Part shown: positions 1 through 64,000 of the stretch, piece by piece | Numbering within the stretch: position 1 is the stretch's first letter | Layout of the letters: each line of letters opens with the position of its first letter | IMG/VR virus record: IMGVR_UViG_3300020192_000010 | Coordinates: 30,892 to 94,891 of that record | Direction: 5' to 3' (one strand) | Source of the DNA: a virus | Length of the DNA: 64,000 nt | Made by a program: the position numbers and the translations under genes | Notes under the pieces: generated by a model | The model's database searches: none | Seen by the model: only the letters and a program-made list of their open reading frames with translations | Told to the model about the DNA's origin: nothing

Positions 1-1370
1 ATCAGGGTGTTTGAAATTTGTCCGGCTAGATGTACGAACGTCGTTAGCGTTCCTTGAGCGGCTCCTACCATTACAGCGGTCGAACCATCATCTTCGTATA
101 CAAGGCCTCCTAGCAAATCTAATGAACCGTTATCTACTACTTTAGTAACAAGAAGGTCTGCTTGCGATACAGGTGTTGTAAGAGGTTGATTTTGCCAATC
201 AAGAGGGCTTATGATAGGCGTCTTCTTTACAATACAATCTTTGATTCTTATGTATCTAGAACCAAGTGGATCGGTCAAACCGAATGCAGCTGGATAGTAG
301 AATACACGAAGGTCTACCGTATACGGAACCTTACGCACGTTAGATGTACCTTCGTATGTCTTTCCAACAGGGAAGAAGGTGAATCCCAATTCAGGATCAA
401 CATCGACAGCTGATGTGATGTTGTAGAACGCAAATGTGTTAGCTAGCTCGACATCATAGAACTGCCAGCTCTCCTGTCTTATGGCCCCGAGAGATGCGAA
501 GATAGGGCCGAACGCAGCTGGAAGACCAGTAATGCCTGAGGCGTCTTGCCCGATCTCACGAAGATACTGTAGCGTTCCAGTCGATCTTGTGAAATCGGCT
601 TGTTTGATGAATGCAGGACATACTTCTTCAGTACAGCAACCGTCGTCATCACCGTCAGCGTCATCACAAGGAGGTATGCGGAAAGACAAGCTTAGGATGT
701 CTTTAATGATTTGAATTATAAGCGCAACGATTTGAAGCACAGCAAATAGATTTTTCAAATAACATAGAAGTGCGCCAACCTTTCGAGCTGCTGTAAGAAT
801 GCCATTAGCATCTTTACGTTTAGCTATACGGGCCAGCAATTTGATGTTCTTTAGAATCTGGTTAATGATTCTTATAATCTCTGCTATGATGTATTGGATA
901 AGAGCAAGTATTAACAATATCAATGATATGATCATTAATATGAACGCAAAATAAGGGAACAGTGCAAGGAAATCAGGTATGCACGTTCTAAACAATTTAC
1001 GAAGAGCTTTGATAAGTTTAAATGGATTCTTTAATGCGCAGAGTACCTCTATGATACAAATGATCATATTAAGGATGGGCAAAATCATCTTATAGATAGC
1101 CAAGAACGGCGTGAGATAATCTAGAAGCTTAAGAATAGCGTCAAGTATCTTCTCATCTATATTTGGATTTAGATTAGGCTTTACCGGGCCGCCTGGAAGC
1201 AACAGCTTTAAGCTTTCAATAAGTTCTGCAATATCCGCTGGAATACCATCCAGAACAACGGGCATTCCGGGTATTTCTAATCCACTATCTATTGGCGAAC
1301 CAAATCCAGGAATGGATGGCTCATCAAAATTCCCAGGCGGGATACTATAATCGGTAGGCTTACAAGGCAT
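1..1370 (-). CDS. Partial CDS (runs off the left edge), baseplate-region protein with long hydrophobic/amphipathic helices
   Basis: Not in the ORF track. ATG at 1370 reads MPCKPTDYSIPPGNFDEPSIPGFG and stays open to base 1. It contains FPYFAFILMIISLILLILALIQYIIAEII and PPCDDADGDDDGCCTEEVCP, and starts 14 nt after the spike gene stop. Confidence 0.85.
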   Translation of the reverse strand, partial: MPCKPTDYSIPPGNFDEPSIPGFGSPIDSGLEIPGMPVVLDGIPADIAELIESLKLLLPGGPVKPNLNPNIDEKILDAILKLLDYLTPFLAIYKMILPILNMIICIIEVLCALKNPFKLIKALRKLFRTCIPDFLALFPYFAFILMIISLILLILALIQYIIAEIIRIINQILKNIKLLARIAKRKDANGILTAARKVGALLCYLKNLFAVLQIVALIIQIIKDILSLSFRIPPCDDADGDDDGCCTEEVCPAFIKQADFTRSTGTLQYLREIGQDASGITGLPAAFGPIFASLGAIRQESWQFYDVELANTFAFYNITSAVDVDPELGFTFFPVGKTYEGTSNVRKVPYTVDLRVFYYPAAFGLTDPLGSRYIRIKDCIVKKTPIISPLDWQNQPLTTPVSQADLLVTKVVDNGSLDLLGGLVYEDDGSTAVMVGAAQGTLTTFVHLAGQISNTL

Positions 1371-1384
1371 TCGTTAGCAATATA

Positions 1385-3433
1385 TCACAGGATTGAGCCG
1401 CTACTACGAGCAACGACACGAGCGGCGCCTTCATCGTTAGAATATAGGATGATTTCCTCAGAATCGATGCAAACTTGGTTGCCTTTTAGAAGAAGGTTCT
1501 TGCCAGCTACGAGTGACATGTTTCCAGGCGTAAGAACAGTTACGCCGAATTCATCAACTCGTACAACGTGAAATTCTCCTGCCGCGTTATAAACGCGTAT
1601 ATCGATTGCTCCGGCACGGTGAGCGAAGTTTTTACCGTTTTTGGTAAACCTGTTATCGCTAATGTCGCTCGTAAGAGGTCCTAGAGGACTCATACCAGTA
1701 TCGATTCCACCGACCTCGATAAGAATATCTCCAGTACAGCTTAATCCTACGCTTACATTGTTGTTATCGCGCCCGATCATTCCTAGAATGCTGCCCTGGG
1801 TATCGAGCCATAGCGATTGCTTATCTACCGTATTGGCTCCGATGTTCCATTCTAACATTCCGTCAAAATTAAAACTGCCACTTCGACCACCTGCATTGGC
1901 GTCTCTGCCTGACACTTTTATCTCTTTCGTTACATAGTTATCAGGCGATTTTATCGTTGATATTAACGTGGCAGGAGGATCGTATTCGTATAAGACCTTG
2001 CTGCGATGAGCTGACAGTACCTCTGTAATGTCATGATACATGGTGCCATGCTTGATTGGTTTTTTAGATAGGCGATCCATTGGTGCAGCAAATCCGGCAT
2101 CGTTATCTGGATCTGATATCGTTATTGATCCGCCATTAAATGCTACGCTATCAAGATAAATGTCACGACGCTGATCTCTGTTCTCGGTGCTTTGCTTATC
2201 TAGCGAAAAATTAGCAGGATCTCCGTCATCAGCAGCGGCATCCAATGTCGATGCATTTTCTGTACGAGTAAGCAAAGCAATATTGCCCTTCTCAGAAGAG
2301 GCCGGAACGTTAAGCTTGAATTGTCCTTCTTTATCGATATCGAAAAAGAATCGGCTACGCATACGTGCCCAAGATTCATTTGAATCGGGATCAGGTAGTG
2401 GCGATACCGTTGGTTTCTTAGGTTGCAAGCCACTTAGATCTGGCGCATGACCTTTACGAGAGTTTACCTCAAAATGAAAGGCGATGCTCTTACGCTCAAT
2501 CTCACGAAGACGAATGAATGCATCCTCTTTGCTTTCATTTTTGATAAACGAAAGCTGTTTCTCTTTACCAGCAGGCAATACGTTTCTATTAAGATCTAAT
2601 ATGTTTCCGTAGATATCGATAACGGTTCCCTTAACCGTCTCCATCAAATAGTTAGGTGCTACCTGACTAAGGCTAAGTGTATCTGTTCTAGCCTCACGAC
2701 GCTCATATGTACGGGCTTCATTGGGGACTCCGCCTTTGCTAACAAGCTGCGCTTCCTTGGCATCATTCGTATATCGCGAACCGTGAGCAAACTCGTAGAC
2801 AATTTCTCTCTTCTCCACGAACTGAGGGTTTCTGGTTGTCTTTCCATTGGTCGTTCTGCTAGCCAGCGAAGATGGGTCTAAACATATCTCTTTAAGACTG
2901 TCGTTGAAGTTATGAAGCTCACGACGTGTAAAATTATCAGCAGGACCAGGAAACAAATCCCTAAGAACAATGCCTTCTACCGTTACGGCTCCATCAGAAA
3001 CGGTAAGCTGTGAGCCGAAATTGTTGGAGATAAGGTTTCTGCTTGAGTCTATTCGTAATTGATTTAGTCTGTCGCCGATACTGATCCATTTATCTGGATT
3101 CAGTTCGATGATGTTATCTTCATCGCTTTGAATGATCAGTGAATTGCCATCAATAGCTGGCATGTTACTCGTAATGGTAATGAGTGCCATTACGAAATAT
3201 TGCCCAGATTCGCCCTGTGTAATAACTACAGGCGTTCCTCGTTGTGGTTTTCCGCCAATGAAATGACCGCCAGCTCCGAAATAGCCTGGGTAATAAAGCG
3301 CCTCTACTTGTGTTCCTGTTGTATCTAACGATACACGTACTACGTTAGCAGATACGATATCTTGTATAGTTCCACGCGTAGCAAACCCAGCGGGTTTGTT
3401 AATGATTCTAGGAACTACGTGTGGGCCATTCAT
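1385..3433 (-). CDS. Putative baseplate central spike (gp5/gpV-like, N-terminal OB-fold)
   Basis: N-terminus GTIQDIVSANVVRVSL...GHFIGGKPQRGTPVVIT resembles the gpV/gp5 OB-fold. The C-terminus is beta-rich. Lies directly downstream of the hub gene. Confidence 0.6.
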   Translation of the reverse strand: MNGPHVVPRIINKPAGFATRGTIQDIVSANVVRVSLDTTGTQVEALYYPGYFGAGGHFIGGKPQRGTPVVITQGESGQYFVMALITITSNMPAIDGNSLIIQSDEDNIIELNPDKWISIGDRLNQLRIDSSRNLISNNFGSQLTVSDGAVTVEGIVLRDLFPGPADNFTRRELHNFNDSLKEICLDPSSLASRTTNGKTTRNPQFVEKREIVYEFAHGSRYTNDAKEAQLVSKGGVPNEARTYERREARTDTLSLSQVAPNYLMETVKGTVIDIYGNILDLNRNVLPAGKEKQLSFIKNESKEDAFIRLREIERKSIAFHFEVNSRKGHAPDLSGLQPKKPTVSPLPDPDSNESWARMRSRFFFDIDKEGQFKLNVPASSEKGNIALLTRTENASTLDAAADDGDPANFSLDKQSTENRDQRRDIYLDSVAFNGGSITISDPDNDAGFAAPMDRLSKKPIKHGTMYHDITEVLSAHRSKVLYEYDPPATLISTIKSPDNYVTKEIKVSGRDANAGGRSGSFNFDGMLEWNIGANTVDKQSLWLDTQGSILGMIGRDNNNVSVGLSCTGDILIEVGGIDTGMSPLGPLTSDISDNRFTKNGKNFAHRAGAIDIRVYNAAGEFHVVRVDEFGVTVLTPGNMSLVAGKNLLLKGNQVCIDSEEIILYSNDEGAARVVARSSGSIL

Positions 3434-6400
3434 TTATTGCTCTCGAACGTTAGCCATATATCAATGACGCCATCTACAAGTCTTTCCTGAAGCGCCTTAC
3501 CTTCAGCGGCCGAGCCTTTTTCAGCAGCCAAACTGCGCGCAAAACTCCATGCCTTTCCAGATGGGCTTTGAGATACGTCATCATCCGATAAATCCACAGT
3601 CACCAACTTAACAGACGTCTTAGGAAACACAGGGGGAGTATTATCTCCAAACAATTGAACTATAGCGGTCTTACTTGCTCCTCCAGTTATCAAACTGCTT
3701 ATAAAGCTTGCGTATTGCTTAATGTTCGTATTGACACCCTTAACACTACTGGCCCCTTTGGAATAATGATAAAATCTTATCTCGATGAGAGGTTGCTCGG
3801 CCGATTCATTCGAGGAATTCAATATTCCAACAAGTGCGTATTGCAAGTTTACCAATGTGTTAATGTTAACGTTGCCGTATGCATCCTTCTTAATTGCATC
3901 GATCGGCTCGTCCTTAACAAAGGACGTTTGGCTGAAAGCAAGGGCGCCGATTGGCTTCTCATTGTAAGCATTCTCTTCACGAATAACTACATTGTTTGAA
4001 ACATCTCGATTCTTATACAGAATCTTACCAACAATGTCAAAAGCTGTCGGAATATATTCGCCAGGATTGTGTCCGTGGGTCAGTTTAAGCGTAGTGGTGA
4101 ATGCTGTTCCGAACGTAAGAGAGTGGCTTACGCTTTCAACGTACCAAAGCATGTTGGTTGGTTCTAGGTAAATAACTTCACCGGCTTGCATATATTCATT
4201 GCCTACTATCGATGCGCTACCGGTAATGATTTGACCCCTAGCCCGATTAAGCAACGTAACTGCATACGGCGCCAGCTGAGTCTCAGGATCAGACAGGGAC
4301 GGTATCTTGATGGTGTTACCACCTCGATAGCCGTACATGCGCCACATATCATAGTCGACCGCATATGCAGTCGTTTGTGCGTTGCCACCGTTACCCAACT
4401 CTTGGCCCTCTGGCCCTTCTCCCATCTTGAAGAAACCGTCTGTGCCGTTGAATAGGCCGTTAACTTGTATTGAATTGAACTCTGGTGGCGTTTCGCTGTA
4501 ATTGAAAGATAGTAGCTGACCATCTCGTACAACATACCGCCCACCAGAACCGGGGCCATAATCGTCGTACGACTCGTCCTCAATCATGTGCTCCAGTATT
4601 TCTGGGACACCCTCTTGTCCATACAGATTTGGAAAGGCCAGCTTGCTTATTGTAGAAGAGTTGATTTTATCTGCGTCGACCGTAGTGCGCAGAGCATCTC
4701 GTACGGCCGTAAGCGCGCTCGATGCAGTCTTTACCATACGTTGACGGTCTGAGATCAATGTTGCTATCTGCTTTGTAATCCTGAATACGTCTAAAGCACT
4801 GGCTCCGCCACCAGCACTGGTAGGCAATGGTTTACCAAACAACTTGGATAACGAGGCTGGCCTTATGCTTGTTTGCCTTCTAAGGTTGTTAGAAATCGTT
4901 TCAACACGTGACGTAAGCGCTGAGTTTGAAGAGTCAAATATAGGTATTGGATTCTTAACCGAGTCTGCCGAAAAACGATTAACCAATATTGTAGAACGAG
5001 CTGCGGAAGAAAATGCAAAACGCACTTCTCTAGCTTGCTGGTTTACATCAACAGTAAATGTTTCTACTATGGCGATATTAGAGGCATCAGGTGCGGCAAT
5101 AGCTGCAGCGATATTTAGATCTGCGATATCACCGGTAATTGGATCAGATAGAAATTGGAATTTTCTCGCCGTATCATCATCGATGATGAGGTCAGTCAAA
5201 ATTTTATCGTCGCTATCGATCGATAGCGCGGCGGCCTGAAGACGAATCTGATTTTCAATGATCGCTATGTTCTTAAACATACCTTGCAGCTGGTTGCTAT
5301 AAAGGTCTTGTAAGAATTGAGGAAAAATTTGAATTCCACGCTCTTCTTTGTTCTTCATTAGCTGTAAGAATACGCTGTTTGGAACTCTGTTAAATTGAGG
5401 CGGGCGAGCTTGAATATGTCCCTGAGAGTCAGCGAAGACTTCTAGGTCTAGTTTCTCAGCCAGCGAAGTGATTTGACTTGCAACGTTATCGTATTCGTTC
5501 AAAAAAGTATTAAAACGACCGCCAATAGCTTTGCTAAACGCTTGAAGATCAAGATCCTTATCGTAAGTATCATCCACTATAAAAAGATTTCGATCTTCAT
5601 TCGCTTTAACTCTGTAGAACATGCGGCGAGTTAGGAAGTTTATCTTCCTGCGCATTTCTTTACGAATGGATGGGTTGTGTAAAGCTTTTTTCCCATCAAC
5701 TGATTTATTGAACTCATCTACATCGAACGATATGTCATCGCCAAAAATCTGATAGAATTTGGCGCCACTACCGATGGCATTACCTATTGCCAACTGGGCT
5801 TCAGCTATCTTTCCATTAAGCTCTGTCAATCTTTGAACTTGAATCTGAGAGCTGTTCCGACGAAGCGCGCTGTCGACATCGAACCCGGCGCTAGACCTGG
5901 CTACCTTATCAAATGTCTCGGCTCGTTGTTGCAACAAATCGTCTAGTTTAGAGTTGTTAGCTACAACGCTAAGTGTTCCTTGCATCATTTGTGCGAATGA
6001 TTCCTCTGACAAAATCAGCTTCTTGAATGGCTGGAAATCTCCCCACAACTTAGCATTCTTTTGAAGGTCTTTTTGTAGGTTTCGAAAATAAGAAGGATCG
6101 TTGAAATAGTCTTGTTTGAAATCCTGTAAGATTGTCTTATAGAACGTAGCAAAGTTATAAGGATCGCCAGTAATAAGCAACGAAATAACGTTCATCAAAT
6201 CTTGTCCGGCAAAAGCTTCCTCAGTCGTTGCTCGTACAATGTTCTGTGCCGGTATTGAAGTGTTGAATGAATTACCGTACGTGTTACGCGACAACGTAAG
6301 AGTGCCGATGCCTTCTTTCCACCGATAGACCGTTCCGTCTGGTGGGTAGAAAATGTTTTGAACTACATTTGGCTGGCTACCAGCAGGTAGCTGAAAACCA

Positions 6401-8268
6401 ACATCGGAATCTTGGTTGCCAAAATTTTTATCAGAAGCCGATACTCCGGAAAGTGGCCCGGCTACATAGCGTGGTAGCGCTTGAGAGAAAAACTGCTTGT
6501 TCTCATCAAGTAATTGCGGCGCGTCCTTCTGAGCACCAGTCACGCTGTCGATGTTGATATCAAATGGGGTAACTGGATCTAGTAACGGCCCATGTGAGTT
6601 ATCAATAGATGGAACGAAATTTACCTGGCCCATACTAAAATACTTTGTATTGTCATCAGCAGATACAGATATGCTGTAACCTCTTCCGGCTGCCCACGAG
6701 CATTCTGCCTGACTGATTAGTCCGGCGAAAACGTGAGTACCTGCCTTCTCAGTAACAAACTGATTTCGCATTATAGACCACAGGTAATTAGGAAAATCTT
6801 TTCCTACAAAAATTGATTTCTCAATGTCTGCCGATGCATTGGCCGGACTGAATAAAGTCTTGAATTGCGTTCCGAGATCGTTAACTTGTTTGCTGATATT
6901 TTGTAGCGCTCCGAAACCGGTAAATGAGCTTTGAAGTCCGCCCATGATCTTGGTGTCGTTTTTAGATTTAGAATCCATGTACACATGCACGACGTCCATC
7001 GCTTGAATGATTGGCCTGTTACAGTAGTGTAACATCATCTTACGACGACAACGGTTTGTTGCTTTAGCGCTCTTCTTTGCTGCCGTGCGAGTATTTGTAT
7101 CTAGAGAAATAAGACTAGTGATGGAATCTAGAATAGTTGAGATAAGGCTTTTCTCATCATCGGTAATGCCATGAATTCCAAGTTCTTCACTTCCAAAATT
7201 AGATGATGGGTCGAATTCTGTTTTCAGATGCCCACTAAGCAAATCGCCTACGTCGCTCAACGATTCAAAATCAAGATTGGACGAGGCGTCGAAATTGATT
7301 TCGTAACCTAGACCGTCTACGACAACCCTTGTTTGTTTTCCAAGGAAGGTATCGGGATTAACGATGAAATTGATCGCATTAGCTCCACGGCGCGCTCGCT
7401 TGAGATTAAGAACACGTTTGTTCTTTTCAATCAATCCTTGAGAGCTTTCTCTGGCAAGCTTTACGAAACTACTTCTATTGAACGGATTTACTGCGTCAGA
7501 GATGGCCTGCTCAATGTCTTTCTCCGTGATTCTCATAAGTCCATATGGATCTTCTAAAGAGAACGTACAGCCGCCGCGGCCCCACTTGATCGAGCTGGTA
7601 ACGTTGATCGTCGATACTGTTGTCAGCTCAACTACTCCGGTACCGGTACCAAAAGTCGACTTGAAAAGTCTATTTGGATCTTCCGTCCATGTAGTAAAGA
7701 AGCCCGGGCTACTATATTGAATAAGCTTACGTATCTGTTCCATAGCCTTAGAAAACTTTGTATTAGCTACAAGTTCCTTTAGGATAGGAATTTCCGACGC
7801 TGCTTCAAACGTATTGAGCATAATTGGAAGCAATCCGTAATCAATGTTTTGCTGAAGCTTAGCAATTGTCTCAAGCTTAGTAAGACGTTCATACATTGCT
7901 ATTTGATTACATTTGTTTTTGAACAAAACAGATGCTGCTCGTAAGAACAGTTTATCTTCCTTGTCCTGGAACTGTGGTTGATTGTGAATCTTTAAAGATG
8001 AGAATTCCTTCTTTTTAATCACAATCGTTACATCGGGTGTTTGGCTCATGACCTGAAACACCTTAGGACTCATAGAATGCTTGGTAAAACCTTCTTCGAA
8101 ATACCTTCTCTCTGCACTCTTATCAAATCTATTAGCAAAAGTACCTAACGCTCCGTAACGAACGTTATTACCATCGCCATCGTCACCGTCTAATGTTTTG
8201 CCTTTGTTTCCTGACAAATTAAACTGTTGATCGACGACCTGACCTAGACTGTACAAAAATTCAGACAT
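3430..8268 (-). CDS. Putative baseplate hub protein (gp27/gpD-like), 1612 aa
   Basis: C-terminal GSASIVGNEYMQAGEVIYL...WYVESVSHSLTFGTAFTTTLKLTHG and EVFADSQGHIQARPP are typical of hub proteins. Position follows tape measure and tube initiator. Confidence 0.65.
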   Translation of the reverse strand: MSEFLYSLGQVVDQQFNLSGNKGKTLDGDDGDGNNVRYGALGTFANRFDKSAERRYFEEGFTKHSMSPKVFQVMSQTPDVTIVIKKKEFSSLKIHNQPQFQDKEDKLFLRAASVLFKNKCNQIAMYERLTKLETIAKLQQNIDYGLLPIMLNTFEAASEIPILKELVANTKFSKAMEQIRKLIQYSSPGFFTTWTEDPNRLFKSTFGTGTGVVELTTVSTINVTSSIKWGRGGCTFSLEDPYGLMRITEKDIEQAISDAVNPFNRSSFVKLARESSQGLIEKNKRVLNLKRARRGANAINFIVNPDTFLGKQTRVVVDGLGYEINFDASSNLDFESLSDVGDLLSGHLKTEFDPSSNFGSEELGIHGITDDEKSLISTILDSITSLISLDTNTRTAAKKSAKATNRCRRKMMLHYCNRPIIQAMDVVHVYMDSKSKNDTKIMGGLQSSFTGFGALQNISKQVNDLGTQFKTLFSPANASADIEKSIFVGKDFPNYLWSIMRNQFVTEKAGTHVFAGLISQAECSWAAGRGYSISVSADDNTKYFSMGQVNFVPSIDNSHGPLLDPVTPFDINIDSVTGAQKDAPQLLDENKQFFSQALPRYVAGPLSGVSASDKNFGNQDSDVGFQLPAGSQPNVVQNIFYPPDGTVYRWKEGIGTLTLSRNTYGNSFNTSIPAQNIVRATTEEAFAGQDLMNVISLLITGDPYNFATFYKTILQDFKQDYFNDPSYFRNLQKDLQKNAKLWGDFQPFKKLILSEESFAQMMQGTLSVVANNSKLDDLLQQRAETFDKVARSSAGFDVDSALRRNSSQIQVQRLTELNGKIAEAQLAIGNAIGSGAKFYQIFGDDISFDVDEFNKSVDGKKALHNPSIRKEMRRKINFLTRRMFYRVKANEDRNLFIVDDTYDKDLDLQAFSKAIGGRFNTFLNEYDNVASQITSLAEKLDLEVFADSQGHIQARPPQFNRVPNSVFLQLMKNKEERGIQIFPQFLQDLYSNQLQGMFKNIAIIENQIRLQAAALSIDSDDKILTDLIIDDDTARKFQFLSDPITGDIADLNIAAAIAAPDASNIAIVETFTVDVNQQAREVRFAFSSAARSTILVNRFSADSVKNPIPIFDSSNSALTSRVETISNNLRRQTSIRPASLSKLFGKPLPTSAGGGASALDVFRITKQIATLISDRQRMVKTASSALTAVRDALRTTVDADKINSSTISKLAFPNLYGQEGVPEILEHMIEDESYDDYGPGSGGRYVVRDGQLLSFNYSETPPEFNSIQVNGLFNGTDGFFKMGEGPEGQELGNGGNAQTTAYAVDYDMWRMYGYRGGNTIKIPSLSDPETQLAPYAVTLLNRARGQIITGSASIVGNEYMQAGEVIYLEPTNMLWYVESVSHSLTFGTAFTTTLKLTHGHNPGEYIPTAFDIVGKILYKNRDVSNNVVIREENAYNEKPIGALAFSQTSFVKDEPIDAIKKDAYGNVNINTLVNLQYALVGILNSSNESAEQPLIEIRFYHYSKGASSVKGVNTNIKQYASFISSLITGGASKTAIVQLFGDNTPPVFPKTSVKLVTVDLSDDDVSQSPSGKAWSFARSLAAEKGSAAEGKALQERLVDGVIDIWLTFESNK

Positions 8269-8289
8269 CGTACCTTACGATATAACGAC

Positions 8290-9231
8290 TCATCTTCGAG
8301 AAATACTTTGTGTAGGGCTTCTTACTACCGCAGGCTTAGCAAGCGTAACGTTTTTATGTTGTAGCTTTTGAACCTCGCCGCGTCGGAATGTAAGAGGTAT
8401 TCCTCCATCAATGCTATTGTTGCTTGGGCCATTAATTGCGCTGCGATGCCATGGCATAAAGTTTGTACGGGTTCCGCGACGTTGAGTTACCATAAACACC
8501 ATGTTATAATCGAAACTGCCTATATTATTTGCCGTTTCATTAAACGAAAAGGTCTTAAAGAATCCTCTAAATACCCATCCATCATGGTACAGTTCAACTC
8601 CCAACGCCATCGAGCCTAGTGAAACTATATTTGTTGGAAGCATGTTTGCTGTAGGAGATGCTGCACCAACTAAAGTGCCCAACGCTCCGCCCAGGAGGTC
8701 CCCAGCATCGCCGATACCGGCAATCGAGGTAGCTACCGAGTCTAGCAAGTCAGAAAGCCCGCTTACTTGATTATTTGCAGCAAGCGAAAGTCCAAGAGCG
8801 TCGAAAGCCAGCTGTTCAGACCTATATACTTCTCGTAAAACGTTAATACCTTCAACGCCAGAGCTTCCTGTGGTTCCGCTGATGGTCATTTGCATCAAGG
8901 CCTCGCCCCAGTACTGTATAACGTATCCACCCTTGGTTAGTTGTTCATGAATAAGCTTACTCTCGCTGTATTGTACGCTTTGGGGATTAACGTACATCTT
9001 TACCACGCCAAATTCAGGCAAAAACCAATGCATCAGTTGACGTTTTTGTTTTGCTCCACGAATATTAGATTGAGTTTTTTGAGAAGGTAATCCTGTACCA
9101 TCTGCCGAGGACGATTCAGATACAATGAATCCATCGTCTTCAAATTGACGCTTAAAACGCTGATCAGACAATCCAGAAATACTAGATGCCGCATCTCCAA
9201 TATCATCTATGAAGTCGCTAAATCCGCTCAT
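8290..9231 (-). CDS. Putative tail tube initiator / baseplate protein
   Basis: MYVNPQSVQYSESK...TKGGYVIQYWGE...ISGTTG and FRGFFKTFSFNE...FDYNMVF pattern. Lies between tape measure and hub. Confidence 0.6.
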   Translation of the reverse strand: MSGFSDFIDDIGDAASSISGLSDQRFKRQFEDDGFIVSESSSADGTGLPSQKTQSNIRGAKQKRQLMHWFLPEFGVVKMYVNPQSVQYSESKLIHEQLTKGGYVIQYWGEALMQMTISGTTGSSGVEGINVLREVYRSEQLAFDALGLSLAANNQVSGLSDLLDSVATSIAGIGDAGDLLGGALGTLVGAASPTANMLPTNIVSLGSMALGVELYHDGWVFRGFFKTFSFNETANNIGSFDYNMVFMVTQRRGTRTNFMPWHRSAINGPSNNSIDGGIPLTFRRGEVQKLQHKNVTLAKPAVVRSPTQSISRR

Positions 9232-9255
9232 AAATTATATGCCTTTTTATGGTGC

Positions 9256-11436
9256 TTATTGTCGAGCCGGGGAACCAACGCTATTTTGCTGATGTGACGC
9301 GGATGCGTCTGTTGCCGCTGCAACTGTTTTATGGAATGTGCCGATTTCAGAGGTGGTCTTGCAATGCGGGCAATGATTCTCTAGCTTAATAGTTAGATCG
9401 GTAGAAGTTGCGCTTTGCCCTGCTGTTTGTTTACCTGAAGAAGCCTCTTTCGCTGCATTGCTAAGTGCAGTTGTCGGAACAGAGCTACGAGTTTTTGTTT
9501 GCGCAATATTCTGTTTAACAGCGTCGCGCATAGGTCCTGCTGATGGTGCCTCTTGTCCAGAAAGCTTGAATGCCATGGCCAGGCGAGCTTGTTCTTTAGG
9601 ATTAGCTCCCGATGTCTGTTGAGGCGTAGATGGCATCACTCTTCCGCCATGAGGCGCAGGGACTTCGGGCTTTGTTACCACGTCCTTGCCGAACATGTCT
9701 TTTTCGCCCATATATCCGGTCTTGATTTTACCGAACATACCAGCCAAGTGGAGCAGGACATCGATCGATGCATTTGCCGGGTCTTGATATTTGATATCAC
9801 TAGAATTGGCTGTTTCGGCACGGCCTTCTACAGCATTACGTGCCAGTGCGTCTTCTACTGGTGAACCTGGAGCTGAGCCACCAAGTAATCTAATTATATC
9901 TGCGAGTTTACGATCTTCGTTTGCAGCCATACGCTGCACGTCATTAGCCATCATGCTAACCACGGTCGTCATCCGGCGTTGCACAGAAGCGCCTTTTGTA
10001 GTAACTTTATAGGTAGCGGCTTTGCCTGTAATTGCCTCTTTAGCATCTTTGGTAAGAGAGCCCTTCTTCATTGCCTCAAAAAACTTGGAAGCCTTATCAT
10101 CTGTGTCTTTGTCGTTACCAAGCATACTACCGAACGCGCTGCTTTTTAGATACGAAAGCTGTCTCTGGTATTGGGATGCGGCTTGCGAACTTTCACTGGC
10201 CTGATCAAGCGTTACGACGTTACTTCCAATTTGACGCTGAAGATTCTTCTGCATCATATTCATGACTTCGTCTATCTTACCGTCCTTCACCATCTTATCG
10301 ATCTTGAAAGCTCCCTGTAGACCGCTGCCTACGCCGCTACGTTGAGCCAGAAATGCTTTGGTTCCAACGTCGAGGCCTTTGATCGACTCTGCCATCTTAT
10401 CGAACATTTGTGTGGCCTGTTGTGGACTGAGTCCGACGTCCTGCAAAGCAGGCACGAACTTACTAAATGCTTTAACAGCGCCATCGGTGTTGTTTGTCAA
10501 AAAAGCATACGCAGTAGACAATTTATTGATGCTGTTGGTCGTTACGTCCAACGGAATGTGAAGTCCATCAGATGCAGTTGCTATCGTCGATAGATAGTTA
10601 ATAGCCTCTTGACCCTTCAGGCCAAGATCCGAATAAGCCTTAGTCATCTCTCCTATTACAACTTTTAGATCTTTTCCTGTTGCTGCCGCTACCTGCGTAA
10701 CGGCCACTAACTCGGTGGCATTGCCTGAGCCTGTACCGACAACCGCATCTAGCGCACCTGGAATCTGACCAAGCTCTTTGACAGCCTGGCTCAGTTTACC
10801 AACGCCAATACCGGTAGCTTGCGTCGCGTCCATAATGTTCTTTGTGAACTGGGCCATATTGCCATCGAATTCATCAGACAGCTCACCAGTCTCTTCAAAG
10901 ACCTGCCCCAAATTTCCGGTCACAGCTCCTAGAGATATAAATCCACGCTCCATATCCTGAACGCGCTCGGTCGCGGCGAATACTTCTTTAAAGTTGTTAG
11001 CAACCATACTGGCAGCTTTACCAAGAGGCCCGCCGCTAGTGGCTAGCGATTTGAAAGCCGCTTCTAGCTTGCCTGTAAATTTTCCAAGTTCTCCAAGGCT
11101 ATCTTGAATCGATGCGCTGCCCTGACTAACATCATTTTTGAATGCCAAGAATGAAGCCGAGGCTCCGCCCATTTTGACAGTCAATGCCTCGCCGGTAGCT
11201 ATCATGTTGATGTTTGCTCTAGCAAACAGATTGGTTGTATCGGTCACTCGACCGATCGACGCATTGGTGCCTTCAAGATTTTTTTGTAGCGTAGTAAGTT
11301 TTTCTTCTACGTTACCGGCACCTTCAGCAAATTCTCGAACACCAACAACCCAGTTCCTGATACTCTCAGTCACATCTTTACCACTAGCTAATAGCAGTTT
11401 GATTGGTTCAATATCTAGTGGATCGCCTTCAGCCAT
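9256..11436 (-). CDS. Tape measure protein
   Basis: 726 aa, Ala/Gly/Lys-rich and helical, immediately downstream of the frameshifted chaperone pair. Confidence 0.75.
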   Translation of the reverse strand: MAEGDPLDIEPIKLLLASGKDVTESIRNWVVGVREFAEGAGNVEEKLTTLQKNLEGTNASIGRVTDTTNLFARANINMIATGEALTVKMGGASASFLAFKNDVSQGSASIQDSLGELGKFTGKLEAAFKSLATSGGPLGKAASMVANNFKEVFAATERVQDMERGFISLGAVTGNLGQVFEETGELSDEFDGNMAQFTKNIMDATQATGIGVGKLSQAVKELGQIPGALDAVVGTGSGNATELVAVTQVAAATGKDLKVVIGEMTKAYSDLGLKGQEAINYLSTIATASDGLHIPLDVTTNSINKLSTAYAFLTNNTDGAVKAFSKFVPALQDVGLSPQQATQMFDKMAESIKGLDVGTKAFLAQRSGVGSGLQGAFKIDKMVKDGKIDEVMNMMQKNLQRQIGSNVVTLDQASESSQAASQYQRQLSYLKSSAFGSMLGNDKDTDDKASKFFEAMKKGSLTKDAKEAITGKAATYKVTTKGASVQRRMTTVVSMMANDVQRMAANEDRKLADIIRLLGGSAPGSPVEDALARNAVEGRAETANSSDIKYQDPANASIDVLLHLAGMFGKIKTGYMGEKDMFGKDVVTKPEVPAPHGGRVMPSTPQQTSGANPKEQARLAMAFKLSGQEAPSAGPMRDAVKQNIAQTKTRSSVPTTALSNAAKEASSGKQTAGQSATSTDLTIKLENHCPHCKTTSEIGTFHKTVAAATDASASHQQNSVGSPARQ

Positions 11437-11459
11437 CTGTCCTCACACGCGCCGGGGCG

Positions 11460-11783
11460 CTATACAGTCACGCGTTTACGTCGTCTACGACGAGGAGCAA
11501 GCTCCGCCTTTTCTTTATCTTTACGACGGTTTTCCTCGATGATTTGCTTGGAAAGTTCTTCGAACTCTTCATCATTAGATACGAAAGTATTAGCCTCGGC
11601 CGCAACCAACTTTCGAACCATTTCCGGATTCGTGAATGAACCGATGAGATAGCCTAAATTCTTGGCTTCTTCCGCGCGTTCGCGCTTGTCTTCAATCCAA
11701 TTCTCAAACATTAAAAGTTTTTGGATCGGGTCCAAATTCTCTATCTTTGGATCGTCCCAACCGCAGTTGTAAAGCTGACACAA
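11460..11783 (-). CDS. Tail assembly chaperone, gpT-like segment (probably expressed by -1 frameshift)
   Basis: Has only a weak TTG start. Its frame is open back to the A7 slippery site at the end of the upstream ORF. Confidence 0.7.
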   Translation of the reverse strand: MCQLYNCGWDDPKIENLDPIQKLLMFENWIEDKRERAEEAKNLGYLIGSFTNPEMVRKLVAAEANTFVSNDEEFEELSKQIIEENRRKDKEKAELAPRRRRRKRVTV

Positions 11784-11812
11784 ATGCCAGGTGAACCGGA
11801 TATCCGATTCTT

Positions 11813-12451
11813 TTACGATTTTTTTACTTCGTCAACTACTTCTTTTACGTCTGCCTCGCTCTTGAGACCGTATTTTTTTACAGCCTCATCATTAAGCGCA
11901 CCAAATTCATCGTAAAGGAAATTAGCTACGTTTTCATCAAGCTCTTCTACATAATTAAGCTTGGCTTCAATGTCGCTTGTACCGAGAACGTAATCTATTT
12001 CAACATTATCAATCTTATAAATTGATCTGGCTAGTTGTTGACGACGCCCTTCGAAAAGTGTTTCGACACGCGATACCTGTGCCGCTGCAAAGATAGATTC
12101 ACGGTTTTCACGAGCCTTTAGCGTACGAATGGAGAACGTCGTTCCTGCAACCAGAACGTCCTTAGTCATACGCCCTAAACCGGCAAGGAACTCAACTCGT
12201 TCTTTTGCCTCAGGCTGAATAGGAACATGCCCGGAGGCTTTCGCCTGTCGGGCAGCTCGCATACGTGCTTCTTGCTGGGCTTGGGTAAGTTGTGGGGGTC
12301 CTGATGGCCGTTGAGGTTGCGGCTCTTCATCATAACCCTCAGACTCGTCGGGAACTTCGAAAGTTCGCATTCCCTGGCCGGAACCTCCGGTCTCGCCTGA
12401 AGTAGCAGTAAATGTTCTTGAACCGATAGGACTCTTAATTCCTGGTGGCAT
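11813..12451 (-). CDS. Tail assembly chaperone, gpG-like
   Basis: Lies between tube and tape measure genes and ends GTA AAA AAA TCG TAA. Confidence 0.75.
   Translation of the reverse strand: MPPGIKSPIGSRTFTATSGETGGSGQGMRTFEVPDESEGYDEEPQPQRPSGPPQLTQAQQEARMRAARQAKASGHVPIQPEAKERVEFLAGLGRMTKDVLVAGTTFSIRTLKARENRESIFAAAQVSRVETLFEGRRQQLARSIYKIDNVEIDYVLGTSDIEAKLNYVEELDENVANFLYDEFGALNDEAVKKYGLKSEADVKEVVDEVKKS
11819..11825 (-). other. -1 programmed ribosomal frameshift slippery heptamer A AAA AAA
   Basis: T7 run on the plus strand. A -1 slip gives VKK-IVKESDIRFTWHLCQLY, in frame with 11460..11783. Confidence 0.75.
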
Positions 12452-12517
12452 ATATTCCTTAATGTATAGAAACGACTATAACTAAGGAGTATATATCAGC
12501 TTAGCTGATAGAGTCTA

Positions 12518-13177
12518 TCAGAATGGTTTTGCGCCGCCTGTAAAGGCGTTGATAAGTCCTGGTGCATCAAGGGAACCACGACGTCCACCGCGATCTGCTT
12601 CAAGTTCGATTGCATCCTGGAACCCTGCGATACCGCGAGTGCCACCACGAGCAATGTTCTTGTTACCACCAGCAAAGAAGCTGGCAATCGTTTCTGCTTG
12701 AAACGTCATCTGATCCTGAACGACGAACTCGCTTGCTTGATATGTATAGTTAATATTTCCAATCCATACATTTCGAAGAACAGTTACGATAGTCGCCGGG
12801 TCATTTGAAGGATCGGCAGATAGTGATGGTGCATTCTGTACGTCGATGATTTCGATGTCGAACGGATAGCGTTGGGCATGAACGTGAGTGAACCCACGGC
12901 TAAATGCTTCTGCCATGCGAAGTCGATCGAACCTGACTCGTGTACAGGTTCCGGTAATGTTCGTTGAGCTCTTCGGGACGGAGTCTATATGACCGTCAGT
13001 TCCGACTTCATCGACCATGTGGATGCCGCGCTCTTCAGTGATCTGAATAGACTGAATTGCACCGATCGTTTCGGTACCAACTTTGATAATAATGTTAGTT
13101 GATAGCGACGTCTTGGTAATATTTTTACCATTTCCGTCGTATAACTGAGACCCTGTTTGTGGATATTTGCCAGCCAT
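12518..13177 (-). CDS. Tail tube protein
   Basis: 219 aa directly after the sheath gene. IGAIQSIQITEERG...VDEVG and PFDIEIID...TVLRNVWI pattern. Confidence 0.8.
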   Translation of the reverse strand: MAGKYPQTGSQLYDGNGKNITKTSLSTNIIIKVGTETIGAIQSIQITEERGIHMVDEVGTDGHIDSVPKSSTNITGTCTRVRFDRLRMAEAFSRGFTHVHAQRYPFDIEIIDVQNAPSLSADPSNDPATIVTVLRNVWIGNINYTYQASEFVVQDQMTFQAETIASFFAGGNKNIARGGTRGIAGFQDAIELEADRGGRRGSLDAPGLINAFTGGAKPF

Positions 13178-13196
13178 AGAATAACTCCCTCAAAAA

Positions 13197-15938
13197 TTAG
13201 ATTAGACCAACGTTTACTTTGATGTAGATCCAATTTACTGGATATGTTGGTTGGACCTTGACCTTGACGTTCCACTGACGCGGATCGACAGAGTCACGCG
13301 CGACCGAGAGGCTATCGTATGCGGTGATAAGTCCCTGGCTGATGAACGATTCCAAGAGGCCTACTGCTCTCGACGTTAGCGAGGAAAGCAATGTTGCATC
13401 TTCTGGGAGTCCGATGAATCCTGCGAAGCCTTGACGAAGTGACTTAGCGATTCTGTCGCGGATGAAGATGATCGAGATCTCTTCTTCCTCTGGGAAACCG
13501 CTTTGAGTTGTGGTCTTTCCTTGGATAACGATACCGCCACCAGATACTGGTTGTACAACCGTGATACCTGCTGCGATCAATCTCTCAATAACAGTAGGCG
13601 AGAAACGCTTGGTGTTAAGGATAGTGAATCCAGAAAGAACCTTATTCGTCAGTGGGACAGCGATGTTAGGAATGCCGCTGAGGTACCCTGCACCTGCTGC
13701 TGCCATATAGAATCCGTCAAGAGCAACGTTTGCTCCGCCAGCCGATACGACAATCTCATCTGGATAGAAGTATACACAGCGGAACGTAGTTCCGAACGCA
13801 TCTACAACAGAGTAGTTAGCAAGGTCTTCGGTGTTGCCAGATAGAACTTCCGCTACGCTGTCACCCTGAATGCCCTCGAACAATCCGATGTCTTCAACTG
13901 CCGCTGTCTTATTACCGAGAACGAACTCAGGAAGAAGTCCAGCGATTGCTCCAGTAAACAATACACGCTCGCGTCTGTTACGGATATTGCTCATCGTACG
14001 GCAGTGAGACAGCGTGTTCTGGAAGATTGCGCTGATCGTCTGCTTTGGAAGAGGAACTACGATGTCGACATCGACAGTTTCGAGAGCTGCAAGAGCCTCT
14101 AGCCAACCAACGTCATAGAAGTCTGCATCTCGTGCGTCTACGAAGGACACACGAAGAGAGTTTAGGTCAGGAACGACCGCCTGGTTAACTACAACGAACG
14201 AACCGACCTCATCTGGGTCGACGACCTGGAAATCAAGTACGGTCTCGTCTACGAAGTATTTTTTCAAAACTGCCTGCGTATTACTTACACCGGCTGAGAT
14301 AAGGAATGTTCCATCGTTAACTGCATTAACAGCAGTCGTGATCGAGACATAACGATTGGAGAGCACACCGTACGTGCTGAAGTTAGCAGATGCGCTGGTC
14401 AGCGTACACTTCGTACCATCAATACCGTCAGGAGCAATAATTCCGTCAGCAGCTGTAAAAACAAGGTTATCTGTTCCGATGTCGCGGACTTCAAACGTTA
14501 CGCCAGTTTCAGACGTAAACAGAGGGAAGCTAACGGTAAGTGCTCCGTTGACTGCGGCAGTAATATCGAAAGTTCCGATATTAACAGCGTTGGTCGCGTC
14601 AAACAGCTTAAGCTCTTTACCAATGTCATTCGCGGTAAACGTGAATGAAGAACTGCTGAAGGTACCGACACCTGGGATTGCAAGACCTGCATCCATCGCA
14701 CCATTAGAGCCAGACTTCGTTACCTGCGCGCGCTGCATTACAGTATAGAAATAGCTGTATGTAGAGACGGAGAAGATAAATGTCGACAATGTTGGTGTAG
14801 TGCTGGTATCCGTGATGGTATTGAATGCGTGCTTGTTAGGAATAATTTGCGTTTCGATTCCAGTCGTTGGGCTGGTTACGAAGAAATTAATAGAAGAATC
14901 TGCGTCTGGAGATACTCCGACCGGAAGAGGGAAGATGTAATCTTCAACGTCGTCAGACGTTGCCTTTACCTCATTATCCAAATCGTAAGATGTACGACGA
15001 GGAAGTGCTGGTTTCGTTTGAAGGCAAACGATTCCTGGTGGTTGGTTGGAGAAAGCAAGCTGTCCGCCCAACGAAAGGTTGTTATCAGTACTTGGAGATC
15101 CGAAACGAATCGCAACGTCTTCCATGTTATCGAAGAAACCAGGATCGTTAAGATCCAGAGTGCCAATGTACGTTGCGGTTAACGTATCATTCTTTAGAAG
15201 AACTCCGCTTCGTACTTTTACAGTAAAGGAATCACCTTCACGAAGAGTCGTTGCTCCCATAAGAGGGTTTTGCAGAATGCTAAAGGAGATGACGCCGTTG
15301 GTCACGATCTCGTCGTCAGAAAGCCAAACTACCGGATTACCATAACCATCGAGTGGTGTACCCGATACAGAGCCGAAGCTAAGAAACTTCGCTGTATTTA
15401 CGATTGGGACACCATAACCGTCACGCTGCACTGACGAACACTTGATCGTCCACGTTTCTGACGGAGCATTAACATCGTCGATGGTAAGGTTTTCAATTGT
15501 ACCGGAACCGTAGTTAGTCGTTGAAGCCGAATAGAACTTACCACCTTGATCAACAAGGTAAGCCGTTTGAAGTTCTATTTCGCCAGTACTGACATCGATA
15601 CGGTAATCATACGCGTTATCGAATGTATTGGAATCGATTGCCTCTTCCAATCCAACCAATGGAATGCCGTTACGGTAAACCGTGGTACGATTAGCTATGA
15701 GGGAAGTTATTCCCAAAAGGAAATGTCGACCATCTGCGCCACTGGCAGAGGTATACCCGGCATTGAGTCCGTCAAGGCCACCACCAAGGGCGCCTGAGAC
15801 AAGTACCTCGCTACGAGTTCCCTCGCCCATGATTACAGCCAAACGGGTGCCGCCTGGGATCGAAACTCCAGTAGTTAAGGTCTCTACGTCTGTGTATGCA
15901 CCGGGCGCAGCCCCTGAAGCCCCTTTTATATTAGCCAT
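13197..15938 (-). CDS. Contractile tail sheath protein (913 aa, with large insertions)
   Basis: N-terminal APGAYTDVE. C-terminal PLTNKVLSG...LIAAGITVV...EISIIFIRD...VKVQPTYPVNWIYIKV sheath signature. Confidence 0.9.
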   Translation of the reverse strand: MANIKGASGAAPGAYTDVETLTTGVSIPGGTRLAVIMGEGTRSEVLVSGALGGGLDGLNAGYTSASGADGRHFLLGITSLIANRTTVYRNGIPLVGLEEAIDSNTFDNAYDYRIDVSTGEIELQTAYLVDQGGKFYSASTTNYGSGTIENLTIDDVNAPSETWTIKCSSVQRDGYGVPIVNTAKFLSFGSVSGTPLDGYGNPVVWLSDDEIVTNGVISFSILQNPLMGATTLREGDSFTVKVRSGVLLKNDTLTATYIGTLDLNDPGFFDNMEDVAIRFGSPSTDNNLSLGGQLAFSNQPPGIVCLQTKPALPRRTSYDLDNEVKATSDDVEDYIFPLPVGVSPDADSSINFFVTSPTTGIETQIIPNKHAFNTITDTSTTPTLSTFIFSVSTYSYFYTVMQRAQVTKSGSNGAMDAGLAIPGVGTFSSSSFTFTANDIGKELKLFDATNAVNIGTFDITAAVNGALTVSFPLFTSETGVTFEVRDIGTDNLVFTAADGIIAPDGIDGTKCTLTSASANFSTYGVLSNRYVSITTAVNAVNDGTFLISAGVSNTQAVLKKYFVDETVLDFQVVDPDEVGSFVVVNQAVVPDLNSLRVSFVDARDADFYDVGWLEALAALETVDVDIVVPLPKQTISAIFQNTLSHCRTMSNIRNRRERVLFTGAIAGLLPEFVLGNKTAAVEDIGLFEGIQGDSVAEVLSGNTEDLANYSVVDAFGTTFRCVYFYPDEIVVSAGGANVALDGFYMAAAGAGYLSGIPNIAVPLTNKVLSGFTILNTKRFSPTVIERLIAAGITVVQPVSGGGIVIQGKTTTQSGFPEEEEISIIFIRDRIAKSLRQGFAGFIGLPEDATLLSSLTSRAVGLLESFISQGLITAYDSLSVARDSVDPRQWNVKVKVQPTYPVNWIYIKVNVGLI

Positions 15939-15978
15939 ATTATTTTCCTCAGTTAGTCAAAAGAATATCTTATTATTA

Positions 15979-16620
15979 CTATTTGTGACGAATTCGAGTT
16001 GCTCCATCACTACAATTTTGTTTAGCCTGCAATGGCCTAAGGTTACTTAGCGCCCATAATTTTATGAAATTTTCGTCTGTCATAGACTTGAAAGGTAAAC
16101 AACTTTGCGGAATAATATGATCGATATGCCAAGTCGTAGTGTTATTAGATGCCAATCCCCAGTTTTGCCAATTCATCCATGGCTCAAACTCGCTTTCTAA
16201 GTGACATTTCAATTCCTCTATAGAGTATGGTAAATATTGCGTAATAGAGGAACCATTCTTGCTTGAATTGAATCTCTTAAGAGTGTTTCTAATCAAACAA
16301 GATATATTTTTTCGGAGGCGAAATGTTGCATCATTAGCGCGGCGCAATTTTTGATTATAATTTCTTTTCAACTTTACGTCTTGGCGGCGACTATATTCTT
16401 TAGAATTCTCTCTTTTACTAGCAAGTAATTTCTCTCTATGTTGCGCGCGATAACTAGCTACCCTGACTTTTGAGGCCTCTTTGTTTTTAAGATAGCTAAT
16501 ATGTTTTAGTTTTTTAACACAATCTAGGCATGTTGCTCTAAAACGCTTCGTATCTGATCTAGCTTCAAAATTCACCGAAGTTAGCTCTTTCCATAATTTG
16601 CAATTAATACAAGCCTTCAT
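15979..16620 (-). CDS. Free-standing HNH homing endonuclease
   Basis: N-terminal CxxC...CxxC and C-terminal WHIDHIIP...WALSNLRPLQAKQN. AT-rich relative to its neighbours. Confidence 0.85.
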   Translation of the reverse strand: MKACINCKLWKELTSVNFEARSDTKRFRATCLDCVKKLKHISYLKNKEASKVRVASYRAQHREKLLASKRENSKEYSRRQDVKLKRNYNQKLRRANDATFRLRKNISCLIRNTLKRFNSSKNGSSITQYLPYSIEELKCHLESEFEPWMNWQNWGLASNNTTTWHIDHIIPQSCLPFKSMTDENFIKLWALSNLRPLQAKQNCSDGATRIRHK

Positions 16621-17399
16621 AATTCTGCTAAAACTTCTATTAGAGTTTGCTCATTATTTATTTGCAAATTAGCCGCGTCTGGGCCACTAACGTCGCCAAA
16701 ATCCATTACTAAACTAATGATTTCAACTATGTTATTAATTGGTACGTGCCTTCGCCATTCAGAACGAAATTGTAGAGTAATTGATTGTTTGTAAAGCTTA
16801 TCGTTACGATCGTCGGTCTCGCTTACTCCGCTTGCCTGAACACCTTTGATAAAAAACCCTGCTTTTTCTAAATTGTTGTGTTGAATGTCAGCAAAAAGTA
16901 TCGCTACTTCTTGTGCTAGATTATCCCGTGCTGGAAGGCTTCTTGTGAAAATTTCTATTGAAATACTTCCTTCCCATGCTCCTGCAAATATAAAATGAGC
17001 CGGTACCGGGAACTTTGTTATGTTGCCGTACCCATCTTGGTATACCTGATAGTCCCATTGAACAGTGCCGCGTTCTCTATTAAATGAGATCGGAACGTAG
17101 TTGGCTCCACCATGCTTGACTATGATTGCTGGATAAAACACAACATCCTGGCGATATGTTTCACCAATAAATAACCTGGTAGTTTGATTGTCTTTCAAAC
17201 CGGCCTCTTGAACCAAATCGGTATGGTCTGTAGTCTTTGGATATCCCCACTCATCAGCTACGTAGTGATAATAGGTATCTTGACTAAAATGATCTCGTAA
17301 TGTTGCAATGACAATTTCTTTAGGAAAAATGATCATGCTATTCTGCGCAACATGATGCAGAATCGGCAGATCAGACCTAAAGAAGTTGTTAGTAGACAT
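16617..17399 (-). CDS. Putative tail completion/terminator protein
   Basis: YPAIIVK...ISIEIFTRSLPARDNLA pattern. Upstream of the sheath gene once the HNH gene is discounted. Confidence 0.55.
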   Translation of the reverse strand: MSTNNFFRSDLPILHHVAQNSMIIFPKEIVIATLRDHFSQDTYYHYVADEWGYPKTTDHTDLVQEAGLKDNQTTRLFIGETYRQDVVFYPAIIVKHGGANYVPISFNRERGTVQWDYQVYQDGYGNITKFPVPAHFIFAGAWEGSISIEIFTRSLPARDNLAQEVAILFADIQHNNLEKAGFFIKGVQASGVSETDDRNDKLYKQSITLQFRSEWRRHVPINNIVEIISLVMDFGDVSGPDAANLQINNEQTLIEVLAEL

Positions 17400-17423
17400 T
17401 ATAGATATAGCAAAAAACTACCA

Positions 17424-18446
17424 TCAAACAGTATACTTTACAACCATTGGGGATATTTCAAATTCACCAGAGCCGGAAGCAAGTAGTGCATTGATATGAA
17501 ATTTAACAATGACTGTATTATCTTGGCCAACAACATAGTTGTCGTTACTCGAAACGTCCAACGTAACGTATTGTGTACCGGCACTTATGACGCTGAGTGT
17601 AGTGTCAAGATCAAACGAATATGATGCTGATTGAGAATCAGTAAACGTATTAGCTCTAAGTTTTGGATCCAATATAGATCCTGTACCGGCAGAATAATTA
17701 GCGCTCACAATTGGCTGTGATTTTGCAATAATCTCTACTAGATTGCTGCCAGCATTAGTGGTAATGGTAGCGGTCCCGGCAAACCAAACTCCAGCTTTAA
17801 TAGACATTATTTGAGCGCCTCTTGGCAGATGCTTATCCATGGCTGCATAAAAAGAAAAATCACGCCCGCCAGTGCTTCCGATTATAAATGAAGTATTGGC
17901 GTAATAAGAATAAACCGCTTTATTTGTTATTTCATGAATAGCATTATAGTAGGCTATACTGTTAACTGTCGCAAAGTTGCTTGCAGGATGATCAACTCCC
18001 ATCGGCACAACAGCATATTTGATGTGGTTCTTATTTTTATCGATAACGTCACCGGCAGTTATGCCTGAGATGGTCGTTTCTGATGTTCCATTAACAGTGG
18101 TACTATCAAAATTATTGTTATTTATTTGATGGCCAGAAGAACTAGAAATAGCTATGTATGCAGTAATTGAAACGGCGGCGCGCGCAAAAATATTGTTTGT
18201 AATGATACAACTGTTACCCTCTAAACTAATAAACGTGGCTGAAGCTGCTGGGGCAGTGAAAAAATTACCATTTACAACGCAGTCATCTGTTAAATCTAGA
18301 TACGACGACGATGTGGCTGATAGGTTATTATTTACGATGGAGGACTTGGCCGCAGAATCGATAAGTGCGTCGTACGCATAAACTCCTGAATCATAAATTC
18401 CATTATCTATGGAGTTTCCCTCAATTATAACATTTGAACTTGTCAT
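17424..18446 (-). CDS. Beta-helix tail fibre/spike-associated protein, paralogue 2
   Basis: Asn-ladder repeats (IEGNSID, IVNNNL, ITNNIF, INNNNFD), similar to 18450..19463. Confidence 0.6.
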   Translation of the reverse strand: MTSSNVIIEGNSIDNGIYDSGVYAYDALIDSAAKSSIVNNNLSATSSSYLDLTDDCVVNGNFFTAPAASATFISLEGNSCIITNNIFARAAVSITAYIAISSSSGHQINNNNFDSTTVNGTSETTISGITAGDVIDKNKNHIKYAVVPMGVDHPASNFATVNSIAYYNAIHEITNKAVYSYYANTSFIIGSTGGRDFSFYAAMDKHLPRGAQIMSIKAGVWFAGTATITTNAGSNLVEIIAKSQPIVSANYSAGTGSILDPKLRANTFTDSQSASYSFDLDTTLSVISAGTQYVTLDVSSNDNYVVGQDNTVIVKFHINALLASGSGEFEISPMVVKYTV

Positions 18447-18449
18447 GAA

Positions 18450-19463
18450 TCACCCATATGTATACTTAACAAGTAGTGCATGAGAAAGGCTGGCGGTGGC
18501 TGAAGCAAGTACCTGTGGGCTAAGTGCAAGTTGTAAACAAACCTCATAATTTGGACTAATTTGGAAAATAGAGCTTGTACCTAGGTCAAGCTTCAAATGT
18601 TTTACAGTTCCATTAGCCAATGTCGCGACAGGGCCCGCGCCAATTATGAAGATTTGATCAAAAACAACATCTGCGGGAGCCATATAAGATCCAACATCTG
18701 TAATAATCGTCGCTATCGACCCAGTACCGGCGGTAATGTTGGCAGCCAAGTCCAGCGACCTGTAAAGCGCTAATGTAAAACCGCTATTGCTGATGGTACT
18801 CCATCCCGTCGTAGATGGCGCATTGTAACTCCAATCAACACCAATAACTCTTGCACCAATAGGTAACAAATCAGAGAGGTTCCAATTAGCATTAAGATCT
18901 GCTGTTACTGGAGACGCACTTAAATTGTAAAAAACAGAAGTGTATGCGCCAAGGCCTGTCGTCGTTGCCCGGTATCCCGTAGTTGTTGTTGCGAAAAAAT
19001 TGGTAAGCTCCATGAGCTTATAGTATATTTGATTTCTATTACGATCCGTAACGTCAGCTGATAGGGCACCTACAATTGGTGTCTCTATAGTTCCATTTAT
19101 CGTGGTGCTATCGAAATAATTGTCGGTTATAGTATGACCGGATGTACCTGTAATATAAATATACGATTGAACTGTGCTTGAACCACGTACAAATTTATTG
19201 TTGTAAATGCTACATGTGCAACTTGTCAGTTTGATAAAATTGGACGATACTGACGAGTAGATATTGTGGAATGCGTTATCACTTACAACACTATCTGCCT
19301 GAATGTCCAGTCCAGTAACGGTGCTGGCTAAAAATGTATTGTTGTTGATTACCGCATCGCCTTTTATTAAGGCCAAAGTGGTATATCCATAAGTCTGAAC
19401 GCCAGCGTTGTAATAATTACCATTATCGAAGGTATTCCCTTCTATAACTATGCTGCTATTCAT
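18450..19463 (-). CDS. Beta-helix tail fibre/spike-associated protein, paralogue 1
   Basis: IEGNTFDNG, INNNTF, VSDNAF and ITDNYFDSTTINGT repeats. Confidence 0.6.
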   Translation of the reverse strand: MNSSIVIEGNTFDNGNYYNAGVQTYGYTTLALIKGDAVINNNTFLASTVTGLDIQADSVVSDNAFHNIYSSVSSNFIKLTSCTCSIYNNKFVRGSSTVQSYIYITGTSGHTITDNYFDSTTINGTIETPIVGALSADVTDRNRNQIYYKLMELTNFFATTTTGYRATTTGLGAYTSVFYNLSASPVTADLNANWNLSDLLPIGARVIGVDWSYNAPSTTGWSTISNSGFTLALYRSLDLAANITAGTGSIATIITDVGSYMAPADVVFDQIFIIGAGPVATLANGTVKHLKLDLGTSSIFQISPNYEVCLQLALSPQVLASATASLSHALLVKYTYG

Positions 19464-19466
19464 AAC

Positions 19467-22400
19467 TCACGCTCCGGCTACTGGATCTACTATGACCGCC
19501 GTATTTACTGTCGTGTACCCATAGTAATACTCAGTTAAAAACGTTGGATTAAATCCGGAAATTTTGTTATGCTTAATGATAAGTGTTGGGTTCTGTACAA
19601 GCAACGAGGACGGTACGCGCATAGAAATATGAATCCAGCTTACTGTGTTTTCAGTAATGATTGCAGATCCTGAAAACATCGCCGTGCTAAACGTAGTGGC
19701 CGGACGAACACCGGGGACTGTTCCTATTAAGAATATTCCATTGTTCATTCCGGTAAATATGAAGCGGCACGTATTTCCTGATATGATCAAATTGTTATCT
19801 TTATCAGTAATTGCTGTTGTATTATATACGTTACTTGGTGTAGCCTGACGCGTAAGGTAGTTGATGGCGCCGCATACGTTATTAGTAATTCTGCAGTTTA
19901 TAGTAGTTATAGCATTTCTAGTAGACGTCAGTCCTGTATTGTAATTAGAACTGATTGATATCATCTGGTTTTTATCACAGATGTTTCCATCGATCACGCA
20001 ATTGGTAAGTCTGGCCGCAGTCGTGGAAGTAAGTATTGCTGCCGGAGCAGTAAACGCTATTACTGCACGTTTATCATCAGCCGCCCCTGTGTAAACAAAT
20101 TTATTGTTTGATATGTTTACATTCTGTAGCGTTGACGTGTTATTTGAGTAATTGAAAACTAAGAATGGATGACGAGCCGCAACTGATGCTGTAAACTCAC
20201 AATTTTTAACTTCAATGTTCTCATTGGTATCAACTTCGCAGAACAAAGCGCCGCTTGTTGAGTTAACTAAGTTGTTGGTAGTGTATGACCCATCTGTCGA
20301 TGCAACGTATACGAATTTGATTCCATCAAACGATACATTGCTTCCTATGTTAAAAACAGTATCTCCTGACAAAGTAAACGTCGCACCGTCTCCGACAAAC
20401 TTTACCAAAGTCTCGTAATCAAAAGTATATTCTTCGTCGAACGTAAAGTCGCCACGGACGCGTACCGTGTTGTTGTAGCTGGAGTTAAACTTCAGCCATG
20501 TATCAAGTGACTCGAATGAGTCGAAGTTTCCAGAGTACTTCTCAGAAGTCCATGTAATAACTGGGGCCGATGAATCATCTTGGATGATTTTACGTGCGTC
20601 AGTAACGGTATTGCTAAACGATACGCTGCTTATAACGTTAGAGCGCACCAACGCAATGATCGTTAGGTCTTTTCGTTTAACGGCCAAATCTGTAAACGTA
20701 GAACAATCAATTCCATATGTAGCGGTTGTAATTGGATTGTAAACTGAGATTAAGCGCGTCGTACCAGTAGCAATATTAGAACCTAGTATGTCATAATCTG
20801 TAAGAGGTATAATTTGAACATCGGACTTGGAGTTGATGCAAACTGCCCATGTTATTTTAGCAACTGGGGCTCCAGCATAGTATTCTTGAACAATCGGAAT
20901 GCTTGCAACGAAATTGTTTATTTCGCTAAACTTACCATTGACCAGAACGAGTCCGCCCTGAAATGTAAGCAGCATCGAGTCGGTCGTGTTGGTGCCGCTT
21001 ACATAAGTAAGACCACGAACAACACCATTTTGGTGAGTGAATCGATCGCCAGCGGTAACGAAATCGATAGCCGAGTTAGAGAACTCATTCTCGCTTAGAT
21101 TTCCAAACTGTCTTCCGTCACGTAGGTAAATAAGGCGATTAGATAATTCGTTATACAATACGGTGCCTAGAAAAAATACTTCTTGGTCATTCTGTAGAGA
21201 TTCAAATAGATCTATGCTAATGTCAACTGCGGCAAATGTTGCTACGGTATCGGCTAAGTCAAAAACGATGTCAATATAGTCTACGCCGGTTTCGTCGTAG
21301 AATCTGGTAACCTGTCCTTTTTTACCAGTTACGACGGGACCTACATTAAGAACGCTACTCTTTCCTAGATAACCATCGTACACACCAGTCGTAGTGTTAT
21401 ACGATGTGATTCTTAGATTAATAGATCGGATCCCACCGCTGAGGTAGCCGCGCAATTTTGTGGCGACTTTGATTAAATTTGTTTTTACAATCTGTGCGTT
21501 GCCGGTACTCAAATTGTACCGAGCGCGTTCGTGACTAAATGTATGACCGTCTGAGTCGACATAAACTTCAAACAATCGTTTGAATTTATCAGCGGAGGTT
21601 GAGTTAGCAATGTTAAGTGCGTTGAAGCTGACCGAGTCGTCAGAGAAGTACAACTTAACTGCGATGGCTATTGTGGTGGTAGCGATGGCATTACCAGTCG
21701 CATGAACTCCGTTGTAAACCTCAATCGTTGTCTTGGTACATTCACCGCCGCATATGGTGTATGCGACATCGCTAATGATAAATCGTCCATAATCTACGTC
21801 GTTGTATTTGATATCTGTTTTGGCCAGAGTTGGTTGAACAACAATGGTTTTTCCTGGGCGCAGATCTGCCGTACGCAAATCCATCGGCACTTCATATTTA
21901 ACCTTAACCGTCAACGTTGGAATAACTGTCTTAGATAACGTGGTCGCTTCCCAATAACGATCTCCGTACACGTCGGTGTACCCATCGCTAATTGCTCGTA
22001 GATTACTCCGCTCGTTACCATTAACATAATAGTTTTTGCTCTTTAGTGGAACGAAAACTCTTGTTGCCGCTTGAGACTGATTAATATTTACATACGATGT
22101 TTTGAACTGTGGGCTGGCTACGTTAGCACCAGCTACGCCGAAGCCAAACGGGTCAACCGCACCAGTCGTTGCGTCGCCAACTACGTTGTTCACAAAGATG
22201 TCTTCAATGACATTTCCGCTTACATCGAGTGAGCCGCTTATGATTGAGAAACTTGCATTGCTGATAGAGTCAGCAAGCATGATTCCGATCTCTCCTTTAT
22301 TTGAGAAGGCTACGAAACGATAGTTGTATCCCTCTCTACGGAAAGCTGAGTTGATTGACTCGACCACGCTGTCAAGAGTGTATTTGCTTGGAGTAACTCC

Positions 22401-23813
22401 AAGATTTCCCGTCACGTCAATAGCTGGTAGAATTAGTGACTTATCGAAAGGATTTCCAGTTGGGTAAAACTCAAGATACAAATTGTAGTGCTTGCGATTT
22501 AGCTTATCTGCATTGAATCCGATGCCAAGCGCTGCTGCGCCACGCGGATTAGATACCGTTACGCTTGGAATTTCTCCAAAAGAGTTGTTGGCGTGTGAAA
22601 TGGCCAAAACACCAAACTTGTTGTCACTGAATTTTGGTCTATCAATTCTCGCAACAGCGTTTGTGGTGTCGACGAGATTTCGTCCGTTAATACGTACAAG
22701 ATATGAACGATTAGGAGGATTACTTCCGTCGAATGTATAGCTTACAGAGTCGATGACGTATTGCGCTTCTACCGCACCGTAGTTGACAGTAATGATATCG
22801 CCGCTACGAACTTGTGAGAACAAAGAATCGAAGTAGTAAGTAACGTCTGGTGTTGGAGTGAACTGAATGATATCATCTCCATTAACGTTGTTGTCTATCA
22901 GCGTCGATGCGCCTGCTGTCGCAAGGAAAGTCGTTACGCTTGTAAATGGTACAAGGCCTTGTCCGTACCCGTCGTTAGATAGGATCGTTCCACGACATGT
23001 ACGAGAAATTCCGTTTGTGTGATTGTTCTGCTGATGATTTGCATTAGCTGCGAAGCTGGCCTGGTCTACTGCATCAGCAAACCCTTGCATATCCGCAATC
23101 GTTCTTGAAAGAACAACGAATTCGTCACTGTTGACAGAAATTGCTGCGGCTGGGTGACCGTAGGTGTCACCGTTAGCGCTTGCTGTTCCGGTGGCGTTTT
23201 GGTGGTCAACCAATTCGTCATTCATGCTGTACAAGAAGGCAGCTAAATTAGAACCACGCAAAGATCCAGTTTTGCTACGTGGGGCAACGCCACTAGGCCA
23301 AGAATATGCTCCGTCTCGGCTGTCGGTTGGCTCATCATTGATATCGATATGTGACACTACGTGACGAGCATTGGCCGAAGAAGATAAAGGATTCTGACCG
23401 TTGAGGTGCTTGAGGAAGTCCAAGCTAAGACTTGCCGTGATATCGATAATGTTATCAACGTCTGTCTGAACTGCCTGAATATCGTTGTACAGCGACTGCG
23501 TCGAATATGTAAGCGACAGCTTCGACTCAACAATACCTGCTGTAGGTGATACGTCAGCATTCGCTACGGGTCCGACTATGGCTCCAGCTGCGACAATGGC
23601 AGAGGATTTTAGTGCGCCGCTGGCCTCTATCGACACGCCAAGACGATCGAACAGTGTTCCGGCTGAACCAGATAGTGTTAGACCTAATTCTTGTTCGATG
23701 GCAAAAACAGCATCACGCAGCTGGTTAATGGCCAAGGCACCAATATCAGTAAGGTTATCATCTACTCTTATAATAGATGCGTCGTCGTCTAGTTGGTTTG
23801 GATAATTGCTCAT
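19467..23813 (-). CDS. Large tail fibre/tailspike protein with C-terminal right-handed beta-helix (1448 aa)
   Basis: N-terminal MSNYPNQLDD...INQLRDAVFAIEQELG attachment-type region, His motifs, and C-terminal ISNNKF/IDGNIC/ITNNVC/ISGNTC repeats. Confidence 0.7.
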   Translation of the reverse strand: MSNYPNQLDDDASIIRVDDNLTDIGALAINQLRDAVFAIEQELGLTLSGSAGTLFDRLGVSIEASGALKSSAIVAAGAIVGPVANADVSPTAGIVESKLSLTYSTQSLYNDIQAVQTDVDNIIDITASLSLDFLKHLNGQNPLSSSANARHVVSHIDINDEPTDSRDGAYSWPSGVAPRSKTGSLRGSNLAAFLYSMNDELVDHQNATGTASANGDTYGHPAAAISVNSDEFVVLSRTIADMQGFADAVDQASFAANANHQQNNHTNGISRTCRGTILSNDGYGQGLVPFTSVTTFLATAGASTLIDNNVNGDDIIQFTPTPDVTYYFDSLFSQVRSGDIITVNYGAVEAQYVIDSVSYTFDGSNPPNRSYLVRINGRNLVDTTNAVARIDRPKFSDNKFGVLAISHANNSFGEIPSVTVSNPRGAAALGIGFNADKLNRKHYNLYLEFYPTGNPFDKSLILPAIDVTGNLGVTPSKYTLDSVVESINSAFRREGYNYRFVAFSNKGEIGIMLADSISNASFSIISGSLDVSGNVIEDIFVNNVVGDATTGAVDPFGFGVAGANVASPQFKTSYVNINQSQAATRVFVPLKSKNYYVNGNERSNLRAISDGYTDVYGDRYWEATTLSKTVIPTLTVKVKYEVPMDLRTADLRPGKTIVVQPTLAKTDIKYNDVDYGRFIISDVAYTICGGECTKTTIEVYNGVHATGNAIATTTIAIAVKLYFSDDSVSFNALNIANSTSADKFKRLFEVYVDSDGHTFSHERARYNLSTGNAQIVKTNLIKVATKLRGYLSGGIRSINLRITSYNTTTGVYDGYLGKSSVLNVGPVVTGKKGQVTRFYDETGVDYIDIVFDLADTVATFAAVDISIDLFESLQNDQEVFFLGTVLYNELSNRLIYLRDGRQFGNLSENEFSNSAIDFVTAGDRFTHQNGVVRGLTYVSGTNTTDSMLLTFQGGLVLVNGKFSEINNFVASIPIVQEYYAGAPVAKITWAVCINSKSDVQIIPLTDYDILGSNIATGTTRLISVYNPITTATYGIDCSTFTDLAVKRKDLTIIALVRSNVISSVSFSNTVTDARKIIQDDSSAPVITWTSEKYSGNFDSFESLDTWLKFNSSYNNTVRVRGDFTFDEEYTFDYETLVKFVGDGATFTLSGDTVFNIGSNVSFDGIKFVYVASTDGSYTTNNLVNSTSGALFCEVDTNENIEVKNCEFTASVAARHPFLVFNYSNNTSTLQNVNISNNKFVYTGAADDKRAVIAFTAPAAILTSTTAARLTNCVIDGNICDKNQMISISSNYNTGLTSTRNAITTINCRITNNVCGAINYLTRQATPSNVYNTTAITDKDNNLIISGNTCRFIFTGMNNGIFLIGTVPGVRPATTFSTAMFSGSAIITENTVSWIHISMRVPSSLLVQNPTLIIKHNKISGFNPTFLTEYYYGYTTVNTAVIVDPVAGA

Positions 23814-23902
23814 ATCTCACCATGAAAGGGTTTACCAACAAATGCCGGAATACTCCCTATGCACTATAACGAAGACATTACTTTGCATAAAGTAAAATGG
23901 AT

Positions 23903-24340
23903 TTATTCAGGCAGATTATCTGGAGGAGACGGAGCCTTCGTTTGATCCGTTGTAGTTCTACGGTCTTCGCCTTCTACTGGTGTGCGCTTACGATATCCAT
24001 CAAGCTTTTCTTTCAAAAAACTGCTGGCTACTCGATAAACAAGGCCACTGAGTAGTCCTGCAATGAATCCAATCATTATTCTTGAATCACGATGCTCTCC
24101 CCATCCTTCTGGATAAGGTAAACCTTTAGCAAAGGCTGTTATTAGGACGCCAGTAAATAGTGGTGAGATTGGAAGAAATAAATCGGTCCAAATTTTGGAT
24201 GTCTTTGACGCCGGAACCTTAGGGTTATCAAGAACAAATTCCGTAATTCTACGAAGAATTTCGTTGATGCCTGCGATAGCTAGGCAAAGACTAATAAATT
24301 GTAAACTGAAAAGCGCTGTTAATGATTGTTCTAGTTCCAT
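23903..24340 (-). CDS. Small membrane protein, possible holin
   Basis: About three hydrophobic segments and a charged C-terminal tail. Confidence 0.5.
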   Translation of the reverse strand: MELEQSLTALFSLQFISLCLAIAGINEILRRITEFVLDNPKVPASKTSKIWTDLFLPISPLFTGVLITAFAKGLPYPEGWGEHRDSRIMIGFIAGLLSGLVYRVASSFLKEKLDGYRKRTPVEGEDRRTTTDQTKAPSPPDNLPE

Positions 24341-24384
24341 GTTAGTATCCTACCAGGATGGCCTACTAGTAGTAGTGCCGTAAA

Positions 24385-26448
24385 TTATGTCGTCTTTGCT
24401 ACATGCCATGGCCAATTTCCAGACTGCATAAATGAATTATATGCATTGGCGTTTCCGCTACCTAAACTTATAGCTGGAACAGCCTCGGTACTTTCTTTAA
24501 CATCACCAAGAGTTTTAAGATAAGCTCTATTTACTGTTCTGTGAATTGATGTAACGGCCCCGGCGGTCACGGCCGTGCGGCCACCTAAAATATAAAAATC
24601 GTTTTCGCTGTACAAAGCGTTGGCACCAGCAATAGTGGTTGCTCCTGGAGAAAAATTACCTAATGATTTAAAATTAGATACACCTCCTGCCAATTCAGAT
24701 ATTAAACATGCCTGTATAGTGCCGATATTTGTATATCCGGTAGATGTTCCACCTATAAGGTATAAATAATTATTGCTCATCACCATTACATGATCGGCTG
24801 ACGCCGTTGCAAGAGCTGTAACTGAAATCCAATTCGTGCTTCCGCTTTCGTTAAGCTCTGTCAAAAGGCTTCGGTATACTACTGAGCTTGATGCCCCAGG
24901 AGTACCGCCAGAAATAGTCGTACATCCTCCAAACAAATAAACATAGTTACCAATCACTGCCAAACTATATCGTGACAGCGCGGTCGGGAGAGTGCTATTA
25001 GAGGTTTTCCACTGCGTAGGAGCTGTTATTGGTGCAAGAGCAACGCCATTGCCAATAACATTTCCATAATCATCGCCACCAACAACATAAATGTATCCAT
25101 TATGGATGAAACATTTGTTGTGAGCTATTGAGGGACCGCCGCTTGCGGCGGCCTCTGTGATTGTGGTTGGGCTTGACACTGGTGCACTAAAAACTTTAGT
25201 CGTAAAAGTTGACGTAGCTGTAATGCCCCCAAAAAACCAAATAGTATCGTCTATGCGTACACAATTCCACCCACCAACCGGTGTTGCTAATGCGGTGGTA
25301 GTAGTGTTAAACTTTGCCGGGCCTCGACTAGAGGCGGTTGCTCCATGAAAAGAACAACTTTGTATAACGCCCGCAGTTGGTAATCCGCTAGCTACGTTAT
25401 GTCCTCCGTACATATAGTACGTATCACCTATACCTATTGAAGCGTAACCCCAACGGCCATTAGGAAGCGATCTGGTAGCAGTTGTGAATGGAGACCCAAC
25501 AGCATTATCCAAATCGGCTACTGATACTTCGTATACCAATACGGAGGTTTGTCCGCCGTACACGTACAATATACCATTAATTTCTTGAACAGTTGTATTT
25601 GATCTGGCTCTCGAAGTGTTGTATGCCAAAGTGAATGTAACACCATCATTTATTGAGCTTTTGTAAATGTCATCGTTTGGTGTGCCTCCGCCATTGCCGC
25701 CGATAAGATAAATATAGTTAGCGCTTACAAACGCGGTTCTTGATTGCGTATTGTTTGGCAAACTACCAGGATTCGTCCAAGTAAGCGGGGCGCCTATGCT
25801 TGCCTGAAAAATAAGTCCATTTTCAATGGCACCAGCTCTTCCGCCATACAAAAATAAATTGGTTGGCGTTACGGCCAATGTCATTTTTATGCATTCTGAT
25901 GGAAGCACGGATCCAGAATCGGTAAATACTGTAGGCGTAGAGGTGCTGGCCGTAAGAATTTTGGCACCATTACCATCTTCCGCGCCTGATCCAAAAATGT
26001 AAATTGTGCTACCAACAACGCAAGCATTTGAGCCGCCTACCGCAAATGGCAGCGTATCAGACATCAAATTCCACGACTCTGGAAAATCTAAAGAAGCTCT
26101 CCAAATTTCAGTCGAAGTGTTTCCGTAAATATAAACGTAATTTCCAACTATTAATAGCGTCCCAGCAACGTGTGTTGTTGCGGCTTGATAATTTGCTCTG
26201 TTGCCGGTTTTTACAAGATTAGTCGGATCTGAAAGAGGTGCTTTATAAACAAGCCAACCACCGTTCGTTCCAGTATTACCTTCTAATACGTAAACATAGT
26301 CACCAGCTATGTAACTTAAATGCTTAGTATTACTAGTTGACGCCGTTGTTAATAATTCAGTCGTAAGATTGACGTAACTAGTTTGGCCTGGAGCAGCAAT
26401 CATGCTACCTTGATTTGTGTCTACAACATATTTTCCGTCATAAGTCAT
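24385..26448 (-). CDS. Kelch-repeat (double beta-propeller) protein
   Basis: About 12 repeats of the type YIYLIGG/LYVYGG/IWFFGG/YVYLFGG/FYILGG. Confidence 0.85.
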   Translation of the reverse strand: MTYDGKYVVDTNQGSMIAAPGQTSYVNLTTELLTTASTSNTKHLSYIAGDYVYVLEGNTGTNGGWLVYKAPLSDPTNLVKTGNRANYQAATTHVAGTLLIVGNYVYIYGNTSTEIWRASLDFPESWNLMSDTLPFAVGGSNACVVGSTIYIFGSGAEDGNGAKILTASTSTPTVFTDSGSVLPSECIKMTLAVTPTNLFLYGGRAGAIENGLIFQASIGAPLTWTNPGSLPNNTQSRTAFVSANYIYLIGGNGGGTPNDDIYKSSINDGVTFTLAYNTSRARSNTTVQEINGILYVYGGQTSVLVYEVSVADLDNAVGSPFTTATRSLPNGRWGYASIGIGDTYYMYGGHNVASGLPTAGVIQSCSFHGATASSRGPAKFNTTTTALATPVGGWNCVRIDDTIWFFGGITATSTFTTKVFSAPVSSPTTITEAAASGGPSIAHNKCFIHNGYIYVVGGDDYGNVIGNGVALAPITAPTQWKTSNSTLPTALSRYSLAVIGNYVYLFGGCTTISGGTPGASSSVVYRSLLTELNESGSTNWISVTALATASADHVMVMSNNYLYLIGGTSTGYTNIGTIQACLISELAGGVSNFKSLGNFSPGATTIAGANALYSENDFYILGGRTAVTAGAVTSIHRTVNRAYLKTLGDVKESTEAVPAISLGSGNANAYNSFMQSGNWPWHVAKTT

Positions 26449-26457
26449 AAAATTTCC

Positions 26458-28305
26458 TTAAATTAGAAGCCAATTAGATCCGTTACTTACAAGCGTCCAA
26501 GATGCCCAATCAACAGAAATAGTTCTGTCACCTGCGTAATCATCTATATTACCAGTGGCGCCGTTTCTTACCAACGTAATGTTATTTACTGATGAGTTTC
26601 CACCAGAGTCTTTTATAATTACCATTCGCCCTGCTGAGTGTGCTGGTAGCGTTATCGAAATAGCTAACGCAGATGTGTCAACAAACAGTATAAATTGTGT
26701 AGTTATTACTAAATCGCCAGAAACTGCTACAGTCGATACCGTTTGAGATCCTGTTAGCGTTAAATCGCTGCCAGCCAACGTTGCAGCTCCTGTAGACGTA
26801 ATAGACGTAGCTCCTGTAGACGTAATAGACGTAGTTCCTGTAGACGTAACGGATGTATTACCAGTAACGGTAGCTGTTAATCCAGCTGCGGCCGTGACAG
26901 CTGCTGTATCTGCCGTGATAGCAACTGCGCCGGTTGCAGTCATCGTAAGAGTGCTGGCCAATACTGTAGCGGCAGCTGTCGCTACGCCGAGGGCCGTAAC
27001 CGACTCCGAAACTTCAAACAACGACACACCAGGTGTCACGCTTATTTTGTACCCATATGCGTCGTCGAATGTATTACCAACTGTCATCAGTACGCATTTT
27101 GAACTGATAGCCCCAGCAATACCGGCATTGAAATCAATAATAACAGGCGTATAGGCAGAGTTATCCGGTTTGTCGCTTGCCAATACGTTATTTGAAATTA
27201 CAATCTTGCTTTTTCCTTGAACGGTGGTGGTATCGCTTGTGAAAGCGTCGATATACACAAGGGCTAATAGATCAGTGTCGGTTAAGATATAGTTTGAACT
27301 AATATCGATGTTACATCCATTAGCAAAAATAACGTTGCTATTCTCAGCATCAACCGTTCCGCCAACAGGCCCGAAATTACGTACTCTATTGTTCTTAAAC
27401 GAGAAGTAATCGAGCGTGCCTTTCAAAACGGAGTAATCGATTGTGCGATTGAATCCATCAAACTGACATCCTTTGACATCGAGATTGGTTGAATAGTTGG
27501 AACCGGAAGAGTAATCGATCGAAATTGCAGAGTAAGTAGTTTGTGTTGGCGTTCCGCTTCCTGAACGTCCGAAGAACACTACTCCTTCGCACTCAAGGCC
27601 ACCGCCGCGTTCCAAAGAAACAAGTGGAGACGCTAAATTCTGTACTGTACGATATGCGGTATCGCCTAGGAATGCTGGCTTCAGATAGTTGTCTGAGATG
27701 ATCAGGTTGATCATCTTGACGCCCTTGCTAGTTAAAAACGGGTCATACGTCGTGACAGAGCTGACAACCGCTTTGTCTTCTGATCTGTCGATGTCGCCTT
27801 TGACCAGGAACATTGGCAATTCAGCTGCGACTCGTGGTGAAGTAGGATCCAATACAGTCGTGTTGACTAGCTTGGTACCGAAGCCTTCCCCCATAAGTAT
27901 GATGCCTGCTGGGATTTCTACTGTTTTGCCGATCTTATGTGTTCCGGACTTGATAACGATAATACCACCGTTTTTGATACGATCATATTTTGGGTTGGAA
28001 ACGTTTGTCAGAACATCTGTCAACTCGATATCCAGGTTGGCTACCGAATCATCAAATACTCCTGTTGACCAAACATCTGTATCGGCCCCTACAGTTACGA
28101 AGAAGTCGAAATTCAAAATATTATCATTAAGAGCTGCTAGCGCTTCGCTAACATACCCGGCAGTGATTCCGACGAGGGGCTCTGACAAAAGTATATCATT
28201 ATCACTGTGATGACGGTTGACGCCATTTACGTGATCCTCGAAATCATAGCGATTTGTAGCTAATTTGCCTACTCCGCTGTTTTTATTAAAGTTAGGACCA
28301 GTCAT
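26458..28305 (-). CDS. Tail fibre/spike with pectin-lyase-like beta-helix and C-terminal fibre module
   Basis: GGIIVIKSGTHKIGKTVEIPAGIILMGEGFGTKL beta-helix cap. C-terminal FVDTSALAISITLP...VIIKDSGG...NNITL fibre repeat. Confidence 0.7.
   Translation of the reverse strand: MTGPNFNKNSGVGKLATNRYDFEDHVNGVNRHHSDNDILLSEPLVGITAGYVSEALAALNDNILNFDFFVTVGADTDVWSTGVFDDSVANLDIELTDVLTNVSNPKYDRIKNGGIIVIKSGTHKIGKTVEIPAGIILMGEGFGTKLVNTTVLDPTSPRVAAELPMFLVKGDIDRSEDKAVVSSVTTYDPFLTSKGVKMINLIISDNYLKPAFLGDTAYRTVQNLASPLVSLERGGGLECEGVVFFGRSGSGTPTQTTYSAISIDYSSGSNYSTNLDVKGCQFDGFNRTIDYSVLKGTLDYFSFKNNRVRNFGPVGGTVDAENSNVIFANGCNIDISSNYILTDTDLLALVYIDAFTSDTTTVQGKSKIVISNNVLASDKPDNSAYTPVIIDFNAGIAGAISSKCVLMTVGNTFDDAYGYKISVTPGVSLFEVSESVTALGVATAAATVLASTLTMTATGAVAITADTAAVTAAAGLTATVTGNTSVTSTGTTSITSTGATSITSTGAATLAGSDLTLTGSQTVSTVAVSGDLVITTQFILFVDTSALAISITLPAHSAGRMVIIKDSGGNSSVNNITLVRNGATGNIDDYAGDRTISVDWASWTLVSNGSNWLLI
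26785..26849. repeat. 24-bp tandem repeat, about 2.7 copies, encoding TSITSTGA
   Basis: agctcctgtagacgtaatagacgt at 26785 and 26809, degenerate copy at 26833. Confidence 0.9.
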
Positions 28306-28335
28306 ACAATCTCCGTAAATTATGCTTAAATATTG

Positions 28336-29898
28336 TCAAGGCAGGATCACTTCATGTGTATGGCCCAAAGCTTCCTGAACTATGCCATCCACGACGCTGT
28401 GCGAGTGGCCCTGTGCCATCCCTGTGATTTGGTTAACATCTTCTATTCCAAACGTATCCTCATTGATAACAATTACGTGACGATGTGGAAGAATACTTGG
28501 CGCCTGAGCCAATGTTGTAAAAATCTTTGAAGGAAGCAGCTCAGTATTACGGAAAGATCTGATCTGATAAGCCGGGTCTGTCTTGCGAATTCTCTGAACC
28601 CTAAACTTCTGACCACCCATTAGACTTTGAAGCAATCTATTTCTAGTTACGCTCAATACTTCATAGCGAAATTCTTCATTGCCATCTTGGTCAAATCTGA
28701 TGATGATGTCTCTGTTTTTTATTGTCGGTACCGTTAGTGTCCATACATCAAAAATGGCCTCAGATTCAAATCCAGTCTCTGTCGATTTAACTGCGTCCTC
28801 TGCTGGAGAAAACTTCACGAAAATTCTACTATCAGAACGACGTGGATTGAAATACTGTTGCCATCCAACAACAAACCCGGTTCCAAAACACTTAGTGCAT
28901 CGATCATCCGGACTTTCGTTTGAAGGCAAGAAACACTTGCAACGATAACCTGTACGCTGCTTAGTCAAAAGCACAACCGGCTCACCATCTATGTTGAGCA
29001 GCATCTCTTGACGTTGATTATTTTGCTCTTGGACACTCATTCCACGAAGAGTTTGACCTACTCCGTTGTATCCATCAGCACAATATTGTTCTCCACCTAT
29101 GTAACTACCAACGCATTCTCCATTTAGAAGTTGAACCGGGTCGGTTCGATGCCATCCTGCATAGTCGTAAGGTTGAAATCCGACGTTGTACTGATCGCTT
29201 GAGGTCAAATCTACTGTAAGTATATCTTTAACAACTTGTTTGTATCCGTCTGTGACGGTGTACGGATAATGATCGATATCGATTCGACACTGGGCGTGAT
29301 ATACGCGCGGGTTACGCTCTTCTTCACCGATGAAGAACGTCAATGTCGGGCTCCATGTCAGCTCGCCATTGTATCCGTCCGTATTATGGATCGTGGCGGT
29401 GGTACCGTTGTAACCGCGCTCAGCTAAAGTTAATGAATTTCCAGTTACAGAACCGTATCGGATCAACTCTGTACCAGCCAGCACAACTCCAAATGCTGGG
29501 AAGTCTGTCCCGTCAATGATAGGGATTGTAGTTTGTACTTCGTCAATATCTGATGATAGTATGGTGGTTGGCAGAAGGAGAAGATCATCTTGGTACGGCA
29601 CTAAAGCAGATGTGTCTAGCACATTTTCAATATACTCAACGGCACGCACTGCGAAATAATAAACGGTACCTGGCGTAAATCCAGTGATGGTTGCCTGGTT
29701 GGTATATGTAAGGACTACAAACTTAGGGCCTTCAGAAAAGATCGTTCGCTCTGTTTCGGAAAAATATATGTGGTAAGCTATTTTGTTTGTTCTGGTTGTC
29801 GGAAATGCTGTAGCCCAACGCACAGTTATACCGTCACCATCGTTTAAAGCGATCGTTTCGGTAATGCCTGCTATGTTTGGATTAAGATAATATGACAT
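28336..29898 (-). CDS. Putative neck/head-closure protein with N-terminal FN3-like domain, Zn ribbon and His-rich C-terminus
   Basis: ITVRW...YHIY...TITGFTPGTVYYFAVRAV (FN3), CKC...CTKCFGTGF, RYEVLSV, and HRH/HSH/HTH motifs. Confidence 0.6.
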   Translation of the reverse strand: MSYYLNPNIAGITETIALNDGDGITVRWATAFPTTRTNKIAYHIYFSETERTIFSEGPKFVVLTYTNQATITGFTPGTVYYFAVRAVEYIENVLDTSALVPYQDDLLLLPTTILSSDIDEVQTTIPIIDGTDFPAFGVVLAGTELIRYGSVTGNSLTLAERGYNGTTATIHNTDGYNGELTWSPTLTFFIGEEERNPRVYHAQCRIDIDHYPYTVTDGYKQVVKDILTVDLTSSDQYNVGFQPYDYAGWHRTDPVQLLNGECVGSYIGGEQYCADGYNGVGQTLRGMSVQEQNNQRQEMLLNIDGEPVVLLTKQRTGYRCKCFLPSNESPDDRCTKCFGTGFVVGWQQYFNPRRSDSRIFVKFSPAEDAVKSTETGFESEAIFDVWTLTVPTIKNRDIIIRFDQDGNEEFRYEVLSVTRNRLLQSLMGGQKFRVQRIRKTDPAYQIRSFRNTELLPSKIFTTLAQAPSILPHRHVIVINEDTFGIEDVNQITGMAQGHSHSVVDGIVQEALGHTHEVILP

Positions 29899-29910
29899 CG
29901 GTACCTTCGA

Positions 29911-30417
29911 TCAAACTTTTTTCTTTAGTTCGTTAGCTTTCTCCTGCTTTTCTTTTCCTTCGAGCCCGTGATAATCAAGCATTCCGTCTACGTATTCGTT
30001 AGCTTCACCTTTTCCATATTGATCTGCAAGCCACTCTACCTGGTTCTGAAACCCTTCAACTTCAAATGGGTTATCGAGGTAATCGCCATCATCTGCGCCT
30101 TGCGTAGGCTCGGTGCCGGTAGTTTGCTGAAGCCAATGCGTAATCTCGTGAATACCGTAACCGAAGTCTTTAAAGAAGTCCCCGTCACATAGAAGTTTGT
30201 AATTAAAATAGATAATCCCATGGTCTGTCTTAGCCGAAACATCTAAATCAGAAAAACTAATAGGAATGTAGTCTATCTCCTCGATATCCACTCCATATTC
30301 ATTAAAAATGCTTTGCATTTGCTTGTTCTTTTTAAGGTAAACCCTCAAATTTGTAATAAGCGTCAGCAAAAGCTTAGGAGAAAACCCTCTAACTTCTTCT
30401 AAAGTATATTTCTTCAC
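29911..30417 (-). CDS. Zincin-like metallopeptidase domain protein
   Basis: IHEITHWLQ (HExxH) with downstream NPFEVE as a candidate third ligand. AGGAG RBS before the GTG start. Confidence 0.7.
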   Translation of the reverse strand: MKKYTLEEVRGFSPKLLLTLITNLRVYLKKNKQMQSIFNEYGVDIEEIDYIPISFSDLDVSAKTDHGIIYFNYKLLCDGDFFKDFGYGIHEITHWLQQTTGTEPTQGADDGDYLDNPFEVEGFQNQVEWLADQYGKGEANEYVDGMLDYHGLEGKEKQEKANELKKKV

Positions 30418-30475
30418 CTAACAGTCTCCTTCATTCTATTATATAGCGCTTTAGTGAGGGAAAGCTCAAATAAGG

Positions 30476-31375
30476 TTAGAAGAAGCGGCGGGCTCTCAGG
30501 TGGCGAAGGCGTTGCACGTTAGGGTTGGTCGTAGTGATCGTCATCGTGCCCAAACCCTTAGGAGCTGGGCGCATAGAGTTCTTAATGTACTTTAAATTCT
30601 CGTTATACGACGAAAGAGCTGACGAATACTGTGTCATCAGCATTTCCGATACCGTTGGTGGAACGAACGAGATGCCATTGTCAGTAATATTGAACTCTCG
30701 ACCTCGTTCAATCAGAGCCTGACTGGATAGAGCGTAAAGAGTAGCTCCTTGAACCAACATATTGATGAACTGGTCTATAATGGCAGTGTCTTCGTAAGTA
30801 AAATTAGTGAAATATGGAATTTCATTAAAATTACTCAACGACATAGCGCAAAACGTAACCAATAGATCTGTAGTAAAAATATCACAATCGATGTAAGTAA
30901 CGTTTCCGTTAGCGTCAATCTTCTTTGCCTTACCGCTGCTCTTCAAACGAGCGCGAAGGCCTTTGATAACCTTATCGATGTTGAATATAGCATTCTGGCT
31001 GTAGTTGAACCCGACATCGTCGCCCAAGTGGTAATAACCATCCGTATTGATGGCTGGCATTTGAGTATTATCAACAATGAATTGAAAATTGGCTTCAATG
31101 CTGGTACCCTGAAGTGTTCCGGTCCACTTGTCGATATAAACACCTACTGGTCCGCCGATACCTACTGCGTAATCGAAACCATATCGGCCCTCTTCGACTC
31201 GATAAATACCGGCAGACGTAGGGCCGAACGACACGAGCCCGCTAGGCAAGATTATACTGATAGTGGGATAGGCATCCAAATCTATTGGAGTGCCGGTTCC
31301 ATCTTTAAATAGTGCGCGTAACTGTACAGTGTCGGTAACTTGTACTAGCTCAGAGCGTTGACGGATTTGTGACAT
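30476..31375 (-). CDS. Putative head-tail adaptor with N-terminal Ig-like domain
   Basis: Beta-sandwich N-terminus and helical C-terminus with FNITDNGISF, as in adaptor proteins. Consistent position. Confidence 0.55.
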   Translation of the reverse strand: MSQIRQRSELVQVTDTVQLRALFKDGTGTPIDLDAYPTISIILPSGLVSFGPTSAGIYRVEEGRYGFDYAVGIGGPVGVYIDKWTGTLQGTSIEANFQFIVDNTQMPAINTDGYYHLGDDVGFNYSQNAIFNIDKVIKGLRARLKSSGKAKKIDANGNVTYIDCDIFTTDLLVTFCAMSLSNFNEIPYFTNFTYEDTAIIDQFINMLVQGATLYALSSQALIERGREFNITDNGISFVPPTVSEMLMTQYSSALSSYNENLKYIKNSMRPAPKGLGTMTITTTNPNVQRLRHLRARRFF

Positions 31376-31399
31376 AGAAGGCCCCTTGGGGTTTCCCCA

Positions 31400-31771
31400 T
31401 TAGCCGGGCGATACACTAAAATTCGCAAACGGCGCGTTAACATTTAGTTCGACGACTTCATTTTTAACAGTAGCATCCGGTTCTGTATACTCTACTATTA
31501 CCACGTAACTGCCTACGGCGGAGGCTCCGGATGGCAATTGAAATTTATACTGATAGACGCCTGTGGAAACAACAGTCATGTCCTGTGGAAACCCGGCTGC
31601 TGACGCTAGGCTTGGCATTACGACCTTGGTGATAGAAGGAACGTCATAACCATCGGTAAGAATTCCCGTAGAGGGCTCAAAAACCGAGATGGTTATCGTT
31701 GCTATTTGACCTGGGCTATAATGTAATATTGTGTGCATGCTCAACCTGTGAATATATTCAAATAAGCACAT
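31400..31771 (-). CDS. Ig-like virion protein (true start probably MHTILHY, near 31738)
   Basis: Resembles the N-terminus of 30476..31375 (TGVYQYKF...VGSYVV versus EGRYGFDY...VGVYID). Confidence 0.6.
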   Translation of the reverse strand: MCLFEYIHRLSMHTILHYSPGQIATITISVFEPSTGILTDGYDVPSITKVVMPSLASAAGFPQDMTVVSTGVYQYKFQLPSGASAVGSYVVIVEYTEPDATVKNEVVELNVNAPFANFSVSPG

Positions 31772-31790
31772 AGTACGGCATTAAAGTTGT

Positions 31791-32186
31791 ATGACTAGCA
31801 AGAATAAAGAATTGTGGATAACCAATCTATCTAAAGTAGACGTCAGCCTGGCTGATCTAAACGTTACGATACGTTCTTTTGCATCTGTCAATCTATTAGA
31901 CTCAAGACATTATAGCATTACCGAAACACAAGCAAATGCATCGATCAAATCTGGATCTATCTATAAGAAACGCGACAAAATCAGAGTAAGGGTTGCTGCG
32001 CCACCTCCGGCTCCAGCTATAACTATTTTACAACAAGAAACGTCTCTGCCTTCCAGGGCACGTTCCGGTATACCAAAACTTGTTCCATTGTATGAAGAAT
32101 ACAATGTCTCAGACGAACAGTACGCAGAAGAATTAGCTGAAACGGCTGAGCAGGACAGAAAACCACGTCATTCAAGAAATCAATGA
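31791..32186 (+). CDS. Hypothetical protein
   Basis: 131 aa ORF, first of three plus-strand genes. N-terminus resembles that of 41840..42484. Confidence 0.75.
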   Translation: MTSKNKELWITNLSKVDVSLADLNVTIRSFASVNLLDSRHYSITETQANASIKSGSIYKKRDKIRVRVAAPPPAPAITILQQETSLPSRARSGIPKLVPLYEEYNVSDEQYAEELAETAEQDRKPRHSRNQ

Positions 32187-32192
32187 GGCCAC

Positions 32193-32399
32193 ATGGGACA
32201 GAAAAAATCAACAATCATCAATACCCCTCAAGTAGCCTTCTACCCAATGACAAATACTGTCATTTCTTATGACGAAGAAGACGGGGACGTTACGGAAGAA
32301 AAATTCGATAGAATGCGGAAGATATTGAAGGAATACGAAGAGCTTAACAAATTATATGACCTTTGTATTAAGCGTATCCAGAGTCGCAACGAGAAATAA
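32193..32399 (+). CDS. Hypothetical protein
   Basis: 68 aa, GAGG RBS, operonic spacing. Confidence 0.65.
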   Translation: MGQKKSTIINTPQVAFYPMTNTVISYDEEDGDVTEEKFDRMRKILKEYEELNKLYDLCIKRIQSRNEK

Positions 32400-32411
32400 T
32401 CGAGGAAAGCC

Positions 32412-32852
32412 ATGCCAGCAGAACTACCACCAAAGCGCGGGACTACATTGACGCCAACTAAACGAGTGTCTCAGACTAATGAAGCTGATTTATCCAATCA
32501 GGACATTGGTCTACTTACCGTTCAGGATTTGAACAACATTCTTGAAGTAAATCAGAAGGCACTCACTATCTACCTCGAAGTAGAACGTCAAAATGAACAC
32601 GTCCTTGAAGTTCTTCAAGAAGAAGCCGATAAGCTTGATCGACTTGAAGTTATCGAAGACGAAGTTAAAGACGTGCGCCGTGACATCGCAACATTCAAAA
32701 AGTCGGTTGATGAAGTTGGAGATACTGCTAAAGAGATTAAGAAAAAGCTAGAAGACATAGATAAAAATATGTTTCGTCTAGTACTTATCCTCGGCAGCGC
32801 TGGCATCGGTACGATCATTACGATTATCCAGGCGTTCCTTACTCACAAATAA
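32412..32852 (+). CDS. Coiled-coil protein with C-terminal transmembrane anchor
   Basis: Heptad-rich middle followed by LVLILGSAGIGTIITIIQAFL. GAGGA RBS. Confidence 0.75.
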   Translation: MPAELPPKRGTTLTPTKRVSQTNEADLSNQDIGLLTVQDLNNILEVNQKALTIYLEVERQNEHVLEVLQEEADKLDRLEVIEDEVKDVRRDIATFKKSVDEVGDTAKEIKKKLEDIDKNMFRLVLILGSAGIGTIITIIQAFLTHK

Positions 32853-32975
32853 CTTACCTTCACGACGTGCCGCTTTGCGGCGGCGCTTCTCGTGTGTTTC
32901 CCACGTAGTCCAGCAACACGGACAGCCGCAACGCTGCCATTTGATGTCTCGTCTGGTCATTCCGTATGGACGCAT
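32778..32975 (-). CDS. Possible small basic Cys-rich protein
   Basis: Starts 12 nt after the cold-shock gene stop and contains CGCPCC and KRRRKAARR. Its 3' end overlaps the convergent gene by 75 nt. Confidence 0.4.
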   Translation of the reverse strand: MRPYGMTRRDIKWQRCGCPCCWTTWETHEKRRRKAARREGKLFVSKERLDNRNDRTDASAAEDKY

Positions 32976-32987
32976 TGAGCGAAGCCT

Positions 32988-33212
32988 TTACTGAAGTACT
33001 TGTACGTCGGTAGCTTTAGGTTGCCCTTTGTTATTTGTTCCGAGCGTGAACGAGACCTTATGGTCTTTCTTCAGGGTCTTGAATCCCTGAACCGTTATAT
33101 CGGAAAAATGAACAAACAGGTCTGGCAACTCGTCATCACGCTTGATGAATCCGTAGCCTTTTTTGCTGTCAAACCACACCACTACACCCTGTAAACGTTT
33201 CTCTTGTGACAT
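32988..33212 (-). CDS. csp: Cold-shock domain protein (CspA family)
   Basis: RNP1 KGYGFI, RNP2 LFVHFS, GFKTL and KGQPKATDV. Confidence 0.95.
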   Translation of the reverse strand: MSQEKRLQGVVVWFDSKKGYGFIKRDDELPDLFVHFSDITVQGFKTLKKDHKVSFTLGTNNKGQPKATDVQVLQ

Positions 33213-33214
33213 AC

Positions 33215-33481
33215 CTAAACTACTTTCTTTCCATCAATTTCAAGCGTACCTTCAGCTCCGAGTAACTTATGAATCTCCAACGCACCGAAAACTGCTATTT
33301 GTTTGCGTTCTTGCTCGTTTGTACAACGAAGCAATAACATATCTGTTCTAGCAAAAATTTGCCGTAGTTCATTTTCGAAACCCCAATACTTAGCTACGTT
33401 AATTAGTCTGTTGCGAGTCTCTTCTTCGGTATAAACTTTTGGCCCAGGTTTGTTTAGGGACTTACCTATCTTCTTCATCAA
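33215..33481 (-). CDS. Hypothetical protein
   Basis: 88 aa ORF tightly packed with its neighbours. Confidence 0.7.
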   Translation of the reverse strand: MMKKIGKSLNKPGPKVYTEEETRNRLINVAKYWGFENELRQIFARTDMLLLRCTNEQERKQIAVFGALEIHKLLGAEGTLEIDGKKVV

Positions 33482-33501
33482 TTTCTATATATCACAAGCA
33501 G

Positions 33502-33810
33502 TTACGCAATTTTAAACGACTTACCTGAAAATTCTACGTATGGTTTGTCAATTCCAGGAACGTTAGCATTACCATCTACTGAATAGATAAGCGTTCGTCC
33601 GTTGGGCGGATTAGTTGATGGATAAACTCCAATTATTTTAATCTTTCCACTATGAACCTTGGCGTGACAATTACTACAAAGAATGGCTAGATTGAACGGA
33701 TGGTTGGTACTTGTAACTATCGTTCTTTCTATTATGTGATGCAAATGCAGTGCAGCCGAGTCAGTCTCGCAGCAAGATTCGATTTCACATTTATCTTTAA
33801 CGAGCTTCAT
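33502..33810 (-). CDS. Small HNH endonuclease
   Basis: CEIESC...LHLHHII...NHPFNLAILCSNCHAKVH. Confidence 0.85.
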   Translation of the reverse strand: MKLVKDKCEIESCCETDSAALHLHHIIERTIVTSTNHPFNLAILCSNCHAKVHSGKIKIIGVYPSTNPPNGRTLIYSVDGNANVPGIDKPYVEFSGKSFKIA

Positions 33811-33827
33811 GCAGTAGCATATATCGC

Positions 33828-34154
33828 TTATTTACAGCCGTAAGCCTCTACACGAATAGTAACTGGTCCAGCAGAACCGGTTTTAACTCTAAACCAAATG
33901 GCAGAGCCGGGGCGGTCCTCAAAACTAAGTGCCGCACTTGCTTTTGTTGGCTGCAACTCACCGTGAACGGTATTTCCATTGAAGGAATACTCTATGATTT
34001 GAGATGTTGTGGTTCCTTCATTTTGAAGGGTTAAAAACCGCGCCTGAAAGGCCCACTGTACGTCAGACCCTACCGGAAATACGCTGTTGCTAATGGCTAC
34101 TTTTGAAAAGAAATTAAAGTCTTTTCCAATTACACGTTTAATTACGCTCATCAA
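33828..34154 (-). CDS. Hypothetical beta-rich (virion?) protein
   Basis: 108 aa, AGGAG RBS, IEYSFNG motif. Confidence 0.7.
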   Translation of the reverse strand: MMSVIKRVIGKDFNFFSKVAISNSVFPVGSDVQWAFQARFLTLQNEGTTTSQIIEYSFNGNTVHGELQPTKASAALSFEDRPGSAIWFRVKTGSAGPVTIRVEAYGCK

Positions 34155-34183
34155 AACTCCTAAAACGATACAACATTATGCAA

Positions 34184-34723
34184 TCATAATGAATTGACAA
34201 ACACTAACAGTAATTGTTTAGCTTGTTCTGGAGTTAGTCCGGCGTTTGATAAAGCTTCTCCAACACTTCCAGATGTAAGGTGTGTTGCTAATGGCTCATC
34301 CCAAATGGCCGCAGCAATACTTCCCACGTCAACACCAACAAGCGTCGCGCTAGAGGAGGCTGATGTTACTACCTGAGTAAATGCAGTTGAGTAGATGGGG
34401 GAGATATTTGTTGCGACAGCATCTACCGCTACTATATTACCGCCGCTTACTGTGCACTGAACGTAAGTAGGGCCAGGACGTGCTTCAAAAGCCAGAACGG
34501 CGTTCTGAAGTGTTAAGGTGATTCCTACCTGAACGCCTCCACCAAGGTTCTCTTTGCCAGCCGCGCTCGCAAGAAATTTATAAACCATATTTTGAGGGTC
34601 ATCTTCTGCCTCGCGGCACGTATCAAGAAGATCCTGAATAGTTATCTCCGCAGATGGAGATAAAACTGTTATAATTCGTGGTGACGAAAACCAGTCAACT
34701 ATAACATCAGACCTGGCTACCAT
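34184..34723 (-). CDS. Hypothetical virion-associated protein
   Basis: 179 aa. IAAAIWDEPLATH..GSVG motif is common in fibre-associated proteins. Confidence 0.65.
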   Translation of the reverse strand: MVARSDVIVDWFSSPRIITVLSPSAEITIQDLLDTCREAEDDPQNMVYKFLASAAGKENLGGGVQVGITLTLQNAVLAFEARPGPTYVQCTVSGGNIVAVDAVATNISPIYSTAFTQVVTSASSSATLVGVDVGSIAAAIWDEPLATHLTSGSVGEALSNAGLTPEQAKQLLLVFVNSL

Positions 34724-35081
34724 TTTTCTTCTCCAAAAACATAATCATATTTTCTTCATAATCCATTGACTCTTGCTCTGCGATAATAGCAGCTTTTAAA
34801 AGCATAACGGTTTGTGATCGTTTCTCGCGAGTTGATTTTAATTTTGGAATATCTTCTAAAATTAATACCTTGTCAGTTTCGTCTAATTTAGATAAACCTA
34901 AATCATGTTGACGTAATTTAGTTTCAAGAACCGCCTGCACCGTTTCTTCTTGTTGGGTAGCCTCTCGCTCACCTTTTATAGATGCTTCAAATAATAAAAT
35001 ATTTTCCTTGCGCTTATCTTGCAATTTGATAAGCGATATAAGATCATATTTTAGAGCTTCTCTTTCTAATTGTTTGCTCAT
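34707..35081 (-). CDS. Hypothetical coiled-coil protein
   Basis: 124 aa, overlapping operonic arrangement. Confidence 0.65.
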   Translation of the reverse strand: MSKQLEREALKYDLISLIKLQDKRKENILLFEASIKGEREATQQEETVQAVLETKLRQHDLGLSKLDETDKVLILEDIPKLKSTREKRSQTVMLLKAAIIAEQESMDYEENMIMFLEKKNGSQV

Positions 35082-35263
35082 TATTGTTTTTTCTCTTTAT
35101 CCAGTTCTATTAACTTAACAACTGGATCGGCTTCAGAACTAACTATATAAAGCAATTTAGTTCGTGTATCTGAAAGCTTAAATGGAGTTTCAATTGGGCT
35201 ACCTTCTTTTTTAGTATCCGCATCATTATATTTAACTGGTTTAACTGGTTTATTTTCACTCAT
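35081..35263 (-). CDS. Hypothetical protein
   Basis: 60 aa, GGAG RBS, TAATG overlap with the next gene. Confidence 0.6.
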   Translation of the reverse strand: MSENKPVKPVKYNDADTKKEGSPIETPFKLSDTRTKLLYIVSSEADPVVKLIELDKEKKQ

Positions 35264-35278
35264 ATGTTACTCCAGATA

Positions 35279-37708
35279 TCAGGTGAAGATCGAGTCAGCA
35301 GTTCTAATTACTGATACGTTCATTCCTGCCGAGGTGACGGTTGACTCCGTTTCGAATGGAAGAATTGTTCCTGCTTTACGCGCACGAACAAGAACTGGTA
35401 CGTTTGAAAGATAAGTTACGCTTACGCTCTCATCACCTGGAGAACCACCAGTTCCAACTGTTTCATAACTATCGATAATTGGCACATAAATAGTGTCTGA
35501 TACTGTCGTAGCTACCGGTAACGTATTAATTTCGTACGCATCCGAAATCCAGCTTGTAACTGGAGTAGTAGTTAGTTGGGTTTCTGAATCGACCGAAGCT
35601 ACATAAGCTATAACACCTTCGGTAGTATTACGAAGAAGATCTCCAACCTTAATTCCCCACGTTACGAACGTCGCAGCGGCGTCAACAAGAAGAATTGCAG
35701 AAGAGCCTGCGTCAGCAGTCAAGGCTGTACGTGAAGCCAACGTGAACGTTGCAGTTGCATAGCTGTTGTAGCGGAGTCTAAACTCTGTTTGAGCGCTGGT
35801 ATCTACGAGACGAACAACTCCACCAGTGCTTTTTCCAGGAGTGTCGTTTGTAATAGAGCTTCCGGCAATAAGTGTAGTTGCTCCGGCAGATTGTGCCGTT
35901 CCAAGATATTCGGCTTTATTAATGATACCACCAGCCGCTGTAAGACGGAAAACGCCAACTCTATCGGCTGCACGAGTATTAGATACTTGCACAGTAACTT
36001 TTGTTGGAGCAACTCTAGTTGCTCCTGTGTCATCAGTAAGTTGAAACTTGTTAACGTCAGCCGTTAAATAATTTTTCAAAACTACACCGGGTGCGGTGAA
36101 CCATGATCCTCCCGCGAAGATTCCGAATGGTGCGGCTCCAATTGGTGAGCTTGCGGTTGGTACGGCCGCAGAGACTTCATTAGAGGCAATGCGTCGAACT
36201 ATCTCTCCGTTCGCAAATGTTCCACGAGAGTTTCTTAGAACAAGAATTTTTGCGGTAGTATGATGCGCCACAACTGTTCCAGTGGCGCCACTGGTAACGC
36301 CACTAACGACAGTTCCTTCTGCAATGGATCCGGTTAGAGTTGTATATGATATACGATAGTCGTTACCAATATAACGCTCGCCCTCAATATCATCAGTTTT
36401 TGTTGTAGTAGTTCCGCCTCTACGCGTCAAGAACTGAGTAAATTGATATCCCTCTTGCACAGAACGTGTACCTAAAAGATCTATTGCAATTGAATAATTT
36501 TCAGGAGTTCCGTTTTCGTCAACGTCTTGAGTCGAATCATTTGCATGAGTGACTGTAATCGTATACCCAGCAAGAGTTGTATTTGATGGCGTAGCCGAGG
36601 TACATGTCCCAAGTGATGTATTGCCTTTAATAGTATTTGTGTTATCGAAATCGGTAAGGTCGCCAATCAAATAGTATGTTAACGTTGGTGTCGTTCCTGG
36701 CGAACCAGAAACGGCTGTAAGAACACCCTTTGCAGTGGCGGCAGAAAGAGCACCTGCGGCTGGGGTATAGATAACTTCACCGACAACAAATGTTCCGGTA
36801 CCAACAGTACTTGTAAACGTTCGATATCCTTGGAATTGATTGTTTAAGTCTGTTCCTGTTTGCAGAGGAATAGGGTTACGTCCACCGGCGCTTAGACCTG
36901 AGGTGAAGTGCGCATATGCTTGATTGCCCTGACGCGCGAATACGGTAACGAAACCACCATCTATTGATGTTCCTAATTCAGTAACTGGAACTAAAATATC
37001 AAATGCCCCATCTGGCCACCACGAGAAGGTTCCTTTATAAGCGGTTAGTTTAATTGCGTTTTGATAAACGTATTGTGATGTATTAGATACAAGCGTCGCG
37101 ATTCCGGTGTTATAAATATTAGCCCAAAGCATTTCTCCAGAAACGGCTGCCGTTGCCTGTGTTACTGATGCTGCCGAACCGCTCGTTACAGTGATTGTTC
37201 CAGAAGTTCCTGCCCAATCATTGCCTGCCGCAAATGATGCCGGTCTAATCCAAGCATATTTGACACCAGATACGTTTGCATAATCTAATAGTGTTCCGGT
37301 TGAAGTACTGGTTGCATTAGTAACTGTTTTACCGATATCGCCTGCAATAAAATCTGTGCCGGTTGTATAGGTGATTCGTACGATTCCGGTATTTGTTCCC
37401 GTAGCACGAAGCCAGCCGTTCGTCTTGAGCGCACCACCGTAAAGATGTTCTACAGTTGAGCGATCGATGAACCAAGGATCTTTATCGGAAGGATCGATGA
37501 CGCCGATAGTATATTCGGTTGGAGTCTGCGCACTAATGGCCGAACCATCATCCATCTGATTAAGCTCATCCAAAAGATCGGCAAGAGCAGAGTACAGTTG
37601 GTTTACGGTACGGGTTCCGGTAGCGGAACCGGTCCAAACGACGCGTTTTTGGCGCGTTTCAGCAAGGTAGTATACGGTGAAATCGCCGCCAAGAATTGTA
37701 TCACTCAT
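35279..37708 (-). CDS. Large Thr/Gly-rich virion structural protein
   Basis: 809 aa, beta-rich, with repeated F..GE.V....SGATG motifs. Confidence 0.6.
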   Translation of the reverse strand: MSDTILGGDFTVYYLAETRQKRVVWTGSATGTRTVNQLYSALADLLDELNQMDDGSAISAQTPTEYTIGVIDPSDKDPWFIDRSTVEHLYGGALKTNGWLRATGTNTGIVRITYTTGTDFIAGDIGKTVTNATSTSTGTLLDYANVSGVKYAWIRPASFAAGNDWAGTSGTITVTSGSAASVTQATAAVSGEMLWANIYNTGIATLVSNTSQYVYQNAIKLTAYKGTFSWWPDGAFDILVPVTELGTSIDGGFVTVFARQGNQAYAHFTSGLSAGGRNPIPLQTGTDLNNQFQGYRTFTSTVGTGTFVVGEVIYTPAAGALSAATAKGVLTAVSGSPGTTPTLTYYLIGDLTDFDNTNTIKGNTSLGTCTSATPSNTTLAGYTITVTHANDSTQDVDENGTPENYSIAIDLLGTRSVQEGYQFTQFLTRRGGTTTTKTDDIEGERYIGNDYRISYTTLTGSIAEGTVVSGVTSGATGTVVAHHTTAKILVLRNSRGTFANGEIVRRIASNEVSAAVPTASSPIGAAPFGIFAGGSWFTAPGVVLKNYLTADVNKFQLTDDTGATRVAPTKVTVQVSNTRAADRVGVFRLTAAGGIINKAEYLGTAQSAGATTLIAGSSITNDTPGKSTGGVVRLVDTSAQTEFRLRYNSYATATFTLASRTALTADAGSSAILLVDAAATFVTWGIKVGDLLRNTTEGVIAYVASVDSETQLTTTPVTSWISDAYEINTLPVATTVSDTIYVPIIDSYETVGTGGSPGDESVSVTYLSNVPVLVRARKAGTILPFETESTVTSAGMNVSVIRTADSIFT

Positions 37709-37783
37709 TTATTTAATCCCTAAATCTCTATTAGAATTATATTCTAACATAATGCTAAACTAATAGTTAGTTGTGTATTTTTT

Positions 37784-40165
37784 TTACGCCAATGCAATGC
37801 TATCGGTAGCGAGCGTAACGGTAGCTGAGAAACCGGTAGCTGTAATTGTTCCGGATGAGTCGTTGTTTACGTACCTGGTAGTACCGGTGGATGTTTTTCT
37901 AACTCTGATATACACGGCTTCATCGGTGGTATAGGCGTACGTCGTAGTCGCGATCCCAGAAGCATCGGTTAATGCGTTGATAATTTGTGAATTATCGCTG
38001 GATTTGTAAATTGCTACGCGCGCACTAGCGATTGCGGTACCGGTTGCATTTTTGACTGTAACGGTTAAAGTTACCGCATTATTTACCGTCGTAGACGCTC
38101 CAGTGCCGTTTCGAATCGTTGGAGTTCCACCGCCATTCGTAATATTCAGTGTTACGAGACCGCCAGAATCATTGAAAATTGCCGCACTGGTCGTTGTGCC
38201 AAAGCTTGTGAATGTGTTACCAGAAAATGAGTACGTCCCGGCTGTAGTGATTCGAATGGCGTGTCCGGCTGAGGCGCTGCCGGTAAATGCGCAGGAAGAA
38301 AATATTACTGGAGTCGTTACGGTCGTCCAATAATTGCCAGCCGTTACGGTCGTAACATTTATTGTGCTGCCAGAAACAGTTGTAGTTGCGCTAACGGTGA
38401 ATGATGCGTTTGTAGCCGGGACTTTTCCGATGCTGCAATCCACCAGAGCGCAAGCAGTTGCATCGATTGATGGGCATGATGTAAACGATAAGCCATTGAA
38501 TGTAGTGACGTTTCGAAGCGTAGTTGTCGCGTTTACGAGTACAAGTCCGCTAAAATCCCACGTGGCAGCGCTCGTTGCGGCTGCATTGATGGTAAAGAAA
38601 TACGGCGTCGGAGATGTAATAACGGAGTTTGTGAACTTGGCAACGTCACCAGATTTTGCAGAAAAGCTAATTCCAACAGAATTATCAGCAGCATGAAATG
38701 CTAATTCCTTAGCTGTCGTACTTGAGCGACGAGGAAACTGAAGAGCGCCTGCATCAATTTGAAAATTGACCGCATCTCCGCCTCCAATTTGGATCGGGGC
38801 GAAAGATACGGCTCCGTTCGCTCCCGCTTTTTGAATAACCGGAAGTCTAAACGATTTTCCAATGTCAATTAATCCCGCGATATCAACGGGCGTGGTGGCA
38901 TCGCCACCAGCAATAACTTGAGTATTTACTTGATGAATTTCAGAATTATATGTTTGAGATGAGAATGATGGAGCATTACGAAGAAATTGTATATGTGTTA
39001 TTGCTGTTGCGTTAGCGCTTCCTCCGGAACCAGCACTACCGTATTGACTTCCGGAGTATCCGGCTTGAATCGCCCATACAGAACGTTGAGCGGGTGCAGG
39101 CTGCGAATCACGAGCAGCCACTTGATACGCGTTCCAGAACGTCGCAGCTGAACCCATACGAATTACGCAGCCACCTTGAGTAACGGTTCCGAGTCCGAAA
39201 GCCCCCATCTTCGGAGTACCGGCGACGATTGTTCCCATTACTAATCCGGCAGAAAGGTCTCTACCACCGGTCAATACTAACTCTGGTCCCGCCAACGCTG
39301 TCGCGGCAGTCGCCGCCGATGCACTTGTGATAGCGTTTGCATACACGTTGATTCCAAAGTCAGCACCGGCGACCGCGGTCGTGACGGTCGTGGTTTTGCT
39401 ATTTACGTTACCGGTGAGCGATCCGGCACCAGCAGCCGTAAACGAAATGCTATTCAAAGTAGTAATATGATGCCCGCATGTAAGTCTTGTTCCCGGTGAC
39501 GTACTATCATCAATATAAGCCGGAATGCGTCCGCTTGTTGCGTTTTTCATCGCTACGGTTATTCGAACATAAGCCGCCGAAGCGTTTGCTGACCAGTTGA
39601 CAACCGGAACGGCACCTGCTGTTCTTTGAAAATACCAAGCAGCAGATTGATGGCTTGAGGTTGTTGCAGTTGTACCGGTGGAGTCGAAACTATCAATAAA
39701 CATTACACCAGGATCACTTAGAACCTGTGGAGTAGTACCATCGGAAGCAATTGCGTAAAAAACAATATCATCGGCAGTTGCCGAAGTTATCGAAGCATTC
39801 GAAGGAAGTGAAGATGCGCCAATAGCAGCAAAGCTTGGCGTAACACCATCAAATGGTGTTGTTGTATCAATTTCTCTAAAACAATAAATTCCAACAGTGT
39901 ATGCGTCAGCCGTAGTGACTGTAAGAGTTTCGGCGGCGCTTGTGGCGAGACGGTAAAGCAAATATGTAATGGTGCCTGAAGTGATCGGGTTAGCTGGCGC
40001 AGATGGAATAGCCGAAAAAGCAGAACCGCCAAAAGTAGCGGTACCAGAGTCGACAGTAACGACCAATATAAGAATATCGTTGGTTTGATGCGGAGGCAAA
40101 TTGCAAGCCAAGGTCGTTACGGCGCCCGACCCATTTGTTTGTGCTGATTCTACGAAATAAGCCAT
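37784..40165 (-). CDS. Large Ala/Thr-rich virion fibre/adhesin-like protein with C-terminal Ig-like domain
   Basis: 793 aa. C-terminal LTVTVKNATGTAIASARVAI...TDASG prealbumin/Ig-like motif. Confidence 0.6.
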   Translation of the reverse strand: MAYFVESAQTNGSGAVTTLACNLPPHQTNDILILVVTVDSGTATFGGSAFSAIPSAPANPITSGTITYLLYRLATSAAETLTVTTADAYTVGIYCFREIDTTTPFDGVTPSFAAIGASSLPSNASITSATADDIVFYAIASDGTTPQVLSDPGVMFIDSFDSTGTTATTSSHQSAAWYFQRTAGAVPVVNWSANASAAYVRITVAMKNATSGRIPAYIDDSTSPGTRLTCGHHITTLNSISFTAAGAGSLTGNVNSKTTTVTTAVAGADFGINVYANAITSASAATAATALAGPELVLTGGRDLSAGLVMGTIVAGTPKMGAFGLGTVTQGGCVIRMGSAATFWNAYQVAARDSQPAPAQRSVWAIQAGYSGSQYGSAGSGGSANATAITHIQFLRNAPSFSSQTYNSEIHQVNTQVIAGGDATTPVDIAGLIDIGKSFRLPVIQKAGANGAVSFAPIQIGGGDAVNFQIDAGALQFPRRSSTTAKELAFHAADNSVGISFSAKSGDVAKFTNSVITSPTPYFFTINAAATSAATWDFSGLVLVNATTTLRNVTTFNGLSFTSCPSIDATACALVDCSIGKVPATNASFTVSATTTVSGSTINVTTVTAGNYWTTVTTPVIFSSCAFTGSASAGHAIRITTAGTYSFSGNTFTSFGTTTSAAIFNDSGGLVTLNITNGGGTPTIRNGTGASTTVNNAVTLTVTVKNATGTAIASARVAIYKSSDNSQIINALTDASGIATTTYAYTTDEAVYIRVRKTSTGTTRYVNNDSSGTITATGFSATVTLATDSIALA

Positions 40166-40169
40166 GTTC

Positions 40170-40847
40170 TTACGTAATTTTTCTAAATGTATTAATGCCC
40201 ATTTTATGTAGTCGATATGTTATGCCCTTGTGACTTTTCATTCCGACTTTTTTTGCTATTTTCCTACAACTTAATCCACTATTAAAAAGTTCTAATATGT
40301 TTTCATCAGAAACATCAACGCGATACTTACCATTTTTGGCACCAGTTTGTTGACGAGCTTTCTCTGCTAAAAATTTTTTTGTTTCTAAACTGTGAGTTCT
40401 ACCAGTAGATTTCACACGAATGTTTTCTCTATGTTCTTCAGAAAACGATGGAGGGGACTGCCTATTGGGATACTTATTTCCCTTCTTCGCTTGGGATATT
40501 TTTAATTTTGTATCTTCACTTCTTTCCTTTCCTAACCAATAGTTATTTACATTTCCGCCCTCCGCCACGTTATATCCAAATTTACAATTACGACTATTAT
40601 AATGTATAATCATATTCTTTTCTAACTGGTCAGCATCTTCTTGTGATCTGGTACAAAGAATTGGTTCATATATAAAATTTTCAACACCATATTTGCGGAA
40701 CGACCTATATATTGGATATTGGAGCTTATTTCTTTTCATTTCACATAAATAAGACGACCACCGATTTTTTAGATTTTTAGTTTGTCCTACATACATTTTG
40801 TTATTTATTTTATTTGTTATCAAGTAAATGTAATAAATATACGACAT
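40170..40847 (-). CDS. GIY-YIG homing endonuclease with NUMOD3-like repeats and C-terminal HTH
   Basis: YIYLITNKINNKMYVGQT...R, GYNVAEGG, SEDTKLKIS/HSLETK, GLSCRKIAKKVG. Confidence 0.9.
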   Translation of the reverse strand: MSYIYYIYLITNKINNKMYVGQTKNLKNRWSSYLCEMKRNKLQYPIYRSFRKYGVENFIYEPILCTRSQEDADQLEKNMIIHYNSRNCKFGYNVAEGGNVNNYWLGKERSEDTKLKISQAKKGNKYPNRQSPPSFSEEHRENIRVKSTGRTHSLETKKFLAEKARQQTGAKNGKYRVDVSDENILELFNSGLSCRKIAKKVGMKSHKGITYRLHKMGINTFRKIT

Positions 40848-40867
40848 AAATATATGTTAATTTATTA

Positions 40868-41833
40868 CTAGTTGTATGTTTCACTTGCACGATTATCCCA
40901 AATTGCAGTAGTAGAAGACCATTCTGTAAATGTGGGCTCACCAGCCACTAGTGTTATTCTTTTTATTTCCCAAACCGCTGCACTGGTAGCTGAACCTAAT
41001 TCTGCCGTACCAATATATATAACGGTATCGCCTATATCGTAGGCAACTTTATTGACAGCTCCTCCTCCGGAAAGAACATTGACTGGAATAGCTCCTTGAT
41101 TAGAGGCAAGAACAACTGGCGTGCTGTTCGCCATTGTTTTTTGACCTAAAGTATTTATGCGTCCTGTGAAGGTAGCGTCTGCCAACCGAGTAGATAACGT
41201 AGTTTCGGTTGCTGCTCCTGAGGGAAGCGGTAACGCTGCGGCGGAGATGGCGAAGGTTCCGGACCCGGCATCGGCCGTAACCGTTCCTGAGACCGGCTGG
41301 GTGGCTTGCCAGAACGTTCCTGTAACCGACAGCGAACTCTGATCAGAAGCAATAACTACCGGAGTGCTGGCAGCCATGACTTTTTGACCAAGCGTATTGA
41401 TCCTATCAGTAAATGCAGACGAAGTTAATAACGTCGCGAGTGTCAGTTCAGTTGCGGCTCCAGATGGTAGCGGCAACGATGCGACGCTAATCGGTTGAGT
41501 CGTGGTGCCTATCGGATCTATTCGTAAAGTTCCGTTAGACGTTACACGTAACGATATAAGATTTGTTCCATCGGACCCGCCAACCATTGTGGCGTCACTC
41601 GGAACAATCGCTCCGGTTGCAGACGTGCTAGAACTAGAAGCGGTGATGTTACCAGTAATTGGTAACGGCTCGCCCCCAATAATACCTTGAACCGTAATGA
41701 CGCCAGTGGCAGGGGTACCGGCCGTGCCGCTTCCGGTAACCTGAGCCTGAAGTCGGTATACACCGCCATCATCAACAACCCCAAGAGGATTGCCAAACTT
41801 ATCATAAAGTATAGCAATAGGTTGAATTGACAT
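40868..41833 (-). CDS. Virion fibre-like protein with internal ~46-aa duplication
   Basis: LPLPSGAATE...RINTLGQK.M..STPVV.AS.Q occurs twice. Confidence 0.65.
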   Translation of the reverse strand: MSIQPIAILYDKFGNPLGVVDDGGVYRLQAQVTGSGTAGTPATGVITVQGIIGGEPLPITGNITASSSSTSATGAIVPSDATMVGGSDGTNLISLRVTSNGTLRIDPIGTTTQPISVASLPLPSGAATELTLATLLTSSAFTDRINTLGQKVMAASTPVVIASDQSSLSVTGTFWQATQPVSGTVTADAGSGTFAISAAALPLPSGAATETTLSTRLADATFTGRINTLGQKTMANSTPVVLASNQGAIPVNVLSGGGAVNKVAYDIGDTVIYIGTAELGSATSAAVWEIKRITLVAGEPTFTEWSSTTAIWDNRASETYN

Positions 41834-41839
41834 TTAGCC

Positions 41840-42484
41840 TCAGAGAATTGTTCTAGTGCGTGATAATTCTAAAGCACCGTTTGACGTAATTGTATCTATT
41901 ATTTGTGCCGAAACGGTCGTGCCATCAGTAGCATATATTTTCCAATGCTCTGCCGTTACAATATTATTTCCATTATATGTGTAAAGGGTTTCTACAATTT
42001 TATTTGTTTTAGCTGATGAAGTCCACCACGTTACAGATGCTGGAAATGGATCGCTTGCTGGTAACAATTCGCGATAAGCTCCGCTTGTAAACCCATTTGC
42101 CGGGCCGTTATCAATAAAATGAATAAGTTGACGTAGAGATTGGTGTTGTCCGGAACTTATACCTCCGCCACTTCCTGCTGCCTCTAAACCGTTAACAACA
42201 CCGGAATCCATAAGAAATTGTTTTTGATTATCGTTGAATTGCAGCAAATCGATATCACTAAATGTAATAGTTATCTCATTAGCTCGTAATTTACGAAGCA
42301 ATTCTCCTTTTAGTAAGGAGGCTCGTAAATCGGCTTCTCCGACACCTGGTATATCTAAAAGATCGCGGTCCTGCCCTGGCCCTATGGGAAACTGGAATAT
42401 CCGCACCATCTTATTTGGAGAAGCTATGTTTCGAACCACAAAACCCTGATTATACTTTCTAAACGGAGCAAATTGGTTTGTCAC
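41840..42484 (-). CDS. Hypothetical virion protein
   Basis: 214 aa. N-terminal domain resembles 31791..32186. Confidence 0.65.
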   Translation of the reverse strand: MTNQFAPFRKYNQGFVVRNIASPNKMVRIFQFPIGPGQDRDLLDIPGVGEADLRASLLKGELLRKLRANEITITFSDIDLLQFNDNQKQFLMDSGVVNGLEAAGSGGGISSGQHQSLRQLIHFIDNGPANGFTSGAYRELLPASDPFPASVTWWTSSAKTNKIVETLYTYNGNNIVTAEHWKIYATDGTTVSAQIIDTITSNGALELSRTRTIL

Positions 42485-43201
42485 TTAAACCTCTTCTTTT
42501 TTATTATCTGCTATCTTATCCTTAATCGTAATTGTAACGGATCTTTCTACTTCTTTATTTTCTTGATTTGCTTTTACATCGCCAAACAGCTTATCAATCA
42601 TGCTGTCAGGGCCCTTAACAATAGAATGGGTTGGAAGGCTGTTTTTAGCAATCCCACCAAGATTATAATTGCTGTAAATAGTTTTATGAAGCAGCTTTTC
42701 ATCTCGATCGATGACTAAAGTCCTCAATTCCTTTTCAGAAAGACGTTGAACATCTTCTGGGCGAAGGCGATATCGCAAATACATAAGCTCTTCAAGATAT
42801 GCAAGCTGCGGTTTAAAGAAATCCATATCTTTTTGTTCAACGCGAAGAGTGCGATCAAGTGCAGACGACAAAATTCGGCAGTAACTGTCGTGCCAATCAG
42901 GGTCACCCATGAAATCTTCTTTAATACCATCAACAGCAATCTTCAGTTTGAAGAACGTTTTTAGTTTTTCTGAAGATTCTTTATCAATGTAGGCTTCACT
43001 ACGATGATAGTTCTGTAGGTTACGACGAGGAATGAAATCTGTTTCAGAATTTACTCGTCTGGTATCAAAGGCATTCTTAACAAATGGGTCTTGACGAACT
43101 AAATCGAAATACTTCCTTCGCAGCTGAATAGCTTCCCGACGCGAAGGTGAATTCGCCACCTTAATTAGTGCATCGTAGGCTCTCAAAAAGTATTTATTCA
43201 T
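42485..43201 (-). CDS. Hypothetical protein
   Basis: 238 aa, GGTGA RBS, N-terminal IKVA motif. Confidence 0.75.
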   Translation of the reverse strand: MNKYFLRAYDALIKVANSPSRREAIQLRRKYFDLVRQDPFVKNAFDTRRVNSETDFIPRRNLQNYHRSEAYIDKESSEKLKTFFKLKIAVDGIKEDFMGDPDWHDSYCRILSSALDRTLRVEQKDMDFFKPQLAYLEELMYLRYRLRPEDVQRLSEKELRTLVIDRDEKLLHKTIYSNYNLGGIAKNSLPTHSIVKGPDSMIDKLFGDVKANQENKEVERSVTITIKDKIADNKKEEV

Positions 43202-43256
43202 CTGATCTCACCGCCGCCACATGTTGATATTTAGAACATACAATATTATGCAGCGG

Positions 43257-43898
43257 CTACTTTTCCAAGCAGAAATTAAGCATATCTATTTTGTAACCAT
43301 ATAGTTCAGCAAAATTCATAGCATCGTATCTATTCAAACAGCCCGATTCAAACGATGCTGATGAATTCATTATACCAACAGCATTATCGGTATGTTGTAA
43401 TTTTATTGCGTGCCCAAATTCGTGTATCGCGACAATTCTTAGTTTATAGCTAGTTACTATTCTATCTGTAACAAGACCTATAAACCATCTATTTGTCTTT
43501 ACATCTGTAAGCTGCCAAAACCCAAAAGTCAGACGTGTCTCATAGATTCCTTTCTTTTTATTATCCGTCTCTATTTCTTTATCCGTCTTGATAACAAAAG
43601 GGCTCGATGCAGTCGTTTTAAACATAATGTTTCGATCAATCAGTCCTACAAAAGTATGTGATGATGGATGATACGGGTAGATAAGATTGAATTGAACCAC
43701 GCCTCTCGATACATACTTCCATTCATCAGCAGCAGACTTAATGACGATATACTCATCAAACGTAAATGCTTCATCAACATATACTGTCTGAGTAATAATC
43801 CCCTCTGAGTTGAGGGGAATTCTTGCTTTTGGAGTACACGAAACCAGGGCCATTATCAATAGCCCGGCAAAGGCCAGGAACGTCAGCCATCTGTGCAT
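43257..43898 (-). CDS. Matrixin-like (metzincin) metalloprotease, predicted lipoprotein
   Basis: Signal peptide with lipobox LVSC, HEFGHAIKLQH zinc motif and GIM Met-turn. Confidence 0.85.
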   Translation of the reverse strand: MHRWLTFLAFAGLLIMALVSCTPKARIPLNSEGIITQTVYVDEAFTFDEYIVIKSAADEWKYVSRGVVQFNLIYPYHPSSHTFVGLIDRNIMFKTTASSPFVIKTDKEIETDNKKKGIYETRLTFGFWQLTDVKTNRWFIGLVTDRIVTSYKLRIVAIHEFGHAIKLQHTDNAVGIMNSSASFESGCLNRYDAMNFAELYGYKIDMLNFCLEK

Positions 43899-43923
43899 GC
43901 TTATACTTACTATATCAGTGCGT

Positions 43924-43959
43924 AAAAAAGAAAACGGGACCTGTAATTAAACAAGTCCC
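43924..43959 (-). terminator. Rho-independent terminator after the major capsid gene
   Basis: Minus strand GGGACTTGT-TTAATT-ACAGGTCCC followed by GTTTTCTTTTTT. Confidence 0.75.
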
Positions 43960-44001
43960 ATCATTCTAAACAGGAACTCTAGGTTCCATGTTAATTAATT
44001 A

Positions 44002-45006
44002 TCAGCCGGTAAGGGTGCTCTTCTTGCCTGCGGAAACTCCGCGTGCGTTCACGATACCAATTCCGATGATCTCGGAGACAACCCAACCAAGCTTCAGCTG
44101 CTTTGGCTCGTCTGCTGGCAGAACTTCGATATCCTGACGGATTGGCATTACGCCTACGAACTCTGGGTCAGCTGCTGCGTAAACCGTTCCTGGTGGAACG
44201 ATCTTGGAGACGAGGATGTCTGCGCCCCAGATGTGAGCATAGAGGCCCGTCTGGAGGATTTCGCGCTGCGTAACTGGATCTACTTCTCCACCGCCTACGC
44301 CCTGTCCACCACCAGATCCCCACTTGAGGATATCGGTGAACTCGCAGATGTTCATGAAGTACTTCGTGGTGACGAGGTCCCAACGATCGACCTGTGCCTT
44401 AAGTTCGAGCAAGTCGCGCTTAAGCAGACCGGAGTCGCTGATATCCTGAACCGTGTTTTCAACGGAAGAGGATGCATCAAGAGCCGCGAACACGTTCGCG
44501 TCTTCCTGTGCCATGATTTCCTGGCGTGCCTTCTGTACTGCACGATCAATTACGTTAAAGCGGCGGCGCTTTACTTCTGCGATACGAACCGTTGGGTTCG
44601 CAAAGATTTCGAACTCTGGAACCGTTACGCGGTCACCGAATACACGGGACTCTGGTCCGGAACCGTTAGACGAAATAACAACGGCCGAGACGTCGATGTC
44701 GCGGTCATACGTTGGCATTGCTCCCTGTGGAAGTGGGTCGACGACGAGCGCACGACGAGCAATTCCATGGTAGTCAAGGTTTCGACGAATTGGATTTGCC
44801 ATCGCTTGAGCTAAAGCAATCTTTCCGTCCTGGGTCATGATTGCGCGCGAGATGAGGTCATCACGGCGGTCCTCAGAAACATTTCCTGCAAGCGCAGCGT
44901 TCGAAGGAGCATTCTCTTCGAGAACAGATGCGTACTTTGCAATCGTCTCAAGGGCTTCCTTGAGCGAGGAGGCGTTTACTTCGCCTTTTGAGTTGAACAT
45001 AGACAT
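44002..45006 (-). CDS. Major capsid protein (HK97 fold)
   Basis: ALAQAMANPIRRNLDY.GIARRALVVDPLPQG, RVTVPEFEI, AQEDANVF, and GIGIVNARGV. Strong codon bias, own leader and terminator. Confidence 0.9.
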   Translation of the reverse strand: MSMFNSKGEVNASSLKEALETIAKYASVLEENAPSNAALAGNVSEDRRDDLISRAIMTQDGKIALAQAMANPIRRNLDYHGIARRALVVDPLPQGAMPTYDRDIDVSAVVISSNGSGPESRVFGDRVTVPEFEIFANPTVRIAEVKRRRFNVIDRAVQKARQEIMAQEDANVFAALDASSSVENTVQDISDSGLLKRDLLELKAQVDRWDLVTTKYFMNICEFTDILKWGSGGGQGVGGGEVDPVTQREILQTGLYAHIWGADILVSKIVPPGTVYAAADPEFVGVMPIRQDIEVLPADEPKQLKLGWVVSEIIGIGIVNARGVSAGKKSTLTG

Positions 45007-45009
45007 GGT

Positions 45010-45104
45010 ATACCTTTGGTTGAATTCTTGCCAGTTTGACTAGCTTGGAGATTACTCTCCCATCATGTCTCCAACTAATTAGAGCAATGATGTTCAACAG
45101 GTAT
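45010..45104 (-). promoter_or_regulatory. Structured 5' leader of the capsid gene that pairs the RBS
   Basis: Nested complementary blocks ATACCT/AGGTAT, GTTGAA/TTCAAC, TTGC/GCAA and TTGGAGA/TCTCCAA. Confidence 0.55.
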
Positions 45105-45181
45105 GAAATACTATTACTATATTTTGTAATTATTTTTAATATATGTACATTATTATTTGTGGGTACCGGACGAAAGACATG

Positions 45182-45211
45182 AAAAAACCTCCAGTCTTTC
45201 GACTGGAGGTT
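45182..45211 (-). terminator. Rho-independent terminator after the decoration gene
   Basis: Minus strand AACCTCCAGTC-GAAA-GACTGGAGGTT followed by a T-tract. Confidence 0.85.
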
Positions 45212-45247
45212 ACATTTTCAATTAGCACTAAGTGCTAGCTAGTCAGT

Positions 45248-45913
45248 TCACTTGCCGAGCCAGTAGAACACTGCCATCGTGAATGCACGTGGGAGCGCGC
45301 CTGGAACGTCAGAACCTGGGGAGTTCACTGCGGACGCCAAGTTGGTTGGAGTCTTTACGAGAGAACCGTCGGTTGTGAATTCGACGAAGCGGGCCATTGT
45401 TGCGCCTGAGTTTGCCGTTCCGCCAGTTCCAAGAAGTCCTGCGGTAGATGCGGTAAGTGCCGCGCCAACTGCGATAGGAACTGATGGAGTAAGAGTTGCG
45501 GTGTCGCATGCGTCAAGAGTTACACCGTAGAGGCCCTGTGCGCCCCAAAGAGTAATCTTGCCGGAACCGGCTGCGGTGTGAGGTCCGAAGACCGTTCCGC
45601 CCGTTACAGTCTGTCCAACGGATCCGCCTACGAGGCTTCCGAAGAGCGTACCGTAGTTAGCAATACCGTCATCCGTAAGGAAGTATGGGCCTGCTGCACC
45701 GGCTCCGAGTGTAAGCGTTACAGCTGGGCGCGTCTTAGAAGTCGTGCCTGTGTATCCGTCGCTGACGTCTGCCGCTGCCTTATCAGTACCTGCGTAAGTC
45801 GTTGCTACGAACGTAGCGACTTCTCCACCTTTGAAATTGTTGAGGTCTGCGTCGAGCGCGTCGAACTGTCCTAGAGGAGCCTGCGTGCCTGGTTGAAGTA
45901 ATTTAAGAGCCAT
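45248..45913 (-). CDS. Putative capsid decoration/cement protein
   Basis: 221 aa, Gly/Ala/Thr-rich, immediately upstream of the capsid gene with similar codon bias. Confidence 0.6.
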   Translation of the reverse strand: MALKLLQPGTQAPLGQFDALDADLNNFKGGEVATFVATTYAGTDKAAADVSDGYTGTTSKTRPAVTLTLGAGAAGPYFLTDDGIANYGTLFGSLVGGSVGQTVTGGTVFGPHTAAGSGKITLWGAQGLYGVTLDACDTATLTPSVPIAVGAALTASTAGLLGTGGTANSGATMARFVEFTTDGSLVKTPTNLASAVNSPGSDVPGALPRAFTMAVFYWLGK

Positions 45914-46012
45914 GTGATTATCCTGTTTGTTGGCCGCTTGGGCCGGTCTTACATCATTGTCTTACTAAAGAGTCTTGCCATAATATATTGTTATTACCTG
46001 TTTTCAAAAAAA

Positions 46013-47398
46013 TTAATCAAGTCCGAATAAACTTTCTTCTGCTTGTGGCGCAGCAACGCCAGAAGGTGGAGCTGATTGCTGAACAGGTGAAGATGGCGCA
46101 GTTGGCTTGGCAGTTGGCTTGGCAGCTGCGGCTGGAGTATTTATTTCAGAGGTTAACTTGTCTGCCTGCGCTTGTTCGATTTTACTATCCTCAGCGTGTT
46201 TATGAACCTCTTTCATACTTTCATTGGACACATCGATTGTTCTAATAAGAGAGTTTAATTCCTTAGTGACGTCTGTCACTTTGTTATTAATCAGATTATA
46301 AATAGGTGTCTTTATCTTTGACCACATATCACCTTCGCTTTTATCTTCGAAGGCGCCTGTTTCGGCTTGACGTTTGTAGTTTCCTATTTCGGTCTTAACT
46401 GTCGCCATCTGATGAATATAATCAGATGTAATTTTTTTTATTCGCTCTTCATTTACTGAAGTTGTCTGGCCTGATGAAACTCCTGCGTAAGAATCTGCTA
46501 ACGTATGCAATTTTTCAACTTCTGCGCGAAGTTTTATCAGCACCGGGTGTGTTTTAGCTTCCGACAACTTATCAATTCTTTGAATTGTGCTGGCGCTATT
46601 GATTGATACACTTTTAGCTTTTGGCGATGTTCCGGCTACCGCTGAAAGTAATCCAGCGCTAATGCCTCCGATCCATGCTCCGGCCTTAGCTCCAACTAAA
46701 GCTCCAGCTAAGGGACCGAGTCCTGCAGCTTCTCCAACAGGTGCGGTAGCTACAGCTCCGAGGATTCCTCCGATGATGGCTCCGGCGACGCCCCCGGCGG
46801 CGGCCCCTGTACCGCCAGCAACGGCAACGTCGCCTGCATCTTCAGAAAAAAAACTTTTTACATTATCCCAGAAGTCAGCCTCTGACTTTAACTGAACATC
46901 CACGTTAGACATCTTCTCAATACAGTTATCAGCCAATGCTCGCAACTCATCTTCGCCACGAATGTCTAGGTCGTTAGCAATACGAACAAGTTCGAAAACC
47001 AATTCTTGATGCGCCTTAGCAGCCAGCTTACGATGATTAACATTACCATCATTAGGACGCAAAACCTGATTGATAATAATCTTTTGACGTTCGATATTGT
47101 TTTCAACCAAACCGTTAATCTTGTCATAAGATGGGGCAATGATAACCGGCTCAGAGTGAGCCTGTTCCATGATGTGTTTCTCTTCACCATTTGGCTGGAC
47201 CCCATAGAATATTTCCGTAGTAGACATTACTTCTGGCTTGTAAGTCTGGCGCGTAGTACGTTTCTTTCCATAAGACATATCAACATCTGGATCTGGCCCA
47301 CGTGGGTTATCGTCTTTAGCGTTCTTAACGCGAGGTGTTACTAGCCCGCGTTCATCGGCGATTCTGGCATATTCTTCAAAAATTCTGCTTCGAGTCAT
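46013..47398 (-). CDS. Putative inner-head/ejection protein with glycine-zipper hydrophobic hairpin
   Basis: GGTGAAAGGVAGAIIGGILGA...GALVGAKAGAWIGGISAG. Shares motifs with 51189..52559 and the scaffold. Confidence 0.55.
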   Translation of the reverse strand: MTRSRIFEEYARIADERGLVTPRVKNAKDDNPRGPDPDVDMSYGKKRTTRQTYKPEVMSTTEIFYGVQPNGEEKHIMEQAHSEPVIIAPSYDKINGLVENNIERQKIIINQVLRPNDGNVNHRKLAAKAHQELVFELVRIANDLDIRGEDELRALADNCIEKMSNVDVQLKSEADFWDNVKSFFSEDAGDVAVAGGTGAAAGGVAGAIIGGILGAVATAPVGEAAGLGPLAGALVGAKAGAWIGGISAGLLSAVAGTSPKAKSVSINSASTIQRIDKLSEAKTHPVLIKLRAEVEKLHTLADSYAGVSSGQTTSVNEERIKKITSDYIHQMATVKTEIGNYKRQAETGAFEDKSEGDMWSKIKTPIYNLINNKVTDVTKELNSLIRTIDVSNESMKEVHKHAEDSKIEQAQADKLTSEINTPAAAAKPTAKPTAPSSPVQQSAPPSGVAAPQAEESLFGLD

Positions 47399-47443
47399 AT
47401 TCTAATCCTTGATGTAATGCAAAGTAATGTGCGGCTTTGCCCG

Positions 47444-48520
47444 TTACTGTCCTGGTTTCTCTAATTTTTGAGCAATTTCACCGACAAACAAATCAACCAA
47501 TTCAGCTTTGGAGTTAACTGTATCGCCCATAATCTTATGCGGAATATAAGTGGTACTTGGATAATGATTTCTAGAGTTGTTATCTGTAATGGCCTTCACA
47601 ACATTTTTAAACGATTGAGTCTGCATCATATCGTTTTTCTTAGTTGCAAGTTGTGAATAGCGGGACACTGCCCAGTTAGCAATTTGATTAGCTGTATCGG
47701 AGACAGCAAACCCTTCTTCCCAGTTACCATTTTCTTGTTCTGTTCCGAATGCACCGTTTGGCTTTAGATTATGAGTAATCTTGCTGCTCTTAGGAGCTGA
47801 AGGTCCACCAAACAGACCTGGAGATGTTTCTCCGTGTGGACCGGTTCCACCAACAACTCCTCGACCGAGGGCTCCAGCCTTAGCCTTTGCTACACCAATC
47901 AAGAATGTCTTGAAAATGAACTTAAGTACTTTGCCAAGAAATGTTTTAGCTACTGAAGGAGAAATGAGAAGTTTGAGTGGCTTTAGAAGCAAATCAATTG
48001 CTCCGGATGTTTTGTTGATAGAAGATTGTATAATCATCTGATCTCTAAACATCTCTTGAAGAGTGCTCATCTTCTTTAGCAATCTTTCAGTTTGCTCGGC
48101 CGTAACGTGGTCGGATGCCTGGGCAACGCCACCAAGAATAGAATCGACTCCCTTATCAACATCGCTGCCCGAGACTGTTTTCTTTGTTTGTAGCGTTTGA
48201 ACAATGTAGTTCTTTATTTTTTCAAACACATCGCCAAAACTAAATCCAAGAAGCTCGCTTGCAACGAAATAGATAAGTCCAAGCCACCACGGTGTAAAAA
48301 TCGTAACCAACCCAGTCGCAGTGAAATTGATGATGCTTTTGATCGGGTTCTCTGGATCCCACATCTTAGCGGCCTCGGCCCATAGACCAGAAGCAACAGA
48401 CTGAAATACCTCAGTGACGCCCGCTACCTTGTTGAGTGGCGATTCTTCAGACGCAGTTGTACCCATATATTTTTCAATAAGTGATGCATCGGTTAGATAG
48501 TTTGCGTCGATTAGTGCCAT
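47444..48520 (-). CDS. Putative inner-head/ejection protein with hydrophobic segment
   Basis: FTATGLVTIFTPWWLGLIYFVASELLGF and an amphipathic basic helix. NKVA and NKTS motifs. Confidence 0.55.
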   Translation of the reverse strand: MALIDANYLTDASLIEKYMGTTASEESPLNKVAGVTEVFQSVASGLWAEAAKMWDPENPIKSIINFTATGLVTIFTPWWLGLIYFVASELLGFSFGDVFEKIKNYIVQTLQTKKTVSGSDVDKGVDSILGGVAQASDHVTAEQTERLLKKMSTLQEMFRDQMIIQSSINKTSGAIDLLLKPLKLLISPSVAKTFLGKVLKFIFKTFLIGVAKAKAGALGRGVVGGTGPHGETSPGLFGGPSAPKSSKITHNLKPNGAFGTEQENGNWEEGFAVSDTANQIANWAVSRYSQLATKKNDMMQTQSFKNVVKAITDNNSRNHYPSTTYIPHKIMGDTVNSKAELVDLFVGEIAQKLEKPGQ

Positions 48521-48529
48521 GATGTCCTT

Positions 48530-50098
48530 TCAGCGAGTCCTGTCGGTAGCGGCTACTATGGTTGCGTTTTTCTCTAACTTCGTTAGAAGATCCTTCCAAC
48601 CCATGAAAATTTGCTGCTGATCAGAAATGAAAGATTTATTTTGAATCAATTCAAATTCGAGAGCGTAAACTCTGTTGATGATGTAATTGAGTACATTGGC
48701 CGTGTTAGCTACGTGCTGAGCCGTATTACTTCCAGGCTTCAGTACCGCTGCCTTGAATGCATCAACCGAATTAGTTCCGGTGCTGCTTTGAAGATCATGA
48801 ATATGAATACTTGTTTTAACAAGTAAACGTAATACACTTTCTACGTTCTTCAATCCATCTACAGTGAGCGCATGAATGATTTGCATTTTATCTTCCAGAA
48901 TTGGGTCTCCAACAGGAGCGCCGATCTGTGCTGATAGCATCTGTTTAAATTTTTCTTGATTCTGCTTAATCGTCTCTTGAACAACAATAAAGAATCGTTT
49001 AATGATAATTACATCTAGAGGGTCGCCTAGCGGATTCATTCCACCAAGTGCGCTCTTGATTGTCGCAAGCATCTGGCCTGGTTTGCCCTGCTCGTTACTA
49101 TTGCCAGTACCAGTACCGCCAATATTACAAGGAAGCTGACTTAAATATTGAATATACATCTTTCGAACGTTGTCAGCCATAACTCGCGTTTTAGCCCTAT
49201 CCATAAGATAGCTAACAAACTTACATACGCCTTCGTTAGATTCGACGTCGAATGCCTGCGGCTGATCGTTTTCTTTGACGTTACGGAACTGTATTCCCTT
49301 TTCCTTAAGGAACTTAGCTACAGATTCAATGCTCTTTAGAACTTCTCCAGTTACCTGATGACGACCTTCTCCTGCGGCGGGTTGATCAATCAGTAGAACA
49401 TCTGGAAGAATATCGAATGTAAGCTTGTCTGTTTCAGGGTTACCAGGAGCGTGTCCTGGTTGCTGTCCAGGTTGACCTGGTTGCTGTCCAGGTTGACCTG
49501 GCTGGCTTGGCAAACTTGGTTTTACAATACCGAGCTTGAGTGCGTTATTCGCTTCATCTACTAGTTTGCCTAGCATGACCTTAGCTATTTGATTTTTCTC
49601 GCTCTCAGCTTGCTGCTGTAACGTTTGAAGAAACTGTGTTAAACGCGGTTTACTAACCTGAAACTTGAGACCGTCCTTTGTGACGTACTCGGCGTAAGAG
49701 GCTTTCTCTGCTTCCGGTACGGCGCCAATCCATTCAGATGCTTGTGGGCTATCGCGGAAAGCGATCTTGTCGCCCTTCTTATTCTTACGAATAAAGAAAA
49801 TAAGCGAATCTAGATCTTTGATATCCTTAGGTAGGACGTCTTTCGATGCTGCTTCTAGATTGTCTAGCAACTTGAGCGCAACAGCCGCTGCGCGCGAGGC
49901 CATGTTATCTCTGGTTTTGGCGTCAACGGGTGTGGCTGGAGTCGCGTCCGATGCCGGATTCGCAACAGCAGAATCAGGAGCGTTTGTAGCTGGAACGCCA
50001 GTCGTAGCCGGAGCTGTCTGGGCCTTCTTCTGGAATTTGTTTTCAAATTCCAGCCCAATATCCATCAATTGTTTCTTTATGTCATACACGAAACTCAT
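48530..50098 (-). CDS. Hypothetical head-region protein
   Basis: 522 aa with QKKAQ motif and a QPGQ linker. Confidence 0.7.
   Translation of the reverse strand: MSFVYDIKKQLMDIGLEFENKFQKKAQTAPATTGVPATNAPDSAVANPASDATPATPVDAKTRDNMASRAAAVALKLLDNLEAASKDVLPKDIKDLDSLIFFIRKNKKGDKIAFRDSPQASEWIGAVPEAEKASYAEYVTKDGLKFQVSKPRLTQFLQTLQQQAESEKNQIAKVMLGKLVDEANNALKLGIVKPSLPSQPGQPGQQPGQPGQQPGHAPGNPETDKLTFDILPDVLLIDQPAAGEGRHQVTGEVLKSIESVAKFLKEKGIQFRNVKENDQPQAFDVESNEGVCKFVSYLMDRAKTRVMADNVRKMYIQYLSQLPCNIGGTGTGNSNEQGKPGQMLATIKSALGGMNPLGDPLDVIIIKRFFIVVQETIKQNQEKFKQMLSAQIGAPVGDPILEDKMQIIHALTVDGLKNVESVLRLLVKTSIHIHDLQSSTGTNSVDAFKAAVLKPGSNTAQHVANTANVLNYIINRVYALEFELIQNKSFISDQQQIFMGWKDLLTKLEKNATIVAATDRTR
49455..49501. 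repeat. 21-bp tandem repeat encoding QPGQQPG
   Basis: cctggttgctgtccaggttga twice, plus a partial copy. Confidence 0.85.
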
Positions 50099-51192
50099 GA
50101 CGCGGCTCCTTGACTAGCTGTGAGTCTTTCTCGAATAAACTTTATCGCACTACCTAACTCTTCCGGAGTGTTATTAGCGATGTTGTTAGCCTTTAAAAAT
50201 GAATTAAAACTATCAATTGTTTGAAGGTCGTTAAGCGTAAGCTTTGCGTATCCAGCGAGAGGCCCGCGCGCTTCATCATCATCCAGATTAAGTGACAACG
50301 GCATCTTGCCGTTATTAGTAATAACAGTCTTCTCTACGTCGTTCAAAGGCTTACGAACAGATCCTAGCAATGGTTTGTCTTGACTGATGTAGCTAGCCCA
50401 TGATGGATTTTCCATAACGCGTTGATTGAACTTTGCAACCATTTCTGTCATAGCTTTAATATTAGCAGATAATTGCTGGGCCAACTTTGCTTTGTTTGGC
50501 AACGTTGAAAGTTTATCGTCATCTTGCGGAATTTTTGCACGAAAATCAGCTATGAATTTTTTTATAAATCCAGGAGATTCTTCTCCTGCGCCCATATCTA
50601 ATGCAAACGATCCGATCATTGACATAAATTCAGAAATTGCTTTAATAGCATTATTCGTACGCGGGCCCCATATACCGTCTGCTTTATATTCGCCATTTCT
50701 ATGCGAACCAATAATCTGAAGCGTCTCTACAAGATTACGCATGCTCTTGATTTCGTTTTGATTCAAAGAGGACTGTCGCTCCTTTGTGCTCAACCCATCA
50801 GTCTTCACATAAGCTTTCGAACCGGCATCATTCGTATAATGATCGAATATAAAACTGTTAACTGCATCGTGCCCGCCAAGATAACCAGCAGTATTAGATT
50901 GTTGCGTGCCGGTGCCGGTGGGCTTGCTTTTGAATGCATCGGTACCGGCTGCTACTTGTCCGAAATTAAGAATAGACTTTTGCATTTCTGCAACAGCTGC
51001 GAAATCGGCGGGAGCAACATGCTCTTTAACTCGCGTACCTGTACCGTTGGTTTCATTATTTGGTACAGCTGGTCCCACAGTCGGTTTACCTTTATTCGTA
51101 TTCGATATCCCAGTCTGAGCTTTGCCTCCTGGCGCAATCTCCGCTGTAGGATCTGCTGCCGTATCTTTAGCACGTTCATCTAATTTTTTCAT
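50095..51192 (-). CDS. Head-region protein with peptidoglycan-binding-like motif
   Basis: ADGIWGPRTNNAI matches the PG_binding_1 D-G-x-x-G-x-x-T motif. Confidence 0.6.
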   Translation of the reverse strand: MKKLDERAKDTAADPTAEIAPGGKAQTGISNTNKGKPTVGPAVPNNETNGTGTRVKEHVAPADFAAVAEMQKSILNFGQVAAGTDAFKSKPTGTGTQQSNTAGYLGGHDAVNSFIFDHYTNDAGSKAYVKTDGLSTKERQSSLNQNEIKSMRNLVETLQIIGSHRNGEYKADGIWGPRTNNAIKAISEFMSMIGSFALDMGAGEESPGFIKKFIADFRAKIPQDDDKLSTLPNKAKLAQQLSANIKAMTEMVAKFNQRVMENPSWASYISQDKPLLGSVRKPLNDVEKTVITNNGKMPLSLNLDDDEARGPLAGYAKLTLNDLQTIDSFNSFLKANNIANNTPEELGSAIKFIRERLTASQGAAS

Positions 51193-52559
51193 TGAGATTT
51201 TCCAAGCGCCTTGAGCACAGAATTGTACACAGCGTCTGCATATGTAATTAATTCCGTCGTGCTATTGAAAGATGATTTGCCACGGAAAATGTTCAGGTTT
51301 TTACACTTTTCAGATAACTGATCTTTAGAGATAGATACTTCTTTAATACTCTCTAGAGATTTATACAGTTCTGAAAAACCTTTGAAAGCCGATTCAGCAC
51401 GATCAAATGCCATATCAAAAATGTTTATTTTTGCCGTATCGTTATCTGGAATAGGCTCATAGATTTTGTCTTCTTGATCAAGAAGAGTCTTGAACTTATT
51501 CATGCTGGTCGCAACAACGTTCTTAAATTCTTGAACCGTTCCATCCAAAACTGTATTTCCAGATACAGGCTTCTCTTCCTTTTTTGGATCAACAATCTTC
51601 TGATTCTCTTGCCACTTACCAGGGTTCTTGAACGATACCTTGTCCTTGTCATCAACTGGTGGAATCCAGTTCTGACCTTTCTCGATGCTCCAAGAAATGC
51701 TCTCTAGGTCCTTATAAATTCCTTGAAGCATTCCGATTGCTACGAGTGAAGTATCATCATCTTTGAAAACCTGACTATCAAATGTACCGCTCTGCTTTGA
51801 GGTCTTGAAGTACTCTTGGAATTTACGCAATGCATTAAGGAACTTTGGAATCGTTTCCGTTTTGCTTTGAAGCGCTTCTCTTTTGATGATATCCAGAGAA
51901 GGCATAAATGTATCGGTTATCTGTCTTGTCAAACTCTGAACACCAGCCTCTTCAGCGATACCTTTTTTACTGAATACTTGAATCAGCTGGCTGAAACGAT
52001 CTTTAATACTGTCGATGATGCTTGCGTATGCGGTACCCGCTTCTGCGGATGGCGCCGCTTCACTTACTAAAAAACTTGTACCAGACCCAATCAAAGCAAG
52101 CTTTACTTGGTTGATAACATCGTTCTTAATAGCCGCACTCTTAGTTGCTACCTCTACAGACTTCTTGTGCTCTGCAATAAGATCTTCAACTACACCGTGG
52201 CCCCCTTGAGATTCTGCGACCTCAGGGCTTCCTTCAGGGTGAGCGAACTCTAGAAGATCTTCTCCGGTTTCATCGTGTACGTTGTACAGATGTACTTCGG
52301 CCTGCTTAAGTTGAACGATGCGATCTTCAACCTTCTCCGCATAAGCAGCAAAGCCTTTGGAACGTAGCCCGGCGCAAAGCTTGAAAAGGTTTTCTTGAAC
52401 GTTGTCAGATGGCTCAAGGTTGACTTCTGGCTTGGCTTCAGCTGCGCTTTTCATAACCTTAGTTATGTGTGAAGCTTCCTTGAAAATTCCTTTTTGGAAA
52501 GCATCCTTGACGAGATTGCTCATCGTCTCACTGTGTTCAAATTTATTTTTAGACGTCAT
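51189..52559 (-). CDS. Putative inner-head protein
   Basis: Multiple KxA motifs. AHPEG...GVVEDLIAEHKKSVEVA is shared with the scaffold. Confidence 0.6.
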   Translation of the reverse strand: MTSKNKFEHSETMSNLVKDAFQKGIFKEASHITKVMKSAAEAKPEVNLEPSDNVQENLFKLCAGLRSKGFAAYAEKVEDRIVQLKQAEVHLYNVHDETGEDLLEFAHPEGSPEVAESQGGHGVVEDLIAEHKKSVEVATKSAAIKNDVINQVKLALIGSGTSFLVSEAAPSAEAGTAYASIIDSIKDRFSQLIQVFSKKGIAEEAGVQSLTRQITDTFMPSLDIIKREALQSKTETIPKFLNALRKFQEYFKTSKQSGTFDSQVFKDDDTSLVAIGMLQGIYKDLESISWSIEKGQNWIPPVDDKDKVSFKNPGKWQENQKIVDPKKEEKPVSGNTVLDGTVQEFKNVVATSMNKFKTLLDQEDKIYEPIPDNDTAKINIFDMAFDRAESAFKGFSELYKSLESIKEVSISKDQLSEKCKNLNIFRGKSSFNSTTELITYADAVYNSVLKALGKSQ

Positions 52560-52635
52560 GCGCTAGCTCCAATGGGCAAAACCTAAAGGTATACCCTAAA
52601 TATAGTATAATACACTACTTGGCTCGTGTTTTATA

Positions 52636-52772
52636 TTCCAGGGTTCCATTCTTCTGTGAACTACCTCGCCCTAAAGGGCGAGGCTTCTGAAAGTATCCGG
52701 CGAATTTATTTCGCCGGATATCGCAAGGCTCGTCCCGAGCCTTCTAACATTTATTGCCGCATTAATATCTCT
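52636..52772 (-). ncRNA. Putative orphan omega-RNA with ~20-nt guide AGAAGAAUGGAACCCUGGAA
   Basis: In TnpB systems the scaffold overlaps the tnpB 3' end and the guide is the flank just past the right end (here after TTCAC at 52656). Expression is inferred, not shown. Confidence 0.55.
52656..52772 (-). mobile_element. IS200/IS605-family right-end remnant: last codons of tnpB plus omega-RNA scaffold, no full tnpB
   Basis: Minus strand from 52772 reads RDINAAINVRRLGTSLA...RSLAL* (TnpB RuvC-III motif RDxNAAxN). Three perfect stems at 52725-52743, 52694-52720 and 52664-52683. Ends GAAGCCTCGCCCTTTAGGGCGAGGTAGTTCAC. Confidence 0.85.
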
Positions 52773-53460
52773 AAAGCCACAAAAATTGCAACGTGCCGAA
52801 AGTAGGGCTAGGAGGCGCAATACAAATAGCCACTGCCGGATGCTTATCGGTGGGCTGACGAGATGTTAAAAGGCCAACTTCGCTTACGAAAAGGTTACAA
52901 TTAAGCGGGTAAGTTTGATTCGTTTCATAGATATCGGTCTCGGCAATGAACCGCTGAAACCATATTGTTACACGACCAGAACCGGCTGTCGAGTCGTCGC
53001 CGATAACATTTGGTATTTGATATCTATAAGATACGAAAGTTCTTATAGAGTCTGGCGTTCCGGAGCTTGTACTGTCATAATTAAGTTCCGTACCGGCTGG
53101 GAACGTTATTACACCATTACGTGTGTTCAACGTAACTGTTACTGTCGAAGTAAATGATCCTGGTATTACGTTTGGATTATCCAAATCCGCCCTAATATCA
53201 GCGGTCGATACATATTTGTTCGCTGAGTTAAGTATACCATCAGCCGGTACAATACGTGTTTCATTCCAAGCCGAAGCTGTAAAAGCTCTGGTTTTGAAAT
53301 CATCTATGATACCGATTGGAATTAATCCGTCACTAACTCCACATACAATCTGGTTACCAGAGGTAGTTAGCTGTGCACATTGTCCCGGTTCGAACTCAGA
53401 CGAAGGGTCGACAATGAAGCTAAATGGGATTGAATTGCCCGTCTGTATAATTCTAAGCAT
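52771..53460 (-). CDS. Decoration-protein paralogue
   Basis: MLRIIQTG and STAGSGRVTIW match ALKLLQPG and TAAGSGKITLW of 45248..45913. Confidence 0.6.
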   Translation of the reverse strand: MLRIIQTGNSIPFSFIVDPSSEFEPGQCAQLTTSGNQIVCGVSDGLIPIGIIDDFKTRAFTASAWNETRIVPADGILNSANKYVSTADIRADLDNPNVIPGSFTSTVTVTLNTRNGVITFPAGTELNYDSTSSGTPDSIRTFVSYRYQIPNVIGDDSTAGSGRVTIWFQRFIAETDIYETNQTYPLNCNLFVSEVGLLTSRQPTDKHPAVAICIAPPSPTFGTLQFLWL

Positions 53461-53481
53461 CTTAATCTCATATATCGAAGA

Positions 53482-53850
53482 TTACGCTTCGTCGTCAAAC
53501 GTCATCATTTCTTGAACCTTAGAGGCGTCTTCTGGATGAATAACTAGATCATCCTCCGTCTCCGACGGTTCATCTGTTGGAGACAACAAAGCTGATGTCT
53601 GCAATAGATTTTGTTTTAGCTTTTCAGAGTCGCCCTCAGCGTAGGCTTCGAGCAATTCAGTTAAAAGGGTTGCTTCGCGAACTTGACCCTTATCTTCAAA
53701 GGCCTCTGCAAGAGCTGCTATGGCATCTAAGGACCGAAGAACATAAGCTTGGTTTTCAAGCTGAGCTTCTTCATGAGAGGCGGATTTTATCAACCCTTTC
53801 TCCATCTCTTCAGCGATATCGTTACCAGAAAACTTCTTATCATAAATCAT
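53482..53850 (-). CDS. Small acidic head-region protein
   Basis: IKSAS and LAEAFEDKGQVREA motif. GAGGAG RBS. Confidence 0.7.
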   Translation of the reverse strand: MIYDKKFSGNDIAEEMEKGLIKSASHEEAQLENQAYVLRSLDAIAALAEAFEDKGQVREATLLTELLEAYAEGDSEKLKQNLLQTSALLSPTDEPSETEDDLVIHPEDASKVQEMMTFDDEA

Positions 53851-53898
53851 GTAAACTCCTCATTACTCTATACCAACCTATGCGAAGGCTAGTAATAG

Positions 53899-53932
53899 AA
53901 AAAGGAGACGCCGTTGAGAGCATCTCCCTTTT
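53899..53932 (-). terminator. Rho-independent terminator
   Basis: Minus strand GGAGATGC-TCTCAACG-GCGTCTCC-TTTTT. Confidence 0.7.
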
Positions 53933-53952
53933 CAAATTTTCAAACGCGTGAG

Positions 53953-54486
53953 TTACTTCTTTTTCGAGTCAGACTTATCGGACTTCTTATCGTCCTTTTT
54001 GTCTTTCTTGTCGTCTTTTTTGTCGTCTTTTTTGGCGAAAGGATTAACACCTTTCTTAGGCTTCGCGTCGTTCTTATCGGACTTGTCGTCCTTCTTTTTG
54101 TCGTCAGCCTTTTTCTTATCGGACTTTTTTGCTTCGTCCTTTTTCTTGGCTTCGACAATAATGTAGTTAACTAGGTTTAAGCTAAGTGCTGCGGTTTTTT
54201 CTAGCCCAACCTCATCCAACACTTCAGACACTTTTCGGAGGTTGTTTAGAGCTTGGCTCACTGCCGCTTCTAGGGTTAATGTTCCGTCGTCTGCTTTCGC
54301 AGTATCGGACTCTGGTTTATCTTCTTTTTTATGGTCGTGATCCATCTTGCAATCATCGGCACACATCTCTTCAGATGCTTCCTTGGTAAGAACAGAAGCC
54401 TTCTTAAAAATGGCCTCGAAGTTCTTGTCGTTCATGATGGCGTCCATATCAGATGCTAGCGCCTCTTCGAAATTAGACTTTTTCAT
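53953..54486 (-). CDS. Head-region protein with Lys/Asp low-complexity tail
   Basis: KKAS, KEAS and KTAA motifs, VSEVLDEVGLEKTA, and KKDDKK repeats. Confidence 0.75.
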   Translation of the reverse strand: MKKSNFEEALASDMDAIMNDKNFEAIFKKASVLTKEASEEMCADDCKMDHDHKKEDKPESDTAKADDGTLTLEAAVSQALNNLRKVSEVLDEVGLEKTAALSLNLVNYIIVEAKKKDEAKKSDKKKADDKKKDDKSDKNDAKPKKGVNPFAKKDDKKDDKKDKKDDKKSDKSDSKKK

Positions 54487-54497
54487 ATTGTCTCCTA

Positions 54498-57400
54498 TTA
54501 GTAGCGGCGGTTTGCAAATGCGCGGTTTAGACTTGAGAACAAGTCATCTGGTTCCGCAGATGCCGTTGGCTCGTCGTTTCCGAGAAGACCAACTTGTGGT
54601 ACGCGAGATGCTTCCTTCTTAATGGAGAGCGGTGCGTGGCGAGCTACTACGCGCTTGAGGCTATCAAATGCGTCGTCGTTGTACTTCATGATCTCATCGA
54701 CCTGTGAAGAAAGTACGGAGGCGTCGCGGCTGCAAAGTCCACGATCAACCATTTCATATGCAAGACCGAATGCGCGAGCAACCTTTACCTTGTATGCGCC
54801 CATTTCCTCTTCAAGCTTCGCCTTCGCGTGCTCCTTGACGAGTTCATTTGCGTATTCTGATCCGCCCTCTGCGTCATTCCAAAGTTCATGGTAGAACTTC
54901 GCAACAGCTGGGTCGAGTCCGTGTGCAACAAGGGCGTCGACATCTTCGTTAGCAAGCTTGCCTGCCTTGACGAGGTCAACCAATTCCTGAGCTTCCTTGC
55001 GGACCTTAGGTGGTGCAGTTGCTACATCAAGCATCGCCTTGTGCTTCTCTTGAATAGTTTCAACTTCGCCGAGATCACCAGCATCAGACTTGTGAACAAG
55101 ATGCTTGTGTGCGTCATTAAGGATTGGGTTAAACTTGCCGGAATCTGCGGCAAGCTTCATACGATATGCAGTACGACCCTCACGAGTCGACAGATCAAAT
55201 TCAGCCATTTTTACCTCAGTCCCTGGTGGAAGCTTCGCTACATCTTCTGGCTTAAGAGTAAGAGTGGCTGCGCTGTTTGCGTCAGATGCATCTAGGCTAA
55301 GTAGCGCATCGTCTTCGCCGTTCATCACTGGACCTGGCGTAGGTGTTTCAAGTCCGGCAAGTCCTGCTGCTGGATCTGCCTTTGTTGCTCCTGGAGCAAC
55401 TTGGCCTGCGAGACCTGGACCTGGAGCTGGCTTCACTGGTGCGCCTGCTGGAGGTAAAGTGTCTGCATCGAGAGCGTCGCCCATCTCTGGGTCCATCGCC
55501 TCTTGTTCATCCATCTGGCTAAGAAGGCTGTCGATCTTTTCATCAAGACCTTCATTTGCAACGTTGGTCATCTCGGTCTCCTGTGATGCACTCTTGAGAA
55601 CTGCTTCCGTTCCGCGTGCATAATTTACGAATGAACCAAGAAGCTCGCGACCCTCGGCAATGGATGCTTTGGTATCAGCGATAGCGTCTGTTGCCAAAGA
55701 TTCTACATAGGCACGATTTGCATCGTTGACGCTGTTATCCTGATAAAGCCCACCGACTAGGTCGAGTTCATCTGTGTGCTCTGCAAGCTCGCTTGCTACT
55801 TTCGTAACGCCGTATAGAATTGCGGAACTTAGTTCAAAACGCATCTTCTGAAGAGATGCCGTTGCTGGTGCAAGTTCTGGTGCTGCTCCTGCGTCGCCTG
55901 GGACTTCGTCCTTAAGCAACTCGCCAACCTCTTGAAGGTCGCTTGCAAGATTCTTTGCGTCGGTTGCGAGACCAAGAATCTGGTCTGCTGGGCTACCGTC
56001 GCCGCCCTGATTTGCTTCGTCCATAGACTCTGCGCCTGGCATTCCGCCTGGTGCTGGCATTTCTGGAGCTGCTGCTGGAGGAGCTGCTGCTGGAGGAGCT
56101 GCCATTTCGCCATCGGCCTTCGTGTAAAGAGAAGCTGCCTTCTCGATACCGATTTCCTTTACCTTCTCAAGCATCTTGGTGCCGTATGTCTTGGTTGCGA
56201 TTACATCGTAAAGCGCATCGACACGGTTTCCAGTAAGAGCCTTTACAGAAGCATTAATGACAAGCTTGTCATTAACAAAAATTTGCCATGCAGAAGCTGC
56301 ACGATCAAGCTCACCATCTGGTGTTGCTGCCTTTACGAACTTGGCAGAGAAGCTTGCGCGGCTAAGCATTTCCTTACGCTTCAATTCATCCTTCTGCGAA
56401 ACAGAAGAAGGAGATGGGTGAAGTCCATCGACTTTACCGACGCCTGGAAATGGTGGCTGACCAAGCATGTGCTTATGCTCGGAGCGAACCTTCTCATTCA
56501 GCGGATCGACTGAATATTGTGGCTTACCATTGGCCGTTGGCTCTTCGGTTCCTTGAAACCATGCACCCTTAGAAAGGGTCGCCTTCGCTTTGATAAGTGC
56601 AGCTTCACGGCGCTCGGCGCGCAGAAGCAGCTTCTTCTTTTCCAAATCGCCTGGTTTCATACCATCGACAGAACCCATGTTCTCAACGTCCTTCATGTAG
56701 CTGTGCTCCATGCGGGCTTTTTCGTTGCCGGACTCTGCTGGGTACTGAGTTGTACCTGGCTTTGGTTCCTCTGTTCCCTGGTGATACGACTTTTTTTCCA
56801 TATTCATGTCCCTTGATTCCATATTTAGCTTGATAAGCTTGTCAAAGTTTTCTTCAATCTTTGAAAGTTTCTGTTGAATAGTCTCTTTCAAAGAGTTAAA
56901 TTGCTGCCTCAACACATCATTATCATCAGATGAAGCTGTAACAGATTCCAAATTATCCGTAATTTTTACTTCTTCTGAAAGATTTTCTGTATTTTCAACA
57001 GTTGATTCCGCCGAAGCTGCCTTATTAAGGTCTTCTTCGCCACTCGTATCGGTCACTTCCGTAGATTTACCCGAACCTTCGAACTCTCGAATGAGAGCAT
57101 CTAACCCTTCCTTGATCTGGCTGACGATCTGGTTTTTGGCCGTTACATCAGTGTCCTTCAAAGATTTGAGTTCAATTTCCGCTTCTTCTGCGCGCTGATT
57201 TAGATAATTTGCAGAAGCAAGAATATGGCGGATCTTGGCTTGTGGATCGGCTCCATTAACAACAATCGAAAGTTCGATTGGTTGAAGATCCATATTAATT
57301 TCTCCGTAGCAAGACTTCGTACGCATATGATTGCAGAAGTCATGTTCGGTGCGGGCTACCGTTCCGCAGTCAGAGCATATTGCTCGACCTACTGCCGTAC

Positions 57401-57953
57401 CCATCGATACACATGTAGAAACACCAGTAGCAACCTTACGGGCCAAATCTGGGAAAGTGATTCTGTCCAATGCACAAAGCGCAATAACACGCTTGCCAAC
57501 GCGATCGTAATATGTATCGATAATTACGCCACGAACAAAGTCTACCGAGGCAGACTTGTGATCTATGCACAACGGTTTACCAATCCATTTCTTGTAGGCC
57601 TTAACCAGCTCTTCCTCTGGAAAAATATCGCCATTCGAATTACGGTATGGTGGAATCGATGCATCGTTGCATTGCCAACGAACAGACTCGCCCTTCTTTA
57701 CCCAATGGGCCGAGACACGCTCGCCATTAGCAAGAAGCTTAGGTGAACCATCTGAATTCACGGTCGATGCCTCTGCGGCATGCATCATTACAGCTGAAAA
57801 ATAAAGAAAATCGTCTGCCTTAGGAGCGATGCGCTTCAGCCCAGTAGCCAGCTTTTGAAAGCGGTCTTTGACTTCCGGGTCAGATAATACGGATAGAGAC
57901 GTGTGTGTCGCCGATTCCGATAATTCAATTGCTTCGCCGTATTTGTAAAGCAT
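54498..57953 (-). CDS. Prohead protease fused to scaffolding domain (1151 aa)
   Basis: N-terminal NSNGDIF...IGKPLCIDH...RGVIID...SMG..ICSDCG...CNH...ELSIVVNGADPQA resembles an HK97/assemblin-type serine protease with a Zn insert. A long acidic coiled-coil region follows. Confidence 0.8.
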   Translation of the reverse strand: MLYKYGEAIELSESATHTSLSVLSDPEVKDRFQKLATGLKRIAPKADDFLYFSAVMMHAAEASTVNSDGSPKLLANGERVSAHWVKKGESVRWQCNDASIPPYRNSNGDIFPEEELVKAYKKWIGKPLCIDHKSASVDFVRGVIIDTYYDRVGKRVIALCALDRITFPDLARKVATGVSTCVSMGTAVGRAICSDCGTVARTEHDFCNHMRTKSCYGEINMDLQPIELSIVVNGADPQAKIRHILASANYLNQRAEEAEIELKSLKDTDVTAKNQIVSQIKEGLDALIREFEGSGKSTEVTDTSGEEDLNKAASAESTVENTENLSEEVKITDNLESVTASSDDNDVLRQQFNSLKETIQQKLSKIEENFDKLIKLNMESRDMNMEKKSYHQGTEEPKPGTTQYPAESGNEKARMEHSYMKDVENMGSVDGMKPGDLEKKKLLLRAERREAALIKAKATLSKGAWFQGTEEPTANGKPQYSVDPLNEKVRSEHKHMLGQPPFPGVGKVDGLHPSPSSVSQKDELKRKEMLSRASFSAKFVKAATPDGELDRAASAWQIFVNDKLVINASVKALTGNRVDALYDVIATKTYGTKMLEKVKEIGIEKAASLYTKADGEMAAPPAAAPPAAAPEMPAPGGMPGAESMDEANQGGDGSPADQILGLATDAKNLASDLQEVGELLKDEVPGDAGAAPELAPATASLQKMRFELSSAILYGVTKVASELAEHTDELDLVGGLYQDNSVNDANRAYVESLATDAIADTKASIAEGRELLGSFVNYARGTEAVLKSASQETEMTNVANEGLDEKIDSLLSQMDEQEAMDPEMGDALDADTLPPAGAPVKPAPGPGLAGQVAPGATKADPAAGLAGLETPTPGPVMNGEDDALLSLDASDANSAATLTLKPEDVAKLPPGTEVKMAEFDLSTREGRTAYRMKLAADSGKFNPILNDAHKHLVHKSDAGDLGEVETIQEKHKAMLDVATAPPKVRKEAQELVDLVKAGKLANEDVDALVAHGLDPAVAKFYHELWNDAEGGSEYANELVKEHAKAKLEEEMGAYKVKVARAFGLAYEMVDRGLCSRDASVLSSQVDEIMKYNDDAFDSLKRVVARHAPLSIKKEASRVPQVGLLGNDEPTASAEPDDLFSSLNRAFANRRY

Positions 57954-58159
57954 TACTTCTCCGTATCAGGAACAACTTTAACTACAGGCTGCTCAGCAAT
58001 GGCGCGCTTAGCGCTATCTAATTTTTGCTTAGCGATGGCATTCAGATCTTGTCCGTTGCGGCCAAGCTTCGCGGCTTCAATCGGTGAGAGGCCTTCGAGA
58101 TCGCTTTCATCAATCTCTACTACTCTCAATATTTGTACATCTCCGCGTTTGATAAACAT
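57953..58159 (-). CDS. Hypothetical protein
   Basis: 68 aa, GGAG RBS, TAATG coupling to the protease gene. Confidence 0.7.
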   Translation of the reverse strand: MFIKRGDVQILRVVEIDESDLEGLSPIEAAKLGRNGQDLNAIAKQKLDSAKRAIAEQPVVKVVPDTEK

Positions 58160-58243
58160 ATATGGCTCCGCTAGTACTACAATTTAGATAACCTATTATT
58201 CCACTATAATAACGAAAATAGTTTGATTATTCTATATTTTCAC

Positions 58244-59917
58244 TTATACTTTGTCTTTTTGTGCTTCAAGCAGCTCTTGGTCAAATGGGACCTTATCTTC
58301 AAGCTCAAGGTCCAGATCACCAGCATTATCCATCCAGCTCTTAGCTAATATATCGGTTTCGATATACTTTTGGATTCTCTCTTCAATAATCTGATTAAGT
58401 TGCGCCACTTCTTTCTTGATGGCGTCTATTGCTTTTACACAATTAGCTATAAAATCTTCGGCCTGTAGGTTCTTGAAAAGCCTTTTAAACCGGCCGAACT
58501 GCTTCGTAACATCATCTATGCTCATGTTAAATGATTTCATTATTTTTTCTACCTGAGTATCAGACATGAAATTGTTCATTATCTTTACACAAGCGAACGC
58601 TAACTTTTTAATAATGTCCAAATAGTTTTGCGCATTGTCGCGATAATCACGAAAAGTGCTACGAGCATCCCAAACTTGTTCGGCCGGAACTTCTTGATTC
58701 GTCTTAAACGGCACGGCCAATTTATCTAAATGAGAATTGAATCTCTCAATTCCTTTTAACAAATAAGTAAAGGCCTGAATAGCCTCTTCAGCATACATAA
58801 TCTCTGTATCAGAGATGTCGTATGTCATTTGTATATGGTAAGAGCGTTTAAACATGTTCTTACTAGCCATGGCAATATATCCGGTACCGTATTGCGTGCC
58901 TACATTGATAGGGCCGAGTGGCAAATTGTTGGTCGTTGAATTATCCATCAGTCCAACTTGAGGCGCGTTTTCTTTGTGCTTAATTTTATATTCTGGACTT
59001 TCTTTGTCCATAATCTTGTCTTCAAGATCTTCTGTCTCGATTGTACGTTTACCCATAGGTAATTCAGTCTCTTGAGTATGAATACTCAAATCTGTTTCCA
59101 TAGGATTGTAATAATCTGGATTGAATTTATAATCTGCAACGAAATCAGGTAACGGAAGATCGAATGCGGCGTTATCGTCCGCCTTAGCGTGATCGCCAGG
59201 GTGTTGGCATGTATCTGCAAGTAGTTTACAGTAAAAATCTCGAACAGCTGTTGGTAACCCGGCGCAGAATCCGAATGTATCGGCTTCAGCAATGGCTTTT
59301 TTACAAGGAACGCCCTGCTGACATCGCAAAAGCGCTATAGCCAATCCGGTTCGATCTTTTCCATGAAGACAATGAACAAAACATGGTCCACCATCAAATA
59401 ATAGCGTGGCCCAGTCTATTTTAGGCAACTTTTCTATCGTTTTGTAGTTGCTAGCCTGAATTGGAAGAACTATGTGCTCTATTTTAGCTTGCTTACAAGC
59501 GTTACCTATCTGAGTAGCTGTTGGCAGGTCAAGACTAACAATTCTTTTGATACCAAGATCTTGTAGCTTCTTAATATCGTTCGGTGATGGGGCTCCGCCG
59601 CGATAAAGGTCGTCCTCGACCTTCGCAAAACGATTTATCGTGATTGGTCCTTGTGTCTTGTTCATTTTGCCAGGAATTTTGGCACCATGCTTCTCGACGA
59701 GAAATTTCAACGTGAAATCTAGCGCCTTGTCAGCGCTGTCTTTCTTTCCTGATGTTATTAATTTGTCAAAGACTGCTTTGTACACACTAAGAAAATCATA
59801 TACTGCTTCTTCGTTGTCAGTTTGCCGCAGATCACGCAGCACAGAAGAGTACGACATAGATTCTATCTGAGATAGATCTATTCGCTTTGCAGTTCTTACA
59901 AAAGAAGGTGTACTCAT
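58244..59917 (-). CDS. Multi-domain protein with a Cys-based protein-tyrosine/dual-specificity phosphatase domain
   Basis: LYRGGAP...LGIKRIVSL...FVHCLHGKDRTG (HCx5R P-loop), plus a C-terminal helical domain. Confidence 0.85.
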   Translation of the reverse strand: MSTPSFVRTAKRIDLSQIESMSYSSVLRDLRQTDNEEAVYDFLSVYKAVFDKLITSGKKDSADKALDFTLKFLVEKHGAKIPGKMNKTQGPITINRFAKVEDDLYRGGAPSPNDIKKLQDLGIKRIVSLDLPTATQIGNACKQAKIEHIVLPIQASNYKTIEKLPKIDWATLLFDGGPCFVHCLHGKDRTGLAIALLRCQQGVPCKKAIAEADTFGFCAGLPTAVRDFYCKLLADTCQHPGDHAKADDNAAFDLPLPDFVADYKFNPDYYNPMETDLSIHTQETELPMGKRTIETEDLEDKIMDKESPEYKIKHKENAPQVGLMDNSTTNNLPLGPINVGTQYGTGYIAMASKNMFKRSYHIQMTYDISDTEIMYAEEAIQAFTYLLKGIERFNSHLDKLAVPFKTNQEVPAEQVWDARSTFRDYRDNAQNYLDIIKKLAFACVKIMNNFMSDTQVEKIMKSFNMSIDDVTKQFGRFKRLFKNLQAEDFIANCVKAIDAIKKEVAQLNQIIEERIQKYIETDILAKSWMDNAGDLDLELEDKVPFDQELLEAQKDKV

Positions 59918-60240
59918 TTAGTATATTCCAAAAATTTGACTGCATGCGCACTTATAAGGGCGTCTTTAATGGTTCCACGGCCATCAACCTCAGTTATTGA
60001 TTTGATATTGAAGCTATTTATGTATTGTACGTTACCGAAACGTACATTTTGTTCTTCATCAAGGTACGTACAACTCAAAATCAAACAGCCATCACTTCCA
60101 CCGATTATTTTCCCAATCATAACTGATGGAATGGTACTGGTGCTGTCTGTATAGTGAATTTGTTCGTGAGTATCTCCGAAATAAACCTGAACAATTTTGT
60201 CTTTCAGCTCACTGACTACCGTTTCGATATAAGAAGGCAT
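59914..60240 (-). CDS. Hypothetical protein
   Basis: 108 aa, ATGA overlap with the phosphatase gene. Confidence 0.7.
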   Translation of the reverse strand: MPSYIETVVSELKDKIVQVYFGDTHEQIHYTDSTSTIPSVMIGKIIGGSDGCLILSCTYLDEEQNVRFGNVQYINSFNIKSITEVDGRGTIKDALISAHAVKFLEYTK

Positions 60241-60251
60241 GTGTTTCTCTC

Positions 60252-62402
60252 TTAACCGGCAAAAGTAATTCTAAAAACACGCGCAAGGTTCTGCGCACGC
60301 TCTAGAGAGAGTGGTGGTAGGCTAGAATTTGCATTTTTGTGAACGTAAAATCTAAATTTTGTATCTTGTGGTACGACTGCGCGCAGTTCTTCAGCAATTT
60401 CTGAGCACAGCAAGCGCATTTCTTCTTGATTGATTCGATTGCTTGCGTACGTAATTTGAAAACGAGAGCCGGAAGCAAATATATCTGGTAGAACTCCGTA
60501 ATCACGAGCCAAAACTAACGATGCAACGCGTATAAATTCACCATTGACGTGCTTGTCCTTGCCAAACACCTCAATCATGTCAGTTTTCAATGCGGCTGCT
60601 GATGGAATTGCCTGCATAATGGAACTAAAAAAATTGTTATTAGCAGGAACGCCTTCCATATCAAGATTCTGAAGCAGATAGCGAATGACTCCGTTATCTT
60701 TTTCATCTGGAACAGGGTTGATACCCGCAGAGCCTGATTGGTAACCACCACCATTACGCATTTCGGCCTCTAGGGCTCTGTAACCGGCAGACTTTTTAGT
60801 TTGCTCGATCAACACTTGCAAGTCTCCAAGCGTTATACGGCCATCTTTATTTTTGTCCAACGCCGGATTAGACTTGTATGCGCCTGCCTCGGTCGCGGGT
60901 GAAAAATTAGGGCTCTTACGATATTGCGGATTTGCTTCTACGATTACTGCTTCAGGGTCTCCAGCTTGTGCATCATGGAAACTTCCCTCTGGCCACCAAC
61001 CTGGTTTACCTTTGTTCTGTTCGTAGTATTTACGATAGCGCAAAGAGTCTGGCCAAAAATTAGAAATGTAATACGTAGCAGCGTCTTTGTATGGAACGCC
61101 ACCATTGAATCCCATCGTTCCTTTGATGAACTTCTCAATCAATCCTAGTTGTTCCTCTCCTGATTGATTCTCAATAACTTTCTCGTGACCTTCAAGTCCC
61201 ATGCCCTTCAACGTCTGTGGCATGAACTGAACAAGGCCTACGGCTCCGCCGTGTGGGTTCTTTGCTTGTGGGTTAAATCCGGCAGACTCGATGTACATTA
61301 CTGGCAACAATACTTCTGGCTGCACTCCAAGACGAGTTGCCATCGAGTTGAACTTGGGCCAGAAGTTTGGTCCCAAGTTGCGAGCAAATTTGCGTATTTC
61401 GCGACTCTCGAAATAAGAAGCGTTAATCGGCACGGTACCTTCTTCAACATTGTCGACGATGATCTTGTGTGCAACGGTATCGAACTTGATACGCGCTTTA
61501 CCAACGAAAGAACGCTTCATATAAGCAGTTCTCATAGCGAACTTAATAAATCCACGATACCCTGTAAGCTTCTTCTTGTTAATAGAAGCTTCCCACTGCT
61601 CAACAGTTCCTTGTTTTAAAGCTGATTCGAAATCTGGCCAGAACATCATTTCCGCTTGATTTTTGTTAGGCGGGTCTCCAGGGCCCATTACAATTCTCTT
61701 GATCTTATCTTCATTAGAAGGCTTTACTTCTAAAACGTAAGTATTCATCAGCGCCATTGCTGGGAATGGCGCTTGTTGTGTAGATGCCCACTCAGCTGCG
61801 GTAGCAGGAGCAACTGGCTCCGCAGCAGGCACAGGTGTGACTTCTGCTTCAGGAGCAGGTGTCATTGGCTCAGAATCAGCTTGTGGCTCCGGCTGTGGAA
61901 GCAAATCGGAAATTAATTTTCCAACATGCGGTGATACTTCTTCAGAATTATCCGCGGACGTCGCTTCTGAAGCGGACTCTGCGTTCTCTTGAATGGTGCC
62001 CGAGGGGTTCTCGTTGGGCGTGGTCGTGTCGGTGAGCTTGGTTTTGATTTCATCCTTGGCTTCGTTTTCTACTCTTGCAACGTCGCTCCGGGCTTTCGAT
62101 AATACATCATTGAATCGAGACATACGTTCCTTAACTTCGTTAAGTTTGTGTTTGTACGTCTGTAAATCGTGATCATCAATCGAGTTCTCCAAGTCCTTGA
62201 ATGAACTGTACAAGTTTTGGAGCGCGTCTTTTAGTTCCGAGTTGTTCTCTTTGAATTCCTTAGAATCTTTAGAGAACATCCGATTCAGCATGCGCCTTAA
62301 TAATCGCTTCAGACCAGAAATTGGTCCAGCCAACTTGACGAGATCATTCTCGTCAGCGACATAGATAGCGTAAGAAAGCTTTCTGAATTGGGTCATGTTC
62401 AT
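60252..62402 (-). CDS. Virion-associated lytic transglycosylase (SLT-like) multi-domain protein
   Basis: VMYIESAGFNPQAKNPHGGAVGLVQFMPQT, plus LDKNKDGRIT. Confidence 0.85.
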   Translation of the reverse strand: MNMTQFRKLSYAIYVADENDLVKLAGPISGLKRLLRRMLNRMFSKDSKEFKENNSELKDALQNLYSSFKDLENSIDDHDLQTYKHKLNEVKERMSRFNDVLSKARSDVARVENEAKDEIKTKLTDTTTPNENPSGTIQENAESASEATSADNSEEVSPHVGKLISDLLPQPEPQADSEPMTPAPEAEVTPVPAAEPVAPATAAEWASTQQAPFPAMALMNTYVLEVKPSNEDKIKRIVMGPGDPPNKNQAEMMFWPDFESALKQGTVEQWEASINKKKLTGYRGFIKFAMRTAYMKRSFVGKARIKFDTVAHKIIVDNVEEGTVPINASYFESREIRKFARNLGPNFWPKFNSMATRLGVQPEVLLPVMYIESAGFNPQAKNPHGGAVGLVQFMPQTLKGMGLEGHEKVIENQSGEEQLGLIEKFIKGTMGFNGGVPYKDAATYYISNFWPDSLRYRKYYEQNKGKPGWWPEGSFHDAQAGDPEAVIVEANPQYRKSPNFSPATEAGAYKSNPALDKNKDGRITLGDLQVLIEQTKKSAGYRALEAEMRNGGGYQSGSAGINPVPDEKDNGVIRYLLQNLDMEGVPANNNFFSSIMQAIPSAAALKTDMIEVFGKDKHVNGEFIRVASLVLARDYGVLPDIFASGSRFQITYASNRINQEEMRLLCSEIAEELRAVVPQDTKFRFYVHKNANSSLPPLSLERAQNLARVFRITFAG

Positions 62403-62422
62403 ATATCATCTCAATTTCAGTT

Positions 62423-63796
62423 TCAGTTTTCGATGAGACCTTCGGCGATAGCAAGCAACTTCAAACTTGCTACTGGGTCAGAATCTTCCAACGATTCAGA
62501 GTAAGCAAGTATGTCATTCGCTAATGCTGCAAGGTCTGGCTCATCAGCAAGCTTCGTTATGAACTCTTCGTGCGTTCCTGCAAACTGATCCCATGCTCGT
62601 CCTGGTGGCTTGATAGGAAGAGGCTTGCCATCAATGCTGCTTTTTGGTCCGCCTGGCTGTGGCTTACGATCTTCTTTACGAATACCTGTGGGGCTTGTTG
62701 GCCCTGGAAGCGGTTTCGTTGCCGCAATAGGCGCTGCGGAAGGCGGAGTGTTACCTGGCTTTGGCTTGTTCTCAAACACATGGGGATTCATGAATGTTCC
62801 ACTTGATGGTGGTCCTGGAGGAGCTGAGATTTGAGATGTTGGAAATACAACCGGGCTCGCTCCTGGAGGTCCCATTACAGTTGGATGAGAGATGCCTTCA
62901 CTTGGTACTGATTGAGACAGATCCGAAATACGAGCCTCGCCAGGACTAGGTAAACCTGGAAGTCCTGGTAAACCAACTTCTTCGTCTTTATCTTTATCTT
63001 TATCTTTATCTTTATCTTTATCTTTAGGCTCGTCGATTGGCTTGGTTTCTTTTTCTAGAGACTCAAGGTACGCAACGTATGGTTCGATGAACTGATCAAA
63101 AAACTTAGTGAACTGAGCATTTGGAGCTTGTACGATACCGTTCAAAACCATTACAGTTTTGTTGTACTGATCGACGTCTCCCTTAGCTCTATACTTTGAA
63201 AGTAAATCAAATTGCTTTAGTATAACAGGTAGTAATGAGATGGCGCTTGCCAGTTCGGTCTTGGTGCGAACCTTAAGTTGTTTCAACTGAGGCATCTGCT
63301 TCTCAAGAGTCTTAATAGCTCTCTGACGCATTTTAACTTTTTCGTTGAACCATCCAAGCAATGCTACCTTAGTGCGCCAGTCATCAACACCGGCATACTT
63401 ATTCTTATTTTTTGCTCTGGAGTGCTCGCGGAACTTCAGTAGATTTTGAATCGTTTCTGGAGTCAAATGTTCCGTCATAAGCTTATTACCGTCGCCGGTT
63501 ATCACCTGGGCGAGCGTAACGAACTTCTGATGAATCTCTTCTAGAAGAAAATAGAAACTGTAAATCTTTTCAGAACAGCCTACATAATCCATAGCATCAT
63601 ATAATGAGCTGGCTTCTTTTAGAAGTGGTTTTAATTGAAGCGCGCTTTTGCGATTCTCATTATCGACCTTCCTTAGATTTTCCATATAGGATGCAAAGGC
63701 TGGGTCATGCTGAGTTATGGCGCGCTGTCCTTTATCAAACGTCTCACGAAGGCTATCGCTCCAAGGACGTTTTTGTGATGTTTTACCGATTGACAT
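62423..63796 (-). CDS. Putative inner-head protein with Pro-rich linker
   Basis: 457 aa with KTS, KYA, KVA and KLA motifs, a DK repeat, and C-terminal YSESLEDSDPVASLKLLAIAE. Confidence 0.7.
   Translation of the reverse strand: MSIGKTSQKRPWSDSLRETFDKGQRAITQHDPAFASYMENLRKVDNENRKSALQLKPLLKEASSLYDAMDYVGCSEKIYSFYFLLEEIHQKFVTLAQVITGDGNKLMTEHLTPETIQNLLKFREHSRAKNKNKYAGVDDWRTKVALLGWFNEKVKMRQRAIKTLEKQMPQLKQLKVRTKTELASAISLLPVILKQFDLLSKYRAKGDVDQYNKTVMVLNGIVQAPNAQFTKFFDQFIEPYVAYLESLEKETKPIDEPKDKDKDKDKDKDKDEEVGLPGLPGLPSPGEARISDLSQSVPSEGISHPTVMGPPGASPVVFPTSQISAPPGPPSSGTFMNPHVFENKPKPGNTPPSAAPIAATKPLPGPTSPTGIRKEDRKPQPGGPKSSIDGKPLPIKPPGRAWDQFAGTHEEFITKLADEPDLAALANDILAYSESLEDSDPVASLKLLAIAEGLIEN
62985..63026. 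repeat. Hexanucleotide microsatellite (TCTTTA)7 encoding KD repeats
   Basis: Seven perfect copies, in frame. Confidence 0.95.
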
Positions 63797-63836
63797 AATT
63801 GCTCCAAAGATTCTGACTTATTCTAATACCAGAATA

Positions 63837-63926
63837 TTACAAACTATCGGAGCTTTCAGGTTCCGCCCTATGTGGACACGTCCCAAGAACATGCTTGGCA
63901 GTATCACAAATCCTACATCTATTCAT
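63837..63926 (-). CDS. 29-aa CCHC zinc-knuckle microprotein
   Basis: MNRCRICDTAKHVLGTCPHRAEPESSDSL is an exact C-x2-C-x4-H-x4-C. GGTGA RBS-like sequence upstream. Below the ORF-track size cut-off. Confidence 0.6.
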   Translation of the reverse strand: MNRCRICDTAKHVLGTCPHRAEPESSDSL

Positions 63927-64000
63927 CTATCACCCACCGCCTGCTGGTGGTGGGTGATAGATGAATAGATGTAGGATTTGTGATACTGCCAAGCATGTTC
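63887..64000. repeat. Perfect inverted repeat, 52-bp arms with 10-nt spacer, truncated by the window end
   Basis: 63887-63938 is the exact reverse complement of 63949-64000. Spacer gcctgctggt. Confidence 0.95.

What the first reader, a model, noticed from the sequence alone, without database searches (positions are those of the whole stretch)
52636..52772. Orphan TnpB omega-RNA (guide RNA cassette without nuclease) inside the phage head operon
Seen: overlapping the stop codon of gene 52771..53460, another frame reads RDINAAINVRRLGTSLA..., followed by three mismatch-free hairpins (8, 11 and 8 bp) and the end GAAGCCTCGCCCTTTAGGGCGAGGTAGTTCAC. Known: RDxNAAxN is the RuvC-III motif at the TnpB C-terminus; the IS200/IS605 omega-RNA overlaps these final codons and takes its guide from the sequence just past the element end. 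Seen: the rest of tnpB, tnpA and the left end are absent, so the retained ~117 nt roughly matches the RNA scaffold. It is co-oriented with the late operon and has no obvious terminator upstream. Inference: the phage may keep a stand-alone guide RNA (guide about AGAAGAAUGGAACCCUGGAA) that loads in trans onto a TnpB or TldR-like protein encoded elsewhere by phage or host, to target a competitor or host gene or act as a decoy. I found no full target in this window.
Basis: partly seen in the sequence, partly recalled or inferred. Interest (0 to 1): 0.85.

Follow-up and report, generated by a model that had tools for sequence, protein, structure and literature searches.

The report
Leftover TnpB guide-RNA stub in megaphage
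A 118-base leftover of a TnpB "jumping gene", the part that encodes the nuclease's guide RNA, sits between two head-region genes of a giant phage; it is real and structurally intact, but it is a recent, variable remnant of a known kind and nothing shows that the phage keeps it for use.

Summary
Window 52656-52773 (minus strand) is a 118-nt block: the last 34 codons of a tnpB gene plus 18 nt, ending at a transposon right end. It folds into three perfect hairpins.

It is the omega-RNA scaffold and right end of a TnpB-only IS200/IS605 (IS1341-type) element. A covariance model built from relatives scores it at 78.8 bits. 20 of 22 base pairs covary, and the 3' geometry matches the solved ISDra2 omega-RNA.

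It is not isolated:
- The same 95-kb phage record (about 22% of the genome) holds two more copies outside the window. One runs off the contig end with an intact tnpB start.
- A second virus contig holds nine copies: one near full-length but broken, one cut by the contig end, and shorter MITE-like or truncated forms.
- In metagenomes the element's depth is 9-85 times that of the phage flanks.

Near-identical phage contigs in two freshwater metagenomes lack the block. They carry 14 nt there instead, ending in TTATC, the family's target motif. The polymorphic 156 nt includes the supposed guide.

No TAM-flanked target was found, and no RNA data exist.

Verdict: a recent, left-end-less remnant of an active IS swarm. 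Stand-alone omega-RNAs are already described, and this scan has noted similar ones in other phages. Trans use remains possible but is unshown.

The parts
52656..52773 (-). 118-nt block: the last 34 codons of tnpB (from RDINAA..., RuvC-III motif) plus 18 nt, up to the transposon right-end boundary (...TTCAC). This is the omega-RNA scaffold region.
   Evidence: It is 116/118 identical to G000:C1:7553-7670, where it follows a 112-aa TnpB C-terminal ORF. It is 99% identical to a copy in a second virus contig. Covariance model R1 scores it 78.8 bits, E 7e-16.
52725..52743 (-). Hairpin 1 (8 bp, GGA loop). It overlaps the codons for RLGTSL. In most relatives the loop is GAA-like.
   Evidence: (helix 1: 5 of 6 pairs with compensatory changes).
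52694..52720 (-). Hairpin 2 (11 bp). Its length and sequence vary among relatives.
   Evidence: helix 2: 6 of 7 base pairs with compensatory changes.
52658..52687 (-). Hairpin 3 with a UUUA tetraloop at -20..-17. It is closed by GAA (-32..-30) and UUC (-5..-3). It also looks like the subterminal right-end hairpin: the left end has a near-identical hairpin.
   Evidence: (helix 3: 9 of 9 pairs covary). There is a weak Rfam hit to sot0042 (RF02656), 14.3 bits, at 52663-52685.
52671..52673 (-). Former tnpB stop codon (TAG), in the loop of hairpin 3.
   Evidence: ORF 52671-52820(-). Full-length relatives end ...FRSLAL* at the same place.
52636..52655 (-). The 20 nt just past the right end. This would be the guide segment if an omega-RNA were made.
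   Evidence: Position follows from the right-end boundary. No match with 3 or fewer mismatches elsewhere in either virus contig. No hit in IMG/VR. Four bacterial MAG hits lack a TTAT flank.
52614..52769 (-). 156-nt segment absent from the alternative ('empty') allele, which has 14 nt in its place. It comprises 114 nt of the element plus 42 nt of right flank (52614-52655).
   Evidence: read laying joint 52613/52770 in runs X4 and X8. Each joint lies on a contig with 0-1 differences in the flanks (tables 5, 5c, 8).
52771..53460 (-). Upstream 229-aa gene (no family match). Its C-terminus is native. Its TAG stop plus the next A (52770) coincide with TAGA inside tnpB, giving 4 nt of microhomology at the left junction.
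   Evidence: Homologues in L022 (230 aa) and G002/L190 (229 aa) end in the same ...L(M/L)LL* tail. Junction.
51189..52559 (-). Downstream 456-aa gene of the same strand. Its 54-nt upstream region (52560-52613) is the same in both alleles.

Best explanation
The block is an immobile, left-end-less 3' fragment of a TnpB-only IS200/IS605-family (IS1341-type) insertion sequence. It holds the complete omega-RNA scaffold and the right end.

The family is an active swarm in this megaphage lineage. Forms seen are a copy with an intact tnpB start cut by a contig end, a broken near-full-length copy, in-frame mini-tnpB copies, about 175-nt MITE/PATE-like copies, and randomly truncated stubs.

Inferred history of this copy:
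1. An element inserted, in the operon's orientation, 3' of a TTATC target in the short spacer just after the 229-aa gene.
2. A deletion between TAGA at the gene's stop and TAGA inside tnpB then removed the target, the left end and about 90% of tnpB.

The event is recent, because otherwise identical phages lack the block. The perfect stems therefore reflect youth, not selection.

The stub is probably transcribed passively with the late operon. It could be bound by a TnpB made from sibling copies, but no benefit to the phage is shown. The most likely status is a neutral remnant.

Shown: its identity, structure, boundaries, sibling copies, and the polymorphism.
Inferred: the order of events, transcription, and neutrality.
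For: Identity:
- The block is 116/118 identical to a copy attached to a TnpB C-terminal ORF (PF07282, 88-89 bits) in the same record.
- An intact 390-aa TnpB (P0001) and locus L110 are 92-95% identical and carry the same 3' end.
- P0001 aligns with ISDra2 TnpB over residues 3-372, E 5e-46.

Structure:
- 19 relatives each fold into the same three hairpins with different stem sequences.
- RNAalifold gives 22 pairs, 14 of them compensatory.
- The covariance model finds the 3' ends of non-seed tnpB genes.
- 94% of cells are paired, against 69% in shuffles and 52% or less when slid; 20 of 22 pairs covary.
- UUUA at -20..-17, GAA at -32..-30 and UUC at -5..-3 match the ISDra2 omega-RNA described in PMC10097598.

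Swarm:
- 3 copies in G000 and 9 in G001, with differing deletion junctions.
- TTATC lies immediately 5' of the left end in nearly all copies (variant TTATT in one).
- Element depth is 9-85x that of the phage flanks, with many other flanks and junctions in metagenome contigs.

Random truncation:
- One stub keeps only hairpin 3 (G001:70325-70353).
- A junction at 52728 lacks hairpin 1.

Recency:
- The empty allele in X4 and X8 has 0-1 flank differences.
- Its 14-nt filler ends in TTATC exactly at the right junction.
- TAGA microhomology lies at the left junction.
Against: - The scaffold is complete with respect to the conserved core and has no stem mismatch, whereas the sibling in the same record has one.
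- It lies in the sense orientation inside a late operon with no terminator-like site upstream, so an RNA containing it is probably made.
- A compatible TnpB is probably encoded in the unsequenced 78% of the genome.
- Stand-alone omega-RNAs are reported to work in trans (PMC10691335).
- The 42 nt between the right end and the point where the empty allele resumes are not explained by a simple insertion plus one deletion.
- The left junction was not bridged by a listed contig in runs X3 and X6.
Confidence: 0.75

Rival explanations
1. Functional stand-alone guide RNA. The stub is transcribed with the late operon and processed and loaded in trans by a TnpB from a sibling element or the host. It directs cleavage of TTATC-flanked sites matching 52655-52636. 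One such site would be the uninterrupted ancestral allele of this locus in co-infecting phages (homing or exclusion); another would be some other competitor or host site.
For: - The conserved scaffold core is complete and all stems are perfect.
- It is in the sense orientation, with no terminator-like site upstream.
- Sibling copies exist in the same record, one with an intact tnpB start at the contig end.
- Catalytically intact TnpBs that are 92-95% identical exist.
- Stand-alone omega-RNAs and PATE-borne omega-RNAs acting in trans are described (PMC10691335; PMC10055086).
- If the 42-nt flank is native (model A), the empty allele in X4/X8 lacks exactly that target, as an escape allele would.
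Against: - Near-identical phages lack the block, so there is no sign of retention.
- Truncated stubs of the family also occur with broken scaffolds, as expected from random decay.
- There is no match to the guide in either virus contig or in IMG/VR.
- The four exact 20-mers in bacterial MAGs have no TTAT 5' flank and no extended similarity, and about one hit is expected by chance.
- No intact tnpB has been verified in this phage's 95 kb.
- The known empty allele does not contain the guide's target, so this RNA cannot home into it.
Confidence: 0.15
2. Exapted cis-acting RNA element. The three stable hairpins between two late genes act on the polycistronic mRNA, for example as a 3' exonuclease barrier or a processing site that sets the expression ratio of the 229-aa and 456-aa genes, as REP or MITE hairpins do in bacterial operons.
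For: It lies in an intergenic position in the sense orientation and has very stable stems (z = -6.4). The insertion leaves the downstream gene's 54-nt leader untouched.
Against: Phages without it are otherwise identical. The same sequence occurs at many unrelated loci. The structure is explained by its origin as an omega-RNA and right end. There are no expression data.
Confidence: 0.05
3. Assembly artefact. The left junction (52773/52774) is a chimeric join made through the repeat, and the real locus holds a longer element or none.
For: The element is a high-copy repeat. In runs X3 and X6 no listed contig bridges 52774-52886, and contigs break inside the element.
Against: - Only 4 nt are shared at the junction, far too few for a de Bruijn graph to join through.
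- Runs X1 and X2 hold 97-98% of the sampled 31-mers of 52200-53400.
- Contigs in X3 and X6 run from the unique right flank through the 42 nt into the element (records 1 and 16).
Confidence: 0.03

Closest known systems
Stand-alone omega-RNAs of OMEGA systems (Altae-Tran et al. 2021, as summarised in PMC10691335)
   Same: An omega-RNA scaffold and transposon right end without an adjacent effector or transposase gene, in a genome that also holds related effector-bearing copies. [quoted passage not shown]
   Different: Those are described as 'evidently mobilized'. This copy has no left end, so it cannot be mobilised by TnpA. It lies in a megaphage late operon, is polymorphic among near-identical genomes, and neither its expression nor its activity has been tested.
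PATEs / MITE-like protein-less IS200/IS605 derivatives (Dyall-Smith 2011; Geobacillus elements in Meers et al. 2023, PMC10055086)
   Same: Internal-deletion derivatives that keep the omega-RNA-encoding right part and would need TnpB in trans. Sibling copies in G000 and G001 (about 175-400 nt, with both ends) fit this description exactly.
   Different: The copy in the finding lacks the left end and the TTATC target. It is a truncated stub, not a PATE.
ISDra2 TnpB-omega-RNA (Deinococcus radiodurans; PDB 8H1J, 8EXA; PMC10097598)
   Same: The family's TnpB aligns over its whole length (E 5e-46). The functional ISDra2 scaffold is 116 nt, against the 118-nt block here. Both have a UUUA tetraloop at -20..-17, GAA at -32..-30, UUC at -5..-3 and a 5-nt T-rich TAM.
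   Different: Sequence identity is low. The TAM is TTATC rather than TTGAT. The conserved core here is three simple hairpins of about 90 nt. A pseudoknot partner (the GAA-like loop of hairpin 1) is only inferred. ISDra2 carries tnpA, and no Y1 tnpA was found in these phage contigs.
sotRNAs: sense-overlapping transcripts at the 3' end of IS1341-type tnpB genes in Halobacterium (Rfam RF02656)
   Same: An RNA overlapping the tnpB 3' end. The only Rfam model that touches hairpin 3.
   Different: The hit scores 14.3 bits against a gathering score of 88 and covers only the last 23 model positions. It is not a member.

Membership tests
TnpB omega-RNA scaffold / right end of an IS200/IS605 (IS1341-type) element | Overlaps the last codons of tnpB (RuvC-III D-x-D-x-N-A-A motif onward) and runs to the transposon right end | tested here: met
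   The block equals the 3' end of copies attached to tnpB. PF07282 scores 12.4 bits on the stub and 89 bits on the sibling.
TnpB omega-RNA scaffold / right end of an IS200/IS605 (IS1341-type) element | Secondary structure conserved with compensatory changes across related tnpB loci | tested here: met
   20 of 22 pairs covary and 94% of cells are paired, against 69% in shuffles. Caveat: alignment A4 was fitted to the model.
TnpB omega-RNA scaffold / right end of an IS200/IS605 (IS1341-type) element | Sharp element boundary, with the guide taken from the flanking DNA, different at each copy | tested here: met
   Nine right-end flanks diverge immediately after TTCAC; L110 does the same.
TnpB omega-RNA scaffold / right end of an IS200/IS605 (IS1341-type) element | A discrete RNA is made and bound by TnpB | not testable with these tools
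   No RNA run is listed for this DNA.
TnpB omega-RNA scaffold / right end of an IS200/IS605 (IS1341-type) element | A cognate, catalytically intact TnpB in the same genome | tested here: inconclusive
   In the 95 kb held (22% of the genome) there are only a 112-aa fragment, this stub, and a left end plus the first 7 codons running off the contig. Intact relatives are P0001 and L110 (D191, E275 and D359 invariant).
IS200/IS605 family (Y1 TnpA-mobilised) | Similar subterminal hairpins at both ends, insertion 3' of a fixed penta-nucleotide, no inverted terminal repeats, no target duplication | tested here: met
   This applies to the family, not to this copy. The left-end and right-end hairpins share the same shape and the same TTTA loop. 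TTATC lies 5' of nearly all left ends (TTATT in one). The flanks are not duplicated.
IS200/IS605 family (Y1 TnpA-mobilised) | A Y1 (HUH) TnpA available | tested here: not met
   No PF01797 match in G000, G001 or the 92%-complete relative G002. A TnpA would have to come from the host or from unsequenced DNA.
PATE / MITE-like non-autonomous IS200/IS605 element | Both the left end and the right end retained, so that TnpA can move it | tested here: not met
   There is no left-end sequence anywhere in the window. The block starts at codon R-D of tnpB, directly after the neighbouring gene's stop. Sibling copies do meet this feature.
TldR-type guide (nuclease-dead TnpB repressor system) | A nuclease-dead TnpB homologue encoded nearby, with the guide matching a promoter | tested here: not met
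   No other PF07282 or TnpB match in G000, and no target was found.
Any curated Rfam family | Score at or above the family's gathering threshold | tested here: not met
   The best overlapping hits are RT-12 (16.8 of 44.2 bits) and sot0042 (14.3 of 88 bits).

The most novel reading that the evidence does not exclude
The megaphage lineage hosts a TnpB/omega-RNA swarm that works as an RNA-guided homing and exclusion system between co-infecting phages. In that system even left-end-less stubs such as this one persist, because their RNA, loaded in trans on the phage's own TnpB, cuts rival genomes that carry the uninterrupted TTATC-plus-target allele. The 42-nt-deleted allele seen in two freshwater metagenomes would then be an escape variant.
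Probability: 0.1. Interest if true: 0.7.

Novelty: new member of a known kind. Interest (0 to 1): 0.3.

Why it matters
On its own the stub is ordinary. Effector-less omega-RNA loci and decaying IS200/IS605 copies are both described, and this scan has already met similar stubs in other phages.

The setting is what makes it worth keeping:
- A giant phage carries tens of copies of a TnpB element in every stage of reduction.
- No TnpA is in sight.
- Natural occupied and empty alleles occur in otherwise identical genomes.
- The intergenic slot holds a GIY-YIG homing endonuclease gene in one relative and a different extra ORF in others.

That combination would make a convenient natural system for asking whether TnpB elements spread between phages by RNA-guided homing, as homing endonucleases do.

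Tried and rejected
- Rfam at a permissive E-value: nothing near a gathering score.
- MAFFT plus RNAalifold on 19 distant sequences (A2) failed, because the variable hairpins were misaligned. It was replaced by per-sequence folds, a closer subset and a covariance model.
- Guide search:
  - No hit with 3 or fewer mismatches in G000 or G001 apart from the locus itself.
  - No exact 28-mer or 20-mer in IMG/VR.
  - Four exact 20-mers in bacterial MAGs. Three are one orthologous gene start, none has a TTAT flank, and none shows extended similarity. I judged these to be chance.
- Origin of the 42-nt flank: no similar sequence in any fetched DNA.
- Other alleles in IMG/VR: the gene-end 22-mer was not found. 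Homologues of the 229-aa gene at 54-60% identity carry other genes downstream, so they do not show the ancestral spacer.
Relatives were fetched with the search for related loci instead.
- Expression: no RNA holder was listed for this DNA, so nothing can be said either way.
- Holes in contig cover at 52774-52886 (X3) and 52774-53010 (X6) were not interpreted.
- An apparent 9-nt similarity between the sequence upstream of the block and the left end (E 0.8) was rejected as chance, because homologues show the 229-aa gene's C-terminus is native.
- A TldR-like partner was considered. None exists in the 95 kb held.

Full report
**1. What is there**

All genes in this part of the window lie on the minus strand. 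Read on that strand, the TAG stop of the 229-aa gene (52771-53460) is the first three bases of a 118-nt block, 52773 down to 52656.

- In another frame the block encodes RDINAAINVRRLGTSLAISGEINSPDTFRSLAL-stop.
- It folds into three mismatch-free hairpins of 8, 11 and 8-9 bp and ends in ...GTAGTTCAC.
- The fold of 52600-52800 is 6.4 standard deviations more stable than dinucleotide shuffles.
- No terminator-like site lies in 52300-53000.
- The neighbours include a prohead-protease-like 1151-aa protein, so "head region, late operon" is reasonable.

**2. What the block is**

The window is bases 30892-94891 of a 94,891-bp IMG/VR virus record. CheckV puts the record at 22% complete, which implies a phage of roughly 430 kb.

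- The same record holds a second copy of the block outside the window, at G000:C1:7553-7670. It is 116/118 identical and begins and ends at the same bases.
- There it is preceded by a 112-aa ORF that matches the TnpB TNB/zinc-ribbon domain (PF07282, 88-89 bits).
- Full-length relatives exist. P0001 (390 aa) is 92% identical to that fragment. A gene on a 122-kb metagenome contig (L110) is 95% identical to P0001 and has the same 3' end.
- P0001 has the three Pfam domains of TnpB.
- The RuvC D, E and D residues are invariant in an alignment of 15 family members.
- P0001 aligns with the solved ISDra2 TnpB over residues 3-372, E 5e-46.

The block is therefore the last 34 codons of a tnpB gene plus the 18 nt that follow, up to the transposon's right end.

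**3. Is it the omega-RNA scaffold?**

I took the 3' ends of tnpB relatives (35-95% protein identity) from viral and metagenome contigs.

- Nineteen of them, folded one by one, each give the same three hairpins at equivalent places with different stem sequences. All share a conserved AGAAG linker and a TTCAC terminus.
- On eight closer relatives RNAalifold predicts 22 pairs, 14 with compensatory changes.
- A covariance model built from those eight scores the window's block at 78.8 bits (E 7e-16). It is the only hit in the 64-kb window.
- The same model finds the 3' ends of about twenty tnpB genes that were not in the seed.
- On the resulting alignment 94% of cells pair, against 69% in shuffles and at most 52% when partners are slid. 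20 of 22 pairs show double changes. The caveat is that this alignment is fitted to the model.

The geometry of the last 32 nt matches the ISDra2 omega-RNA solved by cryo-EM:

| Feature | Position here | ISDra2 (PMC10097598) |
|---|---|---|
| UUUA tetraloop | -20..-17 | same |
| GAA | -32..-30 | same |
| UUC | -5..-3 | same |
| Scaffold length | 118-nt block | 116 nt functional |

- In ISDra2 the UUC pairs with a GAA in an upstream loop to form a pseudoknot. Here hairpin 1 has a GAA-like loop in most relatives (GGA in this copy). That pairing is my inference; it was not tested.
- Hairpin 3 closely resembles the hairpin at the element's left end. It probably doubles as the single-strand DNA hairpin that a Y1 transposase would recognise. 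This is an inference from IS608 biology.
- No Rfam family reaches its threshold. The only model touching hairpin 3 is sot0042, the archaeal IS1341-type overlapping transcript, at 14.3 of 88 bits.

**4. It belongs to a swarm**

A second virus contig (G001, 100,668 bp, 24% complete) shares no DNA with G000 except this element. It holds nine copies or pieces:

- one copy cut by the contig end, with residues 1-187 intact;
- one near-full-length copy whose residues 155-213 are inverted and 214-244 missing;
- one with 30 nt of left end joined to the last 168 nt;
- three MITE-like copies of about 175 nt (left end, ATG, then the last 86 nt) that share one deletion junction and so must have transposed after the deletion;
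- one with its two ends in inverted order;
- one left-end-only piece;
- one stub that keeps only hairpin 3.

G000 holds three copies:

- this block;
- the 396-nt mini-element upstream of the tubulin-like gene, with an in-frame deletion joining MRRSY to TWGNF;
- a left end plus the first seven tnpB codons that run off the contig start.

Nearly every left end is directly preceded by TTATC (one copy has TTATT), and L110 shows the same. Right-end flanks differ at every copy, and there is no target duplication. These are the hallmarks of IS200/IS605 elements, here of the tnpB-only (IS1341) type.

No Y1 transposase gene was found in G000 or G001. None was found in G002 either, a 394-kb, 92%-complete relative that carries five tnpB genes.

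**5. The block is a recent polymorphism**

Nineteen DNA metagenome runs (microbial mat, freshwater and other aquatic samples) hold at least part of the stretch, eight of them half or more of its words. None is RNA. I laid contigs of four runs on 52200-53400.

- In two microbial-mat runs (X3, X6), contigs run from the unique right flank through 52614-52655 into the element. This is the occupied allele.
- In two freshwater runs (X4, X8), one contig each covers 52200-52613 and 52770-53400 with 0-1 differences. It skips the 156 nt between and has 14 nt there instead.
- On the gene strand this empty allele reads: stop codon TAG, A, then TCCGGACAATTATC, then the sequence from 52613 on.

Three points follow.

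- First, otherwise identical phages lack the block. It is therefore young, and its perfect stems say nothing about selection.
- Second, the 14-nt filler ends in TTATC exactly at the right junction. By chance this would happen about once in a thousand. The locus history therefore involves a canonical insertion after that motif, in the orientation observed.
- Third, the left junction has 4 nt of microhomology: TAGA at the gene end and TAGA inside tnpB. This fits a later deletion that removed the target, the left end and most of tnpB.

The C-terminus of the 229-aa gene is native. Homologues in two other viral contigs and in G002 end in the same leucine-rich tail.

The 42 nt between the right end and 52613 remain unexplained. 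Either they are native and the X4/X8 allele lost the element plus those 42 nt (model A), or they came in with the element from a former site (model B). I found no other copy of them.

The element part of the stretch is 9-85 times deeper than the phage flanks in all four runs. Many other flanks are attached, along with further deletion junctions. One of those junctions joins the first 12 nt beginning with the TTATC motif to the last 52 nt. Another, at 52728, lacks hairpin 1. Truncation points therefore look scattered, not tuned to keep the scaffold.

**6. The proposed guide**

The 20 nt past the right end (52655-52636) have no match with three or fewer mismatches elsewhere in G000 or G001. They have no exact match in IMG/VR.

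Four exact matches occur in bacterial MAGs:

- Three are the same gene start in Deltaproteobacteria/Thermodesulfobacteriota MAGs and one is in a Bacteroidetes MAG.
- None has a TTAT motif 5' of the match.
- None continues to match beyond the 20 nt.

About one such hit is expected by chance in 596 Gb. The empty allele that exists in nature does not contain the target, so an RNA from this stub could not drive homing into it.

**7. Reading**

The best-supported explanation is a neutral, immobile remnant of an active IS swarm (confidence 0.75).

- The conserved core is complete.
- The stub is probably transcribed with the operon.
- A compatible TnpB is probably encoded in the unsequenced part of the genome.
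- Stand-alone omega-RNAs and PATE-borne omega-RNAs are reported or argued to work in trans (PMC10691335; PMC10055086).

Nothing here shows retention, a target or an RNA, so I give it 0.15. A cis role on the operon mRNA gets 0.05 and an assembly artefact 0.03.

**8. Comparison and novelty**

The stub works like, and derives from, an omega-RNA locus. It fails the PATE definition because it has no left end. It cannot be called a functional stand-alone omega-RNA without expression or activity data.

It is a new member of a known kind. Earlier notes of this scan describe the sibling mini-element in the same genome (e1-6004550, which my searches confirm). They also describe comparable orphan scaffolds in other phages.

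The more interesting result is the setting: a megaphage with tens of TnpB-derived elements, natural occupied and empty alleles, and a slot that holds a GIY-YIG endonuclease gene in one relative and a different extra ORF in others.

**9. Limits**

- Only 22% of the genome is available.
- Contigs, not reads, were laid, and only four runs.
- No RNA data exist.

Noticed in passing
L190:52-1422 (G002:C1, downstream of the 229-aa homologue) and L022:3696-4448: The slot just after the conserved 229-aa gene is occupied by a different extra gene in each relative. G002 has a 456-aa GIY-YIG endonuclease with several HTH repeats (PF01541, 46 bits). L022 and L023 have a 250-aa Cys-rich ORF with an HNH-like D-H...N motif and no Pfam hit. 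Together with the TnpB stub here, this suggests a hot spot for homing-type elements.
   Followed up: partly
G000:C1:7553-7948 (L002:1501-1896), outside the window: A 396-nt mini-element with both ends and an in-frame tnpB deletion (MRRSY joined to TWGNF). It sits after TTAT, 20 nt before the ATG of a tubulin-like gene, so its would-be guide covers that gene's ribosome-binding site and start codon.
   Followed up: partly
G001:C1:13833-15005 (L015:1501-2673): A near-full-length tnpB copy in which the segment for residues 155-213 (including the RuvC-I GIDLG motif) lies inverted on the other strand and residues 214-244 are missing. Either a rearranged dead copy or an assembly artefact.
   Followed up: no
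L074:2556-2651 and 2724-2819: Behind a distantly related tnpB gene, the 96-nt scaffold occurs twice in tandem, identical and 168 nt apart, each followed by a different flank. This makes a two-unit 'array' of omega-RNA scaffolds.
   Followed up: no
L116:1162-1300 (minus strand): A mini-element of about 190 nt from a different family member (58% identical TnpB). The first tnpB codons are fused to the last roughly 25 codons plus the scaffold, close to and opposite a full tnpB gene. The same style of reduction recurs across the family.
   Followed up: no
G002 (IMGVR_UViG_3300047994_000374, 394,192 bp, 92% complete): A related megaphage carries five tnpB genes with open frames of 375-445 aa and no Y1 transposase gene. 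Whatever moves these elements is not encoded by the phage, or is not a recognisable Y1 enzyme.
   Followed up: partly
window 52651-52773, metagenome runs X3, X4, X6, X8: Summed contig depth over the element is 9-85 times that of the flanking phage DNA, with many distinct flanks. One junction joins the first 12 nt starting with the TTATC motif (TTATC plus 7 nt of left end) to the last 52 nt, giving a derivative of about 64 nt.
   Followed up: partly
window 52734: The middle base of the hairpin-1 loop is polymorphic among copies: G here, T in the sibling copy and L110, A in most relatives. This is the loop proposed as the pseudoknot partner of UUC at -5..-3.
   Followed up: no
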